NCBI GenBank assembly: GCA_010909165.1
Contig: MU008157.1
Coordinates: forward strand, 868,001 to 932,000
Source: Anthoceros angustus
Taxonomy: Eukaryota; Plantae; Anthocerotophyta
DNA length: 64,000 nt
Direction: 5' to 3'
Below are positions 1 to 64,000 of the stretch, one piece after another; position 1 is the first letter of the stretch; every line of letters starts with the position of its first letter. Below the pieces are notes generated by a model, which searched no databases, was not told where the DNA came from, and saw only the letters and a program-made list of their open reading frames with translations. The translations under genes were made by a program, and so were the position numbers.

Positions 1-2312
1 TTCGAGAAGCGCGGTCTGTTTTTCCCAGCCGAGATCAAGGAAATCGTGAAGAGGCGTAGCAACTTTGAATACCTGCTCAAGAGGCACGCGGTGCTCAAGC
101 AAGACTTCCTCAGCTACATCCAGTACGAGCAGCAGCTGGAGGCTCTGCGCAAGCTGCGCAAAAAGGCTGTTGTGAGGGGCCTCAAGGCTTCTGGAAAGAG
201 ATGGCGTTCCTCCCTATCCGATCGCTCCTTGGTAATGCGCATCATGCTCATCTACCAGCGTGCCGTCACCAGGTTCAAGGGCGACCTCAAGCTCTGGCTG
301 CGGTACATGGAATTTTGCAGGAGCCACGGCCCCCGGCGCCTGCAGAAGGTATCCTTTTGCTTGCATCCCAAAATTGCTGTGTTCCTTGCTCTTGGCACAG
401 CTGTCTGTGGTGTTCACCTGGATGCGTCGTTGCCTCCTTAGGTCATGGCCAAGGCGTTGCAGCTGCATTCTGCTGTTCCTGGCCTGTGGATGTACGCAGC
501 AGCCTGGGAATTCGAGCACAACTTAAACGTCGAGGCTGCGAGAGCACTAATGCTGGAGGGCATCCGAGCATGTCCTCAAGCTCAATCCTTGTGGCATGAG
601 TACTTCAGGATGGAGCTTACATATGCTCAGAAGCTCCAGGCTAGAAGGCTTGTTCTTGGTCTGGATTCAGATTCAGGTGTGAAGACTGACCAAGCACTAG
701 CTTTGACAGGTGACTCTGCGGCAGCAGCAAGGGCTGAACATCCCACTTATCAAATTGCTCTCACCATTTTCCGGAATGCTGTCGTGAAAATTCCCTCCAG
801 TATCACTTTTCGATGCCGGTTTGTGGAGCTACTTCAGAGCTTCGATCTAGCGGACGCAGAGAGGATCGAGAATGACATCTGTGAAAGCCTGGAAAAAGAC
901 TTTCCTACTGATGAGGCTACCTGGGATTGGAAAGCCAGACGACATCTTCGGTCATCAGCCAAGCTAGGTTTTGATGAATCACTTCAAAGGGCAGTCAAGG
1001 TGAGATGTCAGGCCTGCCTTGGGTCGATTGTTCTGAAATATTATATCTGAAACACCCACAGGCTTTGTCAAGAAACTTGAAGGATGCTCCCCTCCACACC
1101 AGCTGCTCTTGTGTGTCTCAGAGAATGATCAACGGTTCTTGTGTAGGTGTATGAAGATGCTCTGAAGTCAGTGTCTACAGTCCGCATGTATGAGCTTTAC
1201 ATCAGATTCCTTGAAGATCTGTTGGATCATGAGGATGTGGGTATGGCAAGTAATGCCACTATTGCAGCTCAGAGAGGATATGACATTGCTGAGAGGCAGC
1301 TACATATTTACAAATCAGCAGCAGAAATGGGCTTGTCTAGTGAGATCGTTGCTCATGGGCACCTTGCCCTTTTGCTTAGGTGGGGCAAGCTTGAGGAGGC
1401 ACAGAAATTGGCTGCTGACTTCTGTGCCCGTTCCTTCCCCAAGTCTTCCAAGCTATGGCATGTACGACTGTCAATGGAGCTGAGAAGGCCCCTGTCGACA
1501 GACACAGAAAGGGGCGATCTCTCGAACCTTTTCCTTCATGCCCTGAAATCTGTCCCTATTGGTGAAGCCAAACCTATCTGGCAGATGGTATGACGACTAA
1601 ACGTGGTTTCCTCCTTCCTCATGGCTTTCGTAGTGCTTTATGCAAACTAAGCTGCCAATCCTTTTGCAACTACAGGCCATGGAGTTCTTCTCGAGGCATG
1701 ACAGCAAGTTTAGCAATCTATTGGAGATTCTAGAAGCAGCTTTTGCAACTGGCAATGCTGGTGGAGCAGGAGCAGATCTAGCGATCATCTTAGCGGATTG
1801 GATCTTACTCAGTCAAGGAATTGAACGAGCTCGCCAGGCTTATAACCGGTACTGCAATCTTCTTCACTGGACTACCCTTCTATGAGATAATATGGTAGCT
1901 TCATTTTCAATGACCTGGAAACCTGACCATGTGCAGCCTGTTAGCTCTACCTGGTCCAAGCATTGACTTGATACGGCATAGCATAACCATAGAGTCACGC
2001 ATAGCCAGTCTTGGAGACGTGGATGCTTTTGAACACATGCGCAAGTTGTTTGACCTGGCTGTCAAGCTGCACGGAAAGGAGGATATTCAACTATGGCTGG
2101 AGTACTGCCAGCAGGAACTGCAGGTAAACTTTCCACATGGCTGCAGCCTGCGTAGAAGCAAGTGTTAAGATCGCTTGTAACAGTATGTTATGCTTGTCTG
2201 ATCCATGCAGGCCGGGAATACAGAAGCAGCTGGAGCAGTATACTGGCGTGCAAGGAAGGCCTTGAGAGATCCAACTGCGTTCACTGATGCTTATCATAAG
2301 CTCACGTTGTAG
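1..2312 (+). CDS. UTP6: U3 snoRNA-associated protein 6 (HAT repeats), multi-exon, 5' end lies outside the window
   Basis: N-terminal FEKRGLF..EIKEIVKRRSNFEYLL..KQDFLSYIQYE matches the UTP6 N-terminus. HAT repeats (LWLRYMEFC, LWMYAAAWEFEHN, LWHEYFRMEL) follow. GT-AG introns join ORFs 46-441, 445-1050, 1147-1593, 1640-1885 and 1929-2168; the last exon ends in TAG at 2310-2312. Confidence 0.85.
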
Positions 2313-2454
2313 TGCAGGTTCTACGTTGCTTAGGATTGCAAGTGAGAAAGTTTTGACTGTCAGGGTCGATTGGTAGCCCCGATCACCATATCCTCAAAAG
2401 TAGGTTTGCTCGAGTCGACAGTGCGAGATTCTGCTTTTTTCTGAGTGGATCTCT

Positions 2455-4460
2455 CATTTACAGGAGACACCTGTTGTGTACATTGTAGTAGTGAAGGTGC
2501 TGCATTGTAGTAGAGAAGGTGGTATGGATGTCCATATAACCTATGGGGCCGGGCCGGCGCTTCGAAGGCCCTGTCATTGCTCAGGACCAGAAGTTGTCAC
2601 AACCATTGTGTACATCTACTTCCAGTCCATTGATTTCTGGTATCAACAACAGAATTTACGGTACATGAAGCATGAGCTTGTCGAGTTCTGCTTTCAAATG
2701 TCGATCGCCAACACCGCAACAGCGAGCTTCTCATTTTGATCAGGTATACGTAAGGCACATACCCATCTTCGTTCAAGTTCAATCTGGTGATGTCCTGTTC
2801 GAGCCTTGTAATCAGACGTTCACTCTCGGGATGCTCCGTATCACCAACCACGAAGGTATGCACCAGTCCCTCCATATCTGTCCACCAACTCTGGCCTGCC
2901 TGCTTCCATGCTCGAATTCCTTCTCCTCGTCTGTGTATCATGTGCCTGCCCCCACATCTGGGCACCGCTGTATACATTTGACTCAAAACATATGCAGAGG
3001 CATCTTTCCTATCTAGCTTCAGTGCCTCGTCAAAAGCAAGGCGTCCCACCTCAACATTGCTCAAAGGCATGGTCCGTATTACAGATAGTGCCTCGTCCAG
3101 TTGACCTGCACGACCCAGGAGATCCACGACACAAGTGTAGTGCTCGGCTGTGGGAGTGATGGCATACTGTCTGCTCATCGCATGCAAGTACAGTTGCCCC
3201 TCGTTCACTAGACCGACATGACTGCATACTGTAAGAACACTTAGGAATGTGATGCTGTTTGGCTGCACTCCATCCTCTCTCATTCTGTGAAATAAGCGGA
3301 ATACCACTTCACTGTCTCCTTGACGAGCGTAGCCTGTAATCAGAGCATTCCAGGCATGAAGCTCCCTCCCCTTCTCCAAAGCCAGGGTCCCCACACTTGC
3401 ACATGCCTGCAAGAGGCACGCAAATGTCACCGAATCCAATGCAACCATGCCTCCTTCTTGCATAGCGTCGTAAAGACGAAGGGCTTCCTCCCCCATTCCC
3501 TGCTGAGAAAATCCTGCTATCATAGCATTCCACGTCACCACATCCTTCTCACCAAGCCCGTCAAACACTCTTTGAGCTTCCTCCAAGCTGCCACATTTTG
3601 CATACATGTCCACCAAGCAACTACAGACAAACAAATCAGGCCAGAGCCCACTGGCCAACAAATCAGCTTGCACCTGCTGCCCAGATTTCAAGTCTGCTCC
3701 CGTTGCACAAGCCAGAATAGCTGCCACAAACACGTGAGCATCGGTCTTTACACCTGTCCTACGCATCCGATGATACAACTCTATGGCCTTCTTATCTTGT
3801 CCCTGTTTAACATGCGCATACAGTATGGCAGACAAGGTGAAGGCATTCGGTTTGGCAATCCCCCAAGACATCCATCGCGTCTTGCAACCTGCCATGAGAA
3901 GCATACATTCGCATGATGTGGTTACACAAGAACGTGTCCCACTCATACCCCGCTTTCACTGTGAAAGCATGGACACGGCGCCCTAGAACCAGATCCCTCT
4001 GCACCACACATTCCTTCACCACAGCATACAACAGAGTCTGAGAAATACGATAGTCTTTCTGCACCAGAACTCCAAGAGCCTCAACAGCCTGGGCAAGGCC
4101 CCCCTGCTCACAGAGTTTGCTCACAGTCTCAGACATAACGCCCATTTCATATCCTGCAGGCCTGCCACGCTCAGGAGCACCCAGCATGCTCCAGTTGTAT
4201 GTAGGGTCACGAGGACCCATCTGCATATCTACATGTGCTGCAGCCAGGTGCACATCCACCCAAGCTGGCCTATGCTTGTTGTTTAGCCACATAATCTCAT
4301 GGGACGTCCTCTGCTGGAAGTGAGGCACTGGAAACCTCTTCTCCTGATGCCTGTTACCCCACCAAAGTATACGGTCCAGAAAGACATGTCGACTGGAGCT
4401 ATATCCCAGCTCCAGTGCACCAGCTGGGCTACTTGCGCACATGACAATACCCATGTCCAT
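2455..4460 (-). pseudogene. PLS-class PPR-E-DYW RNA-editing factor (WW-type PG box), disrupted
   Basis: PPR motifs (LVDMYAKCGSLEEAQRVFD, DVVTWNAMIAGF, EHYTCVVDLLGRAG) and PG box KQAGQSWWTD..HTFVVGD. There is a frameshift near 3860-3900, several motifs carry internal deletions, and the DYW domain is frameshifted and decayed (DQNEKLAVAVLAIDI*, GVSCK*). Confidence 0.8.
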
Positions 4461-4924
4461 CGACGCCGCATAGTAAAGAGCAGCTGCGCTAAGAAGATAA
4501 CCGAGAACGGTCCCTGCATCAACTGATGCAAAAGCTTTACCATGCTAGCAGCTTGTGAACAGCTGCACCATCTCAAGCGCTGTGAGAAGCATCACTTGAT
4601 TTCTCAGCAGGTGGTGAGAGGAACCACCTGCGCCGGCGGCTCTGGCATTGTCTGCTGTCGTAGAATCCAAGTCAATTTACCTTATTTCAACTCAATTCAG
4701 TTCAGGCTCTGGGCTATAACGCGAATTTTAGTCGCGAAATGTCGCAAGCAGCGAGTCGGCACGCCCTTCACAGGAAGGACTTCACAAGGCCAGCATATAG
4801 ACGAAGTACGCCTACGGTCTCCGGAAGGAACAGCAATGGCTCGGGGGAAAGCATGAGGAACCTACGTACAGATATACCAAAATGGGAGGACAGAAAAAGG
4901 AGGCAGGGCTCTAAATACATGGTC

Positions 4925-6469
4925 TCACAGAGGGGTAGGGCGTATAGAAACTCGTCCAGCTGAGTTGCTGAAACTTACAGCGGGATAGATAAGCTTGGGA
5001 ATGTTGAGCCATGAACCGCCTGAGCGAAACTGTACGGAGGCTGCTCTTTTGCCCGCTTGTGTAATTGTGAAACCGCAGGTTCCTGCATCCAAGTTCACAG
5101 TGACTTGCACTTCTGTCACATCGGACCTGAACTCAATATTGCTGTCTTTCCTCGTCACAGTCATGCCATTATGCCAGAACCTGGAAATGCCATCTAGAAT
5201 CCAGCCGTTGGAACTATATCCGAGCCAATTGGAGTAATCTACCTCATCTGAGCAGAAACCGATTCCGATGCCCCCGGGATTAGAGGCACCGGAAACAGTA
5301 ACAATCCAGCTGTGCTCTCCGCTGCCTTTCATGCATGAGTAAGTCCTTGCAAAGCCCGACACCTCCGACTCGCAGTGGAGTCCCCTTCCATGCGCACCAT
5401 CATCGATGTCAATCTCGGAGCAACATGCATCAGGGGACCACTGCAGCACATACGGCCCTCGGAACGAGATGGGTGGCCTCAAGTTGAGGGCCATGGCCTG
5501 GTGGCAGAAAGCCTTAAGCAACATCTCGGCAGGAACTATCTTCAACGGCTCAATGTCTCGGGCAAGGACCTGGGGGTTTAGCAGCCTAAAATCTATGAAC
5601 TGAAGGAAGGGGCGAGCAATGCTGGCCGCACTCTCGATTACTTCCGCGGTCCCCGGCGCACACTTATCGATATCGAACCTCTCATCTTCCGGTATCCCGT
5701 CGTAAAGCTTCCCCAAACGCTGCTGCGCATCTTCCGATATCTGATGACCCGACCACTGCAGCACGTATAAAAAGATTGAATACTCACTAGAGCAGAAGAG
5801 GAAATTGGACGCCCACGGTTCCGAGCACTGCAGCGTCTTGGACAGCAGGAACAGCAGCGCCTGCGAACTCAGCTTGTCATAAGGCAGGCGATCAATCGGC
5901 CTGGAAAAAATCTTCTTCAGCAACAGCTCGAAGAAGTAGGGTTCTGAATCCGTGGGCAAGCATTCCAGCGCAAGCGACAGCGTCTCCGCCAAGCCATTCA
6001 CGTTAGACCCGAACGTCTCCGCCACCACGCTGCCGATGAGCTCATCCATATTATCCGTGAGCTGGAAGTAGCGCGCCGCATGAATCACATCCACCGGGGC
6101 CTCCCGCACTCGCTTTTCCGAGAAAAAACCAGAGCTGCAAAACTCGAGCAGCACCTGCAGCGCCTCCGTCCTCATCCCGGGAAAGGGAATGCTCAGCACC
6201 GCCGACATGGCTATGGACTGCGCCTCCTTCATCCCGCTGAGCAGCATCTGCTTGCACACAGGAGACCGGACCGCTAGACTGTACCGGGAGCCGTAGAGCA
6301 CCGCGCCGCTGGCGCTCACCAGCTTCACGTCGCTGAAGGGAAACGCGACGCTGAAGTCCAGCACGTCGGAGGCGGGGAAGCGGCCCAGCCGGTGCTTCCG
6401 CTTCCGCTTCCCCATCCTGCTCTCCTCCGTTACTGTGCCTTCCTTCGCCAAAAACTCCACCTCGTACAT
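4925..6469 (-). CDS. Intronless BTB/POZ (BACK-like middle) plus C-terminal SPRY/B30.2-like domain protein, 514 aa
   Basis: Single ORF starting at ATG. FSDVKLV..G..LYGSRYSLAVRSPVCKQMLLSGMKEA is BTB-like; GEHSWIVTV..GIGIGF..WLG..GWIL..VQVTVNLDAGTCGF..YPAVS is SPRY-like. Confidence 0.75.
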   Translation of the reverse strand: MYEVEFLAKEGTVTEESRMGKRKRKHRLGRFPASDVLDFSVAFPFSDVKLVSASGAVLYGSRYSLAVRSPVCKQMLLSGMKEAQSIAMSAVLSIPFPGMRTEALQVLLEFCSSGFFSEKRVREAPVDVIHAARYFQLTDNMDELIGSVVAETFGSNVNGLAETLSLALECLPTDSEPYFFELLLKKIFSRPIDRLPYDKLSSQALLFLLSKTLQCSEPWASNFLFCSSEYSIFLYVLQWSGHQISEDAQQRLGKLYDGIPEDERFDIDKCAPGTAEVIESAASIARPFLQFIDFRLLNPQVLARDIEPLKIVPAEMLLKAFCHQAMALNLRPPISFRGPYVLQWSPDACCSEIDIDDGAHGRGLHCESEVSGFARTYSCMKGSGEHSWIVTVSGASNPGGIGIGFCSDEVDYSNWLGYSSNGWILDGISRFWHNGMTVTRKDSNIEFRSDVTEVQVTVNLDAGTCGFTITQAGKRAASVQFRSGGSWLNIPKLIYPAVSFSNSAGRVSIRPTPL

Positions 6470-6831
6470 ACACCTTCGAAGGTGGAGGAAAGGAAAGCAG
6501 ACTTCCTATTCTAACTCGCGGTTCCCGCCACGAGTCACCACCGCATCACCTGTTCCCGTCGCTCTTTTCAGCCTGCGGACTGCAAGTCCAACTTCATCAA
6601 CACTAGATGCTTGAAGTTCAAGCCGATTTGGGACAAGCTCCGGCAAAACTTTCTGCTCCGTGGCGGTGTAAAGGGACATCGGGAATCGTGAGGTTTCTGA
6701 TCCATCTTCTAAGCCTTGCTACCATGATGTGCAATATACTTTTGCAGATTTGGATTCCTCCTCCGAGAGAGATTTACAATCCGTACCCGTGTGAGCAAAT
6801 TGAAGTCTCGGTGTCTCTTTTGTGTACATTG

Positions 6832-6994
6832 AAACACGGACTTCAGGGCGAATTGGATGTCAGAGAGGGGGCGTGGAAAGCAAGCTCTTTTTTGCAGGTG
6901 ATGGATTCTGTCTGCAGATGTTCTGATCTGAGGGATGAGAGCATTGAGCTTCTCGTTTTGAATACCTTGCTCTCAGCAGTGACTTCCATGTCGA
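6832..6994 (+). pseudogene. Isolated fragment of a BIG-type Sec7 ARF-GEF N-terminal (DCB) region
   Basis: Translates to HGLQGELD...VMDSVCRCSDLRDESIELLVLNTLLSAVTSMS, close to my recollection of plant BIG ARF-GEFs (ESVCKCHDLGDESIELxVLKTLLSA). No further ARF-GEF sequence is recognisable on either side. Confidence 0.65.
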
Positions 6995-7079
6995 ACACCC
7001 TACTCTCCCATGTTGAGCCAGGGTTAAAAGGAGAACTGGAGAATTCTGGCTTCGCACACATGCAGCAAGCACAAGGGCA

Positions 7080-8073
7080 ACGGATGAGAGCAGGCTGCGG
7101 AAGCGGCAGCGGCTGGGCCGCTTCCCGGCCTCCGATGTGCTGGATTTCTGCGTCGCGGTTCCCTTCGGCGACATGAGGCTGGTGAGCGCCAGCGCCACCG
7201 TGCTCTATGGCTCCCGGTACGCTCTAGCGGTTCGGTCTCCCGTGTGCAAGCTGATGTTGCTGGGAATGATGGAGGAGGCGCAGCCTACGTCGGAGCAGGC
7301 GCTGGAGTTCCTGCTGTCCAAGACGCTGCACTGTTTGGAACCGTGGGCGTCCAGTTTCCCCTCCTGCTCGAGTGAGTGTTCAATCTTTCTTTACGTGCTC
7401 CGGTGGTCGGGTCATCAGACATCGGAAGATGCGCAGCAGCGATTGGGAAAGCTTTACGACGGGATACCGGGGGATGAGAGGTTCGATATCGACAAGTGTG
7501 CGCCGGGGACCGCGGAAGTATTGGAGAGTGCGGCCAGCATTGTTCGCCCCTTGCTTCAGGTCATAGATTTCAGGCAACTAAACCCCCAAGACCTTGCCCG
7601 AGACATTGAGCAGTTGAAGATCGTTCCTGCCGAGACGTTGCTTGAGGCTTTCTGCCACCACGCCATGGCCACCAAGTTGAGGTCACCCATCTTGTTACCG
7701 AGGGCCGTATGTTCTGCAGTGGTTCCCCGATGCATGTTCCTGCGAGATTGACATCGATGATGGTCCGGATGGAAGGGGACCCTACTGCGAGTCGGAGATG
7801 TCGGGCTTTGCAAGGAGTTACTCGGGCTTGAAGGGTAGCGGAGAGCACAGCTGGATTGTTACTGTTTCCAGTTCCTCTAATCCCGGGGGCATCGGAGCCG
7901 GTTTCTGCTCTGATGAGGTAGATTACTCCAGGTGGCTGGGATATAGTTCCAATGGTTGGATTCTAGATGGCAGTGACAGGGTCTGGCATAATAGCAAGAC
8001 TATCACGGTGAACGACAGCAATATTGAGTCCAGGTCCAAAGTGACAGACGTGAAAGTCACTGACGTGAATTAA
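7080..8073 (+). pseudogene. Inverted, internally deleted and frameshifted copy of the BTB-SPRY gene
   Basis: The DNA is the diverged reverse complement of roughly 5095-6430. The segment between GMKEAQ and SQALLFLL is missing, the frame breaks near 7700-7800, and the copy stops at 8073 before the end of the SPRY domain. Confidence 0.85.
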
Positions 8074-8189
8074 TCATGATCGTTATTCACTTCATTTAAT
8101 TATAGTGTACATCAAAGTCCTTTAAATGCACGGGAGACTTTACATGAAAATGTACATCAAAGTCCCACACAAGGATTTCATTGGCCGTG

Positions 8190-8400
8190 ACCTTACTTTC
8201 ATAAGTTAACACATATAAATTATTCACGCAACAAGCAACAATGCACTTCCATAAGTCCGGCAACATGATCCTCGTTCACACCAAAGGCTATTTTTCCTTA
8301 TAAAATGAATGCGGCCCCACCATTTTGCAGTGGAGTGGTGCCCAATGCCAGGGCACTCGCCCAAACCGGGTGCCCTCCGGTTCCAGTCAGCAAGAACATG
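8190..8400 (-). mobile_element. Possible highly degenerate Ty1/copia integrase remnant
   Basis: Across frameshifts the minus strand reads TPLQNG..RKN..LV*TRIMLPDLW, resembling copia TPQQNG.AERKNRTLVE.ARSML..LP..LW. The match is weak. Confidence 0.3.
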
Positions 8401-8415
8401 TCATAGTTCCATGTC

Positions 8416-8457
8416 CATGGAATAGCCCATGAGATTAATCTCATGGGCTATTCCATG
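8416..8457. repeat. Perfect 42-bp palindrome centred on TTAA
   Basis: CATGGAATAGCCCATGAGATTAATCTCATGGGCTATTCCATG equals its own reverse complement. Confidence 0.95.
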
Positions 8458-8698
8458 CTTCATGGCAATATGTTTTAAAACCTACCTCAGCACCACATAT
8501 GTATGTTGAGAAGGGTGTAATCACACTAGCAAGTCCCATCACCACCAGCCTTTTTCCTACTTCTATGTGCAGGCATTCATCTTTAACAATAACAAGCTCC
8601 ATAAACACATACAACCAACCTTGTAGAAACAACAATTGTTTCCCTTCTTATGACATAGCTCTTCAAACGTGAGATGCTGAGATATTCAGTGCCAGCGT

Positions 8699-8900
8699 GA
8701 GATGGACCATGATGGAGGCAGCTTCTGGTGTGAGAGAATGTAGATAGACCATGATGGACAGGATGCAGCTGTGGATGTGAGGGGCTGGAGATGGACCATG
8801 ATGGATGCAGCTTCTAATGTGAGGGATTGTAGATAGACCATGATAGACAGGATGCAGCTGCGGATGTGAGGGATTGGAGATTGACCATGATGAAGAGGAT
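8699..8900. repeat. Tandem repeat with alternating ~42 and ~47 bp subunits (~89-bp dimer, ~2.3 copies)
   Basis: Recurring AGATGGACCATGATGGA / AGATAGACCATGATGGACAGGATGCAGCTG...GATGTGAGGG units. Confidence 0.8.
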
Positions 8901-9350
8901 GTAGATACGGATGTGAGCTAACGAATAGGGGATCACAACGGTGCAAATAACATGAGGTTTTGTATAAACTTCATAGAGATAGAGGGAAAACAAAAAGGAG
9001 GAATGGAAATGATAAAATAACATATTATTAAATAAATAGAAATAACTAAAACGGTATAGATATATAGACTAGCTACATAGATGATTAATTACTAAAAGAT
9101 ACATAGATAGATATTATATATTATTATTTTATGTTCTCTTGGCCTCTTCGCCTCTGCGCCTAATTCAATAAATAGTATGTACACAGAAAATGTGGATTCC
9201 TAACCGCTTCGAGTCTCCGACCTCAAGGAGAACGTACGTGTGATGTCAAAGTTGGTAACGGCCCAAGACAATTGGATTGAGTTGGGCTGAAGAAGCAGCA
9301 AGCTCCGAGGAATCCTAAGGAAGCACAAGGAGCTCTGAGCAGTCGGAATA

Positions 9351-10161
9351 ATGAGCAAGAGTTTGGGAATTCCGGTGAAGCTTCTTCATGAAGCCGAGGG
9401 ACACATTGTCACGGTAGAGCTCAAGAGCGGGGACGTCTACAGGGGTTCTCTTATTGAGTGCGAGGACAACTGGAACTGCCAGCTGGAGTCCATCACCTAC
9501 ACAGCCAGAGTGAGCTCTGCCGTATTCGTTCTTCGTGCTCCATTTCAGCTGAACATGTTGTGGTAGACAGTAGGCAGCTTACACTGACCTTGTACTGCGG
9601 CGGATCATCAGGATGGCAGAATGTCGCAGTTGGAGCACGTCTTCATTCGCGGCAGTAAAGTGAGGTGCGTCCAGAAGCTCTATCTGTGCTCTCCAGTGCA
9701 GAATATTAGGTTGGACGGCTGGAGAAGTGACATTATTTTTGTGTTGTTGAATTGTAGGTTCATGATCATTCCGGACATGCTGAAGAACGCCCCGATGTTT
9801 AAAAATCTAGACTCTAAGAATAAGGTAGGGAGATATTTGTGGTAGAGTGCACCTTGCTGTGGCTTCCGGATGGGCCTAATGTGCATTTAAATTTTGTGCA
9901 GGGCAAAGGGTCTTCAAGGACTGGTGCTGCTCGTGGACGAACTGGTGGAATGTGGAACAAGGTACTTTTGGTTTTGGACATGGGGTTATTACTTTTATGT
10001 TATGCTCCTTTCTAGAGCCATCTACGGTGTGCATATGCAGATTTTGCACATGTTTCCTAGCGTCTGACAGATTGCTTTGCGATTTTCAGGGGCGATCGGC
10101 TGCCCGTGGCACCGTACCTGCACAACTGCCCAGACCTGCAGCCCCATCCAGGAGATCATAA
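9351..10161 (+). CDS. SmD3: Small nuclear ribonucleoprotein Sm D3
   Basis: [40 protein letters not shown]; later exons [14 protein letters not shown] and [15 protein letters not shown]; RG-rich tail. Confidence 0.95.
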
Positions 10162-10569
10162 GTAATTTCTTCATGGGATTTTTTGCATAATGGCAGGGAC
10201 CTGAGGAAAGCTGTTCACGTTATACCAGATGTAGCTCGGAAGCAGAATCGATGAGAACATGGTACACGGAGTCACATCCTTCTGGAGATGTGTGTTAAAA
10301 CCATACTGTCGGACCTGTTTTCTGATATGTCCATCAATCAGGTTGCCCCTAAAAAAAAAGGCTGGCAGGATATCTCAGGTCTGAATGTAACTGCAAGATG
10401 GCTCAGCCTAGCTAGGTGAGTGGAACCTGTTTAAGTTAGTGTAGAGTGCAACGCCGAATAGGTCTCCCAGACAAATGGAGAAGTGGAACGGAATCGCCAC
10501 AGTTTTGATGCATTGTTTTGGGCTCAAGTGTGCTGCAAACGCAAGTCACTTGGTTACCTTGTACTTTGT

Positions 10570-22251: not shown

Positions 22252-24779
22252 TCATTTTAAATCATTGAAATCAAGCTCAAGATTTGAGTCTGGCATCTCA
22301 TCATCTGCAAGAAGCACATACACCAGGCTAAGAACATCATGTATTCAACCCAACATGTCGGAACGTCGTAGGCTTCAGGTAGGTGGGCTTACCAGGCAAA
22401 TCTTTGCTCGGAGAGGTTAGAAATGCATCTGGAGCTAAATAAGGAGAACCTGTATAGCTCTGCACAAGATCTGCACACAGAAAAGAGTTACTACATGATG
22501 CCCCAAGTCTACATAAACCATTTTCAGTAGACAAATTACCAGAGCTGTTCGTCAAATCTGCTGTCAGATCGGAGAGGCTAAAGTTCCGAGGAAGCTGCCC
22601 GAGAGATCCCAAAGACCTTTTCACATCTACAACAGACAGCATCAGTCACAAGTCAGTTCTCCCATTGCCTGTGCCCTGGAACGTCCAGATTGTTCTACAT
22701 TGCACAAGACACGAAGAAAGTGCAGACTCAGTCTCACCAGCACTAGTTAGCTCCGTGGGCAAATCTGAAAAACTGAAGTTCCGAGGTATTGCACTAAGAG
22801 GTTCCAAAGACTCTCTTGGCACCACGTCAGTATCTGCTCCGCTAATGGGTAACGTCGTGGGGCTCGGGTCATTGGAGGAGGCAAAGGGAGTATCCAGAGA
22901 CATGGAGGTTCCCATTCCAATTGCCCCCATATCTGAAACCCCAAACGGAAACCCACTACTGGACATGCCACCTGGAGCTGGGGACATAGAACCGAGGGAC
23001 ATCTCACTGTTGCCAGATGACAAATTCCCCGAACCAGAAGACTGTAGTACAGGCGACATTCCCATGGTGATATCGACGATTCCACTGCATCATTAACCAA
23101 GACTCCCCGGTATTAGCTGTAGGCCATGACACAGTCCTTTCACACTCCTCACTACAGGTGCAAGAGATTGAAATGAGAAAAACCAACCCCTGCCACTTAG
23201 ACTGTATTCCAGGCTTGGAACGCATGACTCAGAATTGAAATCCAGAGGACAGGTAAAACAGCAGTAAAGGGACAGCCTAGATCATGGGTGGGCTCCCTAG
23301 AGATGGGCCACTCAGAAAAGTTAGAAAGGTACTTTGGGCCTGGACTGCCCTGAGGAGATGGGAAGCCGTCTTGCATGGCAGTTGCTCCATTCATCAAGGG
23401 TGGACTCTGAGGCATTGGCATGGGAGCCAGGTGATGATGTCCAGGGGGTACGGCCGCAGCCTGCTGATGTGCCACAGGATACCCAATTGGCGGATGATGC
23501 ACTGCAAAATTTTGAACTGCCATTCCTCAGCCAACAGCTTCCATGTAAGATTCAAGGACCAGGACCGGACAGAAAAAAAAAAAAAGGAAACAAGATCTCC
23601 ACACAGCAACCTGGCTACACTCAAGGTCCTAGCACAAGTGTCTGCGGAAGCACTCTTAGAAGCTGCCTTTGGAAAGAAGAAAGCTCTTCTTCAAATTCCA
23701 TGTGCGTGAAACCTGAGAACCGGTGCCTTACTGGGTTGCGGATGCATGCCGTTGGGCATGGCAGGAACTGCTGAGAGGGGAGGTGGGGTGGGATACATTC
23801 GCATCTTCTTCAACAGCGAGGACTGCTGCTCAAGCAAGTGGTTGAACATGACAATTTGCTTCTTCAACTTTAGCCTGGTGTAGTACGCTTTGAAAAAATC
23901 AGGATTCTGCTCTTCCAGCTTCTGCCAGACTGAGATCACAAAGAGGTGAAAACTTCAGCGCTCTTGTGTCCTGAAACTGAGATGAAATGCTCATTCAGGT
24001 ATGACATGAACTCACCCAGACTTGTGAAGCCAGGTTCTATCTTTGCTTGGTACTGAAGGGTCGTAATAACTTCCGACTGATTCATGTACAGTTGGAGACA
24101 ACGCTCGATCAAGTTTTGCACCTACACACCCAGAGAAAGTAATTTTATTCCCCGGCGCTCAGCCAGTCCGAGCGCAAATCTTTGCCCCAAGGAAAAAATA
24201 GACACGGACCAGCTGAATGTCTTCGCAAGAAATTTTTCTGCCTTCGCCAGTTGGATTTGCAGCTGGAGCGGAGGCAGTGGTAGCACCGGCTTGCCCTGTC
24301 TGTCGAGGCTGAGGCTCGACAGTTTGAGGCTCCTGTTTCTGCTGAGGTTGCTGCTGCTGCTGCTGTTTGGCCTGTGGCTGAGGCGGCTGCGACTTTTGTT
24401 GAGGTTGCGGAGACTGCGCCTGAGCCTGCGGCTTGTGCTGTGCTGGTGCCGGTTGCTGCTTCACATGACCTCCTGTTGTCTGCTGCTTCTGCTGAGATAG
24501 TGCAGTTTGCGGCTTCTGCTGTCCTGGTGCCGGCTGCTGCTGCTTCTGCTGTGTCGACGCTGCCTGCTGCTGCTGCTGCTGTGTCGACGCTGCCTGCTGC
24601 AGCTTCTGTGGCGCTTGCCCTGCTTGCTGCTTGTGCTGGGCAGATGTGGATTGCTGATGCTTCGACTGGGCAGCTGCCGGTGGTTGCTTCTGGTGTGCTA
24701 GCGATGGTGGCTGTTCTTGCTGCTGCGAAGCTGAATCTTTCTTGACTGGCTTCTCATCCACTTCCATGGCTTGTTTCAT
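22252..24779 (-). CDS. TIGR01589 (A_thal_3526) plant-specific domain protein with a Gln-rich N-terminus
   Basis: ISCEDIQL|VQNLIERCLQLYMNQSEVI.TL..QAKIEPGFTSL|VWQKLEEQNPDFFKAYYTRLKLKKQI..FNHLLEQQ; repeated PRNFSFSDL / PRNFSLSDL motifs; TGA at 22252-22254. Confidence 0.8.
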
Positions 24780-24860
24780 CTCCCCTCCACACCCGAAAAC
24801 CCTTCCTCAGGGCTTCTATCCCATACACCGGCTCTCATTCAGACATATGGAAACCACTCT

Positions 24861-25040
24861 TCACATGCCCAGTTTCCTCCTCGCCCATAAGCGAGTCCAG
24901 AAACCGACACCCGGATCCCTCAGCTCCAGCATCTTGTGAGAAATGACACTCTGAATCCTATCCTTGGCTGGTGAGGAGAAGAATTCCAAACCCATCCTGG
25001 ATTGAAGCTTCACTGGACAATCCCACACGCGGGGACACAT
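24861..25040 (-). other. Candidate upstream ORF (59 aa) in the leader of the TIGR01589 gene
   Basis: ATG at 25040, stop ending 81 nt before the main ATG. Peptide MCPRVWDCPVKLQSRMGLEFFSSPAKDRIQSVISHKMLELRDPGVGFWTRLWARRKLGM. Translation and conservation are not shown. Confidence 0.4.
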
Positions 25041-25326
25041 CCTGACCCGCCATCGCAGAAGCAAAAGCGACCAGCAAACTAAGGCCCTCCCCTTGCCAGA
25101 GCATCTAAAAGGCACCCGATTTACAGCAAAAAAGATGTTGGGCTGTGGTGGGCTGGGCTGGGCTCATGAACATATGGATATGGTTCCAAGTTTCCGAAAC
25201 AAACTCTCAGTTTGGTAGGTAACCGAATGAACATACCCAACAGACCCAACTCTCAGATGCATCGAGATTCCCCACCCAGCTCCACATCTCTGTGGGCACG
25301 AGGACCCGGGCATTCAGAAAGGATAG

Positions 25327-25334
25327 AACCCTAA
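25327..25334. promoter_or_regulatory. Telo-box-like element (AACCCTAA) in the divergent promoter between the TIGR01589 and AFG1 genes
   Basis: GAACCCTAACCCC with a second GAACCCTAG a few bp away, between two head-to-head genes. Confidence 0.4.
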
Positions 25335-25577
25335 CCCCAGAACCCTAGTCAGGAAGAATGATGCCCGCGCTCCGATGTAAAGGAGAACGCATTCACGTTC
25401 AGTTCAGTTCAGCCACTCCTATTTTTATGCAGGTCTTGATAATGGGCATATCTATATCCATCCGCAGGCAAAGTACATAAGAGTACACCCACAATGTGGT
25501 ACCTGGTCTCCTACCTCGTCCGATGAGCAGATCCGGGAGGAACCCAAAGCTCCGAGCCCTTCACTTCAATTGATGCC

Positions 25578-28500
25578 ATGAGCACATGGGGCCGCTGTCG
25601 GCCTGTGTTGGGGTTGCTGCTCAGCAGCAGGAATCTGGGTGCCCGTCCAACATCCGGACCGGGGTCATGGGTGCTGGGCATGGCAAGAGCCTTGGTGCAT
25701 GGAGGAGCAGACTTGCAAGCCATCAAGGTGGGGACTCCTCCGTTAGCCGCCTACAATGAGCTGGTAAAGCAGGGCTCCATCAAGCTGGATCAGGGGCAGG
25801 TGACGGCGTTGCAGCCGCTGGAACGCCTGTTTGAGGAGCTGCAGACTTACCAGCCTCCTGCAGATGATCTCACCTCCAAGATCTTTTCAGCCATTCGGTT
25901 GCGGCCCCCACCCAAGGCACCTCAAGGGTAGGCCACTGTGCTTGGGCGTTGGGGTGAAGGGAACTTTGGATGTCAGGATTGGATGTACACTAGTACGCAT
26001 CTTCTGCATTTCGTCAGTCAGGTACCAGTGACAGGAAGGAGTGGTCAGCCTCCCACGTCAAGTATGTAGTACAGTACAGGAAAACGAAAAATGTCTGTCC
26101 TTTGACGACATGGGTACTCGACCCGCGTCGAGATCCGATGCGGACCACATATGAGGATGCTAAATGTACGTCCTAGATCTGTTCAATTCAGGTCGAGAGA
26201 GAGGGGCGGGGAATTGGATTGGGGCCAGAGGGGTATGCATGGTGCGTGGGATGCACTAGTAAGGCATCAAGTTGTCCCAACCATGCCGAATGCTCCCGAT
26301 GCAAGAGGGTGCTCCATCCAGAGAATGCTTGGGATACAAGACTGTAGGACTTCAGAGCAGCTGTAGATGTCTATCGCACAATCGCTCCCGCCCAGTTGTC
26401 GGCTTCTACTTTCTTGGAAAGAGCGTTCCTGGTTTGGTGGTCATGTTTCTGGTGCTTGTCCATCTGCAGGGTTTACATTTATGGAGGGGTGGGTACAGGG
26501 AAATCTTTGGTGGCAGATATTTTTTTCCACTGCAGCCCTACGAAAAGCAAGCGTCGGGTGCACTTTCATCAGTTCATGCTCGACGTGCATAAGAGGTGTG
26601 TGGTCGGTCATTTCCCTCCCACTTCTTGAATCATGTGATCCTTTTTGCCATTTTTTTTTTGGGAGGAGTGGGGGGACTCCTTTAGGTTCAGCCAGCTTCG
26701 GAGGATTAGCCCTCGGGCACTTACCCATTTGTTGCATAGAAGCCAGGCTCGATTGATTTGTGGTGAATTGGCTGAGGGCATAGGCTGCATGAGAAGAGAT
26801 TGAAAGGAGACAAGACTGGCGATCATGTTGAATCTGTGGCTAATGACCTTTTGAAAGCAGGCTGGCTGCTCTGCTTCGATGAATTTCAAGTGCGTGAACA
26901 TGTCAAGCTCATCTGTCATTCTCGTTGTAGATACCTATCTATTAGAACGTTTGAGGCATCACGAGATGGTATGAGTTTGTTCATGAGTTGCTACTGCCAA
27001 AGACATGCACATGGTGTGTGAATTGCAATAGTTGCTGTTCAAGGATGAATCTGCTGCGTCCTTGTGATTGGATGAATGCAAGTTTTGCTCATCCTGTGAG
27101 TTTGAACAGGTTATAGACATAGCTGATGCAATGATCTTAAGAAGGTTGCTGGAGAATTTACTTTCTCATGGGGCTGTTATGGTTGCATCTTCCAATCGAG
27201 CTCCTGCAGACGTAAGTTGAGAGTGGCCATTTCCATGCATGTCCTACTATGTTGATCTCACATCTAACAAGGGCTGTTTGTGGCAGCTATATAAAAACGG
27301 TTTGCAGCGGGATCTCTTTGTGCCGTGCATTGAGCTGATAAAGCAACGGTGCCAGGTCCATGCATTTCGCCCAAACTCCCCAGATTACCGCTTGGTTGGT
27401 GCACGGCCAGATGGGTCCAGGTTGGCTAACCATTTTGATATCACTGTTGGGATAATCAAAATGAGACGGCGATCTATTGAGAGTTTCTGCATGAACTGTC
27501 TTCTTCGATGCAGTGAAATTGCAACTGTCTGGCACATGCCATTGAATGAGGAGACCAAGCAAGCGATGCAGAAGGTATTCCTTAAGCTTGCTGGGAATCG
27601 CCTTATTGGACCAGTGGTGTTGAAGGAAGGTTCTCGTGCAATTACTGGTTTGTAAAGCCCCACCCGTGTCTCACTTTGGATTTCCCTATCCATATGCTGC
27701 AGGCTCCTTTATGTAACCATCATCCTCTATGGTTGCAGTTCCAAAAGCAGCAGGTGGAATTGCTTTCTTCAGTTTCAAAGACCTGTGTGGCACCCCCAGA
27801 GGAGCTTCAGACTACCTCGCCGTTGCCACATCTTTCCATACAGTCTTCATTGAAAACATCCCTCGGATGACCCGGGCTGACAGTGAAATGGTACATTTGG
27901 AATGGATTCCTTGACCTGTAGCCTTCTGGTACATGATAAGACTTTCACAAACTCAGGGTCACTGGGGTTTTGCTGTGAACACTACCCCTTCAGAATGCCA
28001 TTCTTGTGTCAAGTGCAGGCAAGGAGATTCATCACTCTGGTGGATGTTTTCTATGAACAAGTAATGCTCTAATGGCTCAACAATCTTAAGTGTCTACATT
28101 TACCATGTCAAAAAATGACAGCTGTGTGGAAACCAGTGGCAAGGGTTCTCAACATGGCAAGTTTTTCTGGCAGAAAGTGAAGCTTATAGCCAGCGCAGCG
28201 GTTGATCCAGGAAGCATATACCAACCCAGGTAATGCAAAAGCTAATCTTCACAGAACAATCAATCAATCATCTCTCTTTGAAAGGCACAGTTTCAGCTGT
28301 TTGTGTTCGTCACAGTCTTGCCTCTAGTTTGCTTTGTTCAGGATTAATCCCCTACTCCTTCCGCAGGGTAGATGAGGACTCTGATACGGCATCCACTGCA
28401 AAGAAAGAAGAACCAAAACCCAGTTCGTCAGCCTACGAGGAGAAAGATGAAGAGTTTGCTTTTGCGAGAACTGTTTCTCGGTTGAACCACATGCAATCTG

Positions 28501-28984
28501 CTGACTACTTGAGTGCCGCTTGGGCTACCCCTGGCAAAGCTTTCATAATACATCTCGAGTCCATGACTCTCAAAGAAGGAGACCTGCGGAGGCAAGGCTG
28601 CTAATGATCAACTAGTTCTGCACCGGGTCTACATTACCTTTGTGCTCACCCTAAGAACCTTGTGTGCAGGGTTTGGGACAGATACAATGTTAACTCTGAC
28701 AACATCCTGAGTAGGGAAGAGCTGCTGATGATGATGGAAGATCTCACGGAGATAAAGTGTTTCCACAGACACGTACCCAAGGTAATTACTCACAGGGTGA
28801 TGTGTGCACCTGTTGGGTTGTTTCATCACCTCATGGGAAAGGTTAATCCGGGTTTGTGCTCTTTCTTTAGGAGCTGATCGACGACATGTACAACAAATTG
28901 GATGCTAACAAAGATGGTGTCGTCGTATGGGAGGAGTTCCGTGACTACTTTCTGAAGTACGGACTGCAGGTCCAAGCAGTATAG
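25578..28984 (+). CDS. AFG1: AFG1/ZapE/LACE1-like ATPase with a C-terminal EF-hand pair, multi-exon
   Basis: Walker [12 protein letters not shown]; [13 protein letters not shown]; Walker B LCFDEFQV; SNRAP; [19 protein letters not shown]; DYLAVA; [12 protein letters not shown]; [15 protein letters not shown]. These are followed by [12 protein letters not shown] and [12 protein letters not shown] loops; TAG at 28982-28984. Confidence 0.85.
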
Positions 28985-29973
28985 CCTTCATCCCCTTGCT
29001 GTAATAATCTGAAAGCTCTAATAATCTGAAAGAAGGAAGGGGGGAGAGGGGGAGGGTTGTCAAAGTCTGAAGGTCTGTTTGGCCCACCCTTAAATAAAGG
29101 GCTTTATTATTGTTTTTAGTTGAGACTATCGGCAATTGTGTTTTCAGCCAAAGTAGGACACTTGCTTTGAGCCAACTTTCTTCGACATAAGCCCCAAAGC
29201 GGGTACCTCCTAAAGGTATTTCCTATGAACCTGCGGTGTAGTTGCAACTTGAGTTATTATAACTTGAGTTATTTCATGGTTGAGAAGATAAAGGCTTTGA
29301 GCACCTGGTACAAGTAATCCAATTCCTAATGAGAGGCATGTATTTGTATATCAGTTGATAATTTAATGGTTTAAGTAATAATTTAATTATATGTATATAT
29401 TAATAGTTTTGGATTGAACAACAACTTCGGTACCTATATTAGAAATTTGTGGTGTTGTATGTCTTAAGGTGTTTGAACTTCATCGCCTAAGTGTTTTGAT
29501 ATTTGTAACGTTCCATGAATATAGGTGCTCAAAACATGGAGTGTAGTTGGAGGGATACTTTTAGTGATATAGGTAGTTGATAGGATATTTTTGGTGGAGT
29601 TTAGTTGGCAGGACATGTTGGAGAGATATTGTTGGTGGTGTGTATGTGATGGATAAAATATTTTGGGTGAAGTTTAATTGAGATGTTTTTGGTGTCTCAC
29701 GTTACCTTCTATCATTGTAAGATTGTTTTCCTTTCTCCTACAAGTTAGTGTTGTATGTGACATATTGTTATGAAATATTATACAAGGTAAATATGTAGTA
29801 AATATGGATAGGCACAGGACCATGTGCAATATATATGGGTAGTTTAGTGTATAGGGTTTAGCACAGCCAGCCAGGAGCCGTTTTGTCATGTAGCCATGAG
29901 TTGTTTTTTTCTTGATCTATGGTAACATAGTTTTGTTCTTGACCTATGGTAACGCAATTATTACTATCGCCCT

Positions 29974-30191
29974 TTGGGTTCTATTGTAAGGCTCTTAGAG
30001 ACCCACATGTTACAAGGGCATTCGACAACCCCTTATTACAAGGTTTCAGTTATTTCCATGTGATGGCCCCTTGTCGTAGAGCTTGGGTTTTATTGTAAGG
30101 CCCTTCGAGACCCCACATGTTACAATGGCATTTGGCAACTCCTTATTATAAGGTTTCTGCTATTTCCCCATGATGGGCCCTTGTTGTAAGG
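29974..30191. repeat. 109-bp tandem duplication
   Basis: TTGGGTT.TATTGTAAGG...CCCACATGTTACAA.GGCATT...CCTTATTA.AAGGTTT occurs at 29974 and 30083. Confidence 0.85.
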
Positions 30192-30540
30192 TTCTCCAGC
30201 CTCGTAATTGATATATCTCCTTGTTGTAGGGTCTTTTAAACCCTTTTAGTTGATTGAAATACAAAATACTCAGTAATTATAAGTGAGCCATCGCAAGATG
30301 GTTCCTCTAATTGTAAGATCTTCTAAGGCCTCCTAAATGCCTATATCTCCTTGCTGAAAGGCCTTTAAGACCCTCTAAATTTAATGAAATTAAAGTACTC
30401 AATATTACTATGTAGGTGTAAAAAACGTATTGGAGGTCTATAAAATTTAAACAAGCTACAAGGTAGAATATTAGGTATTTTAGAAATAGGATAAGAAGTG
30501 AATTTAAGTTGTGCTTGTTTATTGAAAATGGAGTAACCGA

Positions 30541-30654
30541 TATTGAATTGTACTTGGCTACTTTATTACTGCCTAACTTGATTAAAACAACCAACCGTAT
30601 TGATCTGTACTTGGTTAGTTTATTACTCCCTAACTTAATTAAAACAACCAACGG
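30541..30654. repeat. 57-bp tandem duplication
   Basis: TATTGA..TGTACTTGG.TA.TTTATTACT.CCTAACTT.ATTAAAACAACCAAC.G occurs twice. Confidence 0.9.
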
Positions 30655-31007
30655 TTTGGATTATGTACCTAGGTTGGACATCCTCAGTCCTTAGCACTTT
30701 CTTCACTTCATCTAAAAGTTCAAGTGTCTCCCAGCTAGCTATCTTGGAAGGAGGAGCTAATCAAACATTTACTTTATTGGAGCTTATGTTTATAATATTT
30801 GAAAGGTAGTTTGTGCAAACACTGTTCCAGAAACAAAGTACAAGCAAGAGAACCATGAAAGCATATGAGATTCATGAATATGAGACCACATTCCATAAGT
30901 TTTACAACCCGTGAACTATTACAAGTAGTTGAGATTCCAAATCTCTAATTGAAGTACAAGCTGATTTTTTCTTTGAAGGTGTGACAATCTTAAAATTGTT
31001 CGCATAT

Positions 31008-34000
31008 ATGACGGTATTGAAGCTTTTTGTGCTTTTACTAGCTATAAATGTGGCATTGGGGAGTACGGAACAAATTTCCCCTCATGTTTTTATAGTTAGA
31101 ATGAGGGAGCCACCTCTTGTTGCTCATTATGACACACTGATGGCTAGAGCTCTAGGGGTTGATTATTATCCTTCTTCAAAAAAGTTGGATCTTTCAGCTA
31201 GGTAACCTTACTAATCATCACAGATTCATTTTATAGACATTATGTATCATTTTTGTTACTAATTTTATGAAAGAATATTAACATTTATTGGTCCTCATGT
31301 GCAGTGAATCTTTACAAGTATATAGTAATCAACTAAGGACCTCACATATTGAGCTTTTAGCATCTCTCTTTGAACCAAGTAGCTATGAAATCCTGTACAG
31401 CTATACCAATCTTTTGAATGCCTTTGCAGTCAAGCTCCAGGATTCTCTTCAAGTACATATACATCTTCACCTGAGCTCATATAGTTTTAAGTTTTTCAAT
31501 TAAGCATTGAATTGTCTGAATTAGTCGACTACATATATTTTTTCTCATCAAAATTATTGCTTTCTTTTCAGATTGAAACAATAGCACAACATCCCCAAGT
31601 TGTTTCAACTGAACAAGAAGTAGTCTTTCACAAATCCACTACTCATACTCCTGAATTTTTAGGACTTAACTCTGGATGGCAAAATGTTGGAGGAATTCAT
31701 TATGCTGGGGAGGACGTGGTTATTGGCTTTTTAGACACTGGAATTTTTCCTTATCATCATAGTTTTTCTAATAAACCTTCTCATCCATATAAGCCTTTAA
31801 AACAATGGCCATTGATAAACTCTTCAAAATGCGAATTGAACTTAGATGACTTTCCTAAGGGTGCATGCAATGGAAAGATAGTGGCTGCAAGACATTTTTC
31901 TAAAGGCATTATAGCTGCAAATATATTTAATGCGAGCTACGATTTTAACTCACCATTAGATGGAGATGGCCATGGAACGTGAGTTACTATTCTAATTATT
32001 GTGTGCTGCAATTATTATCTACCTTAATTATTTTTAGGAATTCCATCAAATTCTTGTAGATTAACGTTGAAATGTACTCTCGATAGGCACACTGCAGCAA
32101 CAGCAGCTGGAAATAATGGAGTTCCAGTTCATGTTGCTGGATTTCAATACGGTTGGGCAAGTGGAGTTGCTCCACGTGCAAGGTTACAATGTACTTTATT
32201 GTATTTGGATTTTGTACATGGATAACACTACATATTGAATTGAAGTTATGTGATTAATTATTCTTGCAGATTGGGGATATACAAGGTGATTTATCGAGAT
32301 GGTGGTTTTTTATCAGATGTTCTTGCTGGCATTGATCAGGTATTATAAAATTATTGTATTTAGAATTGGCATAATCAAAATCTTCCAAAGTAAAAATGTT
32401 TAAGTATTTGTTGTGCATCAGGCTATTCAAGATGGCGTGGATGTGTTGAGCATATCTTTAGGAGCCACCACAGGAGCTTATGGAATTCCATGCCTCAATT
32501 CGTTTGATATTGCTCTTTTACTCGCTGTTAAAGCTGGAGTTATAATCGTCCATGCAGCTGGAAATAACGGGCCCTTTCCCATGAGCATGAATTCGTATGG
32601 CCCTTGGCTGATTTCTGTTGCTGCTGGGACTACAGACAGAGCTTATTTGAATCCTGTAGTTCTTGGAAATGGTCAAGAAGTTGATGGATACGGACTTTCA
32701 GGTAGGTAATTCACACTAATCATTTTTTTGAATTATGTCGTATTTGTATATATTGAGTAATTTTTAGTGTTGCTTTTCGATAAGTATTGTATGTCTTTTT
32801 GACCAAGACATGCATATGATATAGGAGGAACGACAGGGGATGAGTTCCATTCTTTGATATTTGCTCAAGACGCCTTTACCAATAACACCAGTGTGTATGA
32901 CTATGAATATTTTTCATACTGCCAAGACTCTTCACCTTTTAACCTTTCTTTAGTAGAAGGAAAGATTTTGATATGTAATTTTGTGGACTATTTTTCTGGA
33001 GCTGTGTCAACTCAAGTAAATAATGCTATCGCAACTGCTAAAAATACCAGTGCAATAGGACTTATTATCTTGGCACAACCTTCGTCTGATGTTCCACACG
33101 AACATGCTATATCTTTTGATCCCACACCATTATCATTTCCAACAACTTTTATTATTGACTCAAATCTTTCAAAGGTAAAATTGCTGATTATTTCTCTAAG
33201 TTTAACGTATAGATAACATGATATCAACTTCACATATAAATTTCAGATCATCCTTGACTATTACAACAAAGCCACAATGAAGGGTAATTCGAAAGGGGCT
33301 GATATTATCTTTGGAGCAAAAGGGAAGCTGAAGGATTCACGCAATGCTTCATATTCTTTGGAAGCTCCTCAAGTTGTTGCATTTTCTTCAAGAGGGCCTG
33401 TGTACGCAAACACAATTACCTCAACCATCGGTGATATACTAAAGCCTGATATCCTTGCACCTGGATATCAAATATGGGCAGCTTGGAGTCCAATTGGTAC
33501 TGATGTAGGAGGTTTCACGGGTAAGCATACAATCTTGCTATTTATATTTTATAATTTTATTAAATGAGCATGAATTGTTGACACTTCTTAGCTAATACTT
33601 TGCTGAGATGGTTGTAAAAAATTTAAGGCCAAAAGTTTGCTCTATTATCTGGGACAAGTATGGCCGCACCTCATATTGCTGGATTAGCTGCTCTCTTGAG
33701 ACAAAAATACCCAAAATGGACTGTTTCTGCAATTCACTCAGCAATACAAACTACAGCCACATCCATAGATAACAAGTTGAGTCCAATCAAAGCTCAACAA
33801 CCAGAGGGCAACAGCTCGTCATTGATCGGTGTTGCATCACCATTTGATTTGGGAAGTGGTGCTGTGAATGCAAGTGCAGCTTTTGATCCTGGACTTGTCT
33901 TCGTTTCAGGTTTCTCCTCACGTCACACAAATTTCATGTTGTTAGTATGTCTATATTAAAACATAAAAATTTATGAGTTGTAATGACATTGCAGATTTTC

Positions 34001-34508
34001 AAGATTACATAAATTTCCTTTGCACGCTACCGGGGGCAGACGCAAATTCTGTACAGGATGCAACAAGTGCAATTTGTAGAACAAGAGATGGCGCCCGCAC
34101 ATCAGACCTCAATACTCCATCGATTACAGTAGCAAACCTCATAGGAACTCGGCGAGTAAAAAGAGTAGTGACCAATGTAGGCATTCATAGGTACGCACAT
34201 AATGTTAAGATTTATACTAAAGACACATACCTCTATGCATGCACATACACTAATATCTAATGTTTAATGTTGTCTACAGCAAAGAAACTTATACAGCGTC
34301 AGTGATAGCACCAACTGGAGTTGAGGTGACAGTAAGACCTAATTCATTTGTGATCAGGAAAAGGAGGACTTTGACTTTCACCGTAACCTTGAAAACCATA
34401 TATGCAAACCAAGCCTTTGCATTTGGATCTTTGACATGGACCAGTGATAAAGGTCACATTGTAAGGTTGCCACTCTCAGTGGCAGCAAACTCAATCAGCG
34501 GTCGTTAG
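31008..34508 (+). CDS. Subtilisin-like serine protease (SBT2 subfamily-like) with signal peptide, I9 prodomain, PA domain and Fn3-like tail
   Basis: Signal-like MTVLKLFVLLLAINVALGS; catalytic D (IGFLDTG), H (DGDGHGT|HTAATAAG), N (AAGNNG) and S (SGTSMAAPHIAG); KPDILAPG; SPFDLGSG; many short AT-rich introns. Confidence 0.92.
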
Positions 34509-35160
34509 GAAAACAAAACGGGTTGTGGTTTACAGCAAAATGAGTTGTTGTTTACATTTGGTCATAAGCAAAACGGGTTGTGGTTTACAGCACAATGACT
34601 TGTTATTAACATTTGTAGCTTCCGTTCCCCCATGTAGAGGGACGGGATGTATCATGATCAAACTCAGAACTTCATGTCTTTGCTCAATAGTTAACATGTT
34701 TTTTTCCTTCCTTATTTCTCATGAGCAAGAAAGAATATGAGTAAACTATATATATTCATGCTAGCTGATATATCTCTTCACATCAGCAAGGAAGGGAAGG
34801 TGTGTCCTTGCTTACTGTAATGGATTTTCCCAATGTGCTCCCCACATTAGGGAAGGAAATGGGTGAAGTGCCGGCATGAAACTTTTGGTGGAGAAGTGGA
34901 GAAAGTGTCATAGACATGCTTGCAAAGGAAATGAGAGATTAGTTCGGCCACGTCGGAAAGAGAGTGGAGTGTAATTGATATCTCCGGGTGGCGTTAACGT
35001 TGCAGTGAAAATGGTGGCGCTGTTTTCTGCAAAAACTCAGGATCCGCCCATTTCGGCCGCTGCCTTAGCTCCGCTCCGCTTCGCTTCGCTTCGAGGCCTC
35101 GGCCTCGGCCTCGGCCCTGATCTGATGTGGGTAAAGAAACGTTTCCTTCATTGCGGGACA

Positions 35161-37372
35161 GGAAAGGCCCATGGGCTTGGCTGCTGGCACCGCACTCGGC
35201 AATTTTGGCGGCATCAGCAGCGATCTGCAGCTGCGTCGCACGTAGGCATCGGGCCGCTGCGGGTACAGTGCACTGCGCCTGCTTCCTTCCCTTGCCACCT
35301 CGCCTCCGCTCTCTCATTCTTTTGCGTGCCGCGTGCCGGCTTGCGAAATTCTGCTCCACCAGCCGCTCCTCATCCCGCGGTGCTTCCTGGCGGTGCTGCT
35401 GGGCTGTTGGGTGGGTCAAGTTGCAGCTGGAACGGGTGGAATTGGTGTGGGTGTGAGAGGACCGCCCTAATGGCGATGCCCCTGCTGCTTGCTGTGATGG
35501 GTGCAGGATTACAGTCGGTAAGGCGGTCGGAATGGCTGGTCTGGATACCGCCCGGGCGGAGCTTGCTTTGTTGGTTTTGTATCTCGGCAAGGCCGAAACC
35601 AGGGACAAGCTGGTGAGAGCTATTCAGTACGGCGCCAAATGCGTGAGTAATGGGGAGCCGGGAGTGGCATCCGTTGTCGACAAGCAAGCCAGCTTGGCGA
35701 GAAAGGTTTTCCGGCTGCTCAAGGTGCGGACCTTGCTTGAGATTGGGGTTGAATTGAGCATGGAATCTGCGGCGGGAGCTGAGGTCCTTGGTGGTTTGTT
35801 GTTGTAGTACTTGAATGAAGTGCAGGGACTGCTGGCACCAGCTCCCAAGAGCACGCCTCTGCCTCTGGTTCTTCTTGCCAAGGTATGGGACCGCTCTGGA
35901 CGGGATTCCAGTTTCCGCTCTTTTCTCGGATCATTTTGTGATTTCCTTGGGTTTGGCTTGCGTGCGTGCAGGCAAGGCATGCCCTGGTTGGAACGTTTTT
36001 GGCATTGGATCAAATTGTTTGGGCTGGTAGGGTCGGGATCTACAAGGTATGTGATGTAACTTACCATGTGAGATTACCATAACCGATAGCTCGCTTCTTC
36101 GGTTTCACACGCACATCACTTTGAATCTTTTGATTCGGCCTGCAGAACAAGGAGAGAACTGACCTGCTATCAAGAATCGCTCTTTATTGCTGGCTGGCTG
36201 GCACGGGAGCAACGCCATAATTGAGGTATGCATGGGAGCACCGGCCACGGCCCAACCTTAGTGAGGAAAGGCCCATGGGCTTGGCTGCTGGCACCGCACT
36301 CGGCAATTTGGCGGCATCAGCAGCGATCTGCAGCTGCGTCGCACGTAGGCATCGGGCCGCTGCGGGTACAGTGCACTGCGCCTGCTTCCTTCCTTGCCAC
36401 CTCGCCTCCGCTCTCTCATTCTTTTGCGTGCCGCGTGCCGGCTTGCGAAATTCTGCTCCACCAGCCGCTCCTCATCCCGCGGTGCTTCCTGGCGGTGCTG
36501 CTGGGCTGTTGGGTCAAGTTGCAGCTGGAACGGGTGGAATTGGTGTGGGTGTGAGAGGACCGCCCTAATGGCGATGCCCCTGCTGCTTGCTGTGATGGGT
36601 GCAGGATTACAGTCGGTAAGGCGGTCGGAATGGCTGGTCTGGATACCGCCCGGGCGGAGCTTGCTTTGTTGGTTTTGTATCTCGGCAAGGCCGAAACCAG
36701 GGACAAGCTGGTGAGAGCTATTCAGTACGGCGCCAAATGCGTGAGTAATGGGGAGCCGGGAGTGGCATCCGTTGTCGACAAGCAAGCCAGCTTGGCGAGA
36801 AAGGTTTTCCGGCTGCTCAAGGTGCGGACCTTGCTTGAGATTGGGGTTGAATTGAGCATGGAATCTGCGGCGGGAGCTGAGGTCCTTGGTGGTTTGTTGT
36901 TGTAGTACTTGAATGAAGTGCAGGGACTGCTGGCACCAGCTCCCAAGAGCACGCCTCTGCCTCTGGTTCTTCTTGCCAAGGTATGGGACCGCTCTGGACG
37001 GGATTCCAGTTTCCGCTCTTTTCTCGGATCATTTTGTGATTTCCTTGGGTTTGGCTTGCGTGCGTGCAGGCAAGGCATGCCCTGGTTGGAACGTTTTTGG
37101 CATTGGATCAAATTGTTTGGGCTGGTAGGGTCGGGATCTACAAGGTATGTGATGTAACTTACCATGTGAGATTACCATAACCGATAGCTCGCTTCTTCGG
37201 TTTCACACGCACATCACTTTGAATCTTTTTGATTCGGCCTGCAGAACAAGGAGAGAACTGACCTGCTATCAAGAATCGCTCTTTATTGCTGGCTGGCTGG
37301 CACGGGGAGCAACGCCATAATTGAGGTATGCATGGGAGCACCGGCCACGGCCCAACCTTAGTGAGGGAAAGG
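35161..37372. repeat. Near-identical ~1.1-kb tandem duplication of the PEX11 5' region
   Basis: Copy 1 runs 35161-36271 and copy 2 runs 36265-37372. GGAAAGG is shared at all three junctions. The only differences I found are homopolymer-length changes and one 4-bp slip. Confidence 0.95.
35532..36225 (+). pseudogene. PEX11: Truncated PEX11 copy (first exons only, frameshifted)
   Basis: Same as 36630 onward, but GGG replaces GGGG at 36205-36207 and gives a premature TAA at 36218-36220. The 3' exons are absent. Confidence 0.8.
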
Positions 37373-37887
37373 CAGGGATGGATGCTGATTGCTAGGTTGA
37401 GTGTTGCTGCAGCTTGCTGAGCTGGGGCGGCTGAACGCCAAGAACAAGAAGATAGACCGGGAGCTGAAGCATACTTCGAGCTCTGTGGACAGTGACAAGC
37501 TGGTAGGAGCTCACCGTACTTTGTTGTTTTCAGGAGGAAGAAAAATGTGGTATGTAGTTGCTTCACTTGTGTCTTTTGTGTCTTGCAGAGGCAGGTGCGA
37601 GCCGCTAATGTCAGCAAGGTAAATGAAAGGACTCTCACCCTGGTGAAGAACGCCTTGGACATCCTCGTGGCTGCAGGGCTTCTCCAACTGGCCCCTCGAA
37701 CACTCACTCCACGCAAAACCGGAGCATTCGGTTTCATCACTTCTCTGATAACAATGTATCAGGTACAATGAAGAGTTTCGTTTGTCCAGCAAGTTTCATC
37801 CTTGCTCCTGCTCTTGTGCTAACACAGTTAGTACCTTCTCCCACGCAGCTTCTACCAAGTCCGCAAGTGAAGGGCAAGGTTGCCTGA
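36630..37887 (+). CDS. PEX11: Peroxisomal membrane protein PEX11 (c/d/e-like)
   Basis: MAGLDTARAELALLVLYLGKAETRDKLVRAIQYGAK..SLARKVFRLLK; PLPLVLLAK; DQIVWAGRVGIYK; SRISLYCW; GLLQLAPR.LTPR.TGAFGFITSLI; TGA at 37885-37887. Confidence 0.92.
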
Positions 37888-40250
37888 ACTGTAGGTGGGA
37901 CTGTCCTGTCCATAGACCAGCAGCAGGGTAGGGGAAACGAAGATCCAAGTCAGCCCAGCCGCAGATGCTTCATAGGAAGGATGTAGATGTCAAGGGGCTT
38001 GCTGCAGATCGTAGCGCTTATAAAATGTCCCTTTGCACTGCTTTTGATGGGGGCGTCCAGAACGCACCTTGATCGGCTTTGCAGAGGTTTTCACCTCACC
38101 CCTCGACAGAGCGAAGCCCCCCAACCTTCCCTCCTCCCATGCTTCTGCTCGGTGCACCGTGTGTGAAAGTGAGCACCGTTCCCCATGAATTTGGCGGTGC
38201 AAACTGAAAGGTTCTCAGGCCGTCGATAACTGCTGTGCCACTTGGGGTCCTGCTCGTGTTCCAAGTCTGGATAATGTGCGACGCTCGGTGGCCAGGCACA
38301 TCACATCCAAAGGCGTTAACAAGAAGGAAGGGTTGCTATGTCCTTTTGAGTGGTCGAGCTCACGGCACACAAGATCACACCAGGACCTGAACAAAGTTGG
38401 TACGGACTGTGCTTTGTTAGTGCATTCCACTCGAACGATGTATAGCCTTGGCCCATTGTAGTATCAGGATAGCGTGGTGCCTTGTGTGCATCACCCTTGT
38501 CATCGCTGTGTTTGTAGACGCTGTGAACGCCTCCGACAAGAACGAAAGGAAGCTTTCAACTTGTGTGGATATGGACATTAACCTGGCTGCAGGCCTTGTG
38601 CAGCCGGCCGTCTCTGATACCGATGTACAAGGGGTGCGCGAATCTGAGCCGTTGTCCAAGAGCCTTGCCTCAGCTGTGCACCGTACGAGGTTGTGAGGGC
38701 CACCATACTTCCCTTCGATGCAGCTGCATCGAATGAAAGCAAGCGAGGGGCGAGTTTCGTGGCTTCACAACCGGAGAACGATGCACACACCAGCAGGAGT
38801 AGCAGCAGCGGCAACGAAAGTCAGCCGAGTCACAGAGGACGGAGATGGCACACTGGAAGCAGTCTGCATCACATCGTTGCTTACGGAGTCCCCTTGTGCA
38901 GTCTTCTTGCTGGAGCCTGGGAAGCGTGCCTCACCCGCGTTCAGGGAAACGTGCTTCCGAAGTTCCGATTCCGCTTCTCGAGCAGCGCATCGAGCGTCAC
39001 ACACACAGTACAACAAGCTGTCCCCGAGTAGAGTACAGTAACTGGAATCCTCGGCTTGCAACAGAATATGCGCGCATCTGGAGCTCCCTGACCGCGGGAA
39101 GGCCATACCATGTAACAACATGCCGCGTGGGCCAGCCGCGGTGCCTGCAGTCAAGCGCGCAAAACGCACAACAGCGGCAGGCAGAGAACTTGTCAAGAGC
39201 GACTGGTCCACCAGAACTCCACGAGCGAGGGTGTCGGTTGTGTCCCGCAAGTCGCGACTCCCAACGCCTGCCGCTCGATGGACCAACCGTGGAAAGCGTC
39301 CCGCGCTGATGGCCAGAGAGCAACCCCTGTACCGTTTTGGACGCAGGCCTGACACCAGCAGCACGGCGCTGCCGGACGACCATGCCAGACGCTCGCTCGC
39401 GCGCTCGCAGTCGCACAACACTCCCAACGTGCCCCGCATTGTCGCCGCTTCCGGGGAGCCGCTCGATGGAGAGAGGCCGCGCCAAACCCCGACCATCGCG
39501 CCCTATTCCGGTTATCCTGCTGCCGGTTTTACCCACAAGGACGCTTTGCCCCGAAGGTCGGAAAAGTGGTACGTAGAGAGAAGTTACCCCGAGCGTTACG
39601 GGAGGTTGTTTCTTTGCGTCGGTGGTTCCGGGACGGCCCGTCGTGACTGTGTCGGCGAGTGCAGGCTGCAGCGAACAGTGAGCGGGCCCGATCGTCGCGC
39701 TTCCGCTCCGCTCCAATCCGTCCCACAGGTGTGTCTCACGCCACGCTCCCGGCGAGGGAGTCGCGTCTTGGCCCCACGCGGGCCTGCCGAGGTTGTGTGG
39801 GGATCGAGGAGGGTAGGGTGAAATTGGAGCGGGTTGGGGCGGGCTGATGGAAGCTACACCGCTGCAGTCTCACTGTCATGAGAGGCTGCTGTGGGCAGCG
39901 CCTGGCTTGGATCCCACGAGTTCCAGGGCCCCGGCTTGCCTTCCCACTCTCTCTCTTGTCCCCGGACTTGCCTTAAGTCCTGCAGGCCCGGCCTGCGTCT
40001 GCTGTGTGCGACTGCTGCTTGCTCTGCTCTTGCTCTTGCTGTTGCTCGGCGCGGGATTTGGTGGCGGTCTGGGCTGGCCTCCCTCGCGCTTGACTCCGCG
40101 CTCTCTCGGCGGGTGTGCAGGCGCCTCGGATCGCTTGTGGCAGGAGGGAGGAGAATTTGGAGCCTCGTCTTGGTTGTTGCGTGACGGATCGGGTGCGTTT
40201 TGCGTGCACCTGAGGACGGGAGGGAGGTAGGGCACACGCACGGAGGAAGG

Positions 40251-41639
40251 ATGAAGGCTCTCATTCTTGTGGGCGGCTTCGGCACCAGGCTGCGGCCTCT
40301 CACGCTCAGCGTGCCCAAGCCGCTGGTGGATTTCGCTAACAAGCCCATGATCTTGCATCAGGTATGTTGTGGAAGTGGGGTGGCAATTGGGAATTGGAGT
40401 GGTTGGGGTGGTTGGGCTCCGTGAACTGTGCTGATTGGGGGATTCCGTTGTTGTTATCTCTGCTGCAGATCGAGGCGCTGAAAGCTGCGGGGGTGACTGA
40501 GGTGGTCCTGGCCATCAATTATCAGCCCGGGGTAAGTGCGGGTCGAGGGTGGGATGAAGCGGGTCTGGATTTCGCGGAGGCAGGCTGCTCATCTTGTGCG
40601 CTGTGGCCTGGTTGTAGGTTATGCTCAGCTTCCTCAACCAGTATGAGGAGAAGCTGGGCATCAAGATCGTGTGCTCCCAAGAGACTGAGCCCATGGGGAC
40701 CGCTGGCCCTCTTGCTTTGGCTCGGGATAAGCTGGACGACGGATCTGGGGAGCCGTTTTTTGTGCTCAATAGCGATGTCATCAGTGAGTATCCTCTCAAG
40801 GAGATGATTGCCTTCCATAAGTCACATGGTGGGGAGGCTTCTATCATGGTTACCAAGGTACGACTGTGAACTCTGTTGCTGCCTTGCGCCTTAGACTTGC
40901 TGACACCCTCGTGCTAGTGGTTGGCGTGATTTGAAAGTATGCTAACTGATTACTGCCGTGTCACCAGGTTGATGAGCCCTCCAAATATGGAGTGGTTGTC
41001 ATGGAGGAGTCCACGGGGGCTGTGCAACGGTTTGTTGAGAAACCGCAGGTCTTTGTTGGCAACAAGATCAATGCTGGTATCTACCTGCTCAACCCGAGCA
41101 CCCTGAACAGGATCGAGTTGCGACCCACTTCCATTGAGAAGGAGATTTTCCCCCAGATTGCCGCAGAGAAGAAATTGTATGCTATGGTGCTCCCTGGCTT
41201 CTGGATGGACATTGGTCAGCCCAAAGATTATATAACTGGCCTCAGACTGTACCTGGATTCCTTGCGCCGGAGAACTCCAGAGCTCCTTGCCACAGGACCT
41301 CATGTCGTGGGCAATGTCGTGATTGACGAAAGTGCTCGCATTGGGGAAGGATGTTTGATCGGGCCTGATGTATCCATTGGACAGGGTTGTGTTATCGAGG
41401 ATGGTGTGCGCCTATCCAGATGCACCATCATGCGTGCAGTGCGTATCAAGAAGCATGCATGTGTTTCTGGAAGTATAATTGGCTGGCACTCAACCATCGG
41501 GCAGTGGGCTCGTGTGGAGAACATGACTGTGCTAGGGGAAGACGTTCATGTGTCGGATGAGATCTACAGCAACGGTGGAGTAGTGCTTCCTCACAAGGAG
41601 ATCAAGAGGAACATCCTGAAGCCGGAAATTGTCATGTAG
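40251..41639 (+). CDS. VTC1: Mannose-1-phosphate guanylyltransferase (GDP-mannose pyrophosphorylase)
   Basis: [37 protein letters not shown]|IEALK..; [15 protein letters not shown]; PSKYGVVV; INAGIY; [12 protein letters not shown]; hexapeptide tail ending NILKPEIVM*. Confidence 0.97.
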
Positions 41640-42427
41640 GAGGTATGATCTTTTGGACATACAAATTTTGAGCCTTGCTGACAAAGTTTCACAGGAACTC
41701 TTTCGGGACACAAGTACACTAGATATCGTCGGTACGTACTTAGTTTCACCGGGTCCATGCGGCCATAGGATTTGTACTATATACTCTCGTAGTTGGTTTT
41801 ACCAGGTAGAGGCTGGTGCCCAGAATTGGTGGCAACAGTGAATTATTATTCTTTTGACGGTTGTCTGTCCACTAGAATGCTGTACTGGTCAAAAACATTT
41901 TGCCCCTTGCAACAGTGATGGCAGGAAGCGAATTTTTCTATTTCAGTCGATAATTGATTTGATTAAATCATGTACATAGTTTCCTGTGTTCCAACTCTTG
42001 TAATCACCGTAGGAGGTAGATGCAGTGGAGAGTGAAGACGGAAAAATTTAAGACCACCGCAGCTTGCTGACAAGGATTTCTGGATAGAACGAGAGAGATT
42101 TCGGGGCAGTATAAAACTGGCTTCCTTTTCTCCTCTGTGAAGTTCTGTGTTATGTGATGGTGACTCCGTAGACCTCCTCCCAATTCCTGGCTCAGGACTA
42201 AAACTACACTCGTACCGAGCTTAGAGAGAAGGTATCTGCTTTCGAAGACAACAATTTGACCCTGGCAACAAAGGCGGCAGAAGGGTGTTCTGTACCTCTT
42301 CTCATCCTACAGCAGTAAAATGCTCATTATATATACAGCCGTGTGATGTGTCTTCAAAGACTAAAGGGTCCCGTCCTCGCCAAGTTGACGCAAGCAGGAT
42401 GTTCGATTGCTTGTACCCCGAGTCTGT

Positions 42428-43944
42428 CTATGACTCTGTCCGGGCTTCCAATATACCTGGCTTCAACTCTTGACATAAGGAGAAGACTGCATCGCGCAGA
42501 CGATTGTAGTCTGCCTCCGTATTGTACACTTGATGCGAAATTCTTGCATACGCTGTGCTGTCAAGATCGGCAGCACCGGAGTTGAAATAAATTGGTACCT
42601 CTACCCTGAATTCATCCCGGAAACGAGTTCTCAATGCCAATGCATCCTCCTCAGAGCTTGCTCTTATACAAGCGGGTAAAGCAACCATAGCCATAGATGC
42701 ATACATTTCTGGAGGTGCTCCCAGGTGCGTACCCCACGAGCTTGCAAGCATTTCCGCCATTTCAATCACACGCTCGTGATTCCTCGTCCTGAGACGTTGT
42801 ACACCACCCAGGCGCGTGTTCACAAAATCTATTGCTGCAGGAACCGCTAGCAGGGAACTGTAGTCTCTTGTGCCAACCCAATCGCACTCCAGAGCCAGCC
42901 CCTTGCCATAAGCATGAGACACCACCGGATGATGCAGCCGCAGAAGATGCTGGGGCTTGCAATGCAGAAAAGCGGCAGAGGTGGGAGCAAACAGCCACTT
43001 GTGCAGGTTACTGGTGTAGTAATCCGCATCCACATCTTGCACATCAACCTCAACACTTCCGATGGCGTGCGCCCCGTCCACGAACACCTGCTCCACCCCA
43101 TGCCTCCGACACAGGCTCACAATCTCCTTCACCGGCAGCCTCAAGGTCGGCATGGACACCACATGGTCGACAACCGCCAGCCGTATCACAACACCATCCG
43201 CATTGGCCTTCTCCAACACGGCCCGAAAACAGCCCAAAACCTCCTCCGCCGACGACGCCGGCATCGGGACCTTCACCTCCAACACCTGCGCGCCCGCCCG
43301 CACAGCGTACCCCATGAACGACTTCCTCACCGCTCCGTAAGCGCAATCCAGCATCAAAACGGCATCCCCCTTCCGGTACCTCCCCTCCATAAACCCCCAC
43401 GCCACGTCCAGCCCGACGATGGCCGCAGCCACGGTCGCGTTATCCACCAGCACGAGCTCCTCCACGCTCCCCGCATTCACCAGCCCGGCCACGGCCGTCC
43501 GCGCGGCCAGCATCCCCGCTTCCAGCGCCCCGTCGCAGAACCCGTCGGGCTGCGCCAGCCACCTACCGGCCCAGAGCCTCTGCGCCTGCTGCACGCTGCT
43601 AGGGCAGCTCCCGAAGCTTCCATGGTTCACCCTCGCCACGCCCGCTTCATGGTGCGCGAACTCCCGCTCCAGCTCGCCCCCCGCGCTCCGATCCACGCCC
43701 GAATCTGCGATGTTCAAACCAGCAGACTCAATCCCCGCCTGCGCGCACCAAATCACACATCCTCCATCCTTCCTTCCTTCCTTCCTCCCACATCCTTGTT
43801 ACCTGAATCCGACGCCGGAAGCGCGGGCGTTGCCGTCTCCAAACCCTCCCGCTCCCCCAGCGCCATGGCCGCCTCCGCCTCGGGCTCCTGGCGCGGCCGC
43901 AGGGAGAGGCGCAGAGAGCGAGGCAGGATGGGAATGGAGTCCAT
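42428..43944 (-). CDS. LCD: L-cysteine desulfhydrase (class-V PLP enzyme, isopenicillin N epimerase-like)
   Basis: EFAHH..GVARVNHGSFGSCP; LVDNAT; LAVVDHVVSMP; VFVDGAHAIG; YTSNLHKWLF (PLP Lys); WVGTRDYS; YARISHQVYN. A likely ~94-nt intron joins exon 1 (ATG at 43944) in phase to DSGVDRS. Confidence 0.88.
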
Positions 43945-44547
43945 GGAGCTGCCCTGAGCTTAGGCTTCCGTCATGCTGACGCTGCTGGATGCTTCACCTG
44001 TAAGCAAACAGGTATCCTCCATCCTGACGCTACATGACCATTCCGCATCTCCGATGCTGGTACTTGGCATGCCACACGCGCCGCAGGCCCAGACATCTCG
44101 CATCCCAGCCTCCCACGCTCGGAAGGAAGGGAAGCCATGTGGGCTTGCCGGGCGTCACAATTAAGGCTGCCTGCACTCCAAAAGCCCCGGCATCGCATCT
44201 ACATCCCCCACTATGGCCTGCCATCGCCGGTACGCCGGTGCCAGGCCTTGCAAGCTATGGCATGCCTTTCATGGCCATGTCATCTGCTCCCATGCTCCAC
44301 ACGGCTCGTCCCGTCCCCTATATATGTACTCACAAGTCTTTGTACGGGGCCTCTACCAAATTCAAATATGAGAACTATTTTTGTTCTATTTGGCTCCTGC
44401 TGGTAACTAAGAAGAAGAAGAATTTTATTTAAGTCCACTAAGAACGGATTTCTGTTATGGGACTGAAATATAATAACTACATAAATTGTGATACAATAGT
44501 CTGAACTAATATAAAGGTAAAATTTAAACAAGATAAATAATCTTTAA

Positions 44548-44766
44548 TCAATCAACAGTGTTAATGAAATTGCGTGAACAAAGGCCAAACACCACCAATT
44601 CATCCCCACGAAAGAAAGCCACTTGACCTGCAGCACGAGCTGCTCTGAAAGTGGATAACTTCTCCTTCTTAGTCTTCCATTGCCATGGTGTAAGATCCTC
44701 ATTGATATATAACTGAGTTGTCCGTAACATAGACCTAGCCTTCATAACCTGGAGGCGATAATTCAT
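44548..44766 (-). mobile_element. Fragment resembling the C-terminal domain of L1/CR1-type non-LTR ORF1p
   Basis: LRTTQLYINEDLTPWQ..K.EKL..FRAARAAGQVAFFRGDELVV resembles the I.EDLT...R......AR..G..A.F.G.KL ORF1p C-terminal pattern. It is isolated in AT-rich DNA. Confidence 0.45.
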
Positions 44767-45231
44767 AGAGTGAAAAGTTATAATGGATTATTTGTTTTGG
44801 CTGTAGATCATTAGGCAAAGTGAACTTATGCACTAAAAATATGTAAATTTTATACGATATATAAAATATATGCACATATTTTTTCAATATATACTTTTTA
44901 TAAATTTAACACATAAAAAATAATATCCATATTATTAGATAAAATTAAAAATATATTTTTTCTGTCAAATGGACATCAACGACGATGGATTGAAAGTTTT
45001 ATATTTTTGAATACCTATACATCCTACTCCTTGTTCAAGATAATATATATAATTGTGCTAAAAAGAGATATTATAATGCTCTAAATATTCCGCCACCAAG
45101 TACTTGGTCTTTGTTGGAAAGTTAAGGTTAGTCAAAAAGCTCAGCAAACCATAGGAGAAGACAAATTTTAGGTTGTTTTGTTTTGGTGAATTTGATTGGG
45201 TATTTGCATTCCATGTAATTTAGAGGACGGT

Positions 45232-45366
45232 GAAGAGCCTTACATTAGAGATCATACATCAAGTGGCCGTGATGGGGAAGAGCCTTACATTAGAGATCAT
45301 ACATCAAGTGGCCGTGATGGAGAAGAGCCTTACATTAGAGATCATACATCAAGTGGCCGTGATGGG
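45232..45366. repeat. 45-bp tandem repeat, 3 copies plus a decayed partial copy
   Basis: GAAGAGCCTTACATTAGAGATCATACATCAAGTGGCCGTGATGG(G/A) three times; in frame it reads EEPYIRDHTSSGRDG. Confidence 0.95.
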
Positions 45367-45454
45367 CGAGATAGCAGAGATCATACATTAGACGATCTCA
45401 AACGCCTATAGAATAGAGTCTGGGCATCAAGAGCCGTAGTAATTGAAGGTACGG

Positions 45455-45624
45455 AAGGTACCCCATCCCAATATGATTGAAGTCCGTCCGAAAGGTTGCT
45501 TAACCATGGGGTTCCAATGAACTCCTGGCTACAATGTCAAAGGTACCCCATCTCAATATTATTGGAGTACGTCCGAAAGGTTGCTTAACCATAGAGTTCC
45601 AATGAACTCCCGGCTACAATGTCA
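45455..45624. repeat. 85-bp tandem duplication
   Basis: AAGGTACCCCATC.CAATAT.ATTG.AGT.CGTCCGAAAGGTTGCTTAACCAT...GTTCCAATGAACTCC.GGCTACAATGTCA occurs twice. Confidence 0.9.
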
Positions 45625-46611
45625 CTCCTCAAGGGAAGGCGTTGTTTTGTAACGAATGAAAGTCATAAATAAATAGCAAACACAATAACATGATAAGCTA
45701 AATAATTATTAAATAAAATAAAATCCCTTCTAGTATCACTCGTGTTGATTGTTATTTCGATTATTTATAGCTGCAGCCAACGCTATGTCGTACTGGGGAT
45801 CCGCTTCCACATCTTGTTTGCAGATTCTAGGATCCTCTTACCCAATTTTATCTCGTCTCCATTGATGTTGTGTTGTATTAGAAATTTGCTTCTACATCTT
45901 GTCTTGGAGCATCTAGGATTCTCTTACCCAATTTCACCTCGCATATAATTACTTAAGGATCACTTTGCTCTCAAAACTCACAGCAGAGCAAATCAAGGCT
46001 ATAGCAATTTAACGAGAATCCTGGCAATGGGGAGCCATGAACTCTGCTTGTAATCCGTATTTCTCAACCCATCCGTACGTTCCATTTCCAACCTCACCCT
46101 CCTACCCATGACTTGGAATGAGAAAACTGGTCCATAAGAAGAAGAAAGAGAAATACATATGATCAATATGTTTTAATTTTTCTTTTAAACTACTTATATA
46201 ATCTACAATGACTCCATAATATAATAGACAAGTATAATAAACATATTGTACAGCTTTGTGACCGATTATGGAATATCGATAGTGTCATGGGCCATCCATA
46301 TGTTTTTAGGGTTCTAGGGACTATTTCTTTGTGTTACATATGACCACGTCGGCGTTCCCTGCGGCCCCCGGCATACGGATCTCGTCAAGCTGATGATGCA
46401 CACAAACTTTTTTTCTCTTGCCCACTTGTGGTAAAGGTTGCACCGGCCACTACGGGCTTCTCATGGCCTGGACAAGGTATGAAGGTTGTCTAGAATGGCC
46501 TCGATGCCTTTTCCAGGCCATCATATGCTATATGATGAAGGGGAGTGACGAGAAATGAGACAAGGATCCTAAACCCGTGCCTAGGTTGAGCCTCTTATAT
46601 TGCACGATGCA

Positions 46612-46671
46612 CAAGCCTTAGGTGCATGTTGTAGCCATTGTCAAGCCTTAGGTGCATGTTGTAGCCATTGT
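46612..46671. repeat. Perfect 30-bp tandem duplication
   Basis: CAAGCCTTAGGTGCATGTTGTAGCCATTGT occurs twice. Confidence 0.95.
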
Positions 46672-46713
46672 CAGCGAAGCCAGCATGCGAGAACGAAGCC
46701 TGCACGCAGCGAC

Positions 46714-46783
46714 GAGGGTGGGCGAGGCTGGTAACCTTGGGCGGAGATGAGGGTGGGCGAGGCTGGCAACCTTGGGCGGCCGA
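46714..46783. repeat. 35-bp tandem duplication
   Basis: GAGGGTGGGCGAGGCTGG(T/C)AACCTTGGGCGG..GAT occurs twice. Confidence 0.9.
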
Positions 46784-47329
46784 TGGAAGTCCTGCATGAA
46801 AAAGATGGTATGCACGTGAGCCAAACTTATCGAAATAAACGTGTAAACATGTGTGTGTGGTGATCGTAACCCTAAAACCCCAAAGAACAAAACTTCTGCA
46901 CTTGGGAACATCAGGCCAAGAGTGTGTGATCGAAAGTTTTTTTGCACGAGTCTAGATAGATGTGGTGCATATTATATATATGTAGTATAGGAAGGAATCC
47001 TGAAAATGCTGTGGCATATTTGAGTACCGTACAGCCCAAAAAAAACATGTCGCACACACGATGGCCTGTGACGAGAACGGTATTCCATAACCGATAGCGG
47101 TGCTGTGGCTAGGATGACTTACAACCAGACCCCGATTATTTTTATATTATTCATAATTGATAAAAAAATGTAATAGGTGGCATGAATGCAACCGTGTTGG
47201 CGTGAGGTAGCACGAGTAGGTAGCAGGACGCGTCAGCCTAGCTTGGGATGCGCGTTGTGCAGCAGCAGCTGCCTGCAGTGGCAGCGCGAAAGCTGGTCCG
47301 AATGGAGACAAGAAACGAAAGCAACGCAA

Positions 47330-47385
47330 ATTGCCAAATTGCCAAATTGCAAATTGCAAATGGCAAATGGCAAATGGCAAATGCG
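47330..47385. repeat. CAAATTG/CAAATGG heptamer microsatellite-like run upstream of RKP
   Basis: AAATTGCCAAATTGCCAAATTGCAAATTGCAAATGGCAAATGGCAAATGGCAAATG. Confidence 0.8.
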
Positions 47386-48492
47386 AGGTCCCATTGGTGC
47401 GACCTGTCCAACGGATTGGATTGGACGGAGTCGGGCCAACGCCGTTTCACCGCTCGCACCTTGCCACGCGCATGTGGACAGGGACAAACCCATGCCGCGT
47501 GGCAACGGCCTCACCAAGATTCCCGATTCCGGCTCCAGTTCCCTTGCCAAACAACGGTAGCAATAATTCACCACCCCACGTTCCAGAAACCCTAACCCGG
47601 GGTCGGGTTTGCCCAACCCGCGGTCACCCCCCAGTGGGGAGTGGGGCGCCCGCAAGGTGTCAGGCGAGCCTCGGCCAGCGCTTGCAGGGACAGGGAAGGG
47701 AAGGGAAGGGAAGGGAAAGGGAAGGTGGCTGGCTATGTCGGGACTCGAGACACGGAACCCCGCTCACCACCAACACCGCAACTGCCTCGGCATCGGCATC
47801 GCCGCGTCACGATCCGACTCCGACCGCGCCTTCTCGCCTGCTGCCGCGCCTGCTCCTGCCCCTGCTGCCGTCGGCCTCGCCTGCGAAGTGCAGGCTCCCG
47901 CCTGCGACGCCGGCATCGGAATTGCCGCCCCCGGCTGGCCTGCGACTCCGCCACTCCCACGGTCTCCAGCTCTCTCGATTCCCGGCCTGGTGCCGGCCTC
48001 TCCGACTCCGCGCGCTGTGTGGCGGTGATGCGGTGCGGCGGGAGGCTTGTCCGGCTCGCAGATCCACGCGGGTGCCGCTGCTCTTGCTCCTCGGGAGCGG
48101 GCCGCGGGGGCCCTTCCCTGCCGCTGCTGCTGCGGCCGCAGCGGGGAGTCCGTCGGCGGGCGGCCAGCGGCCAGCGGAGGTGAGGGTGCGGCCGGGGGAG
48201 ATCGCGCCGGACTCGTGGTGGCGGGAGGGTTCCTGGAAGGTGCGTGTGCGTGGTAGGGGGCCGGGGGAGGGGAATTGGAGCGTGTGGGGAGGCAGGAGGC
48301 CGCTGCGCCCGCACGGGATGACGAGAGCCTCGTGGGCTTCGCCGAAGGCAGGGGTTTGTCACCGGATGCCCTAATTCATCGCGCTGCTGCGGGGTAGGTC
48401 TTGGATCTGGAGCGGAGGTGGAATTGGAGCGCAATTCGGCGTCTGGGATTCCGCTGCCCTGGCGTCGCCGCGGCGGACGCGGCTCCGGAAGG

Positions 48493-51400
48493 ATGTTCCC
48501 CGATGGGAGGTCGTGTAAGGCTAGCAGGCTGGGGCTTATGGGGTCCACGGGGCTGGCGGGGCTGTTAGACAGTAAGGAGACGGGGAGCAGCGTGATCACG
48601 GCCGTGGGGAGCGGGTTGGATGAGAGCAGTAAGTGGGGGCTGGAGAGGACCGTGGCGCATGTGCTCGACATCCCTCCTCTGTCGGCAGATGCGGCGCTGT
48701 GCTGCCCGGGCAATACAATTCACGCTGCGGCTGTGAGGAATTACTTGGAAATACGGCTGCAGAGTGTGGACGATACGCAGTTCCGGGACCCGGATGGACT
48801 CCTGCTCTCTGCCGGGGATCGGGTGGTTGTTATGGATAGGGATTCAGCGTCAGGTGATATCGGCTTTGATGACGCCTGCTTGCTGCTGGAGAGCAAGTCT
48901 AACTTCAGCAGTGCCAGGGCGAATGCATGTGTTTGGAGGGGGAGGTGGATGTACGAGGCCACGCTGGGTACTGCGGGCATCCAGCAGCTGGGTTGGGCTA
49001 CGCTTTCCTGCCCCTTCACTGACGGAGAAGGTGTTGGGGATGCAGCAGACTCCTACGCGTACGATGGCAAGAGGGTGAAGAAGTGGAATGTGAAACAGGA
49101 TCCTTACGGCCAGGCTTGGGTCGCTGGTGATGTCATCGGCTGTTGTATAGACGTGGATGCCGGAAACATTCACTTTTACAGGAACGGCTTTCCTCTAGGC
49201 TTAGCCTTTGAGGGGGTCAAGACTCCTCCAACTGTAGCAGAGGGTTACTATCCTGCCATCTCCTTGTCGCATGGGGAACGCTGCCAACTCAACTTCGGAG
49301 GCAGGCCCTTCAAACATCCCATCCAGGACTATTTACCTGTACAAGCTCCGCCCGCTGTAAGGGAGGGTCTGACTATAGCGTCTGTAAGTGCTGGCGCTGC
49401 CTTTCTGTTTGGATCTCTGCAAAGGCTGGTGCAGCTTGGTAGCCGAGAGGTAGCTGCTGCAATGCCTCTCGCAGACAGGTTGAGGAGATACACGCCCATT
49501 TCCGAAGAGGACACTGCGATGTTGGGATCAGAGATTTGTTCACAGTTGGCCTTGTTGCTCACTACAGATGCTGCAGCTGTTGCTAAGGGAAATTTAGAGT
49601 CTTGCAAGGTGGTAGAGTATTGCATCTGGGGATCATTGGTCCCCTTTCTGATTGATATATACCGTCCTTGTGCCCCTCATGATGGACCCAGCTTGGACCG
49701 TGCATTGGATCTACTACTTCCACGTTTAGATAGCATGGATCTGAACCGTACAGTCACTGGTGTGATGGATGCTTTGGCTTATGGGTGCAAAACTTCTCCT
49801 TTTACTCTGGAAGATCGGCCTTACACGGGATCTTATCGCTACCTTGCACTCGCCTGTCATCTGTTGCGGAGCTATGAGTTCATGGCAGTGTGGTGGAAGT
49901 CATCAAAATTTCAAGATGGTGTGGAAGGCCTTCTTACACGAAAAGGCCCTAATAAGCATGATCTTGAAGTGTTGATGCCAACTGTCTGGTGGCCTGGATC
50001 GAGGGAGGATTTGTGTTCAGAGCAGAACATGAGGCATGCTGCCAATGCTCTATTCAAAGCTATCACAAAGGTAATTTCCTGAGTTGAAACTGGTGAGCTG
50101 TTTGAGATGACCTGTACTCTCTGTTTTCAATCTGCTGCTGTTCGATGCTGTTTCACTCAAGGCACTGGTAACCCTGTTGAAATGTGTTGCAGGTTGAGGA
50201 GTTGCAGTGGGAGCTTTGCCGCCGCCTGCTTCATTTTGTGCCACCTTGTAGCACCGAGCCTAATGCTGTGCAGGTTCCAGGGCTTGTCTTTAGGCAGTTT
50301 TTGCGGAATCTTGTTGATAAGAACCGGGGTGCAAACAGGAATGTACCTCCACCCGGACTCTCCGACAACTCTGTCCTTGTTTCTGCATACTGTGTAGTGC
50401 TTCGTTTTCTCTCGGAGGGGTTGGGAAGTGAGGATCTCGTAGATAGTGAGAAGGATCAGGATGGATCTAGTGGTTTCCTTCATCGAGGGGGGAAGCTTCG
50501 TTTCCCTGTGAGCGTATTTCTGAAGCAGGATTCGTACATCAATGATTTTGCACGACTTGGTGGAACATTCAGCCATGTTTCTAAAATATACCCAGCCAGT
50601 GCAGAGGATCTATCTATCGTAGAATGGGATGAAGGCTGTGTAGATGAGGACAGTAAAGTCTATCACGATAGCAAGCACAAACCTTGCTGTTGCTGGGAGG
50701 TGGAGTATGCTTCTGGTAGTGATGGTAAGACTGCTGTTAGGAGTGGGGAGAAAGCTGTGAACCAAACTCAAAGTACTCCAGCTCCAAGTGGTTTGAGCGA
50801 ACGGAGTAATCACCTGAGCAGCGACTTCAATAGGAGAACGTGCAACAGTTTGATTCAGGAAGATAAGCCTGATTCAAGTGGGCGAGTGGATGACTCCAGC
50901 TTGGACAGCCTGCTACTAAGTAAATGTAAGAGGACAGGGTTCAGGTCAATAAAGGAACTTTCTGAAGCCATAAGGGAGGAAGAGCTGCTGGATTCTATGG
51001 TTCTGCTTTATCACCTTGGACTTGCCTCCAATTTCAAACAGGTTCTTTTCATAAGCTGCCACCATTTGTCTGTTGGCTTGTCCCGGAGTCTGTTTTGTGT
51101 GTCTCTGATCAGCATGCGAAATCATCGTTGTAGTGTTTGCTGTCTATGGAGCAAGAGTTTGGGAATATTCGTTGGGCAGATGCTGCTGTTTTCACTGTTG
51201 CAAACACTCAAAGAGCGTCTGAAACATTGTCAAGTCCAGTCTTTTGCCCAACTATCATTTGACCAAAATTTGTCCTGTGCCTCGTCCAACTCGTGGGCGT
51301 TTAGGGGTTGATTGCAGAGGCAGGAGTTTGTTATTCACCATCTATGTATTCTGAGTTGCGTTTTGTGCTTTTTTGGTGTGCTGGAACAGGCTTCGTACTG

Positions 51401-53879
51401 TATGCAGCATCAAATACAATTAATCAGTCACCTGGATGACACTGACCGTCAGATTCGTGCAGAGAAGAGTTCAAGTGACCAGCTGAAAAGATTAAAAGAG
51501 GCTCGTACAGTTTATAGAGAGGACCTTATAGAGTGTGTACGACAATGCACCTGGTATGTCCCACACGTCCTATCCCTGTTGGGTGTTTAGTTTTGAATGT
51601 TTGAAGCTGACTGAAGTAAAGTAACTGTTGTGTAGTCAAGTATTTGCCTAAGCGGTTTGATGTAAGGCGACTGAGGTGAATAAAAGAAGTATGGTACCGC
51701 TTGTGTCGTCCTAACTCGTCCATTTTACAGGTTTCGGGTTTCATTGTTCTCGAGGTGGAAGCAACGGGGAATGTATGCTACGTGCATGTGGATTGTCCAA
51801 CTCCTGCTAGTGCTTAGCAAAAAGGACCGCATCTTTCGATACATTCCTGAGTTCTACGTGGAAACACTGGTAACTTGTCGGGCAGGTTCACTAGGACTAT
51901 AAATGACCTTTCCTGTTACATTTGCATTTGATGTCATCAGTTGCCCCCTTTTCGCTGCAGGTGGATACTTTCCACGCATTACGCAGGAGTGATCCACCTT
52001 TTGTGTCACCCTCTGTTCTCCTTCAACATGGGCTTGCTCCTCTTGTACGAAACAATTTGTATTATATTTTCATGTTTTGAACATCTTGTGTTATGTGCAG
52101 GTAACATCCTGACAGCGGTGTGGTCTTTCACAGGTCACCTTCCTTGTTACACATTTTAATGATCAAAGGATAGTGAACTCGGATATCAGAGATGTCCTCC
52201 TTCAGTCCATTTCGGTCTTGGTGCAGTATAAGGAGCATGTAGTTGCCTTTGAAAACAACCAAGCGGCTCGGGAGGGGATGATTGGGGCCCTTCTCTCAGC
52301 CTTTGACAACCGATTCTGGATTCCTGTGTCAAACATTCTGCTGCGGCTCTGTAAAGGCAAAGGATTTGGAGCATCAAAAGGCTCGCCCCATGGGGAACCG
52401 TTCTCGTTTGTTTTTCAGGTAGTAAAAGTTCTCCTTTTTGCTTTAGCCTTAAGCCTGGGGTGGTTCTGCGTCTTGTGCATGAAAGAACGCTGTAGGTGGT
52501 GGGACTGAATAGAACAAAACAAGTCTCCTGCAATGTGGGTTAGCTTAACTGAATTGTAGTTTCTTGTCTTGGGAGCAGCAATTGCTACGGAAGAAGTGCA
52601 TACTCGATGACAAGTTGTTCAGCTCTTTTCTTAATCGGCTGTTCAACACCTTGAACTGGACAATAACTGAGTTTTCAGTATCAATCAAGGAGATGCAGGA
52701 GCTTCCTGACAAGCGACAGGTGCAATGATTGTTTTCTGCTACTGCTGTTTAGTCTACAGAACGCATGCAAGACAGTGAGTTGGTGGTGGTTGTAGAATGA
52801 AGTCGGGGTCTGGTGGTGTCCCTTGCATTGTCACCCATGAAATGACATACTTTCACAGGTACCTGAAGTGCAGCAGAGAAAGTGTACGATAATGTTTGAG
52901 TTATCGTGCAATCTTGCAAGGATACTGGAGTTCTTCACGCAAGAGTTGCCGCAGGCATTTCTAGTGGGTGCGGAGATGAACCTCATCAGGCTATGTGAAC
53001 TGATAATCTTTGTGTTAAATCACACCACATCCAGTGCCGATGCTCAGCTCTTTGACAGGCAAGAAGACATGCTTGTGAAGTTTGGTTGTGAACTCCTGTA
53101 GTCAGCAATTGTGAGGCACTGACTAGAATATTCCATGCATGCAACAGCACCCTCAGATTGCAGGGTCAGTCATTGGAGAAGGTGAACAGATCAATGATCC
53201 TTGCTCCTCTAGTGGGCATTGTGCTAAACTTAGCAGCTGCGACGGATGCCGAAAACCATGGCATGGCACATGATATTGCACATGCGATTGCCAATGTAGA
53301 TGCCTCATCAGGAGCTCTGACAAACTTCCAATACTTACTCGAGTATAACTGGGTATGGCTGAAGTTGATGCCGAAGAGCACAGCTGTGTCTAGAGTTGAA
53401 GTGCAAGGTATTGCACCTTTAGGGGTTGCTTATGTTGGATTGGGTGCTGCAGGGGACCTCATTCAAGGGTGATCCATCTCTTAGAAGGGTGCCGGAGCTG
53501 CAAGTGTTTGTGAACAAGCTGCAGATAGAGACCGAGGAGGCAAACCAAAGGGCAACTGAAGAAGAGCTCCTAGCTGCAATTGCAGCCTCTGTGGATGAGG
53601 GTAAGGAGCCAGCACTGGTGCTAGATCCTACCCTATGCAGTGCACGGATTTCTGCTTTTTTCTGACTTTCAACGTCATGCAGGGATGACTGGCGGAAGTG
53701 AGGACAGGGTGGAGAAGGTGGAGGTTTGTAGCATATGCTATGCTTGTGAGATCGACACGATGTTCACGCCCTGCAAGCACCAATCATGTTTGCGCTGCAT
53801 CTCACGGCATCTGTTAAATAATCAGCGCTGTTTTTTCTGCAATGCAACCATAGCCGAGTTGTCTTCTCTCTCGGATTAA
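48493..53879 (+). CDS. RKP: RING E3 ubiquitin ligase RKP/KPC1 (RNF123): SPRY domain, central helical region, C-terminal RING
   Basis: SNFSSARANACVWRGRWMYEATLGTAGIQQLGWAT..GVGDAADSYAYDGKR (SPRY); FRWKQRGMYATCMW; YIPEFYVE; DNRFWIPVSNILLRL; FLNRLFNTLNW; CSICYACEIDTMFTPCKHQSCLRCISRHLLNNQRCFFC (RING). Confidence 0.93.
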
Positions 53880-54767
53880 GAGGTGAGGTAGGCAAGCTGC
53901 TGAAGGGCAGGTTCTCAACACACAAGGGGTAGGAATGGTAACACGAGACTGCAAATGGATATGAAAAGCTGTGTCTTCTGATGTGGTTTGTGGTCTCCAT
54001 GTCATGTCTGATCCACAATTCTGGATAGGTGGGTGCACCGTCTCCTTAAGGTGGGTGTACCGAATCCTCTGCCTTTGTAATTTGAAGCATGCATAATTGA
54101 GCACCATATTGGAGGACGTATCCTCCAAGCATACCCTTCAGCCAAGGGAAGTGTTATTGTGACTCTTGGACGTCAACGGGAGCCTTAGATAGTCGGGAGA
54201 CTCAGAAGTGTCTGTATATATCTTGGAAGCGATAAAAATAAAGTTAAAACTTGACAATATGAGGTGTGGAAAGATATATTCTTACCTAACCCAACCCCTT
54301 GGTACACCGATTCCGCGAAACCAGTAACCGGATTTACATGGAAATGCGGCCTTCCTGTGTCCTCTTCTTCCCTCCTGTTACCGAGTCCTTACCGCGTAGC
54401 TTACAGAAACCCGGCCCGGGCTCATGGAAACTCGCCCATAGGTGACAGGGTCCCTACAGGGAGAGGGTACCCTTGGTCCAAGCAGCTTTGTGGTGCAAGT
54501 ATCAGGTCCCATGACGGAAGTGCAGTGGCTCTGGTATCAGGTCCAATGACGGAAGTGCATCCTTAGTGGACTGACTACAACAGGAATTCTTCTATTACTA
54601 AGTTAGAAATTCATCCCATAGTGCAGGAGAGCAACCCCATCCAGCACACGAGCTTCCGGAACCGGGGGGAGCTATCCAAATCTGCTGGTGCTGACCTCCA
54701 TCGCCCAATTCGGAGTTGGCAGGACTCTCACCACATAACGACCACAAGTTACCATGAGTCCAGTCGT

Positions 54768-56476
54768 TCAACAATACGTCGCAACGAACCTCTCCACCAA
54801 CGGGTTCACCAGGTTGGGTGCCTCATCCTGGACAAGCAAGTGTCCCGTTAAGAGGCCGGCAAGCTCATGAAAGCTTCAGGTGGTGGCAGGTATGTGGCAC
54901 GAACCTGTGGGCAATGGCCTACGTTGGGCAGGACGACAAACTCCTGCACTGTGTCAAACTCCTGATACGCTTTCCCTAAAGCAAGAGGTTCCCAAGGATC
55001 CTTCTCCCCCCATCCGAACCAGACGGGACACTGCAGTACAGGCCGTACCAGATTAGAAAGCTTCAAGCACGCATCTGCTTTGCTGCCGATGAATGACGAC
55101 TTGCCAGCAACAACCGACCTTGACTAAAGGAAGCAGCTCCTCAGGCAAGGGGCCCCCAGAGTAGCATATGAAGTCCAAGAACACGTCCACTGCTCCTGGC
55201 TGCAGACCTGGTCCCAGAATGAGCTCCACAAGCTCGTCCGTCACAGCACTGTCATCATGATAACACTGCAAAAGCACGCTCACGGAAGCGTCAATCAACT
55301 GCCGGCAAAAGAACCGGGTGCCGAAGCCGGTGTCATAAAAAGCTTCACCTCACACAGGATCCTCTTCACTGCATTTGGCTTTGCCACCGCCTTGAAAAAC
55401 CTCTGTCCGATATCTGTGTTTCTGCACCTCCCAGAAACCAGGTACAGTGAAGTGAGAACCCCCGAGCGCGATGGTGTAAACTTGGCCCAGGAGTTTGCTT
55501 GCCCGCACAGGTGCAGGCCACAACTGACCTTAAAACATCCTGCAGAGCTTTCACAAACGGGCGAGCATACCAGGCCTGCTTCTTGATGTGCAGCATACGC
55601 AGCGATATATTGAGTAACAGCAATCCCCTCACGGCACCCGGATCCAGCACAGCTGCCTGCAGGCCAACGACGCCTGCAAAGCACCTCACACCTTGGTCTC
55701 CCAACATCCAGCCTGAAAGTACACTGAAGCAGCAGTGTGGCACAACCACAACCAACCTCCAACCGAGTTGCAGATCACGAAAGGACGGTCGTTGATCACC
55801 TCCGCAGAGAAACTCAAAATCTGCTTAGCCCACGTCTCAAACGTGTAGGGCGACTCGGTCTGTGACCTAGGCTTATCCGAATAGCCATACCCCAGCAGAT
55901 CGATGGCGAAAACTCTGTGTGATGTGGCCAGCACAGGTATGTTCTTCCGCCAATGGTCACTGCACACTCCTCCAATTCAGCTACCTCTGCACATCATCCC
56001 TTCATCTTGCCAGTAAGCAACACAACATAACACTATACCAGTTGGCTCCGAACCCATGAACCAGCAACAGCGCAGGGCCTGCCCCTCCCGCAAATTGGTA
56101 CCGTATATTATACTCCCCCCATTTCCAAATGCTGCAACGCATGCACGCAATCCAACGCAAGCCGTTTGAGCATCAAACTGCTTCAGCTTTTGTGCTGTAA
56201 ATCAAGCACCCTAAACATCCACCTTGTCTGCACAGCAGGCAGTGTTGAGGGCAAGGTTAGAGCGGCCTCCTGCTCCGCACCAGGACTGTCTTCTCGGATC
56301 TGCAGAGCTCGCACGCCTGCCCTGCTCCTGTGTCTGGAGATGGCAGCCGTAGAAGAGGCTGCTCGGTTGCACCCACATTCATGCCTGATGGCGACAGGGC
56401 TTGCGCGGATCGTGACGGCCCGCTGCTCCCGAGACGCAATGGGATAAAACGCTCCCAAGGCGGAGGACGCCGCCAT
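54768..56476 (-). CDS. Alpha/beta-hydrolase (pheophytinase-like family), probably plastid-targeted
   Basis: LLLVHGFGAN|.DHWRKNIPVLA..HRVFAIDLLGYGYSDKP; nucleophile elbow ICNSVGG; FLDFICYSGGPLPEELLP; WGEKDPWEP; LPNVGHCPQ|DEAPNLVNPL; TGA at 54768-54770. Confidence 0.88.
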
Positions 56477-56569
56477 CGTGCAGCAGGAGCAGGCGGGGGC
56501 GCTAGGATATAGGAGGTTTGTAAAAAGTATAGATGGGAGAATTGTTAAACTGTGTCAGCACATAGCAAC

Positions 56570-56653
56570 GTCAGGATGGCCGAGTGGTCTAAGGCGGCAG
56601 ACTCAAGTTCTGGTCTCCGAAAGGGGGCGTGGGTTCAAATCCCACTTCTGACA
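56570..56653 (+). tRNA. tRNA-Leu (CAA)
   Basis: GTCAGGATGGCCGAGTGGTCTAAGGCGGCAGACTCAAGTTCTGGTCTCCGAAAGGGGGCGTGGGTTCAAATCCCACTTCTGACA. Long variable arm, A and B boxes, T-run downstream; one G-G mismatch at the top of the anticodon stem. Confidence 0.93.
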
Positions 56654-56693
56654 CATGGCTTTGGCAAGCTTGGCCGCTAAATGTGTTTGATGT

Positions 56694-56751
56694 CAGCTTC
56701 TTTTTCACTCTTTCTCTTAGTCCAGCTTCTTTTTCACTCTTTCTCTTAGTC
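56694..56751. repeat. Perfect 29-bp tandem duplication containing the putative Pol III terminator
   Basis: CAGCTTCTTTTTCACTCTTTCTCTTAGTC occurs twice. Confidence 0.9.
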
Positions 56752-56800
56752 TTGTGATAGGTTTTGTTCCTATTCAGATGTTTCTATAAGTGTATATCGA

Positions 56801-57134
56801 TTATGTTTAAGTTAGAGTGGTTGTATGGTCTCAAGGTGCTAGTCTCAAATTCTAGCCCCTTGAGAGGGCATGGGTTTTAATTATGTTTAAGTTAGAGTGG
56901 TTGTATGGTCTCAAGGTGCTAGTCTCAAATTCTAGCCCCTTGAGAGGGCATGGGTTTTAATTATGTTTAAGTTAGAGTGGTTGTATGGTCTCAAGGTGCT
57001 AGTCTCAAATTCTAGCCCCTTGAGAGGGCATGGGTTTTAATTATGTTTAAGTTAGAGTGGTTGTATGGTCTCAAGGTGCTAGTCTCAAATTCTAGCCCCT
57101 TGAGAGGGCATGAGTTTTAATTCTACTTCTGGCA
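56801..57134 (+). repeat. Four 80-bp tandem units derived from a decayed tRNA-Leu-CAA; the last unit runs on into the tRNA 3' end
   Basis: Units start at 56801, 56881, 56961 and 57041 and are identical except for one G>A. The segment 57051-57134 aligns end to end with the tRNA-Leu at 56570 (about two-thirds identity by hand alignment, CAA retained). Confidence 0.9.
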
Positions 57135-57165
57135 TTCGAATTCTTCCCCTAAGGACTAATTTTCG

Positions 57166-57582
57166 TCATGGGACTTGGTACTTGATAACTTGTACTATGG
57201 TGTGCTTACGCTTCTAGCACCAAGAGCATCCACTCCCTCTAGGCAGCTCATGCAAGTAGCAATCGAAGTACGGGATGCTTGCTTAACAGCGACGTTCTTA
57301 TAAATGTGTGTCCATTTGGCCTAAGCCATTTGGACACACATTTAAATATATGTACGTATTTTAACTCAACGTGATACTACTATATGTGCTTGCGGCTGAT
57401 AGTTTAAACGTATTTTCTTATAAATTTATGTCCAAATGACTTAGGCCAAATGGACACACATTTATAAAAATGTGGTTGTCAAGCATCGGTACTTAGATGG
57501 GGTGCCTAAAGGGAGTGGATGCCCTTGGTGCTGGTAGCTTAGGCACACCATGGTACAAGTTGTTGAGTCCCAAGCGCCATGA
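57166..57582. mobile_element. Foldback/MITE-like element with ~170-bp imperfect inverted arms and a ~75-bp spacer
   Basis: 57166-57345 matches the reverse complement of 57421-57582 (e.g. AGCACCAAGAGCATCCACTCCC / GGGAGTGGATGCCCTTGGTGCT and TATAAATGTGTGTCCATTTGGCCTAAG / CTTAGGCCAAATGGACACACATTTATA). Confidence 0.75.
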
Positions 57583-57677
57583 TAGCTTACACACCATGCT
57601 ACAAGGTGTTAAGTCCTAAGTGCCGTGATAGCTTACACACCGTGCTACAAGTTGTTAAATCCCAAGTGCCAGGATAG
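57544..57677. repeat. 46-bp tandem repeat, 3 copies, formed from the outer end of the foldback right arm
   Basis: CACACC.TG.TACAAG.TGTT.A.TCC.AAG.GCC..GATAGCTTA at 57544, 57590 and 57636. Confidence 0.85.
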
Positions 57678-57979
57678 AAAAAATTCCATCGAAGTGGATT
57701 GTAATATACTTCTTCTTCATGCTGCATATTTTATCCAATTGGAAGGTATGATATGTAGAAGAAGAAGCTATTGCTTTTGGCGGCACAGGTCTATTGGCCA
57801 CAAAGGCCTCAGCGCCAGTGGCGTTCTAGGGAGTTGACTCTCTCTGCCCCTATCTTGGCTTCTAGCTTCTAAACCAAAAATTCCTACATCTTGAAGGGTT
57901 GAGGAAGGGCCCTTCCCCCTCTAGGAGTCCTTCAGGCTGGCTAGGGGCTTCTTACCCACACAAGCTAGGGAGATCATGC

Positions 57980-58290
57980 CTCATATACATTGCTCAATGT
58001 GAGCAATGTATATGGGCATATACATTGCTCACATTACGTTGCCCATATGCCCATATGCCCATATGCTTAATGCCCATATACAATGTACATTGCTCAATGC
58101 CCATATGTTCATATACAATGTACATGGGCATAGCCAATGTATATGCCCATATACATTGCTCAATGCCTCACTTGGGGATGTATCATGCCCATATACATTG
58201 CTCAATGCATGACTTGGGGATGTATCATGCCCATATACATTGCTCAATGCGTCACTTGGGGATGTGTCATGCCCATATGCATTGCTCAAT
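57980..58290. repeat. 42-bp tandem repeat (3.5 clean copies at 58143-58290) preceded by decayed subunits
   Basis: ATGCCCATATACATTGCTCAATGC...CTTGGGGATGTATC; upstream CCCATAT and ACATTGCTCA fragments. Confidence 0.85.
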
Positions 58291-58418
58291 TATGTTTCTC
58301 TCTGGGCTGATTTATTTTGACCAGAGGGGACCAGGTCTCTATTGCAGATGTGGTTGTAACAAACCCTACTCGGGACATCGTCAAAGAGCATGTCATCATC
58401 TGGGAACCATTGGAGCTT

Positions 58419-58540
58419 AGCACTAGAGGGATGCGCACAACTAAGGCTTAGAAGAAGTACAGCCCAATATAGGAAGGCTGAGCACTAGAGGGATGCGCAC
58501 AACTAAGGCTTAGAAGAAGTACAGCTCAATATACGAAGGT
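58419..58540. repeat. 62-bp tandem duplication
   Basis: AGCACTAGAGGGATGCGCACAACTAAGGCTTAGAAGAAGTACAGC.CAATAT..GAAGG occurs twice. Confidence 0.9.
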
Positions 58541-59408
58541 CATGCATTCATTCCTCTTGAGACCGAGACTCATGTGGCCATGGGCAAGGATTTTGTGAGG
58601 TTTATCAAGGGTTGTGCTAAGACCTGCCACACCTTTAAGAATGAGGTAAGCCTCCTCCTATCTTGTGTGGTGGCTTTCTTCCGACAACGTCCTCCCATAG
58701 CCTTGTAGAGGGCAATGGCAAAACGCAATTTTTAACACAACTTCAAATGCGGGAGATACGGCATCTTCATCTCCCGTCGTAAGTAGGCCCTTTGTTTATG
58801 CCGATATCTTGAGGGCAGTAGATAATTTAAAGGTAAAGAATAGCAGAACTCTAGTCCCATGGCACATAGCCCTTTAGTGGGTTCCCACTCCCTCTGTGCA
58901 CATGGCACTTCCAATCTCAGCAAGCTAAAAAGTCTTCGAAGAAGAAGTATATTAAAATATTTATATACATATTATATACTTATGTACCTACAACATAAAT
59001 GTACATAAAGGGTTCCCGGACGGGCAACTTATGGAAAAGAGAAAGGCCGCCACACGCTTGAGAGGACCGAAGTTGGACAGCTCTGCGAGAATAGCGCAAT
59101 TTAGCCCGCTGTGTCGGCGCCGCTGCAGGGCGTGTGGCTCGGAGCCAGCTAGGAGCCCGTCCCTGCCGCTTTCACGACGGGTCGGCATGTGTGTTGCTGT
59201 TGCGGGGCCCGCCTGCGGTTGGGCGCTCTGGCAGACGGCGTCAGTGGCGCGCTCGGCTCGCCTTGTTGATCTCGATTCGCGCATCCCCGCATCCGCGGTT
59301 CGGAGTCGGGGTGTGGAGGAGGTGGAAGAGGAGCGGTGTCGCTGCCGGAATCCGAATCTGTTGCTGTTTGATTGAGCGCCGGATATAGTATTGGAGCAGG
59401 CGGGAAGC

Positions 59409-60269
59409 ATGGCCCGGTTGTGTTGCTGCTTCGGGGCCAGATCTGGGGGAGACAAGGGGAGCAAGGTGGAGGATGCTAAGGCGGCTGCAGCGACGGCGGC
59501 AGGTGAGGGACAGAAGCAGCAGCAGCAAAAGAAGGGAGGAGGCAAGGGAGCGAGCCAGAGCGCGGTGCTGGTGGAATTCTTTACCTCGCAAGGATGCAGC
59601 TCCTGCCCGCCCGCAGATCTGGTGATGTCGAGGCTGGCGCAGGAGGGAGCGGGGGAGGTGCCCGTGGTGGTGTTGGCGTACCATGTGGATATTTGGGACC
59701 ACCTCGGGTGGCGGGATCCGTTCGGCAGCAGCGCCTGGAGCTTGCGGCAGCGGACGTACGCGGAGGTGTTGCAGCAGGACTCCATCTGCACGCCGCAGGC
59801 TGTGGTGCAGGGAGCGGCGCATTGCATCCCCAGCACGGACGCAGGGCTCGGCGGCCTTATTGCCTCGGCGACGCGCTTTTCTGCTGCCGATTTGCACCTG
59901 GCCTTCTCCAGGCCCGCGCCTGACCAGCTCAAGGTTACGGGATTTGTTGTTCCCAAGTTTAAGATCGAGTCTGACTCCAAGGTGGACGTCATGGTGGCGC
60001 TGTTTGAGGATAATCTGGTCACCATGTGCAGCAAGGGGGAGAACATGGGACGGACGCTCACCAACGACTCCGTGGTGCGGGCCTTGGAGAGGTTGTGCAC
60101 TCTGGAGCATCCGCTGCCTGCCAAGAAAGGCAAGGGGGATTTGGAGGTGGTGCTCCCGCTGTGGCAGGGATTTGGCAGGGCCCGGGCCGGGGTTGCTGTC
60201 TTCCTGCAAAATCAGAGAACCAAGCAGGTTTATGGAGTGCAGCGAATTGAGCTGCCTGACAATTTGTGA
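59409..60269 (+). CDS. DUF1223 thioredoxin-fold protein, single exon
   Basis: VLVEFFTSQGCSSCPPAD; LAYHVDIWDHLGWRDPF.SSAWSLRQR.Y; TPQAVVQG; GENMGRTL.ND.VVR. First ATG at 59409 gives MARLCCCFG. Confidence 0.88.
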   Translation: MARLCCCFGARSGGDKGSKVEDAKAAAATAAGEGQKQQQQKKGGGKGASQSAVLVEFFTSQGCSSCPPADLVMSRLAQEGAGEVPVVVLAYHVDIWDHLGWRDPFGSSAWSLRQRTYAEVLQQDSICTPQAVVQGAAHCIPSTDAGLGGLIASATRFSAADLHLAFSRPAPDQLKVTGFVVPKFKIESDSKVDVMVALFEDNLVTMCSKGENMGRTLTNDSVVRALERLCTLEHPLPAKKGKGDLEVVLPLWQGFGRARAGVAVFLQNQRTKQVYGVQRIELPDNL

Positions 60270-61581
60270 GCCATGGTCAGCTGTTTCCCTGCCGGGCGGA
60301 AGAGAACCGAGCTTGGAGCTTGGAGCTTGGATGTAGCAGGTCGAAGAGGGACACTTTTTCTTCAGCGCTATCCCTTTAGATAGCCGATATGGAAATTCTT
60401 TCTTAGTGTGTTGTATACGGTAGCAGGTCAAGGACTGTGTGTGATCGGCTCGGTCAGCAGCCGGCATAGATCTAGAGCTCATGTGCCCGTGCTTTGGACA
60501 AGCTTAGGTGATGTGCATGCAGAGCATGCAGCGGTGGCAGCAGTCTTCCGCGAAGGCCTTGCATGGTGGTCATTTCTCGCCTTTTCTTGCATCGGCAGGT
60601 ACAAGATAGGATTCAGGGCGGCTTCTCTGCCCTGGTAGGAAGCGTGTGAGCATCCATGACAGGTGGTGTTATGGATGCCTTGACATCAGTCTTCACCAGG
60701 ACTGGTTTCGGGAGCGGATTCTAGTTTACCCGCTGATATCTTCTCCGACCTTGTCGAGACCAGGGTGTGGAGGCTGACAGCTCAAGCCGGACACTGGATT
60801 GGGTTGCAGGGTACATATCTTTGTTTGTCCTTATGCGGGTAAGATGCTACGCATTTCAGGTTCCAGTGTGGTTGTGGGGGCAAACTAGATTATTTCCAGG
60901 TATAGTACACCCTTCTGTTAGCTGGAGATGGCCCATTGGCATCTCTTGTTCCCAACATATGGTGCATTGCAATGCTTTGCTAGTTATGCTCAGTATACTC
61001 GTCCATATACTATAGCTTCTAGAGCCATTAATATTGTATACTGCTGGATTGAATGACGTCACATAAACACCAATTAGCTTCACTGTTGTCCAGAGAATCA
61101 ACTGCATCTCGAATAGCAGGGATTCTGCTGTCGTATGCTTGCGTACCCTGGCGCTGTGTCATGGGAGCGCTTCCTCCCCGTCGACTCGTCCGATTGTCGC
61201 ACCTGAAAGCTGCACTTGGACAACCACGGGCGGCAATTTTAGTGTTGATAGCGACGAGGAGCTCAGTGCGTGACAGATCGGCTGTCATCCGAGCTCGAAT
61301 GGAGTTGTCCACCCGGTTAGCAGACCCACCCGCCACCTTTTTCATGTTTATGGGGTGCGAAATTCTTCCAATGTCATATGTGGCAAGATCCTTTCCTAAC
61401 ACTTGGCCGATAAATCGCTTAAAATTCAGGCCGGGAACTCGTAAGAACAAACATCCCCTTTCGTGCTCCTCTATACATCAGAGATCACAGTATGTACATG
61501 AGCAATCACAGTCTGTACGCGCACACTGTTTTCGCAATGAACCGCGAAAACACAGGCACACTAGTTTTGTGTCTAAAGAAA

Positions 61582-62868
61582 TCACGAGACGCAACCCACC
61601 TCGGAGTCCCAGATAACTGTGCCATCGCATTTGCACAACGTCTGCCTCAGCTGCCCCACTGTCTTCCCTGCACTTCTGGCAATCACAGCCGCTGCGATCC
61701 CTTCACTGTGGCTCACAGCCTGGTACAAGACGATGGATCGCCCGATCACATCCGACACACTTAGCCGGTTGCTTGTGGACGAGTATTTCGCATGGCCTCG
61801 CGAGTCCGCATCCAGGGTTCCCAGCTCTCCAGCCGCTTTTTCCTTTTGCTGTCCCACGCTTGCGCTTGAAGCGGCTGGATTGAAAGGCCCGCCTGTGCTG
61901 GTTGGACCCCGAGTTAGGTCCCCGAATTCGTTCAAGCTCCAGTGGTGTAATCCTGGTTGTAAACCATCGAATGTGGCCTCTATGCTTGTCACTTCCTTTG
62001 TCAGCTGAACAAGCTGAACAAGCCCGTGGACAACCGGGCCTTTGAACTCTGCAACTGCTACAATCAAGGACTCGGCGTCTGCGACAAACAGGAAGAATTA
62101 TACTTGCAGACAACCGTGCTCTGCATGACTTGTAAGCCTGCCACGCATATAATGTCAGCACGCTTGTCGCAGGAGTTTGAAGTTCCGGAACTCACAACTT
62201 GCGGCCAAGTTTTTGTCGTAATCCGGAGCAGCGCAAACAGAGAGCTGGCTTGCCGGGATGGTCTTGCAAGCCATGAGCTGCGCAATACCTTGCTTGTCTG
62301 TGTTCTTGTTCTGAGCTCTCACTGGCACAACCTGGAATTTAATGTCAAGCACGGCACAGTTCAGGCTTCGCAGTGATAAAAGCTAGTACTAGGCAGTAGG
62401 CCCCGCATCACCTTCAAGCCCTCTTCAAACGGTTTTCTATCCACAGTCCACACACATCACAATCCTCCAACATAGTTAATCTAAGTCCTACAGCCACAAT
62501 TGTACTCGGGACTTTGCGAATGGTCTACAAAGGCAAATCCTTTTCTGTCATTGCCATCTGCGTTTTACCATATCAGGAAGCAGTTTGGTGCTTCTCTTCG
62601 GCTCCACAACGAAGTTGCTGGTCGAGCCTACAGCATGGCTTGATGACAGGTGCATGATAACCGACCTACTATGCAGACCTGCAGGACGGCAGAAATTTAA
62701 ACATTTATGCATGAACCAAGCCGAAAGCCTCACTAATTTGCGTCTGCCAGCATAAGAGTCCCTCGCACGACCCGCAATTCCTGCAGGATGTTCTTGCAGC
62801 TGAAGCTTGTTACTAAGCAACTCGAGTTTCGTACCGTGGAAAGGGATCTCGTGAGCTGATGCCTGCAA
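61582..62868 (-). CDS. CCS: Copper chaperone for superoxide dismutase-like protein; 5' exons unresolved, possible frameshift
   Basis: AVAEFKGP..HGLVQL..IEATFDGLQPGLHHWSLNEFGDLTRG..STG..FNP; G.LGTL.AD..G.A; DVIGRSIVLY; AAAVIARSAG; domain III LCKCDGTVIWD. The upstream exon has MLEDCDVC. Confidence 0.75.
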
Positions 62869-63191
62869 ATATCGCAGTCGCCAATACAGTCAGTTGTTGG
62901 CAACAGCAAATTTCGCAGCCCAAATGAGTCCGCAAGCCCAGAGTACCTATCCGGAATCCCTCGCAGACACCAAGGCGAGGAATGGGAGTGCGAGCATATG
63001 CCACGCAAGTAGAAGCTCAATGCACGACACTAGCTTCGCGTAGTACAAGAGGCAAGTGCCTATAGCAGCCTGCGCGTACTGGCAGCAGTACAACAGCTTC
63101 CCGAGAGAATGAAAGCCAACTGATGGAGCAACGATGTCGTCATCCCATCCCTGACTAATTACGCTAACGGCCGTTACACCAACTTGACAGG

Positions 63192-63271
63192 TTCCGATAT
63201 GTGTGTTTCCAGTTAGGGCTCTATGTAGTTAGGGCTTCCCTTTTAGGGTTAGGGTTTCCGATATGTGTGTT
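63192..63271. promoter_or_regulatory. Cluster of four TTAGGG/TTTAGGG telo-box units bracketed by a 16-bp direct repeat, upstream of the CCS-like gene
   Basis: TTAGGG at 63213 and 63229 and TTTTAGGGTTAGGGTTT at 63241; TTCCGATATGTGTGTT at 63192 and 63256. Confidence 0.5.
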
Positions 63272-64000
63272 GGCTCTGGCTAAGATATCAAGGCATTCCA
63301 TGTCGCCACCTCGTACGGCCATGATGGCAAAGAACTTTGAATCCATGTCTGTCCGGCAGCTGATGTTTTCCGCACCAGTCCTCTTTCGACAATCAAAGAA
63401 TGGAGTTATGTACGTGTCTTGTGACAAGCACGCTCGCAAACATGTGGCCCTCCCCAGCTAAATCATAAGGACATGGAAGGAACGCTGGTGGCTAGGCGTA
63501 TATGTAAAGGAAGCCATATGTGCGAGAGAGACAACACGTTGGCGCCAAATCGCAAGGGCAAGAATGCGTCTCATTTCCTTCTACCGCATTATCCAACAAA
63601 CGGATAGAACCCCATGCTAATCAGGAAGGTTTCAATCACCATTCTTCCTGAGCATCCTCGCTTAGGCGAGCTTTCCTCACTGCCAGAAGGCTTGCGATCA
63701 GGCCTGTCCTGCCCGTGACGGTCCGATTGCCGCGGAGATCGCTGAGCAGATCGATCAGATCGATCGGCCTCGATCGGTCGCTAAACTTAATTAGGCGTTT
63801 TCTATTGTATATAACCATCTAAACACATGAGATATATATATAATACTAAAAAATCTGGAAGATGTTAAGCATCTATTATAGAATATAACAAATTAACCTG
63901 GTCACACAAAAGAAATAGGGTCGAATTTGAACACTTCTCGAAGTCAAAAACAACTTTGGTGATTCGGCTATATATGTACCCAGAGCTACGATGACCCTAG

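Follow-up and report, generated by a model that had tools for sequence, protein, structure and literature searches.

In Anthoceros angustus contig MU008157.1, the window examined here (the whole stretch of DNA that was analysed, 64,000 nucleotides, with positions counted from its first letter) is gene-rich and includes PPR, BTB, aminotransferase, GMPPB, RKP/RNF123-like, alpha/beta-hydrolase, DUF1223, and Cu/Zn-SOD genes. A 2.9-kb spacer between the minus-strand alpha/beta-hydrolase gene and the plus-strand DUF1223 gene holds a tRNA-Leu(CAA) gene together with a short tandem array built on a decayed tRNA copy (referred to below as the relic), and no transposon proteins were found near the array. 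The features of this region are as follows.

47331-54500, plus strand: RKP/RNF123-like E3 ligase gene (SPRY, RKP_N, and TPR_RNF123 domains)
55686-56476, minus strand: alpha/beta-hydrolase gene, its probable ATG exon ~95 bp from the tRNA-Leu gene
56570-56653, plus strand: intact tRNA-Leu(CAA), the reference paralogue outside the array (ARAGORN; Rfam RF00005, 52.5 bits)
56694-56751, no strand: perfect tandem duplication, 29 bp × 2, lying 40 nt downstream of the tRNA-Leu gene (TRF, 100% matches; junction microhomology 0 bp)
56800-56802, no strand: ATT junction microhomology, present also at each unit boundary and at 57120-57122
56801-57120, plus strand: four 80-bp units, each 10 nt of flank plus relic positions 1-70 (sequence, TRF, alignment)
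56829-56865, no strand: 13-pair Watson-Crick palindrome with a 9-nt loop containing CAA, arms TCTCAAGGTGCTAG (5′) and CTAGCCCCTTGAGA (3′) (fold and simulation)
57051-57134, plus strand: the sole complete 84-nt tRNA-Leu(CAA) relic (58/83 identity, z 9.7)
57113, plus strand: the one difference between units, a G>A in unit 4 that breaks a T-stem pair of the relic (unit alignment, pairing check)
57121-57134, plus strand: unduplicated 3′ end of the relic, with what remains of the T arm followed by the 3′ strand of the acceptor (aligned with the intact tRNA)
57166-57582, no strand: long inverted repeat with ~190-nt arms, starting 31 nt after the relic (repeat search)
59391-60269, plus strand: DUF1223 protein gene
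61582-62067, minus strand: Cu/Zn superoxide dismutase gene

The array consists of four 80-bp units arranged head to tail, as read from the sequence and as called by TRF (56800-57122, period 80, 4.0 copies, 99% matches, score 639), and it begins 147 nt downstream of the end of the intact tRNA-Leu(CAA). Each unit opens with a 10-nt 5′ flank, TTATGTTTAA, after which 70 nt run collinear with tRNA positions 1-70. Units 1-3 are identical to one another and end at relic position 70, without the 3′ side of the T arm and without the acceptor 3′ strand, and only unit 4 is followed by TTCTACTTCTGGCA (57121-57134, 14 nt), which completes an 84-nt tRNA-like sequence. The variation accumulated since amplification thus amounts to 1 difference in 320 bp, the G>A at 57113. 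The preliminary description had reported four 80-bp units differing by one base, about 150 bp downstream of an intact tRNA-Leu-CAA, with the last unit alone running on into a complete tRNA-like sequence, and had proposed a recent amplification; each of these points agrees with the coordinates, the spacing, and the near-identity given here. No other copies of the unit or of the relic were found within the 64-kb window, and when metagenomes were scanned for a 29-mer taken from the unit, 0 matches were returned.

The tRNA-Leu(CAA) at 56570-56653 is probably a functional gene. Its Rfam RF00005 score of 52.5 bits compares with a gathering score of 29 bits for that model, a CAA motif lies just upstream, and the first T5 run occurs 47 nt downstream. 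At the top of its anticodon stem, cmscan reports one G.G mismatch, where the relic has a C-G pair, a difference that hints at descent of the relic from a different isodecoder. The variable arm of other plant Leu(CAA) isodecoders may be closer to that of the relic, and a different parental Leu(CAA) isodecoder could explain some of the variable-arm differences. On the minus strand at 56570-56654, antisense to this nuclear tRNA-Leu(CAA), the Plastid-ycf2 5′UTR model of Rfam gave a weak sub-threshold match (20 bits), which is probably due to overlap of that model with plastid trnL-CAA.

Alignment of the complete relic with the intact gene gives 58 identical positions among the 83 aligned, together with an insertion and a deletion of 1 nt each. 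The global alignment score of 31 far exceeds that of shuffled sequences (-64 ± 10; z 9.7) and of the best random 84-mer from the window (-20), and blastn returns an E-value of 1e-6. The CAA anticodon stands in register in the two sequences, so that the relic shows what is expected of a tRNA pseudogene, namely significant, collinear, full-length homology with the anticodon in place. In the relic, all seven acceptor pairs can still form, three of them as G-U, as can 4 of the 5 anticodon-stem pairs. Because the homology is significant and collinear over the full length, with CAA in register, descent of the unit from a copy of a tRNA-Leu(CAA) gene can be regarded as established by sequence comparison. 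The homology ends exactly at the ends of the tRNA body, which would fit an old DNA duplication and other origins alike and does not distinguish between them. The flanks of the relic and of the intact gene were also compared for sequence in common, as a segmental duplication would leave, and none was found; this result is uninformative, since neutrally evolving flanks would be unrecognisable by now.

The relic is about 30% diverged and biased from GC towards AT. Its 25 substitutions relative to the intact gene comprise 8 C>T, 7 G>A, 4 A>T, 3 A>G, and 3 others, and GC->AT transitions have occurred at 14/48 G/C sites compared with AT->GC at 4/35 A/T sites (ratio 2.6, Fisher P 0.06). When transitions are sorted by cytosine context, CG (3/9), CHG (4/11), and CHH (7/28) sites are affected alike, and CpG-specific erosion, which was considered as a cause, is not seen. 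The CpG observed/expected ratio is 0.35 in the spacer and 0.65 in the window, and the GC content is 57% in the source tRNA sequence and 38-42% in its surroundings. Judged from these base compositions, the GC->AT excess would be what ordinary mutation bias does to a 57%-GC sequence drifting towards its surroundings, and methylation is a plausible eroding cause that is not specifically indicated. The earlier reading of this sequence as an old methylation-eroded paralogue thus stands as regards age and decay, whereas its appeal to methylation finds no CpG specificity and an excess that lies within ordinary bias. The same reading had noted that the differences are mostly C>T and G>A, that the CAA anticodon is kept, and that the acceptor and anticodon stems can still pair; the 15 such changes among the 25 substitutions, the position of CAA in the alignment, and the 7/7 and 4/5 formable pairs accord with this.

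The relic is no longer a tRNA by any standard test, since it fails the covariance threshold, escapes the default tRNA finder, and has lost intact Pol III boxes. The Rfam tRNA model found no match over the array at E<=10, either in 2 kb or in 115 nt, and ARAGORN at default settings called the intact gene only. With its thresholds lowered to 80%, ARAGORN called the complete relic as tRNA-Leu(caa); the truncated units were called at 60% only, and with a spurious anticodon. The preliminary description had set the lack of a covariance-model hit as grounds for abandoning a tRNA origin. Although no Rfam tRNA match appeared, the origin is retained on pairwise homology and on the ARAGORN call at 80%, and we think that an absent covariance match is probably too strict a criterion for rejecting it. 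The consensus of the Pol III A box is TRGCNNAGTGG and that of the B box is GGTTCGANTCC. The A box of the relic, TGGTTGTATGG, keeps 6 of the 9 specified positions and has 3 wrong, and its B box (GGTTTTAATTA in units 1-3, AGTTTTAATTC in unit 4) has 4-5 positions wrong, including loss of the conserved C; the damage to both boxes claimed previously is therefore real. Every unit also contains a T4 run, and between the intact gene and the array lie further terminator-like runs, namely T5 at 56701, T5 at 56730, and T4 at 56762. Read-through from the upstream tRNA, which had been suggested as a source of multimeric transcripts, appears unlikely because Pol III would have to pass two T5 runs and the T4 at 56762, and then a further T4 in every unit.

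A further property of the relic is a palindrome in its centre. The minimum-energy fold consists of an acceptor-like stem around a long central hairpin, with no cloverleaf, and the view of the relic as a cloverleaf-like tRNA is weakened on this point, the fold preferring a derived 13-bp palindrome that the preliminary description had missed. The palindrome spans 37 nt, from the 3′ side of the D arm through the anticodon arm into the variable arm, of which it takes in the 5′ half, and it recurs in the other units at 56909-56945, 56989-57025, and 57069-57105. When the 3′ arm is compared with the reverse complement of the 5′ arm, 13 of 14 positions agree. To gauge how often decay would generate such a structure, the neighbouring tRNA was mutated in simulation according to the substitution spectrum of the relic, an insertion and a deletion being added, a procedure that assumes a neighbour-like ancestor. 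Over 20,000 such decays, the number of Watson-Crick pairs averaged 5.3 and rose to 12 at most, 13 never being attained, and the fold energy of the relic, -28.9 kcal/mol, compares with -18.8 ± 3.1 kcal/mol for simulated decay, 0.3% of 3,000 runs being as stable (P 0.003). The origin of the palindrome is non-random.

The changes that build the palindrome include an inserted C, a deleted T, and a variable-arm cluster of G>T, A>T, A>G, and G>A, and they make up most of the changes in the relic that are not C>T. Counted from the alignment, a template switch would require 6 events to produce the two arms and point mutation 11, so that a template switch offers the most economical history; the reverse-complementarity of the 3′ arm to the 5′ arm, together with this advantage over point mutation, constitutes the footprint expected of the process. 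Since none of the 20,000 random decays attained 13 pairs, a template switch (quasipalindrome correction) is the most likely cause, with the mechanism deduced from the sequence and the paralogue serving as a proxy for the ancestor. Template switching is documented for mutation clusters and for RNA-gene hairpins (PMC5453318; PMC8794818). The pairing composition of the two structures differs as well, with G-U pairs forming 8 of the 18 surviving cloverleaf pairs and none of the 13 hairpin pairs. Passive transitions would be expected to leave such a share of G-U in the cloverleaf, and a hairpin made up of Watson-Crick pairs only is what DNA-level copying would produce, which fits copying rather than selection on RNA.

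The duplication itself has a simple structure. The periodic span, 56800-57122, measures 323 bp, that is, 4 × 80 + 3, the additional 3 bp being the ATT triplet. Head-to-tail units of 10-100 bp with short junction microhomology characterize minisatellites, and the array, with its period of 80 and its ATT junction, shows exactly this arrangement. The 64-kb window contains about 19 minisatellites (periods 20-133 bp), several of which are 97-100% identical, and the junctions of the other young arrays are 0-6 bp; these comparable minisatellites show that such arrays are a background process here. Hairpin-promoted slippage was considered as a general cause of the minisatellites in the window and was set aside, most of the other units being unstructured. 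Because the minisatellite units of the window mostly have no hairpins, the palindrome is not needed to explain the duplication. As regards timing, 24 substitutions have accumulated since release from constraint and at most 1 since amplification, and on the assumption of a clock the duplication would fall within roughly the last 2% of the decay history of the relic.

The spacer around the array is itself unusual. It contains five tandem arrays, and short palindromes are about 11 times denser in it than in the rest of the window. The 29-bp duplication following the tRNA-Leu gene doubles its T5 terminator run (56701 and 56730). The inverted repeat at 57166-57582 would form a near-perfect ~200-bp hairpin over ~420 nt (-242 kcal/mol, z -22.5) with a separate 20-bp palindrome in each arm, and three repeats of the outermost 46 bp carry the right arm on to 57677. 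Rfam gave only sub-threshold matches to this element, to MITE-type miRNA families, and it could be a MITE, a foldback element, or a source of hairpin siRNAs. Further along, a cluster of palindromes on the motif CAATGTATATGGGCATATACATTG occupies 57968-58290 (e.g., 57996-58035, with 19-bp arms) and merges into a 42-bp × 3.7 array, and after this cluster follows a 62-bp × 2 array at 58415-58539.

Similar features occur elsewhere in the window. A perfect 42-bp palindrome (21-bp arms, no spacer) lies at 8416-8457, beside an 89/47-bp tandem array at 8699-8917. The top-scoring tandem array of the window is found at 18423-19023 (133 bp × 4.6, 83% matches), and near it the 24-bp palindrome CATTGTATGGCTGGCCATACAATG occurs twice, at 17632 and 18093. 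A 31-bp × 3 minisatellite (20739-20832) is located 52 bp from the 3′ end of the minus-strand tRNA-Asp(GTC) gene (20884-20956). Thus, each of the two tRNA genes in the window is accompanied by a minisatellite no more than 52 bp from its 3′ end (P ~0.004, with n=2 and judged after the fact), and no shared sequence was found between the 3′ flanks of tRNA-Leu and tRNA-Asp.

We consider, with a probability of about 0.78, that the locus is a non-functional tRNA-Leu(CAA) relic beside a working paralogue, remodelled by a palindrome, recently quadrupled via microhomology, and most likely inert. According to this reading, a copy of tRNA-Leu(CAA) first lost its function and decayed, as the ~24 mostly GC->AT substitutions show. 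Its central 37 nt would then have been remodelled into the near-perfect palindrome observed around the anticodon loop, most likely by a template switch during replication in which the 5′ arm was copied in reverse complement into the place of the 3′ arm. Subsequently, an 80-bp segment (10 nt of flank plus relic 1-70) would have been duplicated between two ATT triplets, the observed junction, slippage or unequal exchange then probably raising the copy number to four, and a G>A in the last unit would have come later. The array looks like a by-product of error-prone DNA copying rather than a new gene; most probably, a tRNA relic served as the seed of an inert minisatellite, one that does nothing and records error-prone replication or repair at the locus.

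Several other explanations account for part of the evidence. The units might constitute a functional array of tRNA-derived hairpin RNAs, processed to small RNAs or tRNA-like decoys, in which an outside promoter (Pol II, Pol IV, or the neighbouring 200-bp hairpin locus) would yield four 37-nt hairpins. The relic is indeed far more structured than random decay allows, its acceptor-like stem is fully kept, and a large hairpin-forming inverted repeat lies 31 nt downstream. Nevertheless, selection on RNA tolerates G-U, and the exclusively Watson-Crick pairing (13/13) is the better fit to DNA-level copying. Plant Dicer typically acts on substrates longer than a 13-bp stem, and the hairpin is too short in this respect; moreover, the Pol III boxes are destroyed, Pol III would terminate at the T4 that each unit contains, and units 1-3 have no acceptor 3′ strand. 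As only four copies at one locus are present in the window, and identical units leave no covariation to compare, we regard such a function as quite unlikely. The structure of the relic has also been considered from another angle, namely that it is a diverged, once-functional Leu isodecoder or tRNA-like gene whose differences were partly selected before its death. In favour of this, 18 of 20 cloverleaf pairs are kept, against 15.1 ± 1.5 expected (P 0.05, or 0.015 when conditioned on the number of stem hits), pair 29-43 shows a double change from C-G to U-A, and at pair 28-44 a G.G has been "repaired" to C-G; part of the divergence may have arisen in a still-working isodecoder or under structural constraint. 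The significance is marginal, however, C>T changes in C-G pairs automatically yield G-U pairs, conserved residues of the D-loop, T-loop, and B box have been lost, and the palindrome is incompatible with a cloverleaf, all of which makes this account of the relic very unlikely.

The repeat, rather than the relic, is at issue in two further explanations. The preliminary description had raised the birth of a tRNA-derived satellite or SINE. On this view, the unit would be the seed of a repeat family that is spreading or will spread, and tandem repeats of tRNA-related sequence have precedents, namely newt PolIII/TAN, Xenopus OAX, and the SINE-derived satellites of squamates (PMC10702118). The work on squamates counted a locus as a satellite nucleus from four units upwards (PMC10702118), which is exactly the number in the array. 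Against this, no second copy of the unit or relic occurs in 64 kb, no target-site duplication was found (the flanks share one 9-mer, as expected by chance), neither the A box nor the B box is intact, and there is no A-rich or LINE-like tail, the sequence past 57134 running into the inverted repeat; the ~19 comparable minisatellites of the window also indicate a background process. Thus, of the marks of a SINE sought in the relic, dispersed copies (within the 64-kb window), a target-site duplication, a promoter head, and a tail were all not found, and the hundreds of units or many loci that define satellite DNA contrast with four units at one locus in the window. The proposal is left unsupported and has a very low probability; on this comparison, the locus would be at most at the "library of short tandem repeats" stage of PMC10702118. 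Finally, the fourfold repeat could reflect stutter of the assembler or of polishing, the true locus having one unit or some other number, as the identity of units 1-3 might suggest. At 320 bp, however, the array is far below long-read length and could be spanned even by short-read pairs, unit 4 has a substitution of its own, and the junction is a clean 3 bp, as in arrays of varied age in the window, so that an artefact of this kind is highly improbable.

The preferred reading of an inert, remodelled, and quadrupled relic combines kinds of sequence that are already known, namely a tRNA relic, a minisatellite, and a template-switch footprint. Like the tRNA relics described beside functional genes (PMC2888827), the present one is a decayed collinear copy less than 1 kb from a gene with the same anticodon, and like them it fails a covariance-model test while remaining alignable. 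Unlike them, it has been remodelled by a palindrome and then partly tandem-duplicated, and it went unreported by Rfam and by default ARAGORN. With microhomology-bounded minisatellites, the array shares its head-to-tail order, 3-bp junction, near-identical copies, and an edge copy with a private variant; nothing essential differs, and its special feature is the tRNA-relic content of the unit. The published template-switch mutations (PMC5453318, PMC8794818) are likewise comparable, in that clustered substitutions and indels make two arms reverse-complementary and create a stem of Watson-Crick pairs only, and de novo miRNA hairpins arising from template switching have been described (bioRxiv 10.1101/2023.04.19.537475). 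Those published cases rest on outgroup-based ancestral reconstruction, whereas here a paralogue stands in for the ancestor, and the direction and number of events are inferred.

Resemblance to larger tRNA-containing repeats is more limited. The Arabidopsis tDNA clusters (Pro, Ser-Tyr-Tyr, and Cys; PMC7544208, PMC10701932, PMC12308677) are also head-to-tail repeats containing tRNA sequences, and they are silenced or inactive, with copy number varying among accessions. Their units, however, are 0.4-1.5 kb long, hold complete, potentially functional tRNA genes, and number in the tens, in contrast to the four copies of an 80-bp, truncated, dead relic; a complete tRNA gene per unit, the hallmark of an Arabidopsis-type tDNA array, is absent here, as units 1-3 stop at position 70. 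The newt, Xenopus, and squamate repeats (PolIII/TAN, OAX, and squamate satellites; PMC10702118) have in common with the array a tRNA-related unit, and four units correspond to the "nucleus" stage. Those repeats derive from dispersed SINE parents or form large arrays, some of them active with Pol III, whereas the present array occupies one locus, has no SINE parent, and has broken promoter boxes.

Taken alone, the locus represents ordinary genome decay, and decoding is unaffected. Its value lies in a clean, datable record of GC->AT decay, a template-switch palindrome, and a microhomology duplication stacked at one spot; each of these three mutational processes is already known, and together they adjoin an active Pol III gene. 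A more far-reaching idea, which we consider unlikely, is that the relic is one case of a lineage-specific process in which the anticodon arm of tRNA-gene copies grows into a long perfect hairpin and is then tandem-amplified, the process being either mutational or the source of an undescribed RNA class. In its mutational form, template switching would be seeded by the anticodon stem where Pol III meets replication forks; in its RNA form, tRNA-derived hairpin RNAs would make up the undescribed class. If the pattern recurs at other tRNA-derived loci, the role of tRNA genes as hotspots of replication error would become testable in a land plant, and if such recurrence holds true, tRNA-like genes with oversized anticodon arms would be products of mutation rather than new RNAs.
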